A stretch of 64,000 bases of DNA from Bacteroidota bacterium (lineage in GTDB: Bacteria > Bacteroidota > Bacteroidia > JACCXN01), in contig JACCXN010000009.1 of assembly GCA_013696965.1 (NCBI GenBank), forward strand, positions 6,751 to 70,750, read 5' to 3'. Positions 1 to 64,000 of this stretch are shown here, one piece after another. The notes beneath the pieces were generated by a model that was given only the letters and a program-made list of their open reading frames with translations, made no database searches and had not been told where the DNA came from. How positions within the stretch are numbered: the stretch's first letter is position 1; every line of letters begins with the position of its first letter. The position numbers and the translations under genes were made by a program.

Positions 1-156
1 TTGGGTGTTCTATGGTTTTAAATTAAATAAAAAGCACTCAGTCTTAATTTAGTTTTACTCAGCAGTGAAATTACTTCACTTAACGAAAGCCAAGAGTTAT
101 CCGCATTAGGTTTAAATACATTTGCTCCATAAACAAACAAACTTATAACGGACAAC

Positions 157-789
157 ATGAAAACTCTAAACAACTCAAAAAAAGATTTGAAAAATTCTTT
201 AAACAGAAAAAAGTCATTCAATTTATTTGGAAATAAAATGGCATTAAATTGTTTTGGCAGCTTATTTCTTTTCCTATTAACAGGATTAACAATTACAACA
301 AGTGGTCAAAACAATTCAATTAAATACGGGGCCTCAATAAATAAGACTTTTACAGGCTCTGGAGTTAAAACTTTAATTAGTCCATCAGTATCAGTTCAAA
401 AAGAGCGATTTTCACTTTCTGCCGGACCAAATATAAAAAATGTGAATTTCGATCTGTCTGGAGGCCATTTGGAAGTAAGGTTTCTCCCACCAATAGAAAA
501 TCCGACTGTTTCCCTTTTCTTTCATTATTCTTCAGTGCTAAATGTGCATACAACTATGAATTATTCTTGTGAAGTAGAACGCAAGGTTAATTTAAGTGAA
601 AAACTGGACCAAAGGGTAAATGCCTATGAACATTATGTTGGCTTTGGTATTGAAAATACACTTACAAATGCAATTTTTCTACAAACTTCGATAGGTGTAG
701 GTGCTATTCATACAACCTTTAGTGACGGAAGCAATCTTACCATGGCTACAGTAATGTTTAAATTAGGAATAAACATAAGGAGTTTGTAA
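157..789 (+). CDS. Hypothetical secreted protein. The true start may be the internal Met near 238, which begins a signal-peptide-like stretch MALNCFGSLFLFLLTGLTITTSGQ.
   Basis: Intact 210-aa ORF with hydrophobic N-terminal segment and Ser/Thr/Asn-rich composition; I recognise no motif. The alternating hydrophobic pattern hints at a beta-rich fold. Confidence 0.4.
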   Translation: MKTLNNSKKDLKNSLNRKKSFNLFGNKMALNCFGSLFLFLLTGLTITTSGQNNSIKYGASINKTFTGSGVKTLISPSVSVQKERFSLSAGPNIKNVNFDLSGGHLEVRFLPPIENPTVSLFFHYSSVLNVHTTMNYSCEVERKVNLSEKLDQRVNAYEHYVGFGIENTLTNAIFLQTSIGVGAIHTTFSDGSNLTMATVMFKLGINIRSL

Positions 790-864
790 TAACTAAGCCT
801 GGTATTTATTCTTATTTGTAAAACTACACCCTTTTTATCCTAAATGTTTTTTAAAAATAAATCA

Positions 865-1290
865 ATGGAAAATATAATTGCATCAGAAACTGTAAAGCGA
901 AAATTGTTTTCTTTTTGAACGTATTCATAATAGGAAAAAAGAAGAAAATCTGCTTAATTTGAAACGTATTTTTGATTTGTCACCAGATATAATTTGTATT
1001 GCTGGACCTGATGGCAATTTTAAACTTATAAAATATGGTGGACGAAAACCTTCAAAGTCCTCGTTATGCCAGAAGTTTGCAGGAGGATATTGTGCCTTAT
1101 CCTAATTCTCTAGTGAACATTTTTCCTGATTCATTTATTTACAATAAACCAAAACAAATTGTATCGGGAGACTTTTTTTGATTTGATCAAACAGAAAACA
1201 ATGCTTTTATATCTGTGGGTGACTGTACCGGTCACGGTGTGCCGGGGGCAATGCTATCAGTAATGGGTGTAAATGTTTTCTTTTTAACTA
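865..1290 (+). pseudogene. Decayed PAS-domain SpoIIE/PP2C-type phosphatase gene with frameshifts and an in-frame stop; it is also truncated after the DCTGHGVPGAM motif.
   Basis: Three successive frames read, in order: MENIIASETVKRKLFSF(stop); then (E)ENLLNLKRIFDLSPDIICIAGPDGNFKLIKYGG, which is PAS-like; then RYARSLQEDIVPYPNSLVNIFPDSFIYNKPKQIVSGDFF(stop at 1179-1181)FDQTENNAFISVGDCTGHGVPGAMLSVMGV. The last segment is nearly collinear with the intact paralogs at 30271-31422 (…KYAQTIQEAILPDIDSI…YYNPKDIVSGDFYF…AVDCTGHGVPGALMSV) and 21215-23176. Confidence 0.6.
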
Positions 1291-1436
1291 ATTTTTTTAT
1301 TTTTATATATCTATTATAATTATATTTGAATAAATATCATTTCCAATAGTTGTTGTTTTAGCAATAACAAACCGGATTGCAACAGTGAGTTGTAAAAATT
1401 TTTACTTCTAAAAATACAACAAAAATTAGTTCAGCT

Positions 1437-2138
1437 ATGACCTGTGTAATTCTTGAAGATGATTCAATGGCAAGAAAACTGTTGGAACAAATGGTAAATG
1501 ACACTGAATCCCTGGAATTAATTAAATCTTTTTCTTCATCTGTTGAATGTTATAAATTTTTAATGGTCAATAAGGTTGATTTGATTTTTTTAGATGTAGA
1601 AATGCCGGAAATGTCTGGATTGGAAATGATATCCAATCTTCCAACTGAACCGCTTGTTATATTTACAACAGGGAATAAAGATTATGCCATAAACAGCTTT
1701 GATCATAGGGTTGTGGATTATTTGGTGAAACCATTTAGTTATGTAAGAATTCTTAAAGCTGTTATGAAAGCAGAGGGTATATTAAACACCGGTACTGCTT
1801 CTGTTACTATTGAAAAAAATGAAAAAGATGCAAATCACTTGTTTATCAAACAAGCTGGCCAATATATAAAACTTCCTTTTTCAGATATTTTATATATTGA
1901 AGCTTTGGGCGATTACATTAACATTCATGTACAGGAAAAGAAATACATAATACATGAAACCATGAAAAGTTTTCTTGGCAGGCTTCCTCAAAATTTTCTC
2001 CGGGTTCACCGTTCATTTGTAGTAAATACAAATTTAATAACATCCATTGAGGACAATACAATTTATATTCAAAAAAAGGCAATACCAGTAGGCGTTTCTT
2101 ATAGGGAAAGTGTATACAAGAGTTTGAAATTAAGTTGA
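1437..2138 (+). CDS. LytTR-family two-component response regulator: CheY-like receiver plus LytTR DNA-binding domain.
   Basis: N-terminal receiver signature (…LIFLDVEMPEMSGLEM…VIFTTGNKDYAINSF…YLVKPF) and C-terminal LytTR signature (FIKQAGQYIKLPFSDILYIEALGDYINIHV…FLRVHRSFVVN). No kinase gene is adjacent. Confidence 0.85.
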   Translation: MTCVILEDDSMARKLLEQMVNDTESLELIKSFSSSVECYKFLMVNKVDLIFLDVEMPEMSGLEMISNLPTEPLVIFTTGNKDYAINSFDHRVVDYLVKPFSYVRILKAVMKAEGILNTGTASVTIEKNEKDANHLFIKQAGQYIKLPFSDILYIEALGDYINIHVQEKKYIIHETMKSFLGRLPQNFLRVHRSFVVNTNLITSIEDNTIYIQKKAIPVGVSYRESVYKSLKLS

Positions 2139-2289
2139 TTTAAACGCCTTTGTCCTGCAGGATTTTTTTTCGCATGATTACTATGAACGCCATGCTTTGA
2201 AATCTTTTCTTATCTCTTCTATTGTTGGGGGATTTGAGTGTGGAGATAAAAAGTTAGGTATTTGCCCTGGAAAGCCTTTTTTTTGTAAT

Positions 2290-2529
2290 CTAATTTTCTG
2301 CTTTTGTTAATTTTATTGATGCAGATTTTTTTCTGTGTATCAATATGTAAATTAGTGGTAAAATACCTGCAGTATTAATAAGGGCAATACAAATAAACCA
2401 GGCAATATGATTGTTTCGCGCAGCTTTCCACATTGCTATTAATTTCCAAATGACTTCCCAAATAATTAGAATAATTATAAGTGGCATAAACCCTTCAAAT
2501 ACTTCCATGAAATAGTGTTTCTTGTCCAT
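2290..2529 (-). CDS. Small two-TM membrane protein with a PLDc_N-like (phospholipase-D N-terminal) motif.
   Basis: 79-aa ORF with two hydrophobic helices and a W…W…P…G…Y pattern (WFICIALINTAGILPLIYILI) reminiscent of Pfam PLDc_N; the assignment is from memory only. Confidence 0.35.
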   Translation of the reverse strand: MDKKHYFMEVFEGFMPLIIILIIWEVIWKLIAMWKAARNNHIAWFICIALINTAGILPLIYILIHRKKSASIKLTKAEN

Positions 2530-2673
2530 TTATTTTAAGTTTTTATTTTTAATTTCTATTGTTTAGTTTTTTCAATTTTTGGGGTAATTAAACCCTATAA
2601 ACAAATATAATGTTTAATTAAACAAAATAGGATTTTTATTAGATGGAAAAAGTATATGTATTTGAAAGCATAA

Positions 2674-2815
2674 AAGCGCAATGCCTTAATTTTTATGCTG
2701 CACTTGCCCATTGTTAGTGCAGGATCAGCTCAAACCATTTGTGCAGGAGATGCAATTACACTTTCTGGTTCAGGAGCAGTATCCTACAATTGGAATAATG
2801 GAGTAACCGATATGA
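2674..2815 (+). pseudogene. About 45-codon remnant of an adhesin-like gene (SprB/Ig-like repeat motif), cut off by repeat copy A.
   Basis: It translates to …SAGSAQTICAGDAITLSGSGAVSYNWNNGVTD. The C-x-G-D-x-x-T-L-x-x-S-G-A-x-x-Y-x-W pattern is typical of repeated modules in large Bacteroidota surface adhesins. The frame opens right after a stop at 2671-2673, and the protein-like signal ends where the repeat begins. Confidence 0.25.
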
Positions 2816-2817
2816 TT

Positions 2818-2905
2818 TGCTTTTTAACTGTCAGCCCGATTTATCGGGATAGCCCTGTTATATTCATTAGCGTTTGTGAATGGTTCGTGCATGGCTATTT
2901 CTATT
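2818..2905. repeat. Copy A of a REP/MITE-like intergenic repeat. It has the palindrome CCCGAT-TT-ATCGGG (2835-2848) and the core ATAGCC(C/A)TGTTATATTCATTAGCGTTTGTGAA(T/C)(G/A)GTTCGTGCATGGCTATTTC (2849-2901).
   Basis: The core matches 4172-4224 and 4261-4313 with 2-3 mismatches, compared by eye. The core ends ATAGCCATG…CATGGCTAT form a 9-bp terminal inverted repeat. This copy lies immediately 3' of the oxidase gene stop. Confidence 0.7.
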
Positions 2906-2907
2906 TT

Positions 2908-4128
2908 TTATCTCCCAATTATTATTTTTTTATTCAAATTATCATTCCCAATAAGAATGTTTAAATAATAGATTCCCGGGTTTAAATCACCGACTTCTAA
3001 TATAAGACTTTCATGAGTTTTTTCAGAATTTCCTGATTTAACAACTTGACCAAGAGCATTTATTAAAGTAAAATTAATTTTATCCTTATCCTTATTTTTG
3101 AAGGAAATTTCCAAATAATTATCCGTGGGGTTTGGAAATACATGAACAGGGTTATCTAAAGTATTTTCATTTAATCCAACATAACCATTAATGGCAACAG
3201 GAACATATTGCACATTCCAAACTGAATCAGTATTCATATTTAAATATTTAACAATGACATTTCCAGTAAATTGACCAGAAGCATTAAGCATAACTTCAAA
3301 ACGTTCACCTGGCATTATCTCCAGGGTATCACTTTGAATTGCATTAGGCATTGGCCTTCCATCTGAGGAAAGTATTGTAGCATTCAGTATTGAAGGAAAA
3401 ATAATTCGGTTATTAAAATAGCCAATGTTCGCAAGCCGCATATAAATTTTTTCACCCTGGGTTCCTGTTATTTTAATGGAATCATCCTGAGCTATTTGTT
3501 GTTCAGATTTACCATTAATAAGAAAATAATCAGGCAAATAAGCAGGTACAAGTATCATATCGCTCACGGTATCATGTTGAGGAGGATTTAAATGCCATTG
3601 CGAGTCAATTTCTGTCATTAACCATTTATAATCTTTATCAAATGATGGCCCACCTGTCCATGCCGATTTAACTCCATTGGCAGCACGAACCACTATTAAT
3701 CCATACATTCCCATTTGTAAATGCACCACATCTCCAACATGACAATGATAAATATAGGTGCCTGGATAATCAGCAACAAAAGTGTATGTAGTGTCCTGCA
3801 TGTGGCTAAGCCAGAATGAAGTAGCAGGGTCTCCATCATTGCGCGTATCCACATCCAATCCATGTAAATGAACGGTATGATGCTCTCCCTGTGATACATT
3901 TCGGGCAGTAATAATTACAGTATCTCCTTGTTCTGCATAAAGTATTTTTGCAGGCAAAGTGGGTGGGGTTGATAAAGTAGAGGAAAAACCCCAAATTGCA
4001 ACACTATTCCCGTCCCACATGCTTGCTGAACCGGTATTGCTACGCAGTATAACGGTATATTTAATTGTTTTTTGTGCCATTAACTGGAAAGAAGCTAAAA
4101 AAACAATCAGGGTAATTCTATATTTCAT
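2908..4128 (-). CDS. Secreted multicopper oxidase with a T9SS type A C-terminal sorting domain.
   Basis: Signal peptide MKYRITLIVFLASFQLMAQ. Copper-site motifs HHTVHLHGLD and YIYHCHVGDVVHLQMGMYGLIV (HCH…M). C-terminal …NYLEISFKN…INFTLINALGQVV…LNPGIYYLNI…KKIIIGR matches the Por_Secre_tail type. The six-frame ORF runs on to 4215, but that extension is just the upstream repeat translated. Confidence 0.8.
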   Translation of the reverse strand: MKYRITLIVFLASFQLMAQKTIKYTVILRSNTGSASMWDGNSVAIWGFSSTLSTPPTLPAKILYAEQGDTVIITARNVSQGEHHTVHLHGLDVDTRNDGDPATSFWLSHMQDTTYTFVADYPGTYIYHCHVGDVVHLQMGMYGLIVVRAANGVKSAWTGGPSFDKDYKWLMTEIDSQWHLNPPQHDTVSDMILVPAYLPDYFLINGKSEQQIAQDDSIKITGTQGEKIYMRLANIGYFNNRIIFPSILNATILSSDGRPMPNAIQSDTLEIMPGERFEVMLNASGQFTGNVIVKYLNMNTDSVWNVQYVPVAINGYVGLNENTLDNPVHVFPNPTDNYLEISFKNKDKDKINFTLINALGQVVKSGNSEKTHESLILEVGDLNPGIYYLNILIGNDNLNKKIIIGR

Positions 4129-4224
4129 ATGTAGATAATTTGTTTTTTTAAGGTCATCCCGATTTATCGGGATAGCCATGTTATATTCATTAGCGTTTGT
4201 GAACGGTTCGTGCATGGCTATTTC
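4128..4224. repeat. Copy B, a full 97-bp unit: a promoter-proximal segment ATGTAGATAATTTGTTTTTTTAAGGTCAT, then the CCCGATTTATCGGG palindrome, then the core with a perfect 9-bp terminal inverted repeat.
   Basis: It is directly repeated in tandem with copy C. It contains a -7-like TAtAATTTG element and overlaps the oxidase start codon at 4126-4128. Confidence 0.7.
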
Positions 4225-4313
4225 ATATGTATATAATTTGTTTTTTTAAGGTCATATGGTATAGCCCTGTTATATTCATTAGCGTTTGTGAACAGTTCGT
4301 GCATGGCTATTTC
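4225..4313. repeat. Copy C, a tandem duplicate of copy B (89 bp) in which the CCCGATTTATCGGG palindrome is replaced by ATGGT.
   Basis: ATATGTATATAATTTGTTTTTTTAAGGTCAT followed by ATAGCCCTGTTATATTCATTAGCGTTTGTGAACAGTTCGTGCATGGCTATTTC. Confidence 0.7.
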
Positions 4314-4445
4314 ATAATTTATTCGTTTTTTAATTATGCTCCAGGGAACTCATGAATGCTAAAGCATTTGTCTTTTAATTTTCATCCCCATATTCTGTAC
4401 GCCTGTTAACTTCATCGGTCTGTGTGCGGGATTGCGTAGGGTTTT

Positions 4446-5312
4446 TCATTGTTCTACTTTCATAATTAAAAACATTCCATTTGGATGAATCCCTCCTCCT
4501 GAAACTGCTACTAAATTATGATCATGCACGCTGTATTCTCCAATTTTATCGGGAACCAGTTCCAGAACCATTGCATCCATCCTCCTAAAAGGAAAAGTAT
4601 CTTTAGACCATCCTATTTGGTGATTCTGATTGGAATAAATGATGTTGCAATGAAAACCATGGAAATGTAAAGAATGGGCTGCCTGGCCTGTATTGGCTAT
4701 AAAAATATGAATTGTATCTCCTACATTACATTTTACCCTTGCGGTTGTATCGTTTTGCAAATCGGGAAAACTCTTACCATTAATAGTAAAATAATCAGGA
4801 TTGTACTGAGTCCAATCCACTGTATTGTTTTCAGAAATCAGGGTGTTAAATTCTGATTGAAAATCTTTTAAATTCCAGTAGTATTTTTTGGAAGTTGAAT
4901 TGTTTACACAAATCATTCCACCCGCTCCCATGTTTTTGTAATTGGGATATTGATATTCATCATAATAAATGTAAAGCCCTTGAGCAGCAAAAGTTAGAGT
5001 ATCAGTTATGGAATCTGCAGGACTAATTGTGGCATTAACACCTGAAAAGCCTTTAATATTAAAACCATGAATAATTGTGTCGTTGTTTATTATTTTAATT
5101 ACAAGTGTATCGCTGGTTGTACAGCTTATCACTGTATTTAATGAAACAAATGAACCTGTTTCATTAAATACAAAGCAAGGAAAAGTTGTGTTATTTACAG
5201 TTGTAAAAGTTCCTGAATTAATAAACAGTGTCTGATTTTTTATCGCAGCACTACTGTTAATTACAAACAGCAATGGCAAACAAGTCAAAAATAATTTTAT
5301 ACTTAATTGCAT
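4446..5312 (-). CDS. Secreted cupredoxin / multicopper-oxidase-domain protein; it is shorter than a full three-domain oxidase.
   Basis: Signal peptide MQLSIKLFLTCLPLLFVINSSAA. Copper-ligand-like motifs HSLHFHGFH and HDHNLVAVSGGGIHPNGMFLIM. Its loose paralogy to the 2908-4128 protein is visible in the NPDYFTINGKSFP versus PDYFLINGKSEQ stretch. Confidence 0.6.
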   Translation of the reverse strand: MQLSIKLFLTCLPLLFVINSSAAIKNQTLFINSGTFTTVNNTTFPCFVFNETGSFVSLNTVISCTTSDTLVIKIINNDTIIHGFNIKGFSGVNATISPADSITDTLTFAAQGLYIYYDEYQYPNYKNMGAGGMICVNNSTSKKYYWNLKDFQSEFNTLISENNTVDWTQYNPDYFTINGKSFPDLQNDTTARVKCNVGDTIHIFIANTGQAAHSLHFHGFHCNIIYSNQNHQIGWSKDTFPFRRMDAMVLELVPDKIGEYSVHDHNLVAVSGGGIHPNGMFLIMKVEQ

Positions 5313-5412
5313 CTTTTTCGTTTAATTGTAAATATATTGTAAATTTATTTAGCAGAGACTTTTCAAATTTGATTTTTTTAACTGCCTTGATGTAATTATA
5401 GTAAAACAAAGA

Positions 5413-5889
5413 ATGGAAACCGCAACCGATCCTAAAAAAAAAGAATTAAAAAAGCAGCTTAAATCACATTGCATTTACCTTTTAGAGCAAAGAATAACAA
5501 CCGCAAGAAAAGCCATGGAAATGGCCCAGGAATCGGCAAACAGTGAGGAAAAAAGCTCAGCTGGAGATAAGCATGAAACTGCCAGGGCTTCAAGCCAACT
5601 GGAACGGGATATGAATGCAAGACAACTTGACCAGGCAAAAAAGGAACTGGAACTTGCAAAAAAAATAGATGTCGAAAAGATTCATTCCTCTGCTTCAATT
5701 GGATCAGTTATAGTTACTTCTGAATTTTGGTTTTTTATTTCTATTGGATTAGGAGGAGTAACAATTGACGGAAAAAAAATTCTTTTCTTGTCTCCTAATG
5801 CCCCAGTTGCTGGATTATTGAATCAGAAAAAAACAGGAGAATCATTTATTTTTAATGGAAAAATTACTCAAATAAAAGAGGTTTTCTAA
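5413..5889 (+). CDS. GreA/GreB C-terminal-domain family protein: a coiled-coil N-terminus plus an FKBP-like Gre C-domain.
   Basis: The C-terminal …SIGSVIV…SPNAPVAGLLNQKKTGESFIFNGKITQIKEV resembles the GreA C-domain (…SxxSPLGKALLGKKVGDxVEV…YxIxxI). The N-terminus is charged and coiled-coil-like. The start may instead be the internal Met at MEMAQE. Confidence 0.5.
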   Translation: METATDPKKKELKKQLKSHCIYLLEQRITTARKAMEMAQESANSEEKSSAGDKHETARASSQLERDMNARQLDQAKKELELAKKIDVEKIHSSASIGSVIVTSEFWFFISIGLGGVTIDGKKILFLSPNAPVAGLLNQKKTGESFIFNGKITQIKEVF

Positions 5890-6041
5890 ATTTAAGCATT
5901 TCCTGAAATTTTCTATATTCCTTTCACTCGTTTTCTATTTTAAATGCTGAACTATTTATATTGGTGCAAATGATTCTGAAATAGAATAACTTATAAATGT
6001 TTAAATTTGCAACAATGAAAAATGCCATGCGTTTCTGATTT

Positions 6042-6485
6042 ATGTATCAATTTCTATCTTTATTTTTGCTAGTCCCTGTTTTTGCAATTAGCCAGGGAAA
6101 TTATGCAGGAACCTATTCAGGTCAAAATTTTGAAAAAGATTCACAGTTAAAGATCATATCTCAGGTGAATCACAAACTTATTCTAGAAAAAGATTCCAGT
6201 TTTACTTATTCCAAAATCAACAGCACCAATCATTGCAATTCTATTTATGCAGGATATTGGGAAACAAAAAACAGGGAAATTGTATTAAATTTTATTGACG
6301 AGGATCCTCAATTTTTATTCGTTAACGAAAAGGCGGGCTTTTGCACTTTAGAAAGCAGGTCTGAGCAGCTTTCACTTACTAAACAAGGGCATAGGCTCTA
6401 TGAATCTGAAAAAACAACAACAAAAGCAAATAATTTAAAAAAGAAGAGCAAAGAGCCGCCATGCCCAACGTTTAAAAAAAGATAA
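6042..6485 (+). CDS. Hypothetical small secreted protein.
   Basis: Signal peptide MYQFLSLFLLVPVFAISQ; Lys-rich C-terminus; no motif recognised. Confidence 0.4.
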   Translation: MYQFLSLFLLVPVFAISQGNYAGTYSGQNFEKDSQLKIISQVNHKLILEKDSSFTYSKINSTNHCNSIYAGYWETKNREIVLNFIDEDPQFLFVNEKAGFCTLESRSEQLSLTKQGHRLYESEKTTTKANNLKKKSKEPPCPTFKKR

Positions 6486-6523
6486 GATGAAAGCAATAGC
6501 ATTGTTATGAATATTAGGCTAAA

Positions 6524-7510
6524 ATGAATAAATCAAAACCTCTTTTTATTTTTTACCTGCTGGTAGGCTATGTATGCCTTCAGTTTATTTGGTGGGCCTT
6601 TATGTTGTTTGAATTAAACAATGAACTTTCTCAAAAGAAAGCTGAGTTATTGGTATCAAAACAAGAACAAGGAATCATTCAAAATGAAACACTTCCTGAA
6701 CTAAAAGGAAAACTGCATAAAAAATGGTTGATGATAGCCGGAGAAGGAACGGTTTTTTTAATTCTTCTTATAGTAGGAATAGCTAAAACTCATAGCACAT
6801 TTAAAAAAGAAATTGCTCTTTCGGACCAACAGAAAAACTTTCTGCTATCAATAACACATGAACTAAAATCACCACTTGCCTCAAACAAATTGCATCTGCA
6901 AACTCTTTTAAAACATGAGCTCGCAAGGGAAAAACAACAAGCATTATTACTTTCTGCCCTTAATGATACAGAGAGATTAATTAGTCTTGCGGATAATTTA
7001 TTAATGGCTGCAAAAATTGATTCCAATACATTTGATTTACTTCTAGAGTCTACAGATTTAGCCAAACTTATTGAAAATACAATTTCCAATGCCGAACATT
7101 TGAAAAAAAACAAGCATACGATTAAATTAGATCTTCAGGCTGAAATATTTTTTCCTGTTGACAGGCTGACTTTCCCTTCTATTTTATTAAATTTATATGA
7201 AAATGCTGTTAAATATTCACCCAATGAAACTGAAATACATATTTCTCTGAATAAAAAAAACAGGCAAATATTTATAAACGTATCCGATGAGGGAAGCGGA
7301 ATTCCTGAACTGGAAAGAGACAGGGTTTTTCAAAAATTTTACCGTATAGGAAATGAAGAAACAAGGAAAACAAAAGGTACTGGGCTAGGTTTATTCATAG
7401 TTAAGAATCTGGTGGAAAAACACAATGGAGTTATACATGTTAAAAACAACAATCCTAAAGGCAGTACAATTGAGATATGTTTTGACAACAATATAGAACA
7501 ACGTACATGA
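6524..7510 (+). CDS. Membrane sensor histidine kinase (HisKA plus HATPase_c) with two TM helices and a short periplasmic loop.
   Basis: H-box LSITHELKSPLAS; N/G boxes …NLYENAVKYSP…VSDEGSGIPE…GTGLGLFIVKNLVEKHNG. The 3' end overlaps the gpmI start by 4 bp (ATGA). Confidence 0.85.
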   Translation: MNKSKPLFIFYLLVGYVCLQFIWWAFMLFELNNELSQKKAELLVSKQEQGIIQNETLPELKGKLHKKWLMIAGEGTVFLILLIVGIAKTHSTFKKEIALSDQQKNFLLSITHELKSPLASNKLHLQTLLKHELAREKQQALLLSALNDTERLISLADNLLMAAKIDSNTFDLLLESTDLAKLIENTISNAEHLKKNKHTIKLDLQAEIFFPVDRLTFPSILLNLYENAVKYSPNETEIHISLNKKNRQIFINVSDEGSGIPELERDRVFQKFYRIGNEETRKTKGTGLGLFIVKNLVEKHNGVIHVKNNNPKGSTIEICFDNNIEQRT

Positions 7511-9027
7511 ATAATAAAAAAATAGCACTTCTTATACTGGATGGTTGGGGAAAGGGAAATGGATCAGAATCTGATGCAATTGCAAATGCACAAACCCCAT
7601 TTATTAATAGTCTTTATAAAAAATATCCCCATTCCCAATTAGTAACTTCAGGGGAATCTGTTGGGTTGCCTGAGGGGCAAATGGGAAATTCAGAAGTTGG
7701 CCATTTGAATTTGGGAGCAGGAAGAATTGTTTACCAGGATTTAGGAAAAATAAACATGGCCATCAAGGACAAGAGTATTGAAACAAATGCTGTTCTTAAT
7801 GATGCTTTTAATTATGCCAAAGAAAACAACAAACCTGTTCATTTTTTAGGTTTGCTATCTGAAGGGGGTGTTCATTCCTCGCAGGCTCATTTGCATAAAT
7901 TATGTGATATGGCAAAAGATCATAAAATAGAAAATGTATATATTCATGCCTTTACAGATGGCAGGGACACGGATCCAAAAAGTGGGTTGAATTATTTATC
8001 CCTTTTGCAAAAACATCTTGAAAATTCAGCAGGACAAATAGCTACCGTAATAGGACGTTATTTCGCAATGGACAGGGATAAGAGATGGGAAAGAGTTATG
8101 ATAGCTTATAACGCAGTGGTTAAAGGCCAGGGAAGCAAAACAAAAGATGTTCTTAATGCTGTAAGAGAATCCTATGAAAATGGTGTAAGCGATGAATTTA
8201 TTAAACCAATACTCAATACAGATGAAAACGGGACTCCCATAGGGTCAGTAAAACAGGGAGATGTGGTAATTTGCTTTAATTTTAGAACGGACAGGTGCAG
8301 GGAAATAACAATGGCTTTACATCAACAGGATTTTCCGGAATATGAAATGCATAAGTTGAACTTGTATTATGTTACAATGACAAATTATGATGATCGTTTT
8401 AAAAATGTTAAAATTATTTTTGAAAAGGATAATTTAATCAATACTATAGGTGAAGTACTTGCCAGGGCTAATAAAAAACAATTAAGAGTAGCGGAAACAG
8501 AAAAATACCCTCATGTTACTTTTTTCTTTTCAGGAGGACGCGAAAAAATATTTGAAGGCGAAAAAAGAATTTTGGTTGCCTCTCCAAAGGTTCCAACCTA
8601 TGATTTAAAACCTGAAATGAGTGCACAAGAACTTACATTAGAATTAATTCAGCAAATAGAAAATTCAGAGGCTGATTTCATTTGTGTTAATTATGCAAAT
8701 CCTGATATGGTAGGGCATACTGGCGTTTATAAAGCTATTGTAAAAGCAGTGGAAACGGTTGATAAATGTGCAGAACAGGTAGTTAAAAAAGGATTAGAGA
8801 AGGGTTATTCTTTTTTAATACTCTCGGATCATGGCAATGCTGATTATGTATTAAATAAAGATGGCTCCCCAAATACAGCCCATACTACCAACCCTGTTCC
8901 CTGTATATTGATTGATCGGGATTATAAACAAATAAAAAATGGCAAATTAGGCGATATTGCTCCAACTATTCTAAAAATGATGGCGGTAGAAATTCCAAAG
9001 GAAATGAATGGCGATTGTCTTGTTTGA
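7507..9027 (+). CDS. gpmI: 2,3-bisphosphoglycerate-independent phosphoglycerate mutase.
   Basis: Canonical iPGM N-terminus (ALLILDGWG…SGESVGLPEGQMGNSEVGHLNLGAGRIVYQDL) and C-terminal metal-site motifs (LSDHGNAD…TAHTTNPVP). 506 aa. Confidence 0.95.
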   Translation: MNNKKIALLILDGWGKGNGSESDAIANAQTPFINSLYKKYPHSQLVTSGESVGLPEGQMGNSEVGHLNLGAGRIVYQDLGKINMAIKDKSIETNAVLNDAFNYAKENNKPVHFLGLLSEGGVHSSQAHLHKLCDMAKDHKIENVYIHAFTDGRDTDPKSGLNYLSLLQKHLENSAGQIATVIGRYFAMDRDKRWERVMIAYNAVVKGQGSKTKDVLNAVRESYENGVSDEFIKPILNTDENGTPIGSVKQGDVVICFNFRTDRCREITMALHQQDFPEYEMHKLNLYYVTMTNYDDRFKNVKIIFEKDNLINTIGEVLARANKKQLRVAETEKYPHVTFFFSGGREKIFEGEKRILVASPKVPTYDLKPEMSAQELTLELIQQIENSEADFICVNYANPDMVGHTGVYKAIVKAVETVDKCAEQVVKKGLEKGYSFLILSDHGNADYVLNKDGSPNTAHTTNPVPCILIDRDYKQIKNGKLGDIAPTILKMMAVEIPKEMNGDCLV

Positions 9028-9077
9028 CCTGGTTTTAAAAACTCTTTTGCCGACTTTTTTAGAAAGTTTAAAGTCTT

Positions 9078-12000
9078 TTATCGGAGCAAGGTAACATGTC
9101 CAGAAAAAACAAAAGAACGGTTAAAAACATTAGTAAGTGAAATAATATAAGAATAAACCTCCTGTTGAGCAGGAAGTTTTCCATTCTTAGCTCTTCCATC
9201 CCAACCGATTTCTTTATCTGTTGTTTTAAAAATCATTTCTCCCCACCGGTTGAAAATCAACATTTCGTACTCCCTTTCACCAATTATTATTGGCTTAAAT
9301 ACATCATTAAGTCCATCTGAGTCAGGTGTAAAGGCATTTGGAACATAAAACCGATATTCTGGGTTTACCCTAACAATTCCTGAAGCAGTATCGGGACATT
9401 CAAATTGGGAGTAAACTATTTGAGTTATTTGATAATCTCCGGTATCAGCATAGAAATATTCAACATCACATTGTGATGAAGTATTTCCATCTCCAAAATA
9501 ATAAATACACCTTGAATCTCCTTTTGATTCATTGGTTAAAATAAATTTAGGTTCAAATATGGACGCTTCAAGAGGAAGAATGGTAAAATTTGCTTCAGGG
9601 AAAGGATGAACAGTAACTAATCTAGGAATTGAAATTGAGGACGAATCAATACAACCAGTTTCCGTTTTTACAGTAAGGCTAACATCATAAGATCCTGGGT
9701 TGAAAAACATGTGTTCAGGACTTTTTTCATCTGATTTGTTTCCGTCTCCAAAATTCCAGAGATAAGTTAAAGGAGTTGCCGAAGTTGAGGCCTCTTTAAA
9801 TTCAACTTTCAAAGGCATGCACCCTGATTTTTCAATGAGTTCGAGGGCAGCAACCGGACTAAGAAGTAATTCAACATTGGCTGATTTAACAGAGGTACAA
9901 CCATTTTCCTGGATTATTAAATTAACATTAAATATACCCGGGGAATTAAAGAAAACATTAGGAACCGTTGCATTAGTTGAGCTCTGAATGTTAGCATCAG
10001 GGCCAAAGTCCCAGAAAAAGGAAGCCGTTTCACCAAATACTCCACCTGCTGCAAAGCTTAAATCATGTGCCTTGAAACACAGTACACCCGGATTAACAAA
10101 ATCAGTCTTTAGAAGCGGATAAATTGAAAAGGTTTGGGAAACTGTACTGGAACAAAACGGTCCTGTAGCTACAAGTGTAACCGTATACCATCCACTATCG
10201 GGATAAGTATAGGATGGTTCAAATTCAGTGGAGTAAGCTCCCGGGTTTGATGGATCCCCAAAAGTCCAGTAATAAGTATCGGCATTTTGACTTAAATTTG
10301 TAAAATCATAGGTATAGCCTCCACAAAAAACACGCTGCTGGTCAATATCAGCAACAGCATCGGGCACTACCACAACAGTTGAAGAAACTGTTCTACTGCA
10401 GCCATTTTCTATTATTGTTAATGAAACCTGAAATAAGCCAGTATCAGGAAAGACTATACCTGTGGGATCTTGCTGGTTTGATGCATTCGGATTGCCTTCA
10501 GGAAATGACCAGTTAAAATTTGCATTAGCTCCAAAACTTCCTCCGGCATTAAAACCAAAATAATTCCCTGTAAAACAGGAGGGATTTGGAGCAGAAATAA
10601 GAGGCTCAAGCAAGGGATAAACTTCATATGTTGAATAGGCAGTATCAGCACAGGAAGTATAAGGATTTGCAACTAGAGTTATGGTATAAATACCGCTTGA
10701 GGGGTAAGTAAAAGTTGGTGTGGCAAAACTAGAGGTATCGCTGGTAATTCCAGGAACCCCAAAATCCCACAAATAAGAATTTGCATTGAAACTGTTATTT
10801 GAAAAAGAAACAGTAAAACCATCACAAAATATAGCTTGAGCAGGAAATTCAGCAATAACATCAGGGATTACATTCACACTGCCAGTAACTGTTTTACTGC
10901 AACCATTTTCAGATATTGTTAATGACACTGGAAAAGTACCTATATCAGGAAAAGTAATTCCTGCAGGATTCTGCTGATTTGAATTAGAGGGAACCCCTGA
11001 TGAGAATGACCAGCTAAATTCCGCTGATGAACCGAATACCCCTCCAGCATTAAAACCAAAACTGTTACCAGTTAAACATAAAGGATCAGAGGTTAACAAA
11101 ATAGGCGCAAGCAAAGGTTGAACATCGAATGTGGAATAAGAAGTATCAGAACAGGATGTATATGGATTTGCAATAAGAGTTACAGTGTAAGTACCACTTG
11201 TTGGAAATGTAAAAATTGGTGTGGCAAGAACAGAGGTATCATTTGAAACTCCTACAACCCCAAAATCCCATAAAAAGGAACTCGCATTGAAACTGTTATT
11301 CTGAAAGGCGACATCAAACCCATTACAAAACAAAGTTTGTGAAGGAAATGCTGAAACTATAAGTCCGGGACAATTTATTACGTTGAACTGAAAATCCCTT
11401 ATTGTCCTGCTTAATAATACTCCATTTCTATATTCACTTACACAAATTCCAACAACCCATTGTCCTGTCAAATTTGGTCTTCCTATTAGCACACCTGTCT
11501 GGGGATTTATAGAAAGAACAGGGTTTGAACTCATTGGATAGGAGCCATTGTATGGAGGATTCCAATTCACATAATAATATGGTGGGGGCATTGGAGGATC
11601 GGGCATTGGATCCGTATTTGTTGCCCCGGCAAATGGATCACAAATTTCATAAACAAGTGAATCACCATCTATGTCAGTTGCAGAATGATCAAATTCAAGG
11701 GACATTCCATTGCAAAGAAAAATAGGTGGAAATTCTTTGTAAACAGGATTGCTGTTACATGTAGTAATAACTTCCGTCCCCGGGATATGAGCGGTAAAAG
11801 TAGCTCCGGTTGCACCTGGATCAACTAAATTTAATATAGTATTATTACGGCAACAGCGTTGATAGGTAATTGTATAACCTCCTGGAATAGGGGGCAAATT
11901 ATTAACTATTACAGTATAAATTGCTTCTTCTACACAGATATTACTTGGTGGTGAATAACAGGGGCTGTTAATTGTTGTAGCCAATTGAACAGATCCAGGA

Positions 12001-12239
12001 AAAGGAATATCAATATCTTTAATAAGTACATTGGCAGAGTTATAAATAGCAACATTGGCAGGATTGTCAAATGCAGCAGTTCCGGATTTACAATCCCTGT
12101 ACATTGCAATAGTAATCCTATAACTGTTGTTTCCCAGGCATTCATAGCTTACAACACCTCCAATTATATGTGTGGCTTTAATACTGAAGGAATTACCCAA
12201 CAATAAAAAAATAATACATATAAAATTCAGTTTCTTCAT
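9078..12239 (-). CDS. Large secreted surface protein: an N-terminal ~300-aa domain, four PKD-like modules (two highly similar and in tandem), and a T9SS type B CTD (CHU_C, the gliding-motility-associated C-terminal domain).
   Basis: Signal peptide MKKLNFICIIFLLLGNSFSIKA. The repeats FCNGFDVAFQNNSFNASSFLWDFGV… and FCDGFTVSFSNNSFNANSYLWDFGV… are each about 165 aa, with weaker copies at …YYWTFGDP… and …YLWNFGDGN…. The C-terminal YVPNAFTPDSDGLNDVFKPII…FNRWGEMIFK… matches the type B CTD. Confidence 0.8.
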   Translation of the reverse strand: MKKLNFICIIFLLLGNSFSIKATHIIGGVVSYECLGNNSYRITIAMYRDCKSGTAAFDNPANVAIYNSANVLIKDIDIPFPGSVQLATTINSPCYSPPSNICVEEAIYTVIVNNLPPIPGGYTITYQRCCRNNTILNLVDPGATGATFTAHIPGTEVITTCNSNPVYKEFPPIFLCNGMSLEFDHSATDIDGDSLVYEICDPFAGATNTDPMPDPPMPPPYYYVNWNPPYNGSYPMSSNPVLSINPQTGVLIGRPNLTGQWVVGICVSEYRNGVLLSRTIRDFQFNVINCPGLIVSAFPSQTLFCNGFDVAFQNNSFNASSFLWDFGVVGVSNDTSVLATPIFTFPTSGTYTVTLIANPYTSCSDTSYSTFDVQPLLAPILLTSDPLCLTGNSFGFNAGGVFGSSAEFSWSFSSGVPSNSNQQNPAGITFPDIGTFPVSLTISENGCSKTVTGSVNVIPDVIAEFPAQAIFCDGFTVSFSNNSFNANSYLWDFGVPGITSDTSSFATPTFTYPSSGIYTITLVANPYTSCADTAYSTYEVYPLLEPLISAPNPSCFTGNYFGFNAGGSFGANANFNWSFPEGNPNASNQQDPTGIVFPDTGLFQVSLTIIENGCSRTVSSTVVVVPDAVADIDQQRVFCGGYTYDFTNLSQNADTYYWTFGDPSNPGAYSTEFEPSYTYPDSGWYTVTLVATGPFCSSTVSQTFSIYPLLKTDFVNPGVLCFKAHDLSFAAGGVFGETASFFWDFGPDANIQSSTNATVPNVFFNSPGIFNVNLIIQENGCTSVKSANVELLLSPVAALELIEKSGCMPLKVEFKEASTSATPLTYLWNFGDGNKSDEKSPEHMFFNPGSYDVSLTVKTETGCIDSSSISIPRLVTVHPFPEANFTILPLEASIFEPKFILTNESKGDSRCIYYFGDGNTSSQCDVEYFYADTGDYQITQIVYSQFECPDTASGIVRVNPEYRFYVPNAFTPDSDGLNDVFKPIIIGEREYEMLIFNRWGEMIFKTTDKEIGWDGRAKNGKLPAQQEVYSYIISLTNVFNRSFVFSGHVTLLR

Positions 12240-12411
12240 TTTTCTTGTGCAATTTACATTAAAAATAAGAAAAAAAAATTAATCCCCTTACAAGAAACAA
12301 TTGCAAACTTATTGAAAAACAGACAAGAATAAAGGGAACTAAGCCTGAAAACCAATGATGACTTAAAAAAAAGAAGGGCTGTTTTTTATCAAAAATTCTT
12401 ATTATATTTAA

Positions 12412-12419
12412 TACTTTTG
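12412..12419 (+). promoter_or_regulatory. Bacteroidota -7 promoter element TACTTTTG (consensus TAnnTTTG), 20 nt upstream of the M20 peptidase ATG.
   Basis: Exact match to the TAnnTTTG consensus in the divergent intergenic region. The -33 TTG is not clear. Confidence 0.35.
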
Positions 12420-12439
12420 CCTGAAAAATAGTTAAAAAA

Positions 12440-13807
12440 ATGATAAAGGCATACATTCAGGCAAATAAAGACAGATTTATACAAGAACTTGTTGATTTAT
12501 TGAAAATTCCCTCTGTTAGTGCTGATTTAAAATACAAAGAACATATTAATCAGGCAGCCCTTATGGTTAGCCAAAGGTTAACTGAGGCAGGAGCAGATAA
12601 TGTGGAAATATGTGAAACCGCTGGCCATCCTGTTGTTTATGGACAAAAAATAATTGACCCTGAATTGCCTACTGTTTTAGTGTATGGCCATTATGATGTT
12701 CAACCTGCTGATCCAATTGAGTTATGGGATTCTCCTCCATTTGAACCAATAATAAAGGATGATAAAATATACGCACGTGGAGCTGCTGATGATAAAGGAC
12801 AGATTTATATGCATGTTAAGGCTTTTGAATTAATGATGAGAACGAATTCGCTCCCCTGCAATATTAAATTTATGATTGAGGGGGAAGAAGAAATTGGTTC
12901 TCAACATTTAGGTTTATTTATTCAGGCAAATAAAGAAAAACTTAAAGCGGATGTCATTCTTATTTCTGATACAAGTATTATAGCAAACGATGTTCCCTCA
13001 ATTACAGTAGGACTGAGAGGACTAAGTTACTTACAGGTAGAGGTTACGGGGCCGAATCGCGATTTACATTCGGGCCTTTATGGTGGAGCAGTTGCAAATC
13101 CTATTAATATTTTGTGTATAATGATTGCCTCTCTTGTAGATGAAAACAATCATATTGCTATACCTGGTTTTTATGATGATGTAATTGAATTATCCTCTGA
13201 AGAAAGAATGGAAATGGCCAAGGCACCTTTTGATTTAGAAGAATATAAAAAGGCCTTGGATCTAAAAGATATTCATGGTGAAAAAGGGTATACAACCAAT
13301 GAACGAGCATCTATAAGACCTACCATGGATGTAAATGGAATTTGGGGAGGTTATACTGGTGAGGGGGCAAAAACTGTTATTCCATCAAAAGCACATGCTA
13401 AAATATCGATGAGGCTTGTACCTGGTCAGGATCCTGATAAAATCACTCTATTGTTCAAAGAATATTTTGAATCCATTGCACCAAAATCAGTAAGGGTGAA
13501 AGTAGAGCCACATCATGGAGGAAAACCTTATGTTACTTCAATAGATTCTCCAGCTTACAAAGCAGCAATCAAGGCAATGGAAGTTACTTTCGGTAAAAAA
13601 CCAATTCCTGAAAGAAGTGGTGGAAGCATACCAATAGTGGCCCTTTTTAAAGAAGTTCTTGAGCTTGATTCAATAATGATGGGCTTTGGTCTTCACTCGG
13701 ATGCTATACATTCTCCAAATGAACATTTTGGTGTTTTCAATTATTTAAAAGGAATTGAAACTATCCCCTACTTTTTTCACTATTTCTCTGAACTTAACAA
13801 TAAATAA
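12440..13807 (+). CDS. M20/M25/M40-family metallopeptidase (dipeptidase/deacylase type).
   Basis: Motifs VYGHYDVQPAD, ARGAADDKGQ, IEGEEEIGS; length 455 aa. Confidence 0.9.
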   Translation: MIKAYIQANKDRFIQELVDLLKIPSVSADLKYKEHINQAALMVSQRLTEAGADNVEICETAGHPVVYGQKIIDPELPTVLVYGHYDVQPADPIELWDSPPFEPIIKDDKIYARGAADDKGQIYMHVKAFELMMRTNSLPCNIKFMIEGEEEIGSQHLGLFIQANKEKLKADVILISDTSIIANDVPSITVGLRGLSYLQVEVTGPNRDLHSGLYGGAVANPINILCIMIASLVDENNHIAIPGFYDDVIELSSEERMEMAKAPFDLEEYKKALDLKDIHGEKGYTTNERASIRPTMDVNGIWGGYTGEGAKTVIPSKAHAKISMRLVPGQDPDKITLLFKEYFESIAPKSVRVKVEPHHGGKPYVTSIDSPAYKAAIKAMEVTFGKKPIPERSGGSIPIVALFKEVLELDSIMMGFGLHSDAIHSPNEHFGVFNYLKGIETIPYFFHYFSELNNK

Positions 13808-13819
13808 AGTTTTTTAAGA

Positions 13820-13854
13820 GTTATTGCAGCACCAATATTTAATTCTGTAATAAC
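13820..13854 (+). terminator. Possible terminator hairpin after the M20 peptidase: 10-bp stem GTTATTGCAG/CTGTAATAAC with one G·U, a 15-nt loop and a weak U-tract.
   Basis: Inverted repeat 13 nt downstream of the stop codon, followed by CCACTTTTACTT. Confidence 0.3.
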
Positions 13855-14004
13855 CCACTTTTACTTATGAAATTGTAAGATAGCCACCATACACAAACAG
13901 GAATAAATTTAACATGGCTATTCAATATCAAAATTAAAAAACAAATGCTTTTGCATTCATGAGTTCCATAGAGGATTAATTAAAAAACGAATAAATTATA
14001 TACT

Positions 14005-14469
14005 ATGAAAAAGCCTGTTTTATATTTGTTTATTCTGCTTGCAGTTGTTTCATTTTCTGCATGCTCATCAATTGAACCTTTGAGTGTAAGTAAAGTTGAG
14101 AATATTAAACTTCAAAATTTCAGTAAAAATTCCCTTGCCCTGGAAGTTACTTTTATAATAAAAAACCCAAACCGCTACAAATTCAAAATTACAGACAATA
14201 ATTTCAACGTTTTTTTGAACAATGCAGAGTTAGGAACAGCAAAAATTAAAAAGAAATTAATCATTCCAAAAAAATCTGAGGATTCCTACACCTTTATTAT
14301 TGAAACACAATTCTCAAAATTGGCAATGGGAAGTATACCAAGCCTATTGAACATGTTCAGGACAAAACAGGTGGAATTTAAACTCATAGGCGAAGTAAAA
14401 GTTAAGACATTGGGGGTAGGCAAAAGATTCCCAGTTGAAATTGTTGAAAAAGTGGCTATTGGAAAATAA
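14005..14469 (+). CDS. Lipoprotein with an LEA14 / LEA_2-like (NDR1/HIN1-type) fold.
   Basis: Lipobox …SFSAC; the pattern …NPNRYKFKITDNNFNVFLNNAELGTAKIKKKLIIPKKSEDSYTFIIETQF is typical of LEA_2 beta-sandwich proteins. Confidence 0.5.
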   Translation: MKKPVLYLFILLAVVSFSACSSIEPLSVSKVENIKLQNFSKNSLALEVTFIIKNPNRYKFKITDNNFNVFLNNAELGTAKIKKKLIIPKKSEDSYTFIIETQFSKLAMGSIPSLLNMFRTKQVEFKLIGEVKVKTLGVGKRFPVEIVEKVAIGK

Positions 14470-14523
14470 ATAACAAAGAATTGTTATTCTCTAATTCGTT
14501 TCTAAAAAGGTGGCTTTGAAACA

Positions 14524-15741
14524 ATGAAAAATAAAAGCATTATAATTGTTGGAGCGGGTGCAGCCGGAATTTTTGCAGCAATAAACGCTGCAAAAAAAAA
14601 TCCTCAAATAGAGGTTACAGTGCTTGAAAAGTCTTCAAAATTATTGGCTAAGGTAAAGGTTTCAGGTGGCGGAAGGTGCAATGTTACCAATGCTTGCCAG
14701 GAGACAAAGGAACTAGTAAAAAACTACCCCCGGGGAAATAAAGAACTTGCCTTGTCTTTTTCAAAGTTCAATACAACCGACACTGTTAATTGGTTTTCAC
14801 AAAGAGGAGTAGAACTTAAAGCAGAAGCTGATGGCAGAATGTTTCCTCTCACCAACAGTTCGCAAACAATTATTGATTGCCTGCTTAAAGAATGTAAGGA
14901 TTTAGGAGTAAAAATATATACTAATTCAGATGTTAAATCGATAGTTAAAAAAGCAAATAGCTTTGACCTTTCTCTTGCTTCGGGACAAATCCTTGAATGC
15001 AATAAATTATTAATTGCAACTGGAGGAAGCAATAAAGCAGAATCTTATAAATGGCTTGAAGTTCTTGGGCATAGCATTGAGATTCCCCTCCCCTCTTTGT
15101 TCACTTTTAATATAAAGAATAATAGTCTTTCTCAATTAGCAGGTATTTCGGTTAAACTGGCCACTGTAAAAATTGCAGGAACAAAATTAATTCAAAAAGG
15201 CCCTGTACTTATAACCCATTGGGGATTAAGCGGGCCTGCAGTTCTTAAACTATCTGCGTGGGGAGCACGCATACTTTATGAAAAAAAATACATCTATACG
15301 GTATTAATTAACTGGCTTTTGGAGCAAAACGAAGAACAGGCCAGGGAATTTCTGGAAGAATACAAAACTGCAAACCCTTTAAAAAAAGTTTCAGGAACAT
15401 CTCCTGTTAATCTTCCTTTAAGACTATGGCAGTATTTGGTTTCAAAAGCAGAAATAGATGCAGAAACAAAATGGAACAATCTTTCGGGGAAAAATTTCAA
15501 TAGGTTAATAAATAATCTTGTTTGTGATGCATATGAAGCTTCAGGAAAAACAACATATAAAGAGGAGTTTGTTACCTGCGGAGGAATTAAACTAAATGAA
15601 GTAGACATGCAAACTATGGAAAGCCGTTTATGCAAAGGACTATTCTTTGCAGGTGAGGTAATAAATGTTGATGGAGTAACCGGAGGTTTTAATTTCCAGG
15701 CAGCATGGACAACAGGCTGGCTAGCATCCCAGGCAGTGTAA
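14524..15741 (+). CDS. HI0933-family NAD(P)/FAD-dependent flavoprotein (BaiN / aminoacetone-oxidase-like).
   Basis: N-terminal Rossmann motif IIIVGAGAAGIFAAINAAK and family signature KVSGGGRCNVTN; 405 aa. Confidence 0.85.
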   Translation: MKNKSIIIVGAGAAGIFAAINAAKKNPQIEVTVLEKSSKLLAKVKVSGGGRCNVTNACQETKELVKNYPRGNKELALSFSKFNTTDTVNWFSQRGVELKAEADGRMFPLTNSSQTIIDCLLKECKDLGVKIYTNSDVKSIVKKANSFDLSLASGQILECNKLLIATGGSNKAESYKWLEVLGHSIEIPLPSLFTFNIKNNSLSQLAGISVKLATVKIAGTKLIQKGPVLITHWGLSGPAVLKLSAWGARILYEKKYIYTVLINWLLEQNEEQAREFLEEYKTANPLKKVSGTSPVNLPLRLWQYLVSKAEIDAETKWNNLSGKNFNRLINNLVCDAYEASGKTTYKEEFVTCGGIKLNEVDMQTMESRLCKGLFFAGEVINVDGVTGGFNFQAAWTTGWLASQAV

Positions 15742-15798
15742 GGAACATTGCATTTTGAACATTGCTGCTTGTTTATTATGACTTGCTGCTAAAAACAC

Positions 15799-17187
15799 CT
15801 AGAACAATTGGTTATTCAGGTGTGTTTTATATCCCATTATGCCATTTCCAAACTTAATTCTAAGTGTTGTATATCCCTTTTCATATATAGTATCTGGAAT
15901 AGAGGATTTTTTCATTGTTCGAATCAATGGATATTTTCCATAGGAATCATTTTCTAATTGAAACACAATTTCTTCACCCCGGTTTATTATGTTAATAATT
16001 TTATGATCTTCCACAACAATACCACTACTTACAAGAAAATTTGTTAAAAAAAACAGGCACAGTACAGCTGGCATAATTCCAAAAAAAGCATAAAGCACAA
16101 AGTCCATGGGCTTTAGAATATTGTTATTAATTACCAGATACCGATACTGAAAAAGTGTGGCCAAGACTGCTCCAATCAATGCAATTTTCACTAAATCTTC
16201 AATTGGTATAATGGTAAAAGACGGGAAAAGCATCATGGTAATAATGCCCAGGAATATGCCAAATAACATTACAGAATAGGTCCAGTGCCAGGTGTGGTAT
16301 TTGTAATTCTTTTTTATTGTTTTTGGAATTGGAATTAATCGTGCATTCCTGTTAACACTTTCCAAAAAATTTACATTGAGCATGTAATTGCTGTTATTAT
16401 TTAGTGGATCCTGATTGAGTAAAAAACATAGGTGATTGTAAATATCCGGTAGTTCCTCCTTGAAAGAAAGGGGATTTTCAAAAAAATGTTCTATACATAC
16501 TGCGAAAAATTCATGTCTGTTTGTTCCACCGTATTCCCTTAATAGAGATTTATTTTTTCTTTGAAGCCTTGCAAATTCTGTTTTGCCAATTTTAAGCCAT
16601 TCATCCAGATAAAAAGAAAATTTTTCATCAAAATGCTTTCCCTTTAAAACGTTAATCTTAAGGACATGGGCCATTTCATGCAAACCCAGGTTATAATTGT
16701 CATGCGGGTATTTATAGCCTTTTAAAAAATCTTCCCATGAAATCATTAGAACTCCTTTATTTGAAGCACCACCTTTTATCTCCGCCTGCAAAAGTTTTGA
16801 ATAAAAATAACGTGGGTAAATTTTAATTGTAGTAAAAAAATCCAATAAAAATTCATCCAGGCCAAAAGTAAGCTGAATGGCTGAAGCCGAAATTAAAACC
16901 TTCATTTCATTTGTAACCTTTAGTTTTTCCATCCCCTGAAATTTCTTTAATCTGATAAAATCCACTAACCTGGCCATAAATTTTACTTTTCCTTCCTTAT
17001 TCAAATTTGTGTAATATTGAAAGTATCGGGATAATATTTCATCGTATTGGGAATAATCAGAAAAATTAAAGGATGAATACTGGATTGCTTTTTTTTTGAC
17101 TAAATTCAAAATGCTATCCCTGAACTCTGTAAGTGAGAGCATAATTAGGGAAATAGCAGCAAAAAAAACCAGGTAGGGTAATATCAT
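15799..17187 (-). CDS. Membrane-anchored MtfA-like (peptidase M90) zinc peptidase fused to a C-terminal polytopic membrane domain.
   Basis: HExxH zinc motif HEMAHV plus YGGTNRHEFFAVCIEHFFENP, which matches the MtfA family. The N-terminus has a TM helix and the C-terminal ~160 aa hold 3-4 predicted TM helices. Confidence 0.6.
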   Translation of the reverse strand: MILPYLVFFAAISLIMLSLTEFRDSILNLVKKKAIQYSSFNFSDYSQYDEILSRYFQYYTNLNKEGKVKFMARLVDFIRLKKFQGMEKLKVTNEMKVLISASAIQLTFGLDEFLLDFFTTIKIYPRYFYSKLLQAEIKGGASNKGVLMISWEDFLKGYKYPHDNYNLGLHEMAHVLKINVLKGKHFDEKFSFYLDEWLKIGKTEFARLQRKNKSLLREYGGTNRHEFFAVCIEHFFENPLSFKEELPDIYNHLCFLLNQDPLNNNSNYMLNVNFLESVNRNARLIPIPKTIKKNYKYHTWHWTYSVMLFGIFLGIITMMLFPSFTIIPIEDLVKIALIGAVLATLFQYRYLVINNNILKPMDFVLYAFFGIMPAVLCLFFLTNFLVSSGIVVEDHKIINIINRGEEIVFQLENDSYGKYPLIRTMKKSSIPDTIYEKGYTTLRIKFGNGIMGYKTHLNNQLF

Positions 17188-17328
17188 GCATTGAATATAT
17201 ATAAAAAAAACGAATTGTTAAAAAATTTCAAAAATAATAACAGGAGTTTTTAACTAGAAATTAATGCGTTTTTTTTATTAAATTTAACTATTGAAATTTC
17301 AGAAAAATCAAAATGTAAAACTATTTTT

Positions 17329-19365
17329 ATGGGGAAAGAAACGACATTTACAAATAGGCTTGCAGAGGAAACAAGTCCTTATCTTTTACAGCATGCACAC
17401 AATCCTGTTGATTGGTTTCCCTGGAGTGATGAGGCTTTTGAAAAAGCAAAGAAAGAGGATAAACTAGTTTTGGTTAGTATAGGATATTCAGCCTGTCATT
17501 GGTGCCATGTTATGGAGCGGGAATCTTTTGAGAATCAAGAAACAGCAAGATTAATGAATGAAAAGTTTATTTGTATTAAAGTTGACCGTGAAGAAAGACC
17601 AGATGTTGATCAGGTATATATGACAGCTGTTCAATTAATGACAGGTACTGGTGGATGGCCTTTGAATTGTTTTACCCTCCCTGATGGAAGACCAGTTTAT
17701 GGAGGCACCTATTTCTCACCAGAGGATTGGAAAGCGGTTATCAATGATCTTTCTGAAGTATATAAAACTCAACCTGAAAAAGTACTTGAATATGCAGAAA
17801 AGTTGACGCAAGGGGTTCATTCAAGTGATTTTGTTCAGGTGAATACAAAAGCTCCTGAATTTACTATAGATACATTAAAAAGTGCAGTAAGAAAATGGTC
17901 GAAAAAATTCGACCGAATTGAGGGAGGTACCACACATGCACCAAAATTCCCTATGCCAAACAACTACTTGTTCCTTCTTCAATATGGGTATTTAAGCAAA
18001 GATGAACAAGTAAACAATTATGTAAAAACCTCACTTGAGAAAATGGCAATGGGTGGAATTTATGATCAGGTAGGGGGAGGTTTTTCACGGTATTCAACAG
18101 ATATGCTATGGAAAGTTCCACATTTTGAAAAAATGCTATATGACAACGCTCAACTTGTAAGTTTGTATTCGGAGGCATATCAGGCTGAAAAAAATCCGTT
18201 GTATAAACAAATAGTTTACGAAACAATTGAATTTGTAACCCGGGAATTAACAGCGGCAAATGGTGCTTTTTATTCCGCACTCGATGCCGATACTGAGGGT
18301 GAAGAAGGCAAGTATTATGTTTGGAAAAAAAACGAATTGGAAAACCTGTTAGGAACAAATTTTAAAACTGCCGTTGAATATTACAATATCAACAATTATG
18401 GAAAATGGGAAGATGGTTTTATTTTGTTAAGAAGGCATAGTGATGAGTATGTATCAAAAAAACTCAACATTGGTTTAGATGAGTTACAAAAGCAGGTGAA
18501 AGACATTAAATCTGTGCTTTTTCAGGCAAGGGAAAAAAGAACCAAGCCAGGTCTTGATGACAAATCTTTGACCTCCTGGAATGCTTTAATGCTAAAAGGT
18601 TTTACTGATGCATACAAAGTTTTTGGAGAACAGGAGTTTTTATTTGCTGCACTTAAAAACGCGAATTTTATTTCCGGTACTCAAAAGACTACTGATGGAG
18701 GATTATACCACAATTACAAAGAAAACAAATCAACGATAAACGGATACCTGGAGGATTATGCATTCACCATTGAAGCTTTTATAAGCCTATATGAAGTAAG
18801 CTTTGACATCCAATGGCTGGAAAAAGCAAAAGAGTTGATGGAATATACAATTGATAATTTCTATAACACGGAAAATGGGATGTTCTATTTTACTTCAAAA
18901 AAAGACAAGCCATTAATTTCCCGTAAAATGGAAATTACTGATAACGTAACTCCTGCATCAAATTCAAGCATTGCAAAATCTTTGTTTATGCTGGGGAAAT
19001 ATTACGAAAATGAAAAATATGCATCCATGTCTAGCAAAATGCTTAACAACATAAAGGATGAATTGGTTGAATTTGGAGCTAGTCATAGCAATTGGGCTAT
19101 TTTGATGCTTTATTATACTATGCCGTTTTTTGAAATTGTAATAATGGGGGTTGATGCTGAATTTAAAAGACAAGAACTCTCCAATTATTATATCCCTAAC
19201 AAAATTCTTGCAGGCGGAACACAGGAAAGCCATTTGCCGCTTTTCACAGACCGCCATATTCATGATAAAACAACTATTTATGTTTGTGTAAACCAGTTTT
19301 GTAATCTTCCGGTTAACGATATTAATGATGCTGTTAAGCAAATAGATGAATTGTTGGGTGGATAA
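17329..19365 (+). CDS. Thioredoxin-domain (DUF255 / YyaL) protein with a six-hairpin glycosidase-like C-terminal domain.
   Basis: N-terminal …[46 protein letters not shown]… is the DUF255 thioredoxin-like signature; 678 aa, as in YyaL/SPATA20-like proteins. Confidence 0.85.
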
Positions 19366-19501
19366 AAGAGGGTTTTGTTAAATAAATGTATTTAAAAATT
19401 ATTAAGCCAATTTTTCGAGCTGTGTTGCAGATTGAGGGTGATCATAACCTTGTTTGGTTGGTTAAGTCTTTTCAAGGGAATAATAAGAGTGATGTTTCCC
19501 A

Positions 19502-20986
19502 TTAAAAAAAATCTTCTTTGGGTAAACTAAATGTAATTGTTGTTCCTTTCTCTTCTTCACTTTCAATGGTAATTTTCCCTTTATGCTTTTCAACAAAGCT
19601 TTTTACAAGTGTTAAACCTAATCCGCTGCCAGCTTCATTTTCTGTCCCTATTGATGTTGGGAATATATTTTCCCTAAATAAATTATCTCTAATTTGAGCA
19701 GTCATTCCAACTCCGGTATCTTTAATTTTTATCTCAACCCTTTCGCCTTTAACCTGCGCATCTACTGTTATTTTCCCATATTTAGGGGTGAATTTTATGG
19801 CATTGGTTATTAAATTTTGAATTATTGAGCGCAGCATATTTATATCGGCTTTAACTCTAATTTCAGCACTAACATGGTTATTGATTTGAATTTCTTTCTT
19901 CTGTGCTAACTCCCTGATTAATTTTATGGAATCTTCAACTGCCCCGTATAATTCAATTTTTTTAGGTAAAAAGATTATTTTATTCTGCTGTGATTTAGCC
20001 CAATCTACTAATTCATCAAATTGCTTTACTAGTTTATTCGTTGAATTGTTTATTACCAGGGCCATTTGTTGAATGTCATTTAAGTCCATTTTATAAATAT
20101 TTTTAGCTAAAATCTCGGAAGAACCTGCCATTGCTGCGAGGGGATTTTTTAGATCATGAGAAATTACTTGAATGAATTTATCCTTGCCTTTATTGAGTTC
20201 CTGCAATTCGAAATTTACATTTTCAAGCTCCAGGGTTCGCGCCTCCACCCTTTTTTCCAGTTGCTCATTCATTTTTTTTAGTTCTTCCTGTGATATTTTT
20301 AAAAGGCGATAATCATTGCTTATTCTTTTGTACATTCTAATAAGGAAAAAGGTCATAAAAAACACCGTGAGTATTCCAATGGCAATAAGACAATTACTGA
20401 TTTGTTTAAATCCATTGATTTTAGCAATTGATTTATTGGTTTCATATTCAGCATCTTTAATCATTAGGTCTGAAAGTTCATCCAGTTCAGTTATATAAAT
20501 GTCAAAATAAGGCCTTATTTGCTGCTTTTCATAATTTATTGGAATAGAAAGGGCTTCCCTATTACTCAATGAAATTCCTTCATTCAATTTCTGCAAATAT
20601 TTATCCCTTGCTCTTTTAGCATCATCAAATTTATTTCTTACTAAAGGATCTACAATTGAAATAGGGAGATCAACATAAAGTTCAAAACTTTCCTGAAGCA
20701 TTCCATGCAACTCTTGTTCTAATAAAAACTTTTCCTTTATATCAGTTTCATCTAAATGATGTAGCAAATATATTTCCTGTAAGCCTGCATTGAGCTGAAT
20801 TTTTCCAATTGAAGAAAGTTGTTCCAGTGAGGTTCGCTTTAAAAATTCTATTGCTCTTTTATAATTCTGAATACTTAAATAATTATAAATGGCGACTGTA
20901 ATTAACAGTGTTGTAATTATTATGAAGATAAAAAGAATTTGTTTTCTAATTGAAAATCCTCTTGTTTGTATATCCTTAAATATCAT
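19502..20986 (-). CDS. Membrane sensor histidine kinase: two TM helices flanking a ~150-aa periplasmic domain, then a coiled-coil, HisKA and HATPase_c.
   Basis: H-box ISHDLKNPLAAMAGSSEIL; ATPase …NAIKFTPKYG…DTGVGM…GSGLGLTLVKSFVEKHKG. Confidence 0.85.
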   Translation of the reverse strand: MIFKDIQTRGFSIRKQILFIFIIITTLLITVAIYNYLSIQNYKRAIEFLKRTSLEQLSSIGKIQLNAGLQEIYLLHHLDETDIKEKFLLEQELHGMLQESFELYVDLPISIVDPLVRNKFDDAKRARDKYLQKLNEGISLSNREALSIPINYEKQQIRPYFDIYITELDELSDLMIKDAEYETNKSIAKINGFKQISNCLIAIGILTVFFMTFFLIRMYKRISNDYRLLKISQEELKKMNEQLEKRVEARTLELENVNFELQELNKGKDKFIQVISHDLKNPLAAMAGSSEILAKNIYKMDLNDIQQMALVINNSTNKLVKQFDELVDWAKSQQNKIIFLPKKIELYGAVEDSIKLIRELAQKKEIQINNHVSAEIRVKADINMLRSIIQNLITNAIKFTPKYGKITVDAQVKGERVEIKIKDTGVGMTAQIRDNLFRENIFPTSIGTENEAGSGLGLTLVKSFVEKHKGKITIESEEEKGTTITFSLPKEDFF

Positions 20987-21214
20987 TTTCTATTTCTTTC
21001 ATTTGTTCCATTTCATTAACAGTTTTGACAAAAATTAGTCCTAAGTTCAGGGCTAATGAATACAATGCTCTTTGTACCTTTTTTAGATAAATAATCTACT
21101 AAAAATTGAGTATAAATTGAAACACCGATAGAGCAGCTTTTCACCATTTTTACTTTTTTTATGGACTTAATGAAAAGGAATAATAGCAAAATCATAAAAA
21201 CAATTAAACCAATA

Positions 21215-23176
21215 TTATACCCTCACTCCCATTACACAAACATCATCCACTTGTTCGTAATTTCCTTTCCATTTGGTGAACTCAGTGTCTAAAACCTGCA
21301 TTTGAACACTTGGCAGATCATTCATTATTCGAATAAGGTTTTCTTTAAATGCTTTATACTTGTATTTCTTTCCATTAGGGCCACCGAACTGATCGGGAAA
21401 ACCATCGGAAAATATACAAATGATGTCTCCTTTATGAAGTTGTATGATATGATTTGTATAGGCAGTTCTTTCGGAATGAATGCCTATTGGTTGTTTATTT
21501 GGTTTAAATTCCACTAACTGTGGCTTGACAGCTAATTTTTCCGGGAAAAATACAACTTTTGAGCTTGCCTTAAATCTTTCATTAGCTCTATGGGGAAGTA
21601 TGTAAAGGGGGTTATTGGCTCCTGCCCACTGCAACTCATGAGTTTGAGGATTAAAGGAGCACAAGGAAATATCCATTCCGTCTTTTACTTCCTGCTCACT
21701 TTTTTCAAATGCTTCGATTACCAACTCGCGTGTTTTATTTAATATTTGCGCTGGTTCAGTAAGGAGAAATTCTCTCACACTCCTGTTTAATGCATTCACA
21801 CAAACAATGCTAACCATAGCTCCGGGCACACCATGACCTGTGCAATCAGCAACTGCAAACAATATAAGCTTTTCTGCTTTTCTGCCTTTTGGTGTAACTG
21901 TTTCTAACCAATAAAAATCGCCACTAACAACATCCTTTGGTTTGTAAAACAAAAAACTTTCAGGCAGAACCTGGGTTAACAATTTAGCAGGAGGCAAAAT
22001 CGCTTGTTGGATTCTGAGTGCATATTTTATGCTGTCCTTAAGTTCTCCGTGGAACTCTTCTATCAGCTCCTTTTGCTTGGAAATTTCTTCGTTTTTAATT
22101 TTAAAGAATTTGGTTTGCTGTTCAGAAAACATATTGGATTTTATTTCCTCATATCTTTTAAAATAGTCAAGGGATTGCTTCCAATCGTTTAACTTTTCAT
22201 AACATTCTGCAAGATATTTATAAATGGATTGCGTTTTAACTATTGCATTGTATTTAAGGGTAGATACCAAGGCTTCTTTAAAAATGAAAATTGCATGGTT
22301 AAGGTCTCCTTTTTTAATGTTAAGACTACCCATTAGAATATACGAGGTTGTAGCTGCATCCAAAAGATTGGATTCAATCCTGAGTTCATAGCTTTTTCTG
22401 CAATATTCTATTGCTTTATCAATCTCTCCAACTAATTCATAATAAACAGCCATATCATACCAGCTCCTTGCTAGTTGGGAACCCGGACGCGCAGCTTCTA
22501 TTGCAGCTATAAAATGTTCTTCGGATCTGGCATAATCCTTATTGTTTAGGTAAAGATTCCCTAAACCACTATAGAGTCTGAATTTTGCTGAATGAATTAT
22601 ATTCTCCTTTCCAAAATTAAGGCCCTGCTTGTAATAACTTTCTGCCGATTTAAATTCTCCTAATGTAACATGCAATTCGCCAAGGAAATAATATGCCAAT
22701 AAGGCATAAGTAGCATAGGAGCCCAGAGGGTTTATTAATCTTGGAACTTCAAGCAGGTGAAACAAGGCTTTATCATATTGGCCAAGACTCCTATAGTTAC
22801 CACCACAGAACAATCTTGCCATTGCCTCAATCTCTTTGTTTTCCCATAGAACATTTGGAGGCAGAACAGCTAAAAAATTTATTTCGGCTTCTGCACAATT
22901 ACTTTCAAAGAAACCCTCTATTGCGCATACCAGCCTTATATAATCCTCTGCGTGAGGGCTTAAAGAATAAATTGAACACAGTTCCTTAACGATTACGGAC
23001 TGCTTTTTCAATTCATTCAAATCGCCATTTGAGGCTACATCCCAAAATGCTATAATTGCCTCATGTAATTTATCGGGGTTAAACTGAATTTGTGGAATTG
23101 TTAGCTTTATAACACTCATACTAATAATAATTGCGCCATTGAAAGGAGTTTGTGTTACTTTGCATCCTGTTTTCAA
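21215..23176 (-). CDS. TPR-repeat sensor fused to a SpoIIE/PP2C-type serine phosphatase.
   Basis: Multiple TPR-like helices (…YYELVGEIDKAIEYCRKSYELR…) and a C-terminal phosphatase signature VVSGDFYWLE…AVADCTGHGVPGAMVSIV…ICIFSDGFPDQFG. The true start may be an internal Met (MSVIKL…). Confidence 0.8.
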   Translation of the reverse strand: MKTGCKVTQTPFNGAIIISMSVIKLTIPQIQFNPDKLHEAIIAFWDVASNGDLNELKKQSVIVKELCSIYSLSPHAEDYIRLVCAIEGFFESNCAEAEINFLAVLPPNVLWENKEIEAMARLFCGGNYRSLGQYDKALFHLLEVPRLINPLGSYATYALLAYYFLGELHVTLGEFKSAESYYKQGLNFGKENIIHSAKFRLYSGLGNLYLNNKDYARSEEHFIAAIEAARPGSQLARSWYDMAVYYELVGEIDKAIEYCRKSYELRIESNLLDAATTSYILMGSLNIKKGDLNHAIFIFKEALVSTLKYNAIVKTQSIYKYLAECYEKLNDWKQSLDYFKRYEEIKSNMFSEQQTKFFKIKNEEISKQKELIEEFHGELKDSIKYALRIQQAILPPAKLLTQVLPESFLFYKPKDVVSGDFYWLETVTPKGRKAEKLILFAVADCTGHGVPGAMVSIVCVNALNRSVREFLLTEPAQILNKTRELVIEAFEKSEQEVKDGMDISLCSFNPQTHELQWAGANNPLYILPHRANERFKASSKVVFFPEKLAVKPQLVEFKPNKQPIGIHSERTAYTNHIIQLHKGDIICIFSDGFPDQFGGPNGKKYKYKAFKENLIRIMNDLPSVQMQVLDTEFTKWKGNYEQVDDVCVMGVRV

Positions 23177-23332
23177 ATATACCCAAAATGTTAACTGTGT
23201 GTTTATAATGGAAAAAAAATATTAACATATTGAGAAATAATATATTTTTGATTACGAGTAGGAGGGCTTATCAGGGAACAAGAAGGGTTAAAAGTAAATC
23301 ACAACTTAAGTATAAAATTTAAACTGAAAAAC

Positions 23333-23749
23333 ATGAGCATAATAAAGGAATTCAAAGAATTTGCCATGAAAGGCAACTTAATTGACATGGCTGTTGCATT
23401 TGTAATGGGAGTGTCCTTTGGAAAAGTAGTAAGTGGATTTATTGATGGTATTGTTATGCCGGTTGTGGGTAAAATTATTTCAGGAGTTGATTTTAAATCA
23501 TTGAAATATATTTTATCAGAGGCACAAATAGACGCCTCAGGTAAAGTAATTGCACCGGAAACATCAATTAAATATGGCGAATTTATTACAATTTTAATCG
23601 ACTTCATTTTAGTTGCTTTTTTTATGTTTATGGTAATTAAAACAATGAATAAGTTAAAGAAAAAACAGGAGGTTGCACCCGTAACACCTCATCTTACTAC
23701 ACTGGATCAAAAACTTTTGAAGGAAATACGTGATTTATTGAAAAAATAA
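23333..23749 (+). CDS. mscL: Large-conductance mechanosensitive channel.
   Basis: MSIIKEFKEFAMKGNLIDMAVAFVMGVSFGKVVSGFIDGIVMP… is canonical MscL; 138 aa. Confidence 0.9.
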   Translation: MSIIKEFKEFAMKGNLIDMAVAFVMGVSFGKVVSGFIDGIVMPVVGKIISGVDFKSLKYILSEAQIDASGKVIAPETSIKYGEFITILIDFILVAFFMFMVIKTMNKLKKKQEVAPVTPHLTTLDQKLLKEIRDLLKK

Positions 23750-23838
23750 AAAGAATAAACTGAAGTGGTAAACCAATTTAGAAAAGTTAATTGGAATCGA
23801 AAAATTTTAAAAAATAAATTGAATTAACTCAAAATAGT

Positions 23839-24474
23839 ATGGTAATGAATCCTAACATGAGTAGATTGGTTTTAACTACTCATATTACATTTTCAGCAGG
23901 CTGGCTTGGTGCAGTGGTGGTTTTCCTTGCCCTTGCCATAACAGGTATAACTAGTCAGGACACCCTTCTGGCCCATTCGGCTTATCTTGCAATGGAATTA
24001 AGTGCATGGTTTGTTATCATACCATTTTGTTTGGCTTCATTAATTACTGGAATTGTTCAAGCATTGGGGACTAAATGGGGCTTGTTTAAACGTTATTGGA
24101 TAATAGTTAAATTATTTCTGACACTTGTTTCCACAGTTGTTTTGTTGCTTCATATGCAGCCTATTAGTCATCTTGGAGCATTAGCAAGTGATTTATCATC
24201 ATCAAAAATTTTACAATCAAATTTCCGCATACAAGTAATAGCAGAAGCAGGTGCCGCTATTTTAGTTTTACTTGCAGCAACAACAATTTCTGTTTATAAA
24301 CCATGGGGGAAAACAAAGTTTGGCCAGGATGAAAAAATTCAAAAATTAAATACGCAAGAAAAGACTGTGCAAACCAAAAAAACATTGAAATTTTATATGA
24401 TTTTTGGTTTAATAAGTTTAATTCTTATTTTTATTTTAATGCATCTTTTAGGGGGAGGTATGGGAAGACATTAA
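23839..24474 (+). CDS. Hypothetical polytopic membrane protein (about 5 TM helices).
   Basis: Hydrophobicity pattern only; no motif recognised. Confidence 0.45.
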   Translation: MVMNPNMSRLVLTTHITFSAGWLGAVVVFLALAITGITSQDTLLAHSAYLAMELSAWFVIIPFCLASLITGIVQALGTKWGLFKRYWIIVKLFLTLVSTVVLLLHMQPISHLGALASDLSSSKILQSNFRIQVIAEAGAAILVLLAATTISVYKPWGKTKFGQDEKIQKLNTQEKTVQTKKTLKFYMIFGLISLILIFILMHLLGGGMGRH

Positions 24475-24519
24475 CTTTTAAATCAAATAGAAAAATTAGT
24501 TGAAAAAAAATAACCTTGC

Positions 24520-25068
24520 ATGAAACTCCACGCTAATAAAAAATCCCTTGTTTTAATATTACTCTTGTTTTGCTTTATAAGTTGTGTTCAAACTAACAAG
24601 ATGGATGATTACTTGATTTCTTTTTCAGATGAAGAAAACAATGATTATGGCTATAAAAATAAGATGGGAGATACCATAATTCCACCTGGGAAGTACACAA
24701 TTTGCTTTACTGATACTTTTAAAACTTATGCTATTGTATTTGAATCAAGCATTGGCTTTGTAGCTATCGACAGGCAGGAAAATATATTATATAAAGTTTA
24801 TCCTTTTGATAATGGCCCTGATTATCAATCTGATGGATGTTTTAGAATAACACATGAAAACAAAATCGGGTTTGCTGAAGCTGAAAGCGGAAAAATTATT
24901 ATTGAGCCCCAGTTCGATTGTGCTTATCCATTTGAAAAAGGCCTTGCCAAGGTGAGCATAAATTGCCAGGCACAGTCAGAGGGTGAACATGCATTATGGA
25001 TCAGTGAAAATTGGTTTTACATCGATAAAACAGGAAAAAAGTTTCACAGCCCGACAAATACTAAATAA
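24520..25068 (+). CDS. WG-repeat (KWG-like) lipoprotein.
   Basis: Lipobox …LLFCFISCVQ. The repeated pattern …IGFVAIDRQENILYKVYPFD… / …KIGFAEAESGKIIIEPQFDCAYPFEKGLAKVS resembles WG-containing repeats (KIGfid.sGkivIeP.FD.a..F.eGLA.V). Confidence 0.5.
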   Translation: MKLHANKKSLVLILLLFCFISCVQTNKMDDYLISFSDEENNDYGYKNKMGDTIIPPGKYTICFTDTFKTYAIVFESSIGFVAIDRQENILYKVYPFDNGPDYQSDGCFRITHENKIGFAEAESGKIIIEPQFDCAYPFEKGLAKVSINCQAQSEGEHALWISENWFYIDKTGKKFHSPTNTK

Positions 25069-25403
25069 TGAACTTAAAGGGTATATAAACAGGAAAAAAT
25101 TCAATAAAGTCAGCTCCGGACAGCAAACAAATGAAAAAGGAGCAAATTTTTGGCAAACTATATTCATTCTTTTGTTTATTAATTCCCTTAACATGAAAAG
25201 GAAAAACCAATTGGCAGAAAAAATTTATGGTTTTCTATTTCCTAAAATTGAAACTTCAAAAAAACATTTCAACACAATTCAATAAAAGGTTTTAATTGTT
25301 TAAAACCCGAATATTTTTAAATTCTCTTTTTGAACATTGATTGTAATAACAAAAACAAATATTACGTTTGTGCAACATAAATCAATTACAGCTTTCGCAT
25401 TTT

Positions 25404-26303
25404 ATGATTAAATTTTATTTCAGCCTTTTAATGGTGGTTTTTATTGTATTAAAATGCGATGCACAAATAATTGATGCCGATAGAAATCCTTATTCAAAAG
25501 AGCCTTTTTTTAATCCGGAATTTATTCTGAGTGAAAACATAAAATCAATTACAGGCGCATTTCATTACAAAAGAGACAACGAAAAAATGTATGACAAGGG
25601 CATTATTGTAAAATATGAATTTGACTGCAATGGAAGGCTCGAAAGACTGTATAACACCTTTAAAAAATATGGAGGGGAAACGGATACGCTTTTTGTTTTT
25701 TATGAATATGACAGCATTGGTAGATTAAATGTAAAACGAACTACCGACAATTTTGGCTTCTATTCAATAAATTACTCCTATAATGAATCCGGGAACATCT
25801 TTCAGGAAACCTATTCCAGGGAATTAAATGCAAATTCATATTCTGGACAGTTTATACTTTCTAAGCAATATGCAATGGGCGTTGAAAAGTTCGAATTTAC
25901 TTATGTTTCCCCTGTTTATTATACCAAAAAGCTGCTAAATAGCTTGGGTTTGCCTTTTAAGGAAATTAGTTATTTGATGAATGAAAATGGAAAGTTAATT
26001 GAAGAAACAGGAACTTTCCTTTCCATTAGGCATGTTGAACGAAAAAAATATATTTATAACGATAATGGAAAGCTTAGTGAAAGCAATGAATCTTCTGATT
26101 TGGGGCAAAATAGTACCATACACTATATTTATGCTTATGATCAAAAAGACCAATTAATTGAAATAAAAAAACTGAAAAATGAAGAGCCGGTTAAGGTTAC
26201 TGAATTTATGCTAAATGAGAAAGGTTTTTTAACCAATGCTCTCAGCAGGGATATTGCCGGGAAAATTATTGATGTTACTAAATTCAGTTATGAATTTTAT
26301 TAA
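25404..26303 (+). CDS. Small secreted YD-repeat (RHS-type repeat) protein, about 300 aa.
   Basis: Signal peptide MIKFYFSLLMVVFIVLKCDAQ. At least five YD-like repeats (YEFDCNGRLERL, YEYDSIGRLNVK, YLMNENGKLIEE, YIYNDNGKLSES, YAYDQKDQLIEI) match the Y-x-Y-D-x-x-G-R/K-L consensus. Confidence 0.5.
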   Translation: MIKFYFSLLMVVFIVLKCDAQIIDADRNPYSKEPFFNPEFILSENIKSITGAFHYKRDNEKMYDKGIIVKYEFDCNGRLERLYNTFKKYGGETDTLFVFYEYDSIGRLNVKRTTDNFGFYSINYSYNESGNIFQETYSRELNANSYSGQFILSKQYAMGVEKFEFTYVSPVYYTKKLLNSLGLPFKEISYLMNENGKLIEETGTFLSIRHVERKKYIYNDNGKLSESNESSDLGQNSTIHYIYAYDQKDQLIEIKKLKNEEPVKVTEFMLNEKGFLTNALSRDIAGKIIDVTKFSYEFY

Positions 26304-26334
26304 GTAAGGACTGGCTTTTTTAAACAGTAGAAAA

Positions 26335-27030
26335 TCAGAATTTTTTTTTGGGTACTGTGCTTACAAAATCTTTTAAATAATAGGGTTCAAAATAAGCGGT
26401 ATCTACGAACATCCTTTTATTAAAAGAGTTTTCTGCAAGAGGCGCCATTGTTGCAGATGATGGATAAACCTCATTCAAAAAAAAAGCATTTGGATTAGCT
26501 CCTAACAGATCTTTGCATTTTTGAGAACCATCTCCAAAAAAATATATTTTGTTCCTAGCCAAAAGATCATTAAAAGAATCATCCTGAATAATTTTAGCCT
26601 CAATTTCTTGTATCAGTACATTTTCTTTATTAAAAACAGCACAGTATACCTCCATTCTCCTTGCATCAATCATTGGGCAAAAAAGAACATCAGGGGAAGT
26701 ATTTTTTAATTTTAAAGCAGCAGACAGAGCCATTTGTTGCAATGTACTCACAGCTATAAGTGGAATATCAAGGGCATAACAAAATCCTTTTGCTGCAGAT
26801 ACCCCTATTCGTAATCCTGTATATGAACCTGGGCCCATGCTTACTGATATTGCGTGCAGCCTATCCATTGTAAGGCCAGCTTGTTTTAATACATCAGAAA
26901 CAAAAACAGTAAGTTTTTCAGCATGTGCATACTCTCCGTGATGTTCCTTTATTGCAACTACTTCTCCATTGTTAGATATGGATACAGAACAGACCTGAGT
27001 AGCTGATTCCAAATTTAATATTAACGCCAC
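26335..27030 (-). CDS. tsaB: tRNA threonylcarbamoyladenosine (t6A) biosynthesis protein TsaB (YeaZ).
   Basis: MALILNLESATQVCSVSI…MGPGSYTGLRIGVSAAKGFCYALDIPLIAVSTLQ is the TsaB/YeaZ signature; 231 aa. Confidence 0.85.
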   Translation of the reverse strand: MALILNLESATQVCSVSISNNGEVVAIKEHHGEYAHAEKLTVFVSDVLKQAGLTMDRLHAISVSMGPGSYTGLRIGVSAAKGFCYALDIPLIAVSTLQQMALSAALKLKNTSPDVLFCPMIDARRMEVYCAVFNKENVLIQEIEAKIIQDDSFNDLLARNKIYFFGDGSQKCKDLLGANPNAFFLNEVYPSSATMAPLAENSFNKRMFVDTAYFEPYYLKDFVSTVPKKKF

Positions 27031-27035
27031 CTAAT

Positions 27036-28364
27036 CTATTTCCTTTTAATTATTTCTTCCTCTTCAATTTTCAATACCACAGGGTCGCCTTCTTTAAGGG
27101 TTTTGGAAACCAAAGAATAGGGACCGGTTATTATTTGTTCACCGGCATTGATTCCAGAAACAATTTGAATGAATTTATTATCCTGAATACCAATTTTAAC
27201 TTTTTTCATTACAGCTTTATCATTTTCCATCACAAATACACATTCCTGCATTACCGGGTCCACTTTAGCACTGTTGCCTGCTTTTGTTTTTTCTAAACTT
27301 GTGGCAGCAGTATCCTCCCTGGTAGTTACCGCCTGTATAGGTACGCTAATAACATCATATTCGGTTTTGGTTTGTATTTCAACCGTTGCAGACATTCCTG
27401 GTCGAAAAGGAGAAAGATGTGGCTTGTCTTCAAGAATTAAATCTGAATAGGAAGAGCGTAGGATCCTTATCCTTACTTCAAAATTAGTAACCTGGTCTGC
27501 ACTTAAACCAAAAGTTTTAGCTGAGTTGGCAATCTGAGTGACTATCCCTTTAAATTTCCTGTCTTTATACGCATCAACTTCAATAATAGAAGTATCTCCA
27601 ACCATAATCCTAACAATATCATTCTCGTTAACATCCACCTTCACCTCCATTTCTTTCAAATTTGCAATGCGCATCATCTCTGTACCTGCCATTTGTAAAG
27701 TTCCTACCACCCTTTCGCCCTGCTCAACATTAAGCATGGAAACGGTACCATCCACCGGGGCGAAAATAGTTGTTTTAAGCAAATTGTCACTTGCTTCTTT
27801 TACAGAAGCCTCTGCACTTTTCACATTATATTGGGCTGCAATAATACTTTGGTCAGCAGACTCTACTTCTGCTCTTGCAACCTCATAGGCTGATTTTGCC
27901 GCATCAAATTCAGATTCAGAAATTGCCCCGTCCTTAAATAAAGATTGATTTCTTTTGAAGATGGCCTCAGAATTTAAAAACTGGGCATTTGCCTGTGATA
28001 ATCTTGCTTTTGAATTTGCAAGATTAGCTTTAGTTGTATTTAAAGCCGCAACCATTCTTTCCCGCATGGAGAGATAGATATCAGGATTTATTTTTGCCAA
28101 AAGTGTTCCTTGTTTTACTTCCTGGCCTTCCTTTATCAAAAGTTGAACTATTTCACCAGAAACATCAGGACTAATTTTTACCTCAACCTCGGGCTGTACC
28201 TTTCCATTTGCTGAAACAGTTTCGATAATTATTTTTCGCTCGGATAATTCCATGACCACTGATTCTGCCTCATTTGTCATTTGTTGATTAACTATAACTC
28301 CAACAAATAAAACAACTCCTGCAATAAGAAAATACCAGTAAGTTTTAATTTTTTTTCCTGCCAT
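27036..28364 (-). CDS. Efflux periplasmic adaptor (HlyD/MacA-family membrane fusion protein).
   Basis: N-terminal TM anchor, long coiled-coil hairpin (…LANSKARLSQANAQFLNSEAIFKRNQSLFKDGAISESEFDAAKSAYEVARAEVESAD…), beta-barrel C-terminal domain. Confidence 0.85.
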   Translation of the reverse strand: MAGKKIKTYWYFLIAGVVLFVGVIVNQQMTNEAESVVMELSERKIIIETVSANGKVQPEVEVKISPDVSGEIVQLLIKEGQEVKQGTLLAKINPDIYLSMRERMVAALNTTKANLANSKARLSQANAQFLNSEAIFKRNQSLFKDGAISESEFDAAKSAYEVARAEVESADQSIIAAQYNVKSAEASVKEASDNLLKTTIFAPVDGTVSMLNVEQGERVVGTLQMAGTEMMRIANLKEMEVKVDVNENDIVRIMVGDTSIIEVDAYKDRKFKGIVTQIANSAKTFGLSADQVTNFEVRIRILRSSYSDLILEDKPHLSPFRPGMSATVEIQTKTEYDVISVPIQAVTTREDTAATSLEKTKAGNSAKVDPVMQECVFVMENDKAVMKKVKIGIQDNKFIQIVSGINAGEQIITGPYSLVSKTLKEGDPVVLKIEEEEIIKRK

Positions 28365-28378
28365 AACTCTATTCTTTT

Positions 28379-29815
28379 TTATTCTAATACCAAAGGTTTT
28401 CCCTGGTAAAAATCCAGTACTTTCAACTTAAAAATATAATCGTACTTGGCCTGAAGCAAATTGGATTCAGCATTCACCAAACGATTTTTAGCATTGTTGT
28501 ATTCAATCGCATTTAACATTCCCACATTAAAACGTTGTTCAGCATATTTAAAAGATTCCTTAAGTGCTTCCATTGATCGTGCAGTTGCATGGTGTTTTTT
28601 CAATGCAGCCACTGCATCGGCATGGGCCTGTGTCACTGTTCTGCTTAGTTGCAATTCGGCAAGTTCTAAATTATATTGAGCATTGTAACGTGCAATTTTT
28701 GCTCTTGAAACAGCCGAGCGAGTTTGAAGTCCGTTAAATATTGGAATAGTCATGAAAAAACCAATTGATTTGTTGTAATTCTCATTAATTTGATCATTAA
28801 AAGGAATTGGCTCAAAAACAGGGTTGAATGCAGGAGTAACAACAAGTTCCTGGGTGTTTGCCGTATAACCTATGGTTTGAAAACCATCCGGTTCAGCTCC
28901 AATCAGCCGCTGTCTTAATCCTGAATAACCTGTTCCTAAAGCTCCATTTACAAATATTCTTGGGCTTATTCCACCTTTTGCAATTGCAACTCCCTTATCT
29001 GAACTTCTAACTCGGGCTTGTGCACTTTTAATTTCAGGCATTTCCTTTGCAGCATAGGTAAAAATAGTCTCTGGACTAGCAGTTAATATGTCTCCAACAG
29101 GAAGTTGCAGAATAGGTCTTACTATATTTAATTCCTTATCAAGCGGCAAGGCTAAAAAATGCCTGAGTGACAAGTAGGCCATATCCAATTGATTTTGAGA
29201 ATTTACAAGGTTCAATTCTTCGGTAGCTAATTGTGCTTCCACTTCCAGAAGACTTCCCCTGGCAAGAGTTCCGGCCTCAACAAGCCTGGTGGTTCGCTTT
29301 ACCTGCTGTGTTGTAATGTCAACCTGATTAATTGCAATTTGCATTAATTCCTCACTAAATAATATCTGCAAATAAGCAGTGGCAATGCTAAGAGAAATAT
29401 CGTTTTTTATTCTTTCTGAATCATACTTGTTTGCCTGGTATTCAAGCTGTCCCTGCTTTATGCTATTTACGTTTTGAAAGCCACTAAACAAATTCAATCC
29501 TCCGGTTAAGGAAAAATTATTCGAACGAATCATGTCATCCGCAAATTGATTTGTAAAGGGATCAATGGTGCGTCCAAAATTATATGAATGTGATGCATTT
29601 CCATTTACACTTGGAAGGGAATTAGCTCTGTTTTGCCATGAATTTACATTGGCCAATTCAATGTTCAAATTAGCCTGCTTTACCTGTATGTTATGTTCAA
29701 GAGCATAATCAATGCATTGTTTCAAATTCCATTTCTCCTGTGAAAAAGAAATGATTGTTGTAAAGGATAAGAGCAACGAAAGCCAAATAGTGCTGTTTTT
29801 CTTAATCAGGTTCAT
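28379..29815 (-). CDS. TolC-family outer-membrane efflux channel.
   Basis: Signal peptide, two tandem coiled-coil/beta repeats typical of OEP/TolC (…ANKYDSERIKNDISLSIATAYLQI…, …NLELAELQLSRTVTQAHADAVAAL…); 478 aa, 14 nt upstream of the adaptor gene. Confidence 0.85.
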   Translation of the reverse strand: MNLIKKNSTIWLSLLLSFTTIISFSQEKWNLKQCIDYALEHNIQVKQANLNIELANVNSWQNRANSLPSVNGNASHSYNFGRTIDPFTNQFADDMIRSNNFSLTGGLNLFSGFQNVNSIKQGQLEYQANKYDSERIKNDISLSIATAYLQILFSEELMQIAINQVDITTQQVKRTTRLVEAGTLARGSLLEVEAQLATEELNLVNSQNQLDMAYLSLRHFLALPLDKELNIVRPILQLPVGDILTASPETIFTYAAKEMPEIKSAQARVRSSDKGVAIAKGGISPRIFVNGALGTGYSGLRQRLIGAEPDGFQTIGYTANTQELVVTPAFNPVFEPIPFNDQINENYNKSIGFFMTIPIFNGLQTRSAVSRAKIARYNAQYNLELAELQLSRTVTQAHADAVAALKKHHATARSMEALKESFKYAEQRFNVGMLNAIEYNNAKNRLVNAESNLLQAKYDYIFKLKVLDFYQGKPLVLE

Positions 29816-29930
29816 TTATCTTTTGATCTTTTGGAAATAAATAGAATTACAAATGTAAATATACTTAAAGCAAACAATTGTGACCCGGAATACTTAATGA
29901 ACGGATTTAAATGATTATGAATGGCATTAA

Positions 29931-29956
29931 AAAGCCCCGTTAAATAACGGGGCTTT
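29931..29956. terminator. Strong intrinsic-terminator hairpin with an 11-bp stem AAAGCCCCGTT/AACGGGGCTTT, a 4-nt loop, and U-tracts on both strands (5 U on minus, 4 U on plus).
   Basis: The perfect GC-cored inverted repeat is read directly. It lies 315 nt downstream of the PAS-SpoIIE stop (minus strand) and 115 nt upstream of the tolC start. Confidence 0.5.
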
Positions 29957-29991
29957 TCATCCTTTTTAACTCTACAAGTAAACAGTAAAGC

Positions 29992-30033
29992 TTCAGTAGT
30001 CAAAATGAAAATTAATTCATTTTGACTACTGAA
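29992..30033. repeat. 18-bp perfect inverted repeat TTCAGTAGTCAAAATGAA-(AATTAA)-TTCATTTTGACTACTGAA.
   Basis: Read directly, with no mismatch over 18 bp; it sits in a 315-bp non-coding gap. No U-tract follows on either strand, so it is unlikely to be a simple terminator. Confidence 0.6.
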
Positions 30034-30270
30034 AGGTTTGAAATCTGTTTTACTGATAAAGTCTTATCGGAATTAGACATTTGAACCCTCCTTTCTATTT
30101 GTTAGACATAAGATTAGAAGCATGGGTAAATATCTTATAACCTGCTTTCAAACCCTGTAACAACCGTTACTATTATAAAACGCAGTATTTTTATTTTAAT
30201 TTTCAAAAGATTTCTTTTTTTTGAAACAGATTATTAAACGGTTTTATATAACTTCCTTATCTAAAAGTGC

Positions 30271-31422
30271 TCAAATCCCAATTCCAATTATCAAAATATC
30301 ATCGGTTTGCTCCTCCTCCTGTTTCCAATTTGTAAGGGCATAATCAAGAAAGCTTTCCTGCTCATCAGCTTCCATTTCATTAATTGTCAAAAGAAGGTCC
30401 TTAAATCTTTTCCGGTTGAGTTTTTTTCCCTGTTCACCTCCGAATTGATCGGCATAACCATCAGAAAAAAAATAAAAGGAATCATCCTGCTGCAATGGAA
30501 TTTCCACTGACTCAAATGACTTCACAACATCCTGATAAAAACCAATAGGATACCGGTTTCCTTTGACCTCAAGAACTTCTTGATTTCTTACATATAGCAA
30601 GGTTCTGAATGCACCTGAGTAAGTAAGTACTTTCTTGTCGAAATCAAAAACCCCTATTGCTACATCCATCCCATCACTTGTTACAGTTTTACCTGAACGA
30701 TTAATTGCCGTAAACAATTCCTCATCAAGAAAACGTAAAATTTGGGCAGGATCGTTTGTTCCTCTTTTTACTACAATATCCTTTAATAAAGAATTACCAA
30801 TTACTGACATTAAAGCTCCCGGAACTCCATGGCCAGTACAGTCCACGGCAGCAACAAACACTCTGTTTCCTGTTTTATAGTGAAAATAAAAATCACCACT
30901 TACAATGTCTTTTGGATTATAATAAACAAATGCTTTTTTAAAAGAGGCCTTAATGGAATCTATATCAGGCAAAATTGCTTCCTGGATTGTTTGTGCGTAT
31001 TTCAGACTATCCAGTAGTTCAGAGTTTTTCTTTTGCAATTCTCTGTTTTTTTCCTGTATCCTTTCTTCGGCAATTTTTCTTTCGGTAATATCATAACCAA
31101 TGCCAATAACGCTATTATCTGGGCCTTTGGATGGGCTCCACAATATCCAGCGTTTTTCTCCCCTTGCAGTTTTGAATTCTCTTTCAAAAGGAGCAGGTAG
31201 AACCTCTGACTGAATCATTAATTTCACCTCCTCCTTTACATGAATCATTTCAGCCGCATTTTTCCGGGTTAAATTAAACCAACCCTGGCCATTTAAAATT
31301 TCAGGAGAAACCCCAAGCGCTTTTGAAACAGAAGGACTAACATAATCAAGTTTACCTTGATTGTTAATTACAACAAGGAGTGTATTGAGTTTTTCAAGTA
31401 TTATATCAGATATAACAGTCAT
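30271..31422 (-). CDS. PAS-domain sensor fused to a SpoIIE/PP2C-type serine phosphatase.
   Basis: N-terminal PAS (…LVVINNQGKLDYVSPSVSKALGVSPEILNGQGWFNL…), a linker coiled-coil, and the phosphatase signature IVSGDFYFHY…AAVDCTGHGVPGALMSVIG…FFSDGYADQFGG. Confidence 0.85.
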   Translation of the reverse strand: MTVISDIILEKLNTLLVVINNQGKLDYVSPSVSKALGVSPEILNGQGWFNLTRKNAAEMIHVKEEVKLMIQSEVLPAPFEREFKTARGEKRWILWSPSKGPDNSVIGIGYDITERKIAEERIQEKNRELQKKNSELLDSLKYAQTIQEAILPDIDSIKASFKKAFVYYNPKDIVSGDFYFHYKTGNRVFVAAVDCTGHGVPGALMSVIGNSLLKDIVVKRGTNDPAQILRFLDEELFTAINRSGKTVTSDGMDVAIGVFDFDKKVLTYSGAFRTLLYVRNQEVLEVKGNRYPIGFYQDVVKSFESVEIPLQQDDSFYFFSDGYADQFGGEQGKKLNRKRFKDLLLTINEMEADEQESFLDYALTNWKQEEEQTDDILIIGIGI

Positions 31423-31751
31423 AACAAAAATTATTTAGCCTCTAAAGGCTTTAAAAAAGAAAAAAAAGAGAAAAAAATCGGGATTGCCTTTTAAAGGCGG
31501 TCAATTATTGATGAATGGAACAATAACGCATTCGATTATGCCAGGGGGTTGGCATCGAATTATAATAAATTGCGGTATTGTTTTTCATTTTCATTACTAA
31601 ATCAGGGTGCAATGTTAAAAGAAATTAATCGATTATGCAAATTACCAATAAAGGATTTGTCCTTTAAAATTCCTGGAACTTAATCCCCTAATTATTTATT
31701 ATCCTGTTGAATTCCCACTACAACAGTACTCCTGGAGTTTTTTAGCAATAA

Positions 31752-31786
31752 AAAAAAATGCTGAGTCCATCTATTTTGTCTCAGCT
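31752..31786 (-). terminator. Putative intrinsic terminator of metH: 6-bp GC-rich stem GCTGAG/CTCAGC, 14-nt loop, then A plus nine U on the minus-strand transcript.
   Basis: GCAGCTGAGACAAAATAGATGGACTCAGCATTTTTTTTT read on the minus strand, 28 nt downstream of the metH stop. Confidence 0.5.
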
Positions 31787-31813
31787 GCTTTCAAAAAAAT
31801 CATAATGAATGTA

Positions 31814-34800
31814 TCAATAACTAAGATTGCTACTTAGCCATTTTTCAATTTCAGTTACAGGCATGTTTTTTCTTTTAGAATAATTTTCAACCTGTTCTTT
31901 TGTAATTTTTCCAAGGCCGAAATATTGGGATTCAGGATGAGAAAAATACAAACCAGAAACCGAAGAAACAGGATACATTGCCATGCTTTCTGTAAGATTA
32001 ATCCCTGTTGTTTTCTCTACTTCAAAAAGTTTGAATTGCAATACTTTTTCTGTATGGTCAGGACAGGCAGGATAACCTTGTGCTGGCCTAATTCCCCGGT
32101 AATTTTCTTTAATAATGCTTTCCTTATCCAGCTCTTCATCCTTTGCATAACCCCAAAACTCTTTCCTTACTTTAAGATGCATTAATTCTGCAAAGGCCTC
32201 TGCAAGACGATCGGCAAGAGCTTTTAACAGTATTGAATTGTAATCATCATGATCTTGTTCAAATTGCTGCACCCATTTTTCCATGCCAATACCAGTAGTT
32301 ACAGCAAATCCTCCAATATAATCAGTTACACCGGAATCTTTTGGAGCAATAAAATCAGACAAAGCAAGATTACTATGGCCCTGAGGTTTCAAAGTCTGCT
32401 GCCTAAGGGTATGTAACACTGTTTTAACTTTCCCAGATGGCTCATCATCATAAATAATAATATCATCATTTGTGGAATTAGCAGGATAAAAACCTACTAC
32501 GGCATTGGCTTGTATCCATTTCTCATTAATAATCCTTGAAAGCATCAGCTTTGCATCATTATACAATTTTGTTGCTTCCATTCCTTTTTCAGGATCGCTT
32601 AAAATTTTAGGATAACTTCCCTTCATCTCCCAGGTATGAAAAAATGGAGTCCAGTCAATAAATTCAGCAATTTGATCTAAGGGAAAAGCTTCGAAAAATT
32701 TATTCCCTATAAAAGCAGGTTTTTGTATTTGTGTTTGTTCCCAATTAATTTTAAGTTTATTTCTGCGTGCCTGATCCAAAGAAATGAATTTAACAGCTGA
32801 ATGCGCATTCTTGTTTGCTTCCCTTAATCGTTCATATTCAACATTTGTCTTTTCCAAAAAATCAGCCCTCAAGTGATCAGATAATAAAGTGCTGGCAACA
32901 GTAACACTCCTTGATGCATCGTTTACATGAACAACAGGCAAAGAGTAACAGGGAGCTATTTTAACAGCTGTATGAACCTTTGAAGTAGTTGCCCCGCCAA
33001 TTAACAAAGGCACCTTGAATCCTTGTCTTTGCATTTCTTTGGCAACATGTACCATTTCATCAAGAGATGGAGTAATTAAACCACTCAAACCAATAATATC
33101 AACATTTTCTGCCCTTGCAGCCTCCAGAATTTTTTCGGCAGGAACCATTACCCCCAAATCAATTATTTCGAAATTATTGCAAGCAAGCACCACCCCTACT
33201 ATGTTTTTTCCTATATCATGCACATCCCCTTTCACAGTAGCTAAAAGCACTTTCCCTGCATTTTTTGAAACATCGCTTGCTGATTTTTCTGCCTCAAGAA
33301 AGGGGAGTAAATAAGCCACTGCTTTTTTCATTACCCTGGCGCTTTTTACAACCTGTGGTAAAAACATTTTTCCTGATCCAAACAAATCCCCAACCACATT
33401 CATTCCCTCCATCAAAGGCCCTTCAATAATATGCAAGGACCTGTCAAATTTCTTCCTTGCTTCATCTAAATCTTCTTCAATATAATCTACCACGCCCTTT
33501 ACCAAAGAATGTGTGAACCTTTCTTGCAAATCAAGTTTTCTCCAGGACAAATCCTTTTCTATCTTTTTTCCTTCTCCTTTTAGCGTTTCTGCATAGGTAA
33601 CCAGCGTTTCTGTTGCATCCTCTTTTCGGTTCAATAAAACATCTTCTACTAGTTCAAGTAATTCTTTTGGAACCTGGTCATAAACCTGCAACATTCCAGG
33701 ATTTACTATTCCCATATCCATTCCCGCTTTAATTGCATGATAAAGAAAAGCAGAATGAATGGCCTCTCTCATTAAATCATTGCCACGAAACGAAAAAGAA
33801 ACATTACTTACTCCCCCACTTACTTTTGCTAATGGAAGATTCTTCTTTATCCATTTTGTAGCGTTAAAAAAATCAAGTGCATTTAATTTATGTTCATCCA
33901 TTCCTGTTGCAACAGGAAAGATGTTTGGATCAAAAATTATATCCTGGGCAGGAAAGTTAAGTTTATCTACCAAAATAGAATAAGCTCTGCTGCATATTTC
34001 TATTCTTCGCTCGTAGGTATCAGCCTGGCCTTTTTCATCGAAGGCCATTACGATTACTGCTGCTCCGTATCTTTTTACTTTAAGGGCCTGATCAATAAAC
34101 ACTTTCTCTCCCTCTTTCAAACTTATGGAATTAACAATTCCTTTACCCTGTACACATTTCAAACCTGCTTCAATCACATTCCATTTTGAAGAATCAATCA
34201 TAATTGGAAGTTTGGAAATATCAGGTTCTGCAGCAATAAGGTTAAGAAATTTTACCATCGCAGCTTCAGAATCAATCATACCTTCATCCATGTTCACATC
34301 AATAACCTGTGCGCCACCTTCAACCTGGTCTCTGGCAATGGCAAGGGCACCCTCATAATCCCCTGAAGTAATTAATTTAGCGAATTTCCTTGAACCAGTA
34401 ATATTAGTTCTCTCACCTACGTTCATGAAATTGCTTTCCTTTCGCATTGTTACGGGCTCTAATCCACTTAACCTTAACAAAGATTCAATAGCAGGTACAA
34501 TCCGGGGCTTACCTTTAGCAGCAGCTTCAGCAATATGCCTGATGTGATCAGGAGTTGTTCCGCAGCAGCCTCCCACAATGTTTACAAATCCACTTGAAAT
34601 AAAATCATGAATATGCCCGCACATATCAGAAGGAGATTGGTCATACTCACCAAATTGATTTGGCAATCCGGCATTTGGATATGCACTGATATAAAATGGT
34701 GATTTTTGTGAAAGCTCTTCAATATAAGGGCGCATATCAGCTGCTCCAAGTGCACAATTCAATCCTATACTAAGCAAACCTAAATGAGATACTGAATTAA

Positions 34801-35479
34801 TAAAAGCCTCAACTGTTTGTCCGGACAATGTTCTTCCACTGGCATCTGTTATAGTTCCAGAAACCATTACAGGAAGTCTCTTTCCACAAAATTCGAAATA
34901 GCTATCAAGGGCATAAAGGGCTGCTTTGCAATTCAGGGTGTCAAAAACAGTTTCTATCAAAACTAAATCTACCCCTCCCTCTATTAGTCCTTTGGCTTGA
35001 ACAGTATATGCATCAACCAATTCATCAAATGTAACTGCACGATATCCCGGATCATTTACATCAGGAGACATAGAGGCTGTGCGATTAGTGGGGCCAATAG
35101 CCCCAGCTACAAAACGTGGTTTATCTGGATTTAACAGTGTAAATTCTACTGCTGCCTTTTTTGCTATAACTGCAGAATTAAAATTAAGTTCATAAGCAAG
35201 TTCTTGCATATCATAATCTGCAAGGGAAATAACATTGGCATTAAAAGTATTGGTTTCAATAATATCTGCCCCGGCATTAAGATATGCTTTGTGGATGGCC
35301 TCTATAATTTCGGGTTGGGTGAGTGATAAAAGATCATTATTACCTTTAATATCTTTATGAAAATTTTTAAATCTTTCTCCACGGTAATCTTGTTCTGTTA
35401 ACCTGTAATCCTGAATCATGGTACCCATTGCACCATCAATTACAAGTATCCTTTTTTCTAATTCTTTATTTATATTCAC
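31814..35479 (-). CDS. metH: Cobalamin-dependent methionine synthase with all modules: Hcy-binding, pterin-binding, B12-binding and AdoMet activation.
   Basis: N-terminus [25 protein letters not shown]…; cobalamin-binding DxHxxG region (…[15 protein letters not shown]…); 1221 aa. Confidence 0.95.
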
Positions 35480-35579
35480 TTTTATACAGTTTTAAAGGTG
35501 CAAATAAAATTGCCATGGAATAATTTAAGGGCGGTATTTGAACCTGAAATTATAATGCTTGGGGAAGAAACATCTTAAA

Positions 35580-35858
35580 TTAAAAAAGTTTAAATCCTGA
35601 AGCCTTAAACTTCATAAACTTCTCATTTATTTTATCCTTAAAAAACAGGTAAAACATTCCCATTAACAGCAAATACGGAACAGCCATTAAATAAAGTATG
35701 CCGGTATTCAAACCTTTTCCCACATTATTGGATTCATTTTCAATATTTGAGGTTGCTACTGCTTTACACATGGCGCACTGCCCAAAAACTGAATCCTGCT
35801 CAAGAACCAGGATCAAAAGCAGGATAAGGGGAAGAAAAAATTTCAATAGCTTTTGCAT
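35580..35858 (-). CDS. Hypothetical small membrane protein with a CxxC pair.
   Basis: 92-aa ORF with an N-terminal hydrophobic segment, CAMCK, and a second TM helix; it lies between metH and the oxidase-accessory cluster. Weak. Confidence 0.3.
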   Translation of the reverse strand: MQKLLKFFLPLILLLILVLEQDSVFGQCAMCKAVATSNIENESNNVGKGLNTGILYLMAVPYLLLMGMFYLFFKDKINEKFMKFKASGFKLF

Positions 35859-35880
35859 AAATCAAAATTAATAAAAGCGA

Positions 35881-36408
35881 TTAATAATAAGGGGCTATCA
35901 TTAAATAAACAATTACACCTGTAATTGAAACATAAAGCCAAAGGGGCAATGTCCAACGGGCAATTTTTTTGTGCTTGTCAAACTTTTCCATTAGAGCCCT
36001 TGAATAAGTTAGCAATACCAATGGCACTATTAAGGCGGCAAGTACAATATGAGTAAGCAGGAAAAAGTAGTATACATTTCTTATCATTCCAACTCCGCCA
36101 AAAATAGCTGGCTCAGCCGTTGCATGATAAGCAATATACAGAAGTAAAAATAATACCGAGAGAAAAAAAGCTGCATACATGAGTTTTTTATGACGGTCTA
36201 TGTTTTTGTTTTTTATAGCCACAAATGCAAGAATCAAAACAAGGGCTGTTAATGCATTTATAACTGCATTGATTGCTGGAAGAATTGTAATTCTTCCACC
36301 TAAATCAGCTTTAGGAGCAAAAAACAAAATTGCTACGGCAAGGGGAATAACAATTGAAACTGCAATTATCAAAGGCAACAATGATTTTTCTTTTATGACA
36401 ATATTCAT
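35881..36408 (-). CDS. DUF420-family membrane protein, commonly associated with cytochrome oxidase and SCO.
   Basis: Four-TM, 175-aa protein overlapping the SCO gene by 4 bp. Family assignment rests on gene context and size plus my recollection of DUF420. Confidence 0.5.
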   Translation of the reverse strand: MNIVIKEKSLLPLIIAVSIVIPLAVAILFFAPKADLGGRITILPAINAVINALTALVLILAFVAIKNKNIDRHKKLMYAAFFLSVLFLLLYIAYHATAEPAIFGGVGMIRNVYYFFLLTHIVLAALIVPLVLLTYSRALMEKFDKHKKIARWTLPLWLYVSITGVIVYLMIAPYY

Positions 36409-37112
36409 TTTTCTTTTTTCTTAGATTTTTTTGGAACCATTTCCTCAGCAATAAGCACTTTTATGGCATCAATCAATTTGTTTATTTCTGTAAGACTTGT
36501 GCCATCATAGAATCCTCTTATTCTTTTTTTCTTATCAATCAAAACAAAAAGTTCCGAATGCAGAAACCCACCAGGAGCTAGTACATCCTCTTCTGCACTA
36601 ACTAAATAGCTATAAACTCCTTGCTTGTATATCTCATCTTTATTGCCGGTTACAAAATGCCAGTTTTCCCCTGCATGTGCTTGTTGAGCATAAGCTGCCA
36701 GAGCTTCAACAGTGTCTTTTTCTGGGTCAACTGTATGCGAAAGAAACATTACCTGTGGAAAATCTTTTAGCTTTTCCTGAACCCTTAGCATTCCTGCGGT
36801 CATTTTAGGACAAATACCTGGGCAAGTGGTGAAAAAGAAATCGGCTACATAAATTTTATCTTCGAAATTCTTTTGCGTAACTATATCACCATGCTGATTA
36901 ACAAAAGCGAAATCCTTAACAGTATGATATATTGTATCAACTACTTGCTTTCCATCAACCACGCTTATTTCAACATCCTTTTCACCATAAAAAGGAAGGG
37001 AAAGCATATTGTGCTTTCCCAAAGTAAGAATAAAGTAAACTGATGCAGGTAAAAGCAGCAGAACTACTAAAAAAATGGTTTTTAAATACCTGTTCCTTTT
37101 ATTTTCTGACAT
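36405..37112 (-). CDS. SCO1/SenC-family copper chaperone (thioredoxin fold).
   Basis: CPGICP metal-binding motif (…FFFTTCPGICPKMT…), N-terminal TM anchor, 235 aa. Confidence 0.85.
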   Translation of the reverse strand: MSENKRNRYLKTIFLVVLLLLPASVYFILTLGKHNMLSLPFYGEKDVEISVVDGKQVVDTIYHTVKDFAFVNQHGDIVTQKNFEDKIYVADFFFTTCPGICPKMTAGMLRVQEKLKDFPQVMFLSHTVDPEKDTVEALAAYAQQAHAGENWHFVTGNKDEIYKQGVYSYLVSAEEDVLAPGGFLHSELFVLIDKKKRIRGFYDGTSLTEINKLIDAIKVLIAEEMVPKKSKKKEK

Positions 37113-37118
37113 TTCAAA

Positions 37119-37487
37119 TTACCATCCAAACAATTTGTCGATTTGAAAAATATAAGTCGCCTCGATAAGTGAAATAAATATCAGATAAAAGATAAAGAAT
37201 AAAAATGGTCCCAGGATAGTAATCCGTAGCGATTTAACCTCATCACCAAGATGCATGTATGACATTACTATATAACCTGCTTTTACAAGAGTAAGTGTAA
37301 TAAAGGTAACAAATAGAAATGTTTTCATTCCTGGATCTCTGGAGAACATTAAACCAAGTGTAACCTCAACAATAGTTACAATTAGCAGTATCCAGAATAT
37401 CTGCCATATTTTTTTTCTTTTTTTAACACCTTCCTCTTCTGAATGATGTGCATCCAATGAGTATTCAATTATGTCATCTCTCTTCAT
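37119..37487 (-). CDS. Cytochrome c oxidase subunit IV-family small membrane protein (caa3-type CoxD-like).
   Basis: 122 aa with three TM helices, immediately downstream of the subunit III genes. Confidence 0.5.
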   Translation of the reverse strand: MKRDDIIEYSLDAHHSEEEGVKKRKKIWQIFWILLIVTIVEVTLGLMFSRDPGMKTFLFVTFITLTLVKAGYIVMSYMHLGDEVKSLRITILGPFLFFIFYLIFISLIEATYIFQIDKLFGW

Positions 37488-37525
37488 TTGACTATTTTAT
37501 TTGTTAACGTGTGTTTATGTTTTTA

Positions 37526-38323
37526 TTATAGAAGGTAGAAAAAGGTAAATACAAATACCCATACTAAATCCACAAAATGCCAGTAAAGACCAGTTTTTTC
37601 AACCATTTCATAATGACCCTTACGTTCGAATTCTCCATCAATTACCTTTGTAAGAATTAAAATGTTAATTATAACTCCGCTAAAAACGTGGAATCCGTGA
37701 AAACCAGTTATAAAAAAGAAAAAATTAGCAAAAAGTGGCACACCATATTCATTAACTACCATATTTGCTCCATGAACTACAGTGCCTGCCTCAATCATTG
37801 CAGCAGCTTCTGCTCCGGTAACAACAGCACCATTAACACCAGGGAATTTAAGACCATCCTGGATAAATTGTACAACAGTACCATCAGCAAGCATTAATGC
37901 ACCTTGCTCAGTTCCATGAATGAAATGATACCACTCCCAAGCCTGGGAGCCAACGAAGATAAACCCTCCGATAATAGTTAATATCATCCATTTAATTACA
38001 TTTTTCTTATCCATCCTGTGACCGGCTTCTACAGCAAGAACCATAGTAACAGAACTCATAATTAATATAAAAGTCATAAGACCTACATATGCAAGTTCTA
38101 TATGTCCGGCATAAAACGGGAAATGTGTAAAAACATCTCCTGCTACGGGCCATACATCTTCAAACCTATGGCGCATAAAGCCATAAGCAGTTAATAATGC
38201 GGAAAATGTAAAAGCATCAGAAATGAGGAAAAACCACATCATCATTTTTCCGTAACTTATCTTAAAGGGAGATTGTCCTCCACCCCAAGGGTTTCCTTCA
38301 GCGGTTTGAGCTGCACCAGCCAT
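37526..38323 (-). CDS. coxC: Heme-copper oxidase subunit III.
   Basis: Seven-TM pattern; conserved subunit III motifs …GFHGFHVFSGVI… and …YWHFVDLVWVFVFTFFYL. Confidence 0.75.
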   Translation of the reverse strand: MAGAAQTAEGNPWGGGQSPFKISYGKMMMWFFLISDAFTFSALLTAYGFMRHRFEDVWPVAGDVFTHFPFYAGHIELAYVGLMTFILIMSSVTMVLAVEAGHRMDKKNVIKWMILTIIGGFIFVGSQAWEWYHFIHGTEQGALMLADGTVVQFIQDGLKFPGVNGAVVTGAEAAAMIEAGTVVHGANMVVNEYGVPLFANFFFFITGFHGFHVFSGVIINILILTKVIDGEFERKGHYEMVEKTGLYWHFVDLVWVFVFTFFYLL

Positions 38324-38379
38324 ACTTATTCTAGGTTTTAGTTAAAAATGTAATCTGTTATAAAATATTTTGTGCAAGT

Positions 38380-38961
38380 TTAACGAATTAAAAGCAAAAA
38401 GAGGAACAAATATATCCACAAAAAATCTAAAAAATGCCAATAAATAGAACACAACTGCAAACCTAGCAGATTTTTTGAATGATAAATATTATATAATGCC
38501 CTTACTCCTGTAATGAGCAAAGCAGCTAATCCGCCCAGTACATGAGCAAGATGAAGCCCGGAAAGAACATACAAATAAGAACCAGAGGCATTTCCCCCAG
38601 AAAAATAAATATCCTGAGAAATCAAATCTTTCCACCCTGAAAATTGAAAGCCAACAAAAGCAACTCCTAGAACAAAGGTTAACCATATAAATGATTTTAC
38701 CCTTGCCATATCATCTCTTTTAGCTGCACTCATGGCCATGTTCATGGTTATGCTGCTTAACAAAAGCACGGCTGTACTAAAATAAAACATTTGAGGCAAT
38801 GCAAAATCCTGCCAGTTTCCTTCGGCCATACGTACTATATACGCACTGGTAAGACCGGCAAACATCATTATTATACTTACCAACCCTACCCATAGAAGGG
38901 TTTTCTTTGCCTTTTTCCTGAGCTCTAACTCTTCCTGAGGACTTCTTAATGCCATTTCCAT
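38380..38961 (-). CDS. Heme-copper oxidase subunit III-family paralog (a shorter, 5-TM form).
   Basis: …LSGLHLAHVLGGL…IYWHFLDFLWIYLFLFLLL matches the subunit III family C-terminal signature. Confidence 0.6.
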   Translation of the reverse strand: MEMALRSPQEELELRKKAKKTLLWVGLVSIIMMFAGLTSAYIVRMAEGNWQDFALPQMFYFSTAVLLLSSITMNMAMSAAKRDDMARVKSFIWLTFVLGVAFVGFQFSGWKDLISQDIYFSGGNASGSYLYVLSGLHLAHVLGGLAALLITGVRALYNIYHSKNLLGLQLCSIYWHFLDFLWIYLFLFLLLIR

Positions 38962-38964
38962 TAA

Positions 38965-39858
38965 TTATAATTTATCCATTAATATTAATAACTGCACAAT
39001 TGGAAGGAAAATAAAAGAAGCGAACATTAAACGCGAAGCATCTTTTGTTGAACAGTTACTGTAAACTTTATAAGCCATAAATGCAAAAACTGAAGCGCAA
39101 ATAAATATAATAACTGCCGAAATATTTCCTGACATTTTGAACATTAATGGTAGTAAACTAATCGGTATAAGTCCGAGTGAATAAATAAAAATTTGAAATC
39201 CGCTACTTTTATCTCTTCCTGCTTCAGATGGCAACATTTTGAAGCCTGCTTTGCGGTAATCCTCATCAATTACCCAGGCAATGGCCCAAAAGTGGGGAAA
39301 TTGCCAAATAAACTGAATTGCAAAAAGTATTAGTCCCTGCACATCTATTGCATTGGTTGCTGCTACATACCCCAATAAAGGTGGAATTGCACCTGGAAAA
39401 GCTCCTACAAAAACGGCAAATGGGGTTACTTTTTTTAATGGGGTATAAAGTGTAGTATACAATAACAATGCTAGTAAGCCAAGTATTCCACTTAAGGGAT
39501 TCATGAAAAACCACAGTATAAAAATACCAATAACACCCATTAAAGATGCAAGCACCAAAGCCTCTGGTATGCTCATTCGTTCCTGTGGCAGTGGTCTGTT
39601 TTTGGTTCTTGTCATTAACTTATCAGTTTCCTTTTCCATAATTTGGTTAAAACCATTAGAGGAACCAGTAACAAGAAAACCTCCTATTACTAGCCATATC
39701 AGCTTTGTCCAGTCAAGATTTGAGGAGCCATAAATAAAGCAAATAACAGCAGAAAAAACTACAAGTGATGTAAGTCGGAATTTAATAAACTGAAAGTAAT
39801 CAGATATCTTTGCCGTGATATTGAATTTTTCTTGGGTGTATATTTCTTCAGCCAGCAA
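38965..39858 (-). CDS. ctaB: Protoheme IX farnesyltransferase (heme O synthase).
   Basis: UbiA-family motifs …GFNQIMEKETDKLMTRTKNRPLP… and a polytopic membrane topology; 297 aa. Confidence 0.9.
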   Translation of the reverse strand: MLAEEIYTQEKFNITAKISDYFQFIKFRLTSLVVFSAVICFIYGSSNLDWTKLIWLVIGGFLVTGSSNGFNQIMEKETDKLMTRTKNRPLPQERMSIPEALVLASLMGVIGIFILWFFMNPLSGILGLLALLLYTTLYTPLKKVTPFAVFVGAFPGAIPPLLGYVAATNAIDVQGLILFAIQFIWQFPHFWAIAWVIDEDYRKAGFKMLPSEAGRDKSSGFQIFIYSLGLIPISLLPLMFKMSGNISAVIIFICASVFAFMAYKVYSNCSTKDASRLMFASFIFLPIVQLLILMDKL

Positions 39859-39984
39859 AATTGCGTATTGTATAAGATTCTTTAGGGTTGCAATTTTACC
39901 AAAAAAATGCTAAACCGCCAAGAATTTGCAACTAGAAATTATAAATTATTTTGCACAAGGGGCAGTTCCATAACTTTTTCCATC

Positions 39985-41616
39985 CTACCTATCATAGTAA
40001 GCGTTAAAAAGAGTTGTACGAATTCCGGCATAAATAAAATGTGTTTTTTGCCTGTTGTCAATAAGCCCCTGCCACATCTCTCTGCCGGTATAGCCAATTT
40101 CTGCCTGTATATTACTTTTAGTGTTTATTAAGTAAGAAACTTTAAAATCTTTTACCAGCAAGTAGGTCTTTATTCCCTGTCCGGTATAATGTCCATGCTC
40201 ATATGGTCTTTCACGGTAGGAACGGTAAATGTCTCTGCCATAATAAACATTATTCAAATCAGAACCAAAATCAGTGTATACAAGTTTTGCCTCTAAGGAC
40301 AACCTGTTACGGAAATACCTTAAAATAGCCAGGGACTCCTTGAAATTGGCCCCTAATGGATGGGCTAAAGGTTGATTGAAGTGCCCGTAATTTTGGTAAA
40401 CGCTTCCATGGGAATACGTGTAAGGCCGGGTAAAATTATACTCTGCTTGTAGTTGAAGATTTTTAATGGTTAAAAAATCAAACCATTTGTAACCCAGCTG
40501 GAATCCATATTTATTTGCCCACCAGCCCCACTTCCTTGTAGAATCTGGAAGTATTGCCTGGATAACATCTGAACGAATTTCTTTGAGCAAAAACTCATCA
40601 ATAAAGGCTTGCCCATAAATTAAATGCTTATTAAATAATTTGTATTTAAAATTAAGTCCCATTAAAACATTATCTCCTGATCCTACTGAATATTCAACAG
40701 GACGGTAAAAAATAACCGGGTTCAGATAATTAATATCATAAGTGAATTTCTGCCCTAGTGTATCCCTGTTTTCAAAAATAACAGCCTCGAAAACACCAAT
40801 ATTTAAACGCTTTCCAATATTTAAACTTAAGAAATGAAATGTTCCGTATTTGTTGTAAAAGGAGCTGGAATTGCCTAAAGAACCACTAATGTCACTTAAA
40901 TTAGTAAAAAGGTTTACGTACTGAAGTTTCCAAATTGTAGTTGTGATTTTAAAATAGGGATAACTGTATGCATTATCAGAAAGCAACAAGGAACGATAGC
41001 CATCGCCAATAAAATTTCTACCAAAGCCGGCCTGCAGGTCAACATACTTAATTGGGGAGTAGGACAAATAACCGCTATTGTTTTTATAATTCCAGGAATT
41101 GCCTCTTTCATTAGCATAAGCACCTCCTGGAACAACCTTTTCATTGTCAACTATGGAATCCAAATAAGAAGGAAAAATAGAATTTCCCTGAGAAAAAACA
41201 GTATTGAAATGCAATTTGTTTCCCAATGACACATCAAATGAAGCTCCATAAGCAGATTCAAAAGGAATTACTGTGTTTGCAGTTTCAAAACCGCTTATCA
41301 AATTAATTACAGGATTAACCTTTATTGATAATATTCCTCTTTTGTATGCTAATAGATTTTCATTAAAAAAGCGATTTGCAAACTTTGATTCGCTTTGCTT
41401 TTCCAGGGAATGGTTTATGGAATCAATTGCAAGCAATTCACTTAATTTAGAAATCTGGTAAGGTTTGCTTGCAGTATGGAAACCAACATCCTTACTATTT
41501 AGAAATGCATCGTATCGGCTTAATATATTTTTATTTAGCGATGCGTTTTGAGCGTGCATCTGAAAAATTTGCATCAGGGCAAATGCGATAAGAAATATTC
41601 TTACAAAATTTTTCAA
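39985..41616 (-). CDS. Predicted outer-membrane beta-barrel protein; possibly a capsule-assembly Wzi-like family member. Paralog of 42759-44366.
   Basis: Signal peptide, Tyr/Gly/Asn-rich beta-strand-like sequence, aromatic C-terminus. It is collinear with the paralog (FHFLSLNIGKRLNIGVFEAVIF vs FHYLSFNATKRLQIGVFEGIIW; LAHPLGANFKE vs LAHPLGAGFKE). It lies in a polysaccharide locus and overlaps the GT gene by 4 bp. Confidence 0.45.
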   Translation of the reverse strand: MKNFVRIFLIAFALMQIFQMHAQNASLNKNILSRYDAFLNSKDVGFHTASKPYQISKLSELLAIDSINHSLEKQSESKFANRFFNENLLAYKRGILSIKVNPVINLISGFETANTVIPFESAYGASFDVSLGNKLHFNTVFSQGNSIFPSYLDSIVDNEKVVPGGAYANERGNSWNYKNNSGYLSYSPIKYVDLQAGFGRNFIGDGYRSLLLSDNAYSYPYFKITTTIWKLQYVNLFTNLSDISGSLGNSSSFYNKYGTFHFLSLNIGKRLNIGVFEAVIFENRDTLGQKFTYDINYLNPVIFYRPVEYSVGSGDNVLMGLNFKYKLFNKHLIYGQAFIDEFLLKEIRSDVIQAILPDSTRKWGWWANKYGFQLGYKWFDFLTIKNLQLQAEYNFTRPYTYSHGSVYQNYGHFNQPLAHPLGANFKESLAILRYFRNRLSLEAKLVYTDFGSDLNNVYYGRDIYRSYRERPYEHGHYTGQGIKTYLLVKDFKVSYLINTKSNIQAEIGYTGREMWQGLIDNRQKTHFIYAGIRTTLFNAYYDR

Positions 41617-42680
41617 GTAGCCAGGACTGCTTTATTTTTAACTTTTTTAAAGACAAAAGGTATTTGTGCAACCAAAATTGCAAAACCTGCAACAACAACA
41701 AAAGCCATTGTAGCTCCCATTTTTTGAGCCATAAAGGCTAATGCAATAGTAGAAATACTATAAAGGTATATCACAATTACAGTTTGTCTTTGATTGAGAC
41801 CAATATCTAACAGCCTGTGATGAATGTGATTTTTATCTGCAGAAAAAGGAGAAACGCCTCTAACGGTCCGGTAAATAAAAATTCTTAGTGTATCTACTAA
41901 AGGATAAACAAGAATGGATAATGCCAGGATGGGTTTTGAAACATTTGCTAACTCGGCTGGCAGATATGCTACATTAAATTCAATCATTTTTATTGCCAGT
42001 AAAGAAAAAATAAAGCCCAGAGTAAGTGATCCGGAATCTCCCATAAAAATTTTGGCGGGAGAGAAATTATAAAACATAAATGCCAAGAGTGCTCCACCAA
42101 GAGAAATGGCCAAAACAGCCATTTCATTATTACCAGCAGTAAAAAACCAGAACCCAAAAGCAAACGAGGCAATTACGCCAACTCCCGAGGCCAATCCATC
42201 CACTCCATCAATAAGGTTAAATGCATTTACAATTACAATATATGCATACAAAGAAAGGAAAACGCTTGCCCAATGCGGAATATCCCTTATTCCAAAAAGA
42301 CCATACAAGCTGGTAATTCTCACATCTGCCATCATTATTAGCATTAAGCCAACCAAAACGTGAGCTAAAAGTTTTTTAACCGGTGCAGTACCTATTATAT
42401 CATCTTTAACGCCCACAAAAAACAATAACAGTCCTCCTGCTATTACATATTTAAGATTTTCAGGTGATTGTCCTGGGTACCAAAGTGAATATGTAAATAA
42501 AGCAGCCGCGAAAATAATAATCCCACCAATAGAAGGAATTCTCCTGGTATGGAGCTTTCTATCATCATCCGGGTTATCGGTTAAGCCCTTCATAATTGCA
42601 ACTTTTATAAGTGCAGGTGTAGAAAGCAACACGATAAAAAAAGAAGTTAAAAATGTGAGTACAAGCAGTTCCAAGTTCAT
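41613..42680 (-). CDS. MraY/WecA-family (GT4) undecaprenyl-phosphate N-acetylhexosamine-1-phosphate transferase, WbpL-type initiating transferase.
   Basis: Polytopic membrane protein with family motifs …NAFNLIDGVDGLASG… and …IFMGDSGSLTLGF…; 355 aa. Confidence 0.85.
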   Translation of the reverse strand: MNLELLVLTFLTSFFIVLLSTPALIKVAIMKGLTDNPDDDRKLHTRRIPSIGGIIIFAAALFTYSLWYPGQSPENLKYVIAGGLLLFFVGVKDDIIGTAPVKKLLAHVLVGLMLIMMADVRITSLYGLFGIRDIPHWASVFLSLYAYIVIVNAFNLIDGVDGLASGVGVIASFAFGFWFFTAGNNEMAVLAISLGGALLAFMFYNFSPAKIFMGDSGSLTLGFIFSLLAIKMIEFNVAYLPAELANVSKPILALSILVYPLVDTLRIFIYRTVRGVSPFSADKNHIHHRLLDIGLNQRQTVIVIYLYSISTIALAFMAQKMGATMAFVVVAGFAILVAQIPFVFKKVKNKAVLAT

Positions 42681-42758
42681 TTAAGCTAAAGGGTCAACAA
42701 AATTGCATATAATTCTTGAATTTTCTATTAGGTAACGCTGTTTTTAAACTTAATTATA

Positions 42759-44366
42759 TTAAAAGTCATAATACCTGTTGAATAAATCCGTTCGCAATGC
42801 AAAAAACAAAATTCGGCTTTCCTGTCTTCTGTTTACATTTGCACTGATTCTTTCAGAAAAACCAACCATTATTTTCATATTCGTTTTCCGGTTAATAATA
42901 TACCCAACTGAAATCTCTTTCCAAAACAAGGATGCTTCCAAAGACTTATCAGGCAATTGGGTTCCGGATAATTCTCCCTGAGCTAAAAAAATATTGCCAC
43001 CATTATTATAACCGGAAGTATCATAATTCATTGTGGCATAATTAAATTTTACACCCAGGAACAAATCCTTTATTCCATAATCAATAAAACCTACAAATTC
43101 TTTAAACCCTGCACCAAGTGGATGAGCTAGAGATTGATTATAGTGCCCGTAATTTTGAATCGGATTTTGAAAAGAATAGGTATAAGGCTCTACAGAATTG
43201 AATTCTGACTGAAGGTGTAGGTTTTTAATCGAAAACAAATCAAAAGTTTTAAAACCAGCCTGCCATCCATAATCATTTGTTTTCAGTCCATTTATTAAAA
43301 ACTGTCCGTAAAGTGTGGTTTTATTCAGGAGCTTATATTTAATATTTATTCCTGTAAAAACATTATTTAAAGTATCATTTAGTAATGCCACAGTATTAAC
43401 AAAAATTACTGGATTGTAAAAAAGCGGGCTTACCTTTTGAGGGTAATTGTTTTCCGAGGCTTTCCATATAATTCCTTCAAAAACCCCAATCTGCAATCTT
43501 TTAGTGGCATTGAAACTCAGGTAGTGGAAAGTGCCTTGTTTTCTTATAAATAATTCCTCCCTTTGCGACACAACCTGAGTTTTCATTCGAATCAATGTTT
43601 GAAGAGAACTATATATATTGGTGTAATTTAAACGGTTTTTAAAAAATGCGGTATTGATTTTAAGGTAAGGATAAACAAAAGCATTATCGGAAAGTATTAA
43701 GGAACGATAACCTTCTCCTATGAAATGGTTTCCATGGCCAAGTTGAAGGTTTATGTTTTTAATGGGAGAATAGGATACGTTTCCTGAAGCCCAGGCATAA
43801 TCATAACCGGATTTTTTAAACTCCTTTACCCTCCCCTGACCAGGCACAACACCCCATTGCTGCACATAATCATCAAGGTAACTTACAAAAAAAGATTGGT
43901 TTTCAAGGAAAGTAGTTTCAAAAGAAAACTTAGTAGTAATATCTCCGCTGGCCCTAAATCCTCTGGAATTTGTATAAAAACTGGAAGTATCAGCCCTTAA
44001 AGAAACATCTGCATTATCCTGATGAAATGAAAAATTAAAAAGCGGATCAATATGAAGTTTGAAATCTCCAGTATCAACATGAATTAAACTTTCGTATTTT
44101 ATTTTCCTGGCAAATTTTGATTGAAATTGCCTGTGTTTTTGAATTTCATTTTCACTATTTGCAATGGAATCGCTATTAATTAATGAGCCAAGATAAGGCT
44201 TTACAGCTGTATGAGAGGAATTTCCAGGATGAGCAAGATGCTTTTCAATATTTAAAAGATAAGACCTGTTTAAGGGAAGATTTTCCTGCTGCGCATTTCC
44301 AACAAGAGGAAAAATCAAAAGAAAAATCAGAATATACTTGAAAAAATTCAAAAAGGTAGAAATCAT
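42759..44366 (-). CDS. Predicted outer-membrane beta-barrel protein, paralog of 39985-41616 (Wzi-like?).
   Basis: See 39985-41616; 535 aa with signal peptide MISTFLNFFKYILIFLLIFPLVGNAQ. Confidence 0.45.
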   Translation of the reverse strand: MISTFLNFFKYILIFLLIFPLVGNAQQENLPLNRSYLLNIEKHLAHPGNSSHTAVKPYLGSLINSDSIANSENEIQKHRQFQSKFARKIKYESLIHVDTGDFKLHIDPLFNFSFHQDNADVSLRADTSSFYTNSRGFRASGDITTKFSFETTFLENQSFFVSYLDDYVQQWGVVPGQGRVKEFKKSGYDYAWASGNVSYSPIKNINLQLGHGNHFIGEGYRSLILSDNAFVYPYLKINTAFFKNRLNYTNIYSSLQTLIRMKTQVVSQREELFIRKQGTFHYLSFNATKRLQIGVFEGIIWKASENNYPQKVSPLFYNPVIFVNTVALLNDTLNNVFTGINIKYKLLNKTTLYGQFLINGLKTNDYGWQAGFKTFDLFSIKNLHLQSEFNSVEPYTYSFQNPIQNYGHYNQSLAHPLGAGFKEFVGFIDYGIKDLFLGVKFNYATMNYDTSGYNNGGNIFLAQGELSGTQLPDKSLEASLFWKEISVGYIINRKTNMKIMVGFSERISANVNRRQESRILFFALRTDLFNRYYDF

Positions 44367-44387
44367 TGCATTAGCTCAACTACAAAG

Positions 44388-45323
44388 TTACTCAAAAACT
44401 TTTGAAGTTTCAACTTCTTTATATACAGATTTTACACCTTCTTCTAGCCCTATGAGGTGCTTCCAGCCCATTTTATGGATCTTGGCAACGTCAAGTAATT
44501 TTTTAGGCGTGCCATCAGGTTTACTGGTATCAAATTTAATTTCACCTTCAAATCCGGTTATCTGCTTTACTAGCATGGCGAGCTCTTTAATTGTTAAATC
44601 CTTACCAGTGCCAATATTCACAAATTCCGAATCATTGTAGTTTAACATCAGAAAAAAACAAGCATCTGCAAGGTCATCCACATGAAGAAACTCTCTCATA
44701 GGTGCGCCTGTCCCCCATATTTCAACTACTTCCCTGTTCTCGATTTTAGCTGTATGAAATTTTCTAATCAAGGCAGGCAAAACATGTGAATTCTTAAGGT
44801 CGTAATTGTCGTTAGGCCCATACAAATTCGTAGGCATGGCACTTATAAAATTACATCCATATTGACTTCTATAAGTTTCACACATTTTTATACCTGCTAT
44901 TTTAGCAATGGCATAAGGTTCATTGGTTGGTTCAAGAGGGCCGGTTAACAGATATTCTTCTTTTAAAGGCTGAGGAGCAAGTTTGGGATATATACATGAA
45001 GAACCTAAAAACAATAACTTTTTTACTTTATTTAAATAAGAGGCATGAATTACATTGTTTTGTATTTGAAGGTTTTCATAAAGAAATTCCCCCCTGTAAA
45101 TATTATTTGCCAATATTCCGCCTACTTTGGCAGCTGCCAAAAAAACATAATCAGGTTTTTCATGGTTAAAAAAATCAAAAACATCTTGCTGGTTTCTTAA
45201 ATCCAACTCCATAGATGTACGGGTAATAATGTTATTAAACCCTGATGCATCTAATTTTCTAACTAATGCGGAACCAACCATGCCACGATGGCCTGCTACA
45301 TATATCTTTGCTTGTTTTTCCAA
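44388..45323 (-). CDS. fcl: GDP-L-fucose synthase (GDP-4-keto-6-deoxymannose 3,5-epimerase/4-reductase).
   Basis: N-terminus [19 protein letters not shown] and …[20 protein letters not shown]…; 311 aa. Confidence 0.9.
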
Positions 45324-45346
45324 TTTAACTTTTCTTTAACTGATTC

Positions 45347-46441
45347 TTATTCATAAGAATTTAAAACCTTATGCCCACCTTCCAATAAATATTTATCTCT
45401 TTTGAAAAGCTCCAAATCTGAAAGCACCATTTCCTTTACAAGTTGTTCAACCGTAATTTCAGGTTCCCAACCCATATTTGCTTTTGCTTTAGAGTAATCT
45501 CCAACCAATAAATCTACTTCTGTTGGACGGAAATATTTGGGATCAATTTCAACTATAACTTTTCCAGTTGCAGCGTTAATTCCCTTTTCATCAACTCCTT
45601 TTCCCTTCCATTCAATTTTAATATTCATATGTTCAAAAGCCATTTCAATAAACCTTCTCACAGAAACTTTTCGTCCAGTTGCAAGAACATAATCGTCTGC
45701 TGTTTCCTGTTGTAGCATCAACCACATTCCTTTTACATAATCTCTTGCATGACCCCAATCTCTTTCCGAATCAATATTACCCATAAATACCTTTTCTTGC
45801 AACCCCAAACTTATACGGGCTGCTGCTCTTGTTATCTTCCTTGTAACAAAGGTCTCTCCTCTTACCGGGCTCTCATGATTGAACAAAATTCCATTGCAGG
45901 CATACATGTTATAAGCCTCCCTGTAGTTCTTTACTATCCAAAAAGCATACAATTTGGCCACTCCGTATGGACTACGGGGATAAAATGGAGTAGTTTCCTT
46001 TTGAGGCACTTCTTGCACTTTCCCATACAATTCAGAGGTGGAGGCTTGATAAAACCTGGTTTTTTCCTCTAACTTCAATATTCTCATTGCCTCAAGTAAA
46101 CGAAGTGTGCCTAATGCATCTGAATTAGCAGTATACTCAGGAGTTTCAAAAGAAACCTTAACATGAGACTGGGCGGCAAGATTGTAAATTTCATCCGGTT
46201 GTACATCTTGTACAATTCTTATAATATTTGTTGAATCAGTAAGATCCCCATAATGCAAAGTAAAATTTACTTTTTCTTCATGTGGATCTTTATATAAATG
46301 ATCTATTCTATCCGTATTAAAAAGGGAGCTTCTTCTTTTAATTCCGTGAACTATATATCCCTTGGAGAGAAGCAGTTCACTTAAATAAGCTCCATCCTGC
46401 CCAGTGACTCCTGTAATTAACGCAACTTTTTTCTTTGACAT
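45347..46441 (-). CDS. gmd: GDP-mannose 4,6-dehydratase.
   Basis: [22 protein letters not shown]…[33 protein letters not shown]…[20 protein letters not shown]; 364 aa. Confidence 0.95.
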
Positions 46442-46462
46442 TTTTCTTACTTTTATTATTTG

Positions 46463-47350
46463 TTAATATCCTGCTTTTGACGATCCTATGTTTTCAACCG
46501 GATGCCAGGTTGTTTTTATTTCAAGGGTATCTAAAATCAGTTCCGGGCCTTGAGATTCTTGCTTATTCCAATCAATAGTGTCATAAACAAAAACTCTTTT
46601 CATATTGTTAACGGCTGTTTGCTGAATTACTTTTATTTCTTCCTTATTGTCTCTTGCATATACAACCGCATTTACATCCATATGCGATGCAAAATGAGTA
46701 TGCAATTCCTTACTCTTGCCTGTCAAAATATTTATTACCCCTCCAGGCACATCAGAAGTGACTAAAACCTCAGCAAAAGAAACAGCACATAAAGGTTTAT
46801 TTTCAGAAGCAAGCACTATGCAAGTATTGCCACCGGCAATCGCAGGTGCTACTACTGAAACCAATCCCAGCAAAGAAGTTTTTTCAGATGCAATAATTGC
46901 AACCACGCCAGTTGGTTCAGGAACTGAAAAATTAAAATGAGAGGAAGCAACAGGATTTACAGAACTGTAAATCTGTGTAAACTTATCGCACCATCCAGCA
47001 TAATAAACAAGCCTGTCAATGGCAAGATCAACCTCAACTTCTGCAGCTTTGTTAGTTCCTCCCTGAAAAACGATTTCAGAAATGAATTGCGCTTTCCTTC
47101 CTTCCAGCATTTCAGCAATTCTGTATAAAATCTGGCTGCGATTAAAAGCAGATCTGTTACTCCAATCACCAAAGGCTTTGCGCGCTTCAACTACTGCATT
47201 TCTAAAATCCTTTCTTGAAGAAAGACAAATGTTCGCTAAATGCTTCCCCTGCTTGTTTTCTAAAGGATAAAACCTTCCTGATTCAGTTCTTGGGAATTTT
47301 CCTCCAATATATATTTTATATGTTTTTAAGATTTCCAATCGCTTCATCAC
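46463..47350 (-). CDS. Aldehyde-dehydrogenase-like protein lacking the catalytic Cys/Glu region and the C-terminal third (non-catalytic paralog or truncated gene).
   Basis: ALDH N-terminal and NAD-binding-region similarity (…YKIYIGGKFPRT…, …DVPGGVINILTG…), but no ELGGK or catalytic Cys segment. It is only about 295 aa from MKRLEIL, and the adjacent full-length ALDH has FNQGHVCCAGSRLFV. I moved the start to the internal Met because the upstream part of the ORF looks like read-through. Confidence 0.55.
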   Translation of the reverse strand: MMKRLEILKTYKIYIGGKFPRTESGRFYPLENKQGKHLANICLSSRKDFRNAVVEARKAFGDWSNRSAFNRSQILYRIAEMLEGRKAQFISEIVFQGGTNKAAEVEVDLAIDRLVYYAGWCDKFTQIYSSVNPVASSHFNFSVPEPTGVVAIIASEKTSLLGLVSVVAPAIAGGNTCIVLASENKPLCAVSFAEVLVTSDVPGGVINILTGKSKELHTHFASHMDVNAVVYARDNKEEIKVIQQTAVNNMKRVFVYDTIDWNKQESQGPELILDTLEIKTTWHPVENIGSSKAGY

Positions 47351-47505
47351 TGAATTTGAGTAAATAGAGAATTTCAAAGATATAATAAATAGGTTATTTC
47401 TGCCTAATAAAACCAACAAAAAAACTTCTTGAATTTGGTGTATACCTAAGCAATATTTAAAAAAGAGGTTAAATTAATTGCCCAAATTCATCACCACAAA
47501 TAGGA

Positions 47506-48969
47506 TTAAACCTCTAAATAAGCTGCTAAACCATGTAAACCGCCCTCTCTGCCAAATCCACTTTCTTTGTATCCTCCAAAAGGGGACACAGGATCGAATT
47601 TGTTATACGTATTTGCCCAAACAACCCCGGCCCTTAATTTGCTTGTAAGGTTAAAAACTTTTGATCCTTTATCTGTCCAAACTCCTGCTGAAAGTCCATA
47701 AGGAGTATTGTTTGCTTTTTCAATAACTTCTTCAATGGTTCGGAAAGTTTGAACGGCCAACACAGGGCCAAAAATTTCCTCCTGAACAATTCTGTGTGAC
47801 TGGCTGGCATTTAAAAAAAGGGTTGGTTTACACCAAAATCCTTTTTTGGGAACAGAACAGGAGGGTTGATAAAACTCAGCTCCTTCATCCTTACCAATTT
47901 TTAAATATTTATTAATGGTGTTGAGTTGTTCTTTAGAATTAATAGCTCCAATGTCCGTGTTTTTATCTAGAGGATCACCTACAATCAGGGTATTCATCCT
48001 GTCTTTTAGTTTTAAAATAACTTTTTCAGCCACATTTTCCTGCACAAACAATCTGGATCCGGCACAACATACATGCCCCTGGTTAAAGAATATTCCATTG
48101 ATAATCCCTTCAACGGCCTGATCAATAGGAGCGTCTTCAAAAATTATATTTGCAGCTTTTCCACCAAGTTCCATGGTTGATCTTTTGCCGGTTCCTGCAA
48201 TGGCTTTTTGTATGCTTTTACCCACATTGGTAGATCCTGTAAAGGCAATTTTATTAATTCCGGGATGATTAACAAGTGCGGCCCCTGTTTTTCCAGCTCC
48301 TGTAATAATATTAACTACTCCATCCGGCAGGCCTGACTCCTGAATAATCTCTGCCAGTATAAGTGCTGTTAATGGAGTGGTTTCAGCGGGTTTTAAAACA
48401 AGTGTATTTCCTGTTGCAAGGGCAGGTGCAATTTTCCAGGCAGCCATTAAAAGCGGGAAATTCCATGGAATAATTTGTCCTGCAACCCCTATTGATTTAG
48501 GATTTTTACCTGGAAAAGCATACTCTAATTTATCTGCCCATCCTGCATAATAAAAGAAATGATTTGCCGCCAATGGAATATCAATATCCCTGGATTCGCG
48601 AATTGTCTTTCCTGAATCAAGAGTTTCAACTACTGCCAATTCCCTGGCTCTCTCTTGTATTAATCGCGCAATTCTATATATATATTTACCTCTTTCCTTG
48701 GAAGGCATTTTACTCCAAACTTTCTCGTATGCAACACGTGCCGCTTTTACTGCTTTGTCCACATCCTCATCAGTAGCCTCTGCTACATCGGCTAGTTTTT
48801 CCTCAGTTGCCGGGTTTATAGTTGTGAAATATTTTCCTTTAACCGGATTTACAAACTTTCCATTAATGAACAGTTGATATTGTTTTTTTATATTTATATG
48901 ATCTGTACTTTCCGGGGCTGGCTCGTATGCCCAGGTTGAAGTAAAGTCTAATACCGGTTTTTTACTCAT
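47506..48969 (-). CDS. NAD(P)-dependent aldehyde dehydrogenase.
   Basis: Full-length ALDH (487 aa) with MELGGKAANIIFEDA and the catalytic FNQGHVCCAGSRLFV motif. Confidence 0.85.
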   Translation of the reverse strand: MSKKPVLDFTSTWAYEPAPESTDHINIKKQYQLFINGKFVNPVKGKYFTTINPATEEKLADVAEATDEDVDKAVKAARVAYEKVWSKMPSKERGKYIYRIARLIQERARELAVVETLDSGKTIRESRDIDIPLAANHFFYYAGWADKLEYAFPGKNPKSIGVAGQIIPWNFPLLMAAWKIAPALATGNTLVLKPAETTPLTALILAEIIQESGLPDGVVNIITGAGKTGAALVNHPGINKIAFTGSTNVGKSIQKAIAGTGKRSTMELGGKAANIIFEDAPIDQAVEGIINGIFFNQGHVCCAGSRLFVQENVAEKVILKLKDRMNTLIVGDPLDKNTDIGAINSKEQLNTINKYLKIGKDEGAEFYQPSCSVPKKGFWCKPTLFLNASQSHRIVQEEIFGPVLAVQTFRTIEEVIEKANNTPYGLSAGVWTDKGSKVFNLTSKLRAGVVWANTYNKFDPVSPFGGYKESGFGREGGLHGLAAYLEV

Positions 48970-49072
48970 TTCAATTGTTTTATTTTTTTAAACATTTAAA
49001 TTGTATGCTTAATTTGATTTTTTTTGAAAAAATGATCCTAATTAAACTAATTATAATAAATCTGATAAAATA

Positions 49073-50002
49073 TCAGTCTTTAGAAAAATAATCCCCGCTT
49101 TGATAAGCTCCCGTTTCTTCCTTTGCTAATTGCATCAATATATCATTCGCTAAACTACTGGCGCCAAATCGGAACCATTCATTTGACAGCCAGGCATTGC
49201 CAAGAGTTTCCTTAACCATTACCAGATTTTGCAAAGCGGCTTTAGCAGTAGAAATTCCACCTGCTGGTTTCATTCCAACCATTTTACCTGTTGAATAATA
49301 AAAATCGCGAATGGCCTCAAGCATTACTAAAGTAACAGGCATTGTAGCTGCCGGAGAAATTTTTCCTGTTGAAGTTTTTATAAAATCCGCTCCTGCATAC
49401 ATGGCAATTTCACTCGCTTTTCTTACAGCATCAAGGGAACTTAACTCACCGGTTTCAAGTATAACCTTAAGTCTTGCATGTGCACATGCTTCTTTAATGG
49501 CAATAATTTCATCAAATACAAAATTGTAATTTCCCATTAAAAACGCCCCTCTTGATATTACCATATCCACTTCATCTGCTCCATTTTCTACAGCATACCT
49601 TGTATCCGCTAATTTAATTTCCAGAGTAGATTGTCCTGATGGAAAAGCAGTGGCAACGGATGCAACCTTTATGGCAGTGCCTTTTAAAGCATCTTTTGCT
49701 GTTTTTACAAAAGTTGGATAAACACATACAGCAGCAACACATGGAATTCCAGTCATGACATCATGCATATGGGCTGCTTTATAGCACATTTGCCTTACTT
49801 TCCCCTCTGTATCCTTTCCCTCCAAAGTAGTAAGGTCAATCATATTCATTGCCATTTTTAAACCTGCAACCTTTGCTGATTTTTTAAGGCTTCGTGTATT
49901 AAACCGAGCAACCCTTTCTTCTACACCTACTTGATCTATACTCTGAGACTTGGTGAAATCAAGCATTTCAACTATCCTGCGCTTATCTGTTTTCATTGTC
50001 AT
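49073..50002 (-). CDS. deoC: Deoxyribose-phosphate aldolase (long form).
   Basis: …GADEVDMVISRGAFLMGNY…LKVILETGEL…GADFIKTSTGK… with the Schiff-base Lys context. Confidence 0.85.
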   Translation of the reverse strand: MTMKTDKRRIVEMLDFTKSQSIDQVGVEERVARFNTRSLKKSAKVAGLKMAMNMIDLTTLEGKDTEGKVRQMCYKAAHMHDVMTGIPCVAAVCVYPTFVKTAKDALKGTAIKVASVATAFPSGQSTLEIKLADTRYAVENGADEVDMVISRGAFLMGNYNFVFDEIIAIKEACAHARLKVILETGELSSLDAVRKASEIAMYAGADFIKTSTGKISPAATMPVTLVMLEAIRDFYYSTGKMVGMKPAGGISTAKAALQNLVMVKETLGNAWLSNEWFRFGASSLANDILMQLAKEETGAYQSGDYFSKD

Positions 50003-50211
50003 TGGTTAATCAGCTGGAAAGATAGGAAATTTAGAAATAAATCCATTTATAGAAATCAATGAAATACAAAAAAGAGTAAAAGAAATTTTAAAAATTTGCT
50101 TGTTCAATTAAATTATTTTCAAAGAATTTAATCTCATTTATAAACAAAAACAATTGGCAGGGTCTGATAAACGGGAACAACTACATTTCTTTGTTTTCCA
50201 GGTTTTATATT

Positions 50212-50237
50212 AAGCCTGCTCAAAGATGAGCAGGCTT
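50212..50237 (-). terminator. Hairpin immediately 3' of the TonB gene: 11-bp stem AAGCCTGCTCA/TGAGCAGGCTT, loop AAGA, weak U-tract.
   Basis: Perfect inverted repeat 6 nt after the stop codon, but only AAUAUAAAA follows, so its terminator function is uncertain. Confidence 0.35.
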
Positions 50238-50243
50238 GGAAAA

Positions 50244-50942
50244 TTATCTTCTGCTAAATTTAAAAGGCAGAGTATATGCAACAGTTACAGGCTTTCCCCT
50301 TTGTTTGCCAGGGCTAAAAACCGGGAAAGATTCAATTACCCTTATTGCTTCATCGTCAAGTCCCTTTACACCCCTTGCAATGGAAATGTTTTTTGTTTTT
50401 CCATCAGGACCTATAGTAAAACTAACATATACAGTGCCTGTAATACCTGCATCAAAAGACATTTGAGGATATTTTGTGTTTTTGAACAGAAACTGCTGAA
50501 TCTTTTCATCCGTACACATTTTTCTCTGGTCAAAATCTACAATACTTTCACAACCAGGAAAAGAGGGCATTTCTTCAACAATTCGAAAAAATTCCACCTC
50601 GTCAATACTTTCCACCTCTGGAATAATTTCAACATATGTTGTTTGATCGGATTCTGTGCTATTTATTTCCACTTGCTTTTCAATTGCAATTTCATTATCA
50701 ACCAATACCAATTCAATTATTACTGGAGGAGCAGGAGGCAATGGGATTTCAGGAATTGTTATTGGTATCATTTCCTCCTCTGCATGGTTAATAAGTAATT
50801 CACCAAGGCCAGAGGAATTTCCTTCATAACTTTTCCATTCTAAGGCCATTAATACTAATGAAATTGAAATTACAAGACCTATTTTAAGAAACATGGGCTT
50901 CTTTTTTTCGAGATCTACCTGAGAATTTTTCTTTAATTCCAT
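50244..50942 (-). CDS. Energy transducer TonB (Pro-rich spacer plus TonB C-terminal domain).
   Basis: MELKKNSQVDLEKKKPMFLKIGLVISISLVLMALEW… TM anchor, a PPAPP spacer, and a C-terminal …GITGTVYVSFTIGPDGKTKNISIARGVKGLDDEAIRVIE…; start placed at MELKKN by homology to the downstream paralog. Confidence 0.75.
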   Translation of the reverse strand: MELKKNSQVDLEKKKPMFLKIGLVISISLVLMALEWKSYEGNSSGLGELLINHAEEEMIPITIPEIPLPPAPPVIIELVLVDNEIAIEKQVEINSTESDQTTYVEIIPEVESIDEVEFFRIVEEMPSFPGCESIVDFDQRKMCTDEKIQQFLFKNTKYPQMSFDAGITGTVYVSFTIGPDGKTKNISIARGVKGLDDEAIRVIESFPVFSPGKQRGKPVTVAYTLPFKFSRR

Positions 50943-51383
50943 ATATGATTTATTTAGGGGGTTACAAATTAAAGCCGCTCCAAAATTATCCTTGCACATT
51001 CAATAACAAATTCAAGAAGAAACAAAAAATGAATCTTTAAATTTTTACTATTTTAGTGTGTAAAGATCAAATCATATATTTAGTGTTTTATAGAAAGGTT
51101 AAAAAAATAGTAATTGTACTAATTTTAAAATTTCGAGAACCCTAAAAAAATCAAGGTTGAATAAATTTCTTTAACTTGTATTACGAAAAACTAAAAGAAA
51201 CAGTTTCTAAAAAAGGTGTTTTTATATCTAAAGTGAAACTTTTAAGCAATTCAAAGTAAAAACACAATTAGGCCTTTGCCAAAAACGATGCGTCTTTTGC
51301 GGAAATTCCAATCATTTCTCTTTAAAGAGGCTCATTAAATAAATATATAAAGCCCAGGAATAAGGTTAAGTTAAACAAAAAAA

Positions 51384-51411
51384 AGCGTCTGTTCAAAATT
51401 GAACAGACGCT
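51384..51411 (-). terminator. Intrinsic terminator after the second TonB gene: 11-bp stem AGCGTCTGTTC/GAACAGACGCT, 6-nt loop, then 8 U on the minus-strand transcript (an A-run on plus makes it bidirectional in form).
   Basis: CAAAAAAAAGCGTCTGTTCAAAATTGAACAGACGCTTAAAATTT read directly; 26 nt downstream of the stop. Confidence 0.6.
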
Positions 51412-51436
51412 TAAAATTTCTATTAAATCTAAAGGC

Positions 51437-52099
51437 TTATTTTAAAACAAATCTTATTGGCAAATTGTATTGAACTGATACTGCCTTTCCTCTTTGTTTA
51501 CCAGGAGACCATGCAGGCATTTTTTGAACTACGCGTACTGCTTCATCATCCAATCCTTTCACTCCCCTTAATATTTTAACATCCTTTACTTTACCGTCAG
51601 ATCCAATAACAAAAGTAACATAAACTGTTCCTTGAATACCTGCATCCTTAGCCATTTGAGGATATTTCATTTCATTACCCAGAAATTTAAACAATGCTTC
51701 TTCACCACCTGGAAAAGAGGGCATATTTTCAACTATCGTAAAAATTTCATTTTCAACAATTACCTCATCTTTTTGCACAATATCAACAAATGTTGATTGA
51801 TCGGCTTCGGATTCCTTTATTTCAACTTCGTTTTTAATTACAACATCATCTTCCACTACTTGTAATTCTATAACTGCAGGAGGAGGAGGTGGGGGTGGTA
51901 ACAATTCTGGCTGAGTTATAGGAATCATTTCTTCCTCTGTCTGGTCAATAACTAATTGGCCAAGATCCGCCAGGCTACCTTCGTAGCTTTTCCATTCTAA
52001 ACCTATTAATACTAAACCAAGGGAAACAACAAGACCTATTTGAAGAAACAGGGATCTCTTTTTTTCAAGATCAGCATTAGGATTTTTCTTTAATTCCAT
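51437..52099 (-). CDS. Energy transducer TonB (paralog of 50244-50942).
   Basis: MELKKNPNADLEKKRSLFLQIGLVVSLGLVLIGLEWKSYEG…PPPPPPPA…GIQGTVYVTFVIGSDGKVKDVKILRGVKGLDDEAVRVVQ… is collinear with the upstream paralog. Confidence 0.75.
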   Translation of the reverse strand: MELKKNPNADLEKKRSLFLQIGLVVSLGLVLIGLEWKSYEGSLADLGQLVIDQTEEEMIPITQPELLPPPPPPPAVIELQVVEDDVVIKNEVEIKESEADQSTFVDIVQKDEVIVENEIFTIVENMPSFPGGEEALFKFLGNEMKYPQMAKDAGIQGTVYVTFVIGSDGKVKDVKILRGVKGLDDEAVRVVQKMPAWSPGKQRGKAVSVQYNLPIRFVLK

Positions 52100-52440
52100 T
52101 TTGAATTAATTTTAAGTCTTTAATATGCAAATATAAAAATTACGGTTGCTAAAATTACGGTTTTTATAGAATATTACACTATTTTATTCCACAAATAAAT
52201 GTTGTTTGTATTATAAACAGTAAAGCTGCATTATTCAACACATTAACTCTGAATTCGTGATTTTATTTTCTGCCTTAAAAATCGTTTGAATTTACACTTA
52301 AATGAATTTTAAAAAAGTTTAGCGTAAATAAAATGCTTGAACATGTATTATTTTGCTTCTTATTTGGCTATTTATAACAGCAATTACAGGGTTTATTATA
52401 ACATCGTTAAAGGTGAAATCCAAGAAACTTAATAAATTAG

Positions 52441-52863
52441 TTATTCGTTCGAACTAAACCTAAAGGTATTCTCTTTACCATAAATAACATAAAAAGTAAT
52501 TAGCCCTAAAATGCTTCCGCTTAAATTGGCTATTACATCATAAACATCAGCATTGCGCTCGATAAATAACTGATCTTGCAAAACTTCTGTAATTATACTC
52601 AAGAAAAAGGCATATCCTAAAGCTAGTTTAATCGAGTTGTACCGGAGAGTTTTAAATGCAGGCTGAATTTTAAGTCCTTTTATGGAAAGAAGCACTAAAA
52701 CCAAGAATAAAAAAGCATGTACAAATTTGTCAAAAGACAAGAGTTTCCATTTAATTGCATCGGGAAAATCAGAGCCAGGCAATCCGCATAAAACAAGAAT
52801 GAACAGGGACCAGAAAATAGGGAAAAGATTCCATCGAATAAATACAATAAAACTACTCTTCAT
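52441..52863 (-). CDS. VanZ-family membrane protein.
   Basis: Four-TM 140-aa protein with …DKFVHAFLFLVLVLL… and a C-terminal …DVYDVIANLSGSILGL typical of VanZ-like proteins. Confidence 0.55.
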   Translation of the reverse strand: MKSSFIVFIRWNLFPIFWSLFILVLCGLPGSDFPDAIKWKLLSFDKFVHAFLFLVLVLLSIKGLKIQPAFKTLRYNSIKLALGYAFFLSIITEVLQDQLFIERNADVYDVIANLSGSILGLITFYVIYGKENTFRFSSNE

Positions 52864-52903
52864 AACAAAATGAAAAACATTAACTCAAATAAATTTACAA
52901 AAA

Positions 52904-53281
52904 TCAAGCCCCTATAACTTCCTTATATTGTGAAGCAGATAAAAGATCTTCCACTTCCGAATTATCAGAAAGTTTAATTTTAACCATCCAGCCTTCGCCA
53001 TAAGGATCGTTATTAACCAGGTCTGGATTTGACTCAAGTGCTTCATTTACCTGGGTAATTTCACCGCTCAGGGGCATAAAAAGATCAGAAACTGTTTTTA
53101 CAGCTTCCACTGAACCAAAAATCTCTTCTTTTTTAAAGGAATCTCCACTGTTAACCTCTACGTAAACAATGTCACCAAGTTCTTTTTGGGCAAAATCTGT
53201 GATGCCAATAGTTGCTGTATCACCTTGTATTTTTACCCATTCGTGATCTTTGGTGTATTTTAAATCTGCAGGAATATTCAT
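52904..53281 (-). CDS. gcvH: Glycine cleavage system lipoyl carrier protein H.
   Basis: …[35 protein letters not shown]…[18 protein letters not shown]… includes the lipoyl-Lys context; 125 aa. Confidence 0.95.
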
Positions 53282-53358
53282 TATTAAATTTGTTAAATAT
53301 TTTACTAAGAGTGAATTTTAAAAGTTGTCAAAATTACATTTTTTTTAATTATATTCCT

Positions 53359-56300
53359 TTAAGAAAGTGTAAACCTTAAACTAATTCCTGCATTGGTGTT
53401 TGATGAAGGAAACGAGTTTGTAATTACTGGTGAGGTAAGTATTTTATCAAAGAATAAACGAAGATTAACCCTGGAGTTAAGCACATAATCTGCAGCTAAT
53501 TTAATTGAAATAATTCGCTGGCCTCCGGTTGGTTGATGTAAATTATCATCTATTGACCTCATCATAATTCTATTGTCCCTTACCGATATATCTGCCCTGC
53601 AATTCAAATCACTTTGAACTTTTGTTTTTGTAGGACCTATTTTGAATGGGAAAGGAACATTTTTAAACCTATATCCAAAACCAACTATAACTTCATTCCC
53701 TTTGCTTTCCTGTAATCTGTTATCGGTAAAGTTAAAAGCAAGGTTCCTGTCACGTTTTAGTTCAATACGAGTAATTAAACTGTTGTGCCAGGTCATGTCC
53801 ATATTTATTAAAGGACTGAATTGTTCTGTAATTGAAATTTGAGCAATCTGAAATTGAGGAATGTAATTATCATTGATATCCATTTTATCTGTATAACCTG
53901 GTCCTGCATTTTCTACAAAAAGCATATTGGTTGAATAGGAGCCAATATTGTATGAGGAGCGGTAAGCATGACTTAATGTAAATGACTTGAAATATTTTTT
54001 AAACAAGTCCAGTTTAGATAAACCATCATATGTTATCCTCCAGTTAGGCTTAGGTATTTTAGGCATAAGGCTGGTGGAAGCTGAATTAGCATCAGTGCCG
54101 GAATAAGCAGCAAGGAAAGCAGGAATTAATACATCCTGAGAAGTAGCACCATAACCTTCCCTGTAACCATCCTGGTTTACACCCACCGGAAGCCCTGTTT
54201 CTGCTTCCCTTTCATTTGCTAATTTGTTTGAAATTGCAATTCGGTTATCCATGAATTGCTGGAAAACAGGTGATGATCCATCTTCCAGATCCCTTATAAA
54301 TGAAGTATTCCAACTCACATAAGACATGCTAAAGTTGCCAGTCTCCATGCGGCTTTCCCTTACAAATTCACCTAAATCATCATTCCACCTTATAAACTCC
54401 GAATTACTTTTACCAACGTTCCTTGTAACATTAAGCTCCAGGCGCAAATCTTTAAGAGGCTCTATATTCGTTCTTGCATTAAAGTTTTTACTGTTTGTTG
54501 TTGCATATGGTGTCATAAGCAATGATTCTTCCATAAGCCACCCCTCTCGCACAGCTCGCATTGCAAAACTTGTATCCTGGTGACCAGAAATAAAACCCCA
54601 TCCTGGTGCATTGAAATTATCCATTCCAAGGAGTGTGGTTGGTTTAGAATAACCTGGCAAAATTGTTCCTGAATTGTCTGTATAAGTGAAAGATGCATTC
54701 TTTACACTCATTATCACTCTTGCTGATTGTTCGTAAATATTAAATTTATTCGGATCTTTTTCCTTTTCTTTTCCTTTTAAGCTATCTGGAAGGGCGGGCT
54801 TTGGAACAGGTGGCTTAGGAGCCTGGCGGGCACCTCCTTTTCCTGAATACTTTTGGTTGACTTTCTTTAAATAAGGTACTTTGTTATAAAGTGTTAAAAA
54901 ATTAAACTGTCCGTTCCATTGTTCTGATCGTGAATTTTTAATTGTATTTCCAAGTTCATTGGCAGCAAAAGGGGCCCTCATCCAATCATATGTTCCTCCG
55001 ATACGTGTAGTTAAATTAACCCAATCAGTGAGTGGAAATTTATTTATTGGCCAGGTATAATTCAAATTCATAGCATGGTTATACAAAACATTGGTTCCTA
55101 ATTCTTTTAGACTTTGATTTATTGAATCCTTTTTTTCCTGGGTATCTATTTTACCGTCCGGCTCCATGATCCTTGCATTGTTGGTGGCAGTAAAATCAAA
55201 TTTCAATGATTTGGTTATATCATGTCTTACTTCATACATCCTTGTCATTGTGAAGTTTTTATTAAAGGTGGGAGGTATTACATAATCAGCGAATCCACTG
55301 TTATTTCTTATCTGTACTTCGTTAAACATCCTGTCTAGGCTAGTAGAGAAGGACAGCCTGCTTGGCATTAAATTGAAATTAAAATCAGTGATGAGCTTAG
55401 CATATTTAGATTTATTAAGCAATTTAGATTTTGAAAAAGGCTTGATGTTTTTTGGCGAAGTGGAAAAACTATACATTACAGCACCACGATAAAGCTTGGT
55501 TTCATTGTATTCTGTATTAATGTCACGCTTAAATATTTCATTGTAAGAGTAGGTGAAGGATAAATTTTCCACATCATATATCCTGCTTTTAGAGGCTCCC
55601 TTGCCTTTTTCTTTTTTTACATTGGCAAAATTGATGCTTCGTCTGCGGGTGTAGTCCTGTACCGATTCCTTAATTGAATCCCTTACTGATTTATCATCGA
55701 TTTTCAAAAGATCATCAAATTCAATATCCGGGTCATTTGGATGAAATTGGGGATTAATAAAACCTTCGGAATAACCAAGGAACATAGGGATACTTAAATT
55801 AAAATTCTCAGGTAAAAGTCTGCCCATTCTGAAATTACCAGAAAGATCATAGGATCTAATATCTGCCCTTTGTCTTTCACTGATCTTCTTTTCTATTGAA
55901 CCAAAGCCAGGAGTACTCATATTTCCGGCAACGGTTACATCTCCAAAATCAGCAAGCTTTGCAGATACTCTTCCTGTAGTTGCCCATCCATTTCTTTTAT
56001 CAAAATCCGAGAGCCTTAACTCATTCACCCATATTTCAACACACTTAGCAAAGCCATCATCACTGTCATCTGTTCCTTCTTTTTTAGGATTTCTAACCCC
56101 AATCATAATTGAACTGATTTCACTTAACTGAGGATTTCCCACTACAGCTAATACATGTTCCCCATTTTTTCGTGTATAAGGAATATTAAAAGGTACCTGG
56201 GCTGCATTTCTGTCCAGTTTAAGGGCTGTAAGCAATTCAAAAGGAAGATCAATTTCATTTATAAGCGGCCAAACTTTAATTCTATCTGCCTCCGAATCAC

Positions 56301-59300
56301 CATTGTATTTACCAGGCGGGGTAACCACCAGGGGTATTTCATATTCGTAATAATTTTCATTGTAGTCTCTTCCCAATCTTACGAACAACCTTAAATCACC
56401 ATCATTAAGTACTTGATTGTTTAATGCCTCTGCATGAACAAACATTTTTAGCTTTTTATAGGATCTTACATCAAAATTTGTATTTCTGTAAGCGGCCTTT
56501 GCATCTCCATCCTCAAGATCACAGGCTTTTAAAACCATTGATTGTTCATTTAATCTTCTTAATTGAGGGTTAGCAGCATCAATTACTCGGTCTATTCCAG
56601 GAGGCAAAATATAATTTACAGGAGTTTTCACTCCATTTTCTTCAATATTCACTGCTCCAACATCAAAAAGGGTGGAACCCGAAGCATCATCCGCAAGGTA
56701 TTCACCTGGTGATCTAAGATCATAAAGATATTTTCGCCATTCTCCACGAACAAGTTCAAGTCTTCCAAAACGACAAATTACTGAATCTGTAAAACCTGTT
56801 AAAAACATTCTTACAAACCGTATAGAGGTAAAATCCTGAATCCCTCCAATTACTTTTTCCGGGTTACGAACAGGGATTTTAAACTGATACCAGTCCACAT
56901 CAATTTGCTCTCCGTCTTTTGTTTTGCCTGATCCTGTTACTTTATCCGTTATGTAATTCTGTCCAACCACCATATCCTGTGGCCTTAAACTTACCTTGTA
57001 CTGGTAATAACTTTCATTTGTACTTAATGTATTGTCACGATTTATGTCTTCAATGTTTGGAGATGGTGATGAAGCAGTTGGAAATGCTTCTGTTTCGTTT
57101 TGGCTTGTTTTGGAATTTCCTTCAACCCCATTAAACTCTTTATATCTTTCAAGAATATTTCTTTGATCATCATCTTGTGCAGTTCCCCTGAAGTATTTAA
57201 AATTATCTCCCGAAGGATCCTGTAATGCCTTTTGATAAGCCGGGCTATTAACTCCATATATACTGGCAATATTTGCAAGATAAATATTATCAAAAAAAGT
57301 TTTTTCATCCTCATCGGATAACCCATCATACCCAATATCTTGAAAAGGCCTTGCTTCCTCCTTGGTATCAAAAGCATTAACAAGGGACTGAAGAGAAGAA
57401 ACCCGCCCCCATGCAGTGGTGTCAACATTGGTAACGCTAGCGGTTGTAGGCAATCCATGCTCAAAACTTTTTCGATCATCTCTTAATATATCCTCTGAAA
57501 TGTTACCAAGATTGAAATATAAATCTCCTCCCGAATGTGTTGCTACCCCATTATCAGAATGAAAGGGGTCCATTACCCAAAACTGTATATATTCAATATT
57601 CGCAGTTTCGAAGTCATTCTGGTCAATCTTTCGCATAATACCCGCCCAACGACTTGCCGGATCATTCAATAATCCATTTTGATCAATACCAGCAGAATAA
57701 GCTGAGGGTTGAACATCATAATTATAAGGCCCTTTTTCATTTGGATAAAGTGCAAGGTCAAGAACAGGCATATTCATAACTTGCCCTTGAGGTGGAACCC
57801 TGTTAGGAAAAATTTCTGTTTCCAGAATCTCCCTCATATAATGATTGGATTGCATTTCAGAGCCTTTTATATGCGTAGGCGTTAAATTATTGTCTCTCCA
57901 AAACAAGGGGTCAATTGTATACCAGGCTAGCTTTGCCCTGTTAAAACCATATCTAAGGTCATTAACGAAATTCGCTTCTGGAAATAAATTTGTTTGCTTT
58001 TGAGGAGTACTAGCAAGGCTCCAGGCAAAACTAGATCGAATATCAATCACAGATTGGCTTCCTTCAAAATCATCAAGGTAAGAAACTCCTTCCTTGCCTA
58101 TTGCCTTTGAATTACCCGGAATTAAATGAGCGAATTCTCCCTGAAAAGTAATTGTTGACATTTCTTTTGTAGCAAGAAATGGAAGCTTGTCTACTAATTT
58201 AGTTAGTATAGGAGCATCAGTGCGGTAGTTTGCATCAAGACCCCAAATGGTATTTGACATGGGTTCATCACCGAAATTTACTTTTTGGGTTAATGGTCTT
58301 TCTGTCAAATTCATTATAGTTGCACCTACAGTAAAATCATTGCTTATCTTATAGTCCAAATGAGTACCAAACAAGGATTTAGACTGAATTGCAAAAAGCT
58401 GGTTACTTTCAAGGGAAACCTTAATTGGAGTATTTGACTCCAAAAGACTTGCATTAATAATTTTCACCCTTCCTAAGGTATAATCAACTGTGTAGTCGGA
58501 ACCTTCTACTAAAGTCGCTCCCCCTGCAGTAACTACAACTGAACCCTGTGGAACATTCATTGCATTAAGTGAAATTTCAGAACTACTGGTTGATTGATAG
58601 GAACCTTTTATTCTAAACCTATTAAGATCAGGCCTCTGTTGGGCAGCAATCTTGGTTGTATCGTAAAGGGGCTCAAAAACATATTTATTTGCAACTGTTT
58701 GCAAATTATCATCCCCACCTGTAATCTGCTTTCTCAAATGACTCCCAAAAGGTTCAATAACAGGAAAGTAAATTCTTCCGTTTTGTGGGTTAATTGTTCG
58801 TCCGGGTAAAAAATCAAAAACCCCATCTGAGGATGCATCTTCCTGAGCATTTAATCGGTCGAGCCCAAGAACCTGAATTAATGGCCTTCCCCTATATGCC
58901 CCTTCAGGTAAATAAGGGATGTTTATACCTTGCTCAATACTGTTATAAACAACATCCAATTTAAAGCCTTCCTTATTGACGCTATATGCACCAATGGAAT
59001 AAATATTTTTCATCATTAAATCCCACAAAGGAATCTGAGTATTTAAATTAGTGCTTTTAAGTAACTTCAATACAAGTGCTTTTTCTCCATTTATACCATC
59101 TGTGGAAAACTCCCCTACTTGATAAATATCTGGAGAACCACCTACAGTATATTGAAAAGCCACAGAAAGAACCTGGTCAGGATTTAAGGTTTGATTAAGT
59201 GAAATAAATCCTAACTGAGGATGGAAAGTATATTCAGCAGGAGTTAACAATCTGGCTCCTTGTGCCACATCATAATCAATGGCAAATTCAAGCTGAGTTT

Positions 59301-60609
59301 GATTATTTAGATATGAATTGGCTTGTAAGAAATTCCTTACAGGTTCCAAATTGCTGACTTTGTCATAAAGACTATTCACTTTATTGTCAGGATATGTTCC
59401 GGAATTTTGTGTTATATATCCTGATTGATGATAAAAATTTGGTTCACCCAAATCCATAAAACCTACAACATTACGAATGTTTGTAGTGGAGGAAATATTG
59501 GTATTTGTAATCCAAACCTCAACCTTTGTAATATTAACAGTGGAACTGATAATTGGCATTGTTGCCATGGAATTGTCATAATTTTCCCTGAAATAATTAG
59601 CAAGAAAAAAGTGCTTGTTATATTCATAATTGTCGGCAGAAATATCAAAATAACTGGTTTGTGCACCACCCGAAGTTTCAACCTCCTGCTTTTTCCCCCT
59701 TTGTTGAGAGAAAACACTTGTTACAGTTAATCTTCCGAACTGCAATTGAGTTTTAATCCCAAACAAACTTTGGCTACCGGTAATTAGGGATCCGGTAAGT
59801 GGAAGATTAACATTTCCTGCTTCTATTTTTTTAATGATTTCATCTTCATAACCAGTATATTCTAGTTTCATTTGATTTTCAAAATCAAATGTTGCTTCTG
59901 TATTGTAGCTGGTTGTAAGTTTTAATTTTTCACCGATATTTCCAACTACATTAAGTTGAATTTTTTGATTGAAATCAAATGCTGTTTGTCGCCTGTTCCT
60001 TTCAGGTATAGCAGGATTATCAATCCTATTGGACATAACCCCAAAAATCAACTCTGCTGTTCCCTGAGGTTTAATATCTACAATATTCCCCCCAAATATT
60101 CGGTCAAAAGCCTCTCCCCCTACATGAATTTTTGGAATAATGGGATTTTCTTTGTCAATGGTCTCTGCATCAATTTTTTGTCGCCAATAATCCTTGGTAG
60201 ACTTATCCATTTTGTAATTGACGTATTCATCAAAAGTCATATAAACAGGGCTTCTGTAATTCCTATCGCCTAACTTTTGTTCATAATTGTAATTTCCTGT
60301 TTCAACATCATACGAAAATTCACTTTGTATATTTGATGGGTCCTTTAAATACATAGAACCATTGGAACCAGAACTAGGGAAAGGATCCCAACTTTGATCA
60401 TTAAATGGAAAAGGAAGTGGTTCAGACTCCTTAGTGTTGGGAATTGTATCATCGAGGGTCAAAATAGATTGACCTTCCGTTTTCTCATCTCCAGCTTCTA
60501 GAGCATAAAGATATTCTGCCGGAGAGATTTCTGCATTTGAAACCCAGGCAATTGTAAAAAACGAAATAGCCGACAATGCGGAAATAATAATGTTTCTGCT
60601 GTTTTTCAA
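53359..60609 (-). CDS. sprA: Cell-surface protein SprA (the Sov-type T9SS outer-membrane translocon).
   Basis: The 2416-aa length matches SprA family members of about 2400 aa. It has a signal peptide, an enormous beta-rich sequence with an aromatic C-terminal residue, and a conserved position next to ruvA. Confidence 0.9.
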   Translation of the reverse strand: MKNSRNIIISALSAISFFTIAWVSNAEISPAEYLYALEAGDEKTEGQSILTLDDTIPNTKESEPLPFPFNDQSWDPFPSSGSNGSMYLKDPSNIQSEFSYDVETGNYNYEQKLGDRNYRSPVYMTFDEYVNYKMDKSTKDYWRQKIDAETIDKENPIIPKIHVGGEAFDRIFGGNIVDIKPQGTAELIFGVMSNRIDNPAIPERNRRQTAFDFNQKIQLNVVGNIGEKLKLTTSYNTEATFDFENQMKLEYTGYEDEIIKKIEAGNVNLPLTGSLITGSQSLFGIKTQLQFGRLTVTSVFSQQRGKKQEVETSGGAQTSYFDISADNYEYNKHFFLANYFRENYDNSMATMPIISSTVNITKVEVWITNTNISSTTNIRNVVGFMDLGEPNFYHQSGYITQNSGTYPDNKVNSLYDKVSNLEPVRNFLQANSYLNNQTQLEFAIDYDVAQGARLLTPAEYTFHPQLGFISLNQTLNPDQVLSVAFQYTVGGSPDIYQVGEFSTDGINGEKALVLKLLKSTNLNTQIPLWDLMMKNIYSIGAYSVNKEGFKLDVVYNSIEQGINIPYLPEGAYRGRPLIQVLGLDRLNAQEDASSDGVFDFLPGRTINPQNGRIYFPVIEPFGSHLRKQITGGDDNLQTVANKYVFEPLYDTTKIAAQQRPDLNRFRIKGSYQSTSSSEISLNAMNVPQGSVVVTAGGATLVEGSDYTVDYTLGRVKIINASLLESNTPIKVSLESNQLFAIQSKSLFGTHLDYKISNDFTVGATIMNLTERPLTQKVNFGDEPMSNTIWGLDANYRTDAPILTKLVDKLPFLATKEMSTITFQGEFAHLIPGNSKAIGKEGVSYLDDFEGSQSVIDIRSSFAWSLASTPQKQTNLFPEANFVNDLRYGFNRAKLAWYTIDPLFWRDNNLTPTHIKGSEMQSNHYMREILETEIFPNRVPPQGQVMNMPVLDLALYPNEKGPYNYDVQPSAYSAGIDQNGLLNDPASRWAGIMRKIDQNDFETANIEYIQFWVMDPFHSDNGVATHSGGDLYFNLGNISEDILRDDRKSFEHGLPTTASVTNVDTTAWGRVSSLQSLVNAFDTKEEARPFQDIGYDGLSDEDEKTFFDNIYLANIASIYGVNSPAYQKALQDPSGDNFKYFRGTAQDDDQRNILERYKEFNGVEGNSKTSQNETEAFPTASSPSPNIEDINRDNTLSTNESYYQYKVSLRPQDMVVGQNYITDKVTGSGKTKDGEQIDVDWYQFKIPVRNPEKVIGGIQDFTSIRFVRMFLTGFTDSVICRFGRLELVRGEWRKYLYDLRSPGEYLADDASGSTLFDVGAVNIEENGVKTPVNYILPPGIDRVIDAANPQLRRLNEQSMVLKACDLEDGDAKAAYRNTNFDVRSYKKLKMFVHAEALNNQVLNDGDLRLFVRLGRDYNENYYEYEIPLVVTPPGKYNGDSEADRIKVWPLINEIDLPFELLTALKLDRNAAQVPFNIPYTRKNGEHVLAVVGNPQLSEISSIMIGVRNPKKEGTDDSDDGFAKCVEIWVNELRLSDFDKRNGWATTGRVSAKLADFGDVTVAGNMSTPGFGSIEKKISERQRADIRSYDLSGNFRMGRLLPENFNLSIPMFLGYSEGFINPQFHPNDPDIEFDDLLKIDDKSVRDSIKESVQDYTRRRSINFANVKKEKGKGASKSRIYDVENLSFTYSYNEIFKRDINTEYNETKLYRGAVMYSFSTSPKNIKPFSKSKLLNKSKYAKLITDFNFNLMPSRLSFSTSLDRMFNEVQIRNNSGFADYVIPPTFNKNFTMTRMYEVRHDITKSLKFDFTATNNARIMEPDGKIDTQEKKDSINQSLKELGTNVLYNHAMNLNYTWPINKFPLTDWVNLTTRIGGTYDWMRAPFAANELGNTIKNSRSEQWNGQFNFLTLYNKVPYLKKVNQKYSGKGGARQAPKPPVPKPALPDSLKGKEKEKDPNKFNIYEQSARVIMSVKNASFTYTDNSGTILPGYSKPTTLLGMDNFNAPGWGFISGHQDTSFAMRAVREGWLMEESLLMTPYATTNSKNFNARTNIEPLKDLRLELNVTRNVGKSNSEFIRWNDDLGEFVRESRMETGNFSMSYVSWNTSFIRDLEDGSSPVFQQFMDNRIAISNKLANEREAETGLPVGVNQDGYREGYGATSQDVLIPAFLAAYSGTDANSASTSLMPKIPKPNWRITYDGLSKLDLFKKYFKSFTLSHAYRSSYNIGSYSTNMLFVENAGPGYTDKMDINDNYIPQFQIAQISITEQFSPLINMDMTWHNSLITRIELKRDRNLAFNFTDNRLQESKGNEVIVGFGYRFKNVPFPFKIGPTKTKVQSDLNCRADISVRDNRIMMRSIDDNLHQPTGGQRIISIKLAADYVLNSRVNLRLFFDKILTSPVITNSFPSSNTNAGISLRFTLS

Positions 60610-60755
60610 CTGCTAGGCTGTTTATTTTTTTAGAAAATGAATTTCTAATTTAAGTAGATATTCAATCGATAGGCTATAGCAGTTTTATATTTTTCATAGG
60701 AGAAATAAAGATGAATATACACCTTTTTTTATTTATTAACAATAGGGTTTTTATA

Positions 60756-61346
60756 TTACAAACTTTTTAATGCATCCTTAATTAATTGCTCAACCAATAA
60801 CTCATGCTCACTATTTTTTATTGCTTTGTCAACTGCCTTTTCTGCAGCCAATTTTCCAAAACCTAGCATTACCAATGCAGACAGAGCTTCATTTCTGGTA
60901 TTATTTGTTTGCGTTAATTCTATTCCTTGCAATAAGGATTCTTTTGAGAGTTTATCTTTCAAATCAACAATTAACCTTTGAGCTGATTTAAGACTGACTC
61001 CCTTAACCCTTTGCAGCAATGTTACATCTCCATTTGAAATTGCTTGTATGATCTCTCTGGGATTTAAGGAAGATAAAACCATTCGTGCCGTACCAGGTCC
61101 AATTCCTGAAACAGAAATCAGGTTTTTAAATAGATTTCTTTCTTCATTGTCTGCAAAACCGTATAGAATTGGGGTTCCCTCCCTTGCAACAATATGCAGG
61201 TGAGCAAATAATTTAACACGATTCCCTTCTGTTAAAACAGAAAAGGTATTGAGTGAAATATTAAGGTAATAACCAACTCCGCCGCAATCTATCACTGCAT
61301 AAGTAGGTGTTTTTTCTACAAGTTTGCCTTCTAAATGAGTTATCAT
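60756..61346 (-). CDS. ruvA: Holliday junction branch-migration complex subunit RuvA.
   Basis: MITHLEGKLVEKTPTYAVIDCGGVGYYLNISLNT… plus HhH motifs …LISVSGIGPGTARMVLS…; 196 aa. Confidence 0.95.
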   Translation of the reverse strand: MITHLEGKLVEKTPTYAVIDCGGVGYYLNISLNTFSVLTEGNRVKLFAHLHIVAREGTPILYGFADNEERNLFKNLISVSGIGPGTARMVLSSLNPREIIQAISNGDVTLLQRVKGVSLKSAQRLIVDLKDKLSKESLLQGIELTQTNNTRNEALSALVMLGFGKLAAEKAVDKAIKNSEHELLVEQLIKDALKSL

Positions 61347-61357
61347 AGTATAGGTAA

Positions 61358-63634
61358 TTATTTTCTGATTCTTGACTGGGCATCCACTACAGCAATGGTT
61401 ACCATATTTACAATTTCTCTAATTGAACTTCCGAGTTGAAGTATATGTACGGGCTTTTTCATTCCGATCAAAATCGGCCCAATTGCTTCTGCTGCACCCA
61501 ATTCCTGTATAAGTTTATAGGCTATATTTCCTGAAACAAGGTTTGGGAATATCAAAACATTTGCATTGCGATCAGCCAATTGTGAAAATGGAAATTGTTC
61601 ATTGCGCAATTCTTTATTTAAAGCCATATTTGCCTGCATTTCCCCATCAACAACAAGATCAGGATGGTTTTTATGTAAAAAGGAAACCGCTTCTCTTATT
61701 TTGCGTGTCTCATCACTTTCCGAGGAACCAAAATTGGAATATGAAAGCATAGCAACATGAGGTTGAATACTAAGTTGTTTAACTGCTTCAGCTGTAAGTA
61801 AAGTTATATCAACCAGATCTTCAACAGTAGGATTCACATTTACTGTTGTATCAGCAAAAAACAAAGGCCCAGACTTGGTAATCATTATATACATTCCTGC
61901 AACTCTTCTTACATCTGCCCTTTTACCAATAATTTGAAGAGCAGGCCTTATTGTATCGGGATATTTTCTGGTTAGGCCAGAAATTAATGCATCTGCCTCA
62001 CCCATTTCCACCATCATTGATCCAAAATAATTTCTTTCCTGCATTACTTTCCTGGCTTCATATAAAGTAAAACCACGTCTTTTCCTTTTATTAAAAAGAA
62101 TATCTCCGAAAGTTTTTCTTCTCTCCTCCTCTTGCTTACTTCTAGGATCTATGATTTGAATATGACCCAAATCCAAAGCGTTTTCCTTTATCAAATGTTT
62201 TATTTTTTCCTTATCTCCTAAAAGTATCGGAACGGCTATACCTTCATCTGAAACTATCTGGGCTGCTTTTAAAATTTTATAATTATCTGCTTCTGCAAAA
62301 ACAACCCTTTGTGGATTTTGTTTGGCCTTGTTGGTTATATTCCTGATTAATTTGTTGTCAAGGCCAAGTCGTTTTTTAAGTTCTTCATTATATGCTTCCC
62401 AATCAGTAATAATATTACGGGCAACACCTGATTTAATTGCAGCTTTGGCCACTGCAGGAGCAACATTTGTAATAAGCCTTGGATCAAGTGGTTTTGGAAT
62501 TATATAATCACTTCCGAACATAATGTTTTTTGAATCATAGGCAACATTTACTATTTCAGGAACATTTTCTTTCGCAAGGGCTGCAATGGATTTTACTGCT
62601 GCCAGCTTCATTTCTTCATTTATACAGGTTGCCCTTACATCTAGTGCTCCCCGGAAAATATATGGAAAGCCAAGTACATTGTTTACCTGGTTAGGGTAAT
62701 CAGATCTGCCAGTTGCCAAAATTATATCTTTTCTTGCTGCAATGGCATCTTTATATGCAATTTCAGGATCAGGATTGGCAAGAGCAAATACAATAGGTTT
62801 TTTAGCCATTGATTTAACCATGGCAACTGAAACAACATTACCTTTTGAAAGACCAAGAAAAACATCTGCATTTTTCATAGATTCCTCTAAAGTGTATATA
62901 TTTCTAGAAGTAGCAAAATATTTTTTCTGTACATCCAAATCTGCAATATCCTTTCGTATCACACCTTTGCTATCACACATTACCAGGTTATCCAATTTTG
63001 CACCCATTGCAATATATAGTTTTGCACAAGATATGGCAGAAGCCCCAGCACCATTTACTACTATTTTAACTTTTTCAATTTTTTTCCCAGCAATTTCAAG
63101 TGCATTTAACAGGGCTGCCGATGTTATAATAGCAGTGCCATGCTGATCATCATGCATTATTGGAATATCAAGTTCCTCTTTTAATCTTCTTTCTATCTCA
63201 AAACATTCGGGAGCTTTAATATCTTCCAAATTAATTCCTCCAAAAGTAGGGGCTATTGCTTTTACCGTATTTACAAATAGATCAATATCCTTTGCATCTA
63301 CTTCAATATCAAAAACATCTATGTCTGCAAAAATTTTAAACAACAATCCTTTTCCCTCCATAACGGGCTTTGAAGCCTCTGGGCCAATATCCCCCAGACC
63401 TAAAACTGCAGTTCCATTCGAAATTACTGCAACAAGGTTTCCCTTCGCAGTATATTTATATACGTCTTCTTTATTTTTTTCTATTTTAAGACAAGGTTCA
63501 GCTACCCCTGGGCTATAGGCCAATGAAAGATCCCGTTGTGAACTGTATGGTTTAGTGGGTACAACTTCAATTTTCCCAGGTCTACCCTGAGAATGATAAT
63601 CTAATGCCTCTTGTTTTCTGATTTTAACTCCCAT
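61358..63634 (-). CDS. maeB: NADP-dependent malic enzyme (malic enzyme plus a phosphotransacetylase-like C-terminal domain).
   Basis: N-terminal malic-enzyme motifs (…DLSLAYSPGVAEPC…VISNGTAVLGLGDIG…) and a PTA-like C-terminal domain; 758 aa. Confidence 0.95.
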   Translation of the reverse strand: MGVKIRKQEALDYHSQGRPGKIEVVPTKPYSSQRDLSLAYSPGVAEPCLKIEKNKEDVYKYTAKGNLVAVISNGTAVLGLGDIGPEASKPVMEGKGLLFKIFADIDVFDIEVDAKDIDLFVNTVKAIAPTFGGINLEDIKAPECFEIERRLKEELDIPIMHDDQHGTAIITSAALLNALEIAGKKIEKVKIVVNGAGASAISCAKLYIAMGAKLDNLVMCDSKGVIRKDIADLDVQKKYFATSRNIYTLEESMKNADVFLGLSKGNVVSVAMVKSMAKKPIVFALANPDPEIAYKDAIAARKDIILATGRSDYPNQVNNVLGFPYIFRGALDVRATCINEEMKLAAVKSIAALAKENVPEIVNVAYDSKNIMFGSDYIIPKPLDPRLITNVAPAVAKAAIKSGVARNIITDWEAYNEELKKRLGLDNKLIRNITNKAKQNPQRVVFAEADNYKILKAAQIVSDEGIAVPILLGDKEKIKHLIKENALDLGHIQIIDPRSKQEEERRKTFGDILFNKRKRRGFTLYEARKVMQERNYFGSMMVEMGEADALISGLTRKYPDTIRPALQIIGKRADVRRVAGMYIMITKSGPLFFADTTVNVNPTVEDLVDITLLTAEAVKQLSIQPHVAMLSYSNFGSSESDETRKIREAVSFLHKNHPDLVVDGEMQANMALNKELRNEQFPFSQLADRNANVLIFPNLVSGNIAYKLIQELGAAEAIGPILIGMKKPVHILQLGSSIREIVNMVTIAVVDAQSRIRK

Positions 63635-63794
63635 AACAGTATTTTAATAACCGTCAAAAGTAATAAAATTCGGCAATTTGTTAATTTCATTAATAAAATG
63701 ATTGAATTAAATTTTATTTATTAATATTGTTTCTTGAACTTTGATTTACTTAAATTATTAATAGTGTTTAAATGCGGTAGTTCATAAAAGTAGG

Positions 63795-64000
63795 ATGACA
63801 AAAAAAGAACTGGTTGTATTTACGGGAGCTGGAATTAGCGCAGAAAGTGGCATAAAGACCTTCAGGGACAGTGGAGGCCTGTGGGAAGAATTTGATATAT
63901 ATGAAGTTGCAACTCCTGAGGCTTGGAATAAAAATCAAAAGTTAGTTCTGGAATTTTACAATGCACGAAGAAAGCAGGTTCTTTCTGCTATTCCTAATGC
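63795..64000 (+). CDS. NAD-dependent protein deacylase (sirtuin, CobB-like); the 5' part continues past the window edge.
   Basis: [44 protein letters not shown]… is the canonical Sir2 N-terminus (GAGIS…FR). It is not in the supplied ORF track because it is truncated by the window edge. Confidence 0.8.

Follow-up and report, generated by a model that had tools for sequence, protein, structure and literature searches.

[quoted passage not shown] Extended SDs, which form 9 to 13 bp with energies below −13 kcal/mol, are distinctive of rpsU in this class, and initiation at them requires that bS21 be absent or released (PMC9976891, PMC13000453, PMC13000457). A single mismatch in the SD abolishes initiation on such sites, and more than 10% of ribosomes are normally without bS21 (PMC9976891, PMC13000453, PMC13000457). 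According to published surveys, rpsR and several further ribosomal protein genes carry weaker SDs in some orders of the Bacteroidia. Published work has concluded that there is essentially no SD-dependent control outside rpsU, at least in Flavobacteriales, for which the uniqueness of rpsU has mainly been demonstrated; the metagenome-assembled genome (MAG) considered here may belong to another order. An unannotated ORF of 22 codons would escape the published screens because those used annotated genes.

Small ORFs also occur on structured transcripts and dual-function sRNAs such as SgrS/SgrT, RNAIII/hld, and SR1/SR1P. SD-sequestering translational RNA switches include riboswitch expression platforms and RNA thermometers. 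Here we analyze an intergenic region whose long palindrome and terminator hairpin, as we read them with a probability of roughly 55%, are parts of a small gene of ~240 nt on the minus strand that yields a structured RNA with an SD-dependently translated sORF.

Results

A conserved unit in the gap between SpoIIE and tolC

The window that we analyzed, a 64-kb stretch from an uncultured Bacteroidota MAG, is AT-rich (~34% G+C). Its minus strand carries, in order, MetH (31814–35479), a PAS-SpoIIE/PP2C phosphatase (30271–31422), an intergenic gap, a TolC-family OEP (28379–29815), an HlyD-type adaptor (27036–28364), and TsaB (26335–27030). The initial annotation of this stretch correctly placed the SpoIIE stop at 30271 and the tolC ATG at 29815. 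However, it gave the length of the gap between them as 315 bp, whereas the actual gap measures 455 bp (29816–30270), and its statement that no ORF is visible there overlooked an ATG-initiated ORF of 22 codons at 30080–30012 on the minus strand. Its description of the gap as untranslated is likewise doubtful and probably wrong, given that this sORF, conserved in start, stop, and frame, lies behind an invariant extended SD. ORFs of 59 and 41 aa that are called over the element in one relative (L014) have no counterpart in the window and were rejected as spurious, and a 63-aa TTG-initiated ORF of the window (29812–30003) was taken as spurious as well.

The 18-bp perfect inverted repeat that had been noticed at 29992–30033 is real, with arms at 29992–30009 and 30016–30033 that enclose a 6-nt loop. 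It is the longest perfect hairpin within the window, and the longest arms produced by 100 first-order Markov simulations measured 9 to 14 nt, with none above 14. The arm sequence has no second occurrence in the window except for one match with three mismatches at 31584–31601, upstream of SpoIIE, a similarity attributable to chance (expectation 0.14 per window). Because no further copy is found in the window or in the loci of relatives, we rejected the possibility that the palindrome is a dispersed repeat or MITE.

The coordinates previously assigned to the terminator hairpin (29931–29956) are accurate within 1 nt, the arms being 29930–29942 and 29945–29957. This intrinsic terminator (AAAAGCCCCGUUA-UU-UAACGGGGCUUUU plus U; 29929–29957, minus strand) forms the 3′ end of the unit described below. 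It comprises 12 to 13 pairs, six of them G–C, with a loop of 2 to 4 nt followed by UUUUU on the minus strand, and it therefore has the G+C-rich stem, short loop, and 3′ U tract of an intrinsic (Rho-independent) terminator.

Homologous regions were retrieved by using the TolC and SpoIIE proteins as anchors. A unit of ~240 nt (from ~30170 to 29929) is present in five related lineages, namely that of the window and four others. These others are represented by L012, L013, L014, and L022 (TolC 80% and SpoIIE 82% identical; L013 and L022 are one contig), by L015 (TolC 72% identical), by L019 (SpoIIE 67% identical), and by L024 (SpoIIE 79% identical), which holds the 5′ half only, its contig ending inside the element. 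Across copies the unit measures ~240 to 280 nt with a mean column identity of 78%, and a search with a profile of the unit returned one copy per locus. The same profile found none in the distant tolC or SpoIIE loci L016, L017, L020, L021, L025, L026, and L027. When a 20-nt core (TAGAAAGGAGGGTTCAAATG) was sought in 185,579 species-representative genomes, only the known relative and one chance match in Bacilli were obtained, and a metagenome scan with TolC recovered distant tolC loci only, all lacking the element. The nearly empty result of the scan with the 20-nt core indicates that the element is confined to a narrow uncultured clade.

The unit is autonomous from its neighboring genes. Upstream of it in L015 lies the MetH C-terminus (80% identity), and the 3′ end of SpoIIE is reduced to a degenerate remnant with the element intact; we therefore rejected the possibility that element and SpoIIE move together. 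In L019, SpoIIE does precede the element, but the next gene after it is a convergent cdaA. Because the unit is intact where SpoIIE has been lost (L015) and where no tolC lies downstream (L019), it must have been retained independently of both neighbors. The element is also missing upstream of tolC in L016 and upstream of the tolC genes from the sample of L019 (L017, L026, and L027), any of which may be the tolC of the L019 genome, and SpoIIE homologues at 57 to 62% identity occur without it. The ancestral order, as judged from these arrangements, appears to have been MetH, SpoIIE, element, TolC.

An extended SD precedes a 22-codon sORF

The sORF (30080–30012, minus strand) consists of 22 codons plus TAA, encodes MSNSDKTLSVKQISNLSVVKMN, and is preceded by AAGGAGGG; the 5′ arm of the palindrome is built from its last six codons. 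Conservation within the unit peaks in a 33-nt translation-initiation block, TGTCTAAC(A/T)AATAGAAAGGAGGGTTCAAATGTC, that extends from −28 to +5 relative to the ATG (30076–30108, minus strand). This block is identical in the window, L012 through L014, L015, and L019 except for one position, and L024 agrees with it as far as its contig reaches.

Within the block lies an extended SD, AGAAAGGAGG (30087–30096, minus strand; −17 to −8 from the ATG), that is invariant across all copies. It can form 10 contiguous Watson–Crick pairs with the canonical Bacteroidia 16S 3′ tail, CCUCCUUUCU, with a duplex energy of −16.7 to −17.7 kcal/mol. Note that this complementarity rests on the canonical tail, as taken from the literature and general knowledge rather than from the host genome, because the 16S 3′ tail of the host itself is not in the window. 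With the canonical tail, the site has the properties of an rpsU-type SD (at least nine contiguous pairs or an energy below −13 kcal/mol, located at SD distance). By comparison, the same calculation on the regions upstream of 42 ORFs of the window that reach 150 aa or more yields a median energy of −1.9 kcal/mol, with −7.8 kcal/mol as the strongest value. Judged from these 42 ORFs, the genome is otherwise devoid of SDs, and the strength of the SD of the sORF is exceptional. No site of like strength occurs before a plausible gene start elsewhere in the window, and those that could be placed lie inside ORFs. By analogy with rpsU, we infer that the sORF is translated and that its initiation would depend on SD–ASD pairing.

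Neither rpsU nor any other bS21-like ORF is encoded in the window. The sORF peptide has no match in Pfam or NCBIfam, and its exact sequence is absent from a collection of 15 billion proteins. A type I toxin was considered and rejected because the peptide is hydrophilic by inspection rather than hydrophobic or transmembrane.

Constraint acts on the nucleotide sequence of the sORF, as judged from substitution patterns

The ATG and TAA of the sORF are at homologous positions in all four complete copies and the frame is maintained, the sole indel within it being one of 3 nt (L019, 21 aa). A stop-free frame of 22 codons has a chance of ~20% in AT-rich sequence, and the TAA might owe its conservation to a role in the loop rather than to one as a stop codon. 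The substitution rates within the sORF (pN 0.21 to 0.28; pS 0.11 to 0.36) did not exhibit the pattern expected of purifying selection on amino acids, in which pN is much lower than pS; pN was equal to or above pS in five of the six pairwise comparisons. For SpoIIE, pS is near saturation at 0.66 to 0.81, pN is 0.11 to 0.20, and the pN/pS ratio is 0.16 to 0.25, such that the synonymous sites of the sORF are far more conserved than those of this neighbor. Only nine of the 22 residues of the peptide are invariant, and the peptide is 50 to 55% identical between taxa whose neighboring proteins are 67 to 82% identical.

Because synonymous sites are conserved and the peptide is weakly constrained, selection acts mainly on the RNA and the ribosome-binding site, and these comparisons thus place the constraint at the nucleotide rather than the peptide level. 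Such a pattern fits a regulatory sORF or a dual-function RNA and is also compatible with a non-coding RNA, since a pN/pS ratio of ~1 or above together with scarce synonymous change is equally expected of a non-coding structured RNA.

Covarying helices and a predicted pair of competing helices

When folded, a 261-nt region encompassing the unit has a predicted energy of −84.8 kcal/mol, compared with −47.9 ± 4.5 kcal/mol for shuffled sequences (z = −8.2). Covariation was assessed by using an RNAalifold consensus on an alignment of the four complete copies, which come from related lineages, and 93.7% of the cells in this consensus are paired. Conservation and covariance analysis of the gap in relatives had been proposed with the initial annotation as a check, and the outcome is a conserved unit in which 14 pairs are changed on both sides. 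Shuffles gave 6.0 ± 1.8 such pairs, none of 500 attaining 14, and slid controls gave 2 to 5. The covariation counts are small and partly shared by descent because they derive from four related sequences. The compensatory changes are concentrated in P2 (consensus helices 3 and 4) and in P3 (helix 7).

P1, a 5-bp hairpin (GTAAC-GGTT-GTTAC; 30157–30170, minus strand), marks the 5′ end of the conserved unit. As helix 2 of the consensus, all of its cells pair, with a C–G to U–A exchange in L019 and one wobble change in L015. P2 (30109–30156, minus strand) lies upstream of the ribosome-binding site and is composed of two stacked helices with conserved loops (UAUAA...UAUUUA); seven of its 13 pairs are changed on both sides and 97 to 100% of its cells are paired.

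P3 (29991–30034, minus strand) is the palindrome, here viewed as a long RNA hairpin whose stem reaches 19 pairs when one G–U pair is added to the 18. Its 5′ arm corresponds to sORF codons 16 through 21, and its conserved loop (AAUUAAUU) holds codon 22 and the TAA stop. The arm sequence varies by lineage (GTAGTCAAAATGAA in the window, GAAAAAGAGATAAA in L012, and GAAAGCCTGATAAA in L015). Despite these differing arm sequences, relatives keep at this position a hairpin with the stop codon in its loop. Five of the 12 consensus pairs are changed on both sides, and folds of the individual sequences yield −25.6, −13.1, −14.4, and −10.4 kcal/mol. The terminator (helix 9) is likewise kept in each of the four complete copies; one of its pairs shows a compensatory change, and its loop varies in length.

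Two further helices involve the sORF itself. In helix A (helix 6 of the consensus), the SD and AUG pair with ACAUUU..AACCUUUC within the sORF (strands GGAGGGUU and AACCUUUC), which would constitute a ‘closed’ state; the internal anti-SD segment (ACAGAUUUCAAACCUUUC) occupies 30031–30047 of the minus strand. Helix A has 14 pairs, 95% of its cells are paired, and its duplex energy is −11.2 to −13.5 kcal/mol, a value reached by 0 to 1 of 300 shuffles in three of the four taxa and by 25 of 300 in the window. Because its pairs never vary, covariation is uninformative either way for this helix. Helix B joins a 5′ strand within sORF codons 6 through 12 (GACUUUAUCAGUAAAACAG; 30045–30063, minus strand) to a 3′ strand in the segment after P3 (CUGUUUACUUGUAGAGUU; 29968–29985, minus strand). 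Its duplex energy is −10.5 to −18.6 kcal/mol in the four taxa, which is reached by 0 to 3 of 300 shuffles, and in L019 both strands are changed (UUUUAUCAAA and UUUGAUAAAA). Instead of entering helix B, the 3′ strand can fold into a short local hairpin with the adjoining upstream segment (helix 8). Helices A and B cross each other and therefore must be mutually exclusive unless a pseudoknot forms. From these four sequences we infer a putative two-state switch between the two helices.

Boundaries of the RNA

A conserved TGCGTTTTA motif behind an A-rich tract (30176–30184, minus strand) is located 5 to 8 nt upstream of P1. It takes the form TG(C)GTTTT(A/T) in the window, L012, L015, and L024, and reads GTGTTTAAA in L019. 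This motif is possibly a non-canonical promoter element or a 5′ boundary. The region upstream of P1 showed no positionally conserved match to the TAnnTTTG box that is canonical for Bacteroidota, and a sigma-70-type TTAAAA-16-TATAAT sequence of the window was rejected as a promoter because it is not conserved in relatives. Given that no conserved promoter box lies upstream of P1, the RNA may be a 3′ extension of the upstream gene. It could also be a second cistron or a transcript from its own promoter.

Discussion

A small gene with an sORF

The palindrome and the terminator belong to a single conserved, covarying unit that persists independently of the genes beside it. We propose that its RNA consists, from 5′ to 3′, of P1, P2, a ribosome-binding block, the sORF, P3, a segment that could enter helix B, and the intrinsic terminator. 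Access to the SD would be gated by the two mutually exclusive helices, one of which (helix A) pairs the SD and AUG with CCUUUC in the sORF. If the mechanism of rpsU applies, pairing of the SD in Bacteroidia would be feasible only where bS21 leaves the 16S tail of the ribosome free, and by this analogy the ribosomes that translate the sORF could be those without bS21. The output of the element may be the act of translation itself, the conformation or stability of the RNA, or a short amphipathic peptide of loose sequence. Because the peptide sequence is poorly constrained, one of these outputs is more likely than a conventional protein.

Earlier, the gap had been suggested to hold a structured 3′ UTR or an independent sRNA. 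The conservation of the unit, its covariation, its autonomy from neighbors, and its terminator at the end all lend weight to this suggestion, and the RNA may or may not be transcribed from a promoter of its own.

Alternative explanations

Two alternatives assign the element a role in expression of the adjacent efflux genes, in accord with its placement by the initial annotation in the tolC regulatory region. One of these holds that the palindrome is a DNA operator for a dimeric repressor of the efflux operon, as its perfect dyad symmetry in the window might suggest. However, it is the pairing and not the half-site sequence that is conserved in relatives, the palindrome is absent upstream of orthologous tolC genes in L016, L017, L026, and L027 (the very observation that had been named as fatal to this idea), the terminator lies between it and the −7 box ~135 nt downstream, and the neighboring genes include no regulator of the TetR, MarR, or a similar type. 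We find this explanation scarcely credible. A leader-peptide transcription attenuator that governs read-through into the tolC-hlyD efflux operon would account for the presence of the sORF, hairpins, terminator, and tolC on one strand in the window, L012, and L015. Some resemblance to Rfam leader families is also detected at permissive thresholds, but their best scores of 19 to 33 bits compare with gathering scores of 41 to 55, and we rejected these resemblances as generic hairpin-plus-terminator matches; Rfam 15 gave no match at the gathering threshold anywhere in the window, the best sub-threshold score being 35 bits against 100. Moreover, the element in L019 precedes the convergent cdaA and not tolC, which also contradicts the placement in a tolC regulatory region. 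Orthologous tolC genes keep an upstream box of their own (CCATTCATAA-N10-TCCGTT; 29924–29894 in the window) that is conserved with or without the element, and a perfect Bacteroidota −7 box (TACATTTG; 29857–29850 in the window, also present in L012) sits between the terminator and tolC. The sORF has neither a run of regulatory codons nor repeated codons, its stop is ~55 nt from the terminator, and inspection of the sequence and predicted folds revealed no antiterminator that pairs with the terminator 5′ arm. An attenuator is therefore very unlikely. Both readings fail because the element exists without SpoIIE (L015) or without tolC (L019) and because tolC promoters exist without the element; the element does not regulate tolC in cis.

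A third possibility is that the gene upstream (SpoIIE, or in L015 MetH) simply ends in a structured 3′ UTR with a terminator, which would act only in cis on mRNA stability or 3′-end formation. The lack of a terminator between the upstream gene and P1, the interval of merely ~30 nt that separates the SpoIIE stop from P1 in L019, and the missing conservation of a canonical promoter box agree with this view. Against it, a 3′ UTR stabilizer needs no invariant SD, ATG, or ORF shell, the element is intact in L015 after deletion of SpoIIE, and the SpoIIE homologues at 57 to 62% identity manage without it. We consider this explanation quite improbable. Because co-transcription as a second cistron also fits a small gene with a translated sORF, the two readings differ solely in that the 3′-UTR view denies the unit a function of its own. 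A serious contender, though on balance an unlikely one, is a purely non-coding sRNA that acts in trans or binds a protein, in which the SD, ATG, and ORF are incidental or serve as a structural or seed motif and no peptide would result; the GGAGGG tract, for example, might find its partner in CCUUUC of the same RNA or in a C/U-rich target. Such an RNA would explain why synonymous sites are constrained as much as nonsynonymous ones, why the peptide diverges more than the neighboring proteins and has no family match or annotation, and why covarying helices run throughout a unit that ends in a terminator. Nevertheless, the stretch of the unit under the strongest conservation is exactly a ribosome footprint (−28 to +5), a perfect 10-bp complement of the 16S tail sits at the canonical distance from the ATG, and start, stop, and frame (with its 3-nt indel) are kept in every complete copy. 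In the peptide, only Met and Ile occur at position 21, and residues 8, 13, and 16 are recurrently hydrophobic. In addition, both partners of helix A are invariant, so intramolecular pairing alone need not be the cause of the invariance. On these grounds, we favor a structured RNA with a translated sORF.

Implications

A more far-reaching possibility, which we put forward tentatively because we consider it doubtful, is that the element is a second natural client of the SD-dependent, bS21-free ‘specialized’ ribosomes known from rpsU, with a mini-ORF that would be translated only when the 16S tail is free. If so, the RNA, or else its peptide, would serve as a readout of ribosome composition or would respond to it, and ASD-based control in Bacteroidota would reach beyond rpsU autoregulation to a case missed by surveys of annotated genes. 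The element would then supply a second, independent reporter of free-ASD ribosomes. Our findings suggest that intergenic regions are worth searching for further extended-SD elements. For annotation of this locus, they correct a plausible but wrong link between the palindrome and regulation of the efflux operon.

Comparison with known systems

The element resembles leader-peptide attenuators (Phe, Trp, Thr, and Bacteroid-trp) in that an sORF, itself part of alternative pairings, precedes hairpins and an intrinsic terminator, but it differs from them in having no regulatory codon runs, antiterminator, or conserved downstream operon. Like the dual-function sRNAs, it is short and terminator-ended, with conserved structure and a small ORF that has its own ribosome-binding site; however, it shares no sequence or Rfam relationship with them, and its peptide is much less conserved than its RNA. 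With SD-sequestering switches it has in common a covarying 5′ domain, an SD and AUG that an anti-SD located downstream can mask, and a competing helix, whereas no ligand or aptamer class was recognized, the ORF has only 22 codons, and the sequestering helix is without covariation.

The comparison with rpsU likewise has two sides. The product of the sORF is a peptide of 21 to 22 aa that is unrelated to bS21, so no autoregulatory loop is obvious. Furthermore, the translation-initiation region lies within a structured RNA of ~240 nt with a potential SD-sequestering helix, unlike the 25-nt leader of rpsU, and the element is limited to a few uncultured lineages. We regard the element as a previously undescribed and unannotated structured RNA whose sORF bears an SD of the rpsU class and which, by analogy, may be linked to bS21-free ribosomes. 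As with rpsU, this SD occurs in an otherwise SD-less Bacteroidota genome, it forms 10 bp at about −17 kcal/mol where rpsU sites form 9 to 13 pairs below −13 kcal/mol, its helix lies at approximately −17 to −8 where that of rpsU lies at −20 to −8, and its invariance is consistent with the reported intolerance of a single mismatch.

Retention of the element and overlapping gene calls

In the related lineage L015, the PAS-SpoIIE gene has been deleted from the interval between MetH and the structured RNA element (L015 positions 994-1100), leaving as its sole remaining part a degenerate remnant of ~50 nt from the 3′ end of the gene, downstream of which the element is intact. At the corresponding locus of lineage L014 (317-621), an automatic gene caller set ORFs of 59 and 41 aa across the element, and in the window a 63-aa ORF with a TTG start (29812-30003) covers the terminator and the tolC promoter. 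None of these three ORFs is conserved between lineages, and they are therefore likely to be spurious calls. Such calls could hide the element in annotations.

Arm-like sequence ahead of SpoIIE and other hairpins

The MetH-SpoIIE intergenic region carries, on the minus strand, the 18-mer TTTAGTAATGAAAATGAA (31584-31601). Because this sequence differs at 3 positions from an arm of P3, the 18-bp palindromic hairpin of the element, pairing between the 3′ arm of P3 and the 5′ leader of SpoIIE is conceivable in principle; the similarity is at the level expected by chance (0.14 expected per window).

The second-longest perfect inverted repeat in the window, TGTATTTAATGAAACA-AATGAACC-TGTTTCATTAAATACA (5133-5172; 16-bp arms, 8-nt loop), falls inside, or at the beginning of, an ORF of 288 aa taken from a mechanical listing (4446-5312, minus strand). 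A perfect 13-bp hairpin containing G+C, AAGCGTCTGTTCA-AAAT-TGAACAGACGCTT (51383-51412), is located near the 3′ end of the minus-strand ORF 51437-52099, and its sequence looks like that of a further intrinsic terminator.

The efflux genes and their upstream region

In the interval 26335-29815, the TolC-HlyD pair is directly followed by tsaB, and neither a gene for an inner-membrane pump nor one for an ABC transporter adjoins the pair in the window, L012 or L027. Its transporter partner must be encoded at another site. Approximately 35 nt ahead of the tolC ATG, on the minus strand, is a perfect Bacteroidota -7 box, TACATTTG (29857-29850), which is found upstream of tolC in both the window and L012. 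The interval between the terminator and tolC also includes a conserved, direct-repeat-like box on the same strand, CCATTCATAA-N10-TCCGTTCATTAA (29924-29894), that is retained at the tolC loci of L016 and L017, where the sORF element is absent. As a putative regulator-binding site for the efflux operon, this box is a stronger candidate than the palindrome, for which the initial annotation had suggested an operator role.
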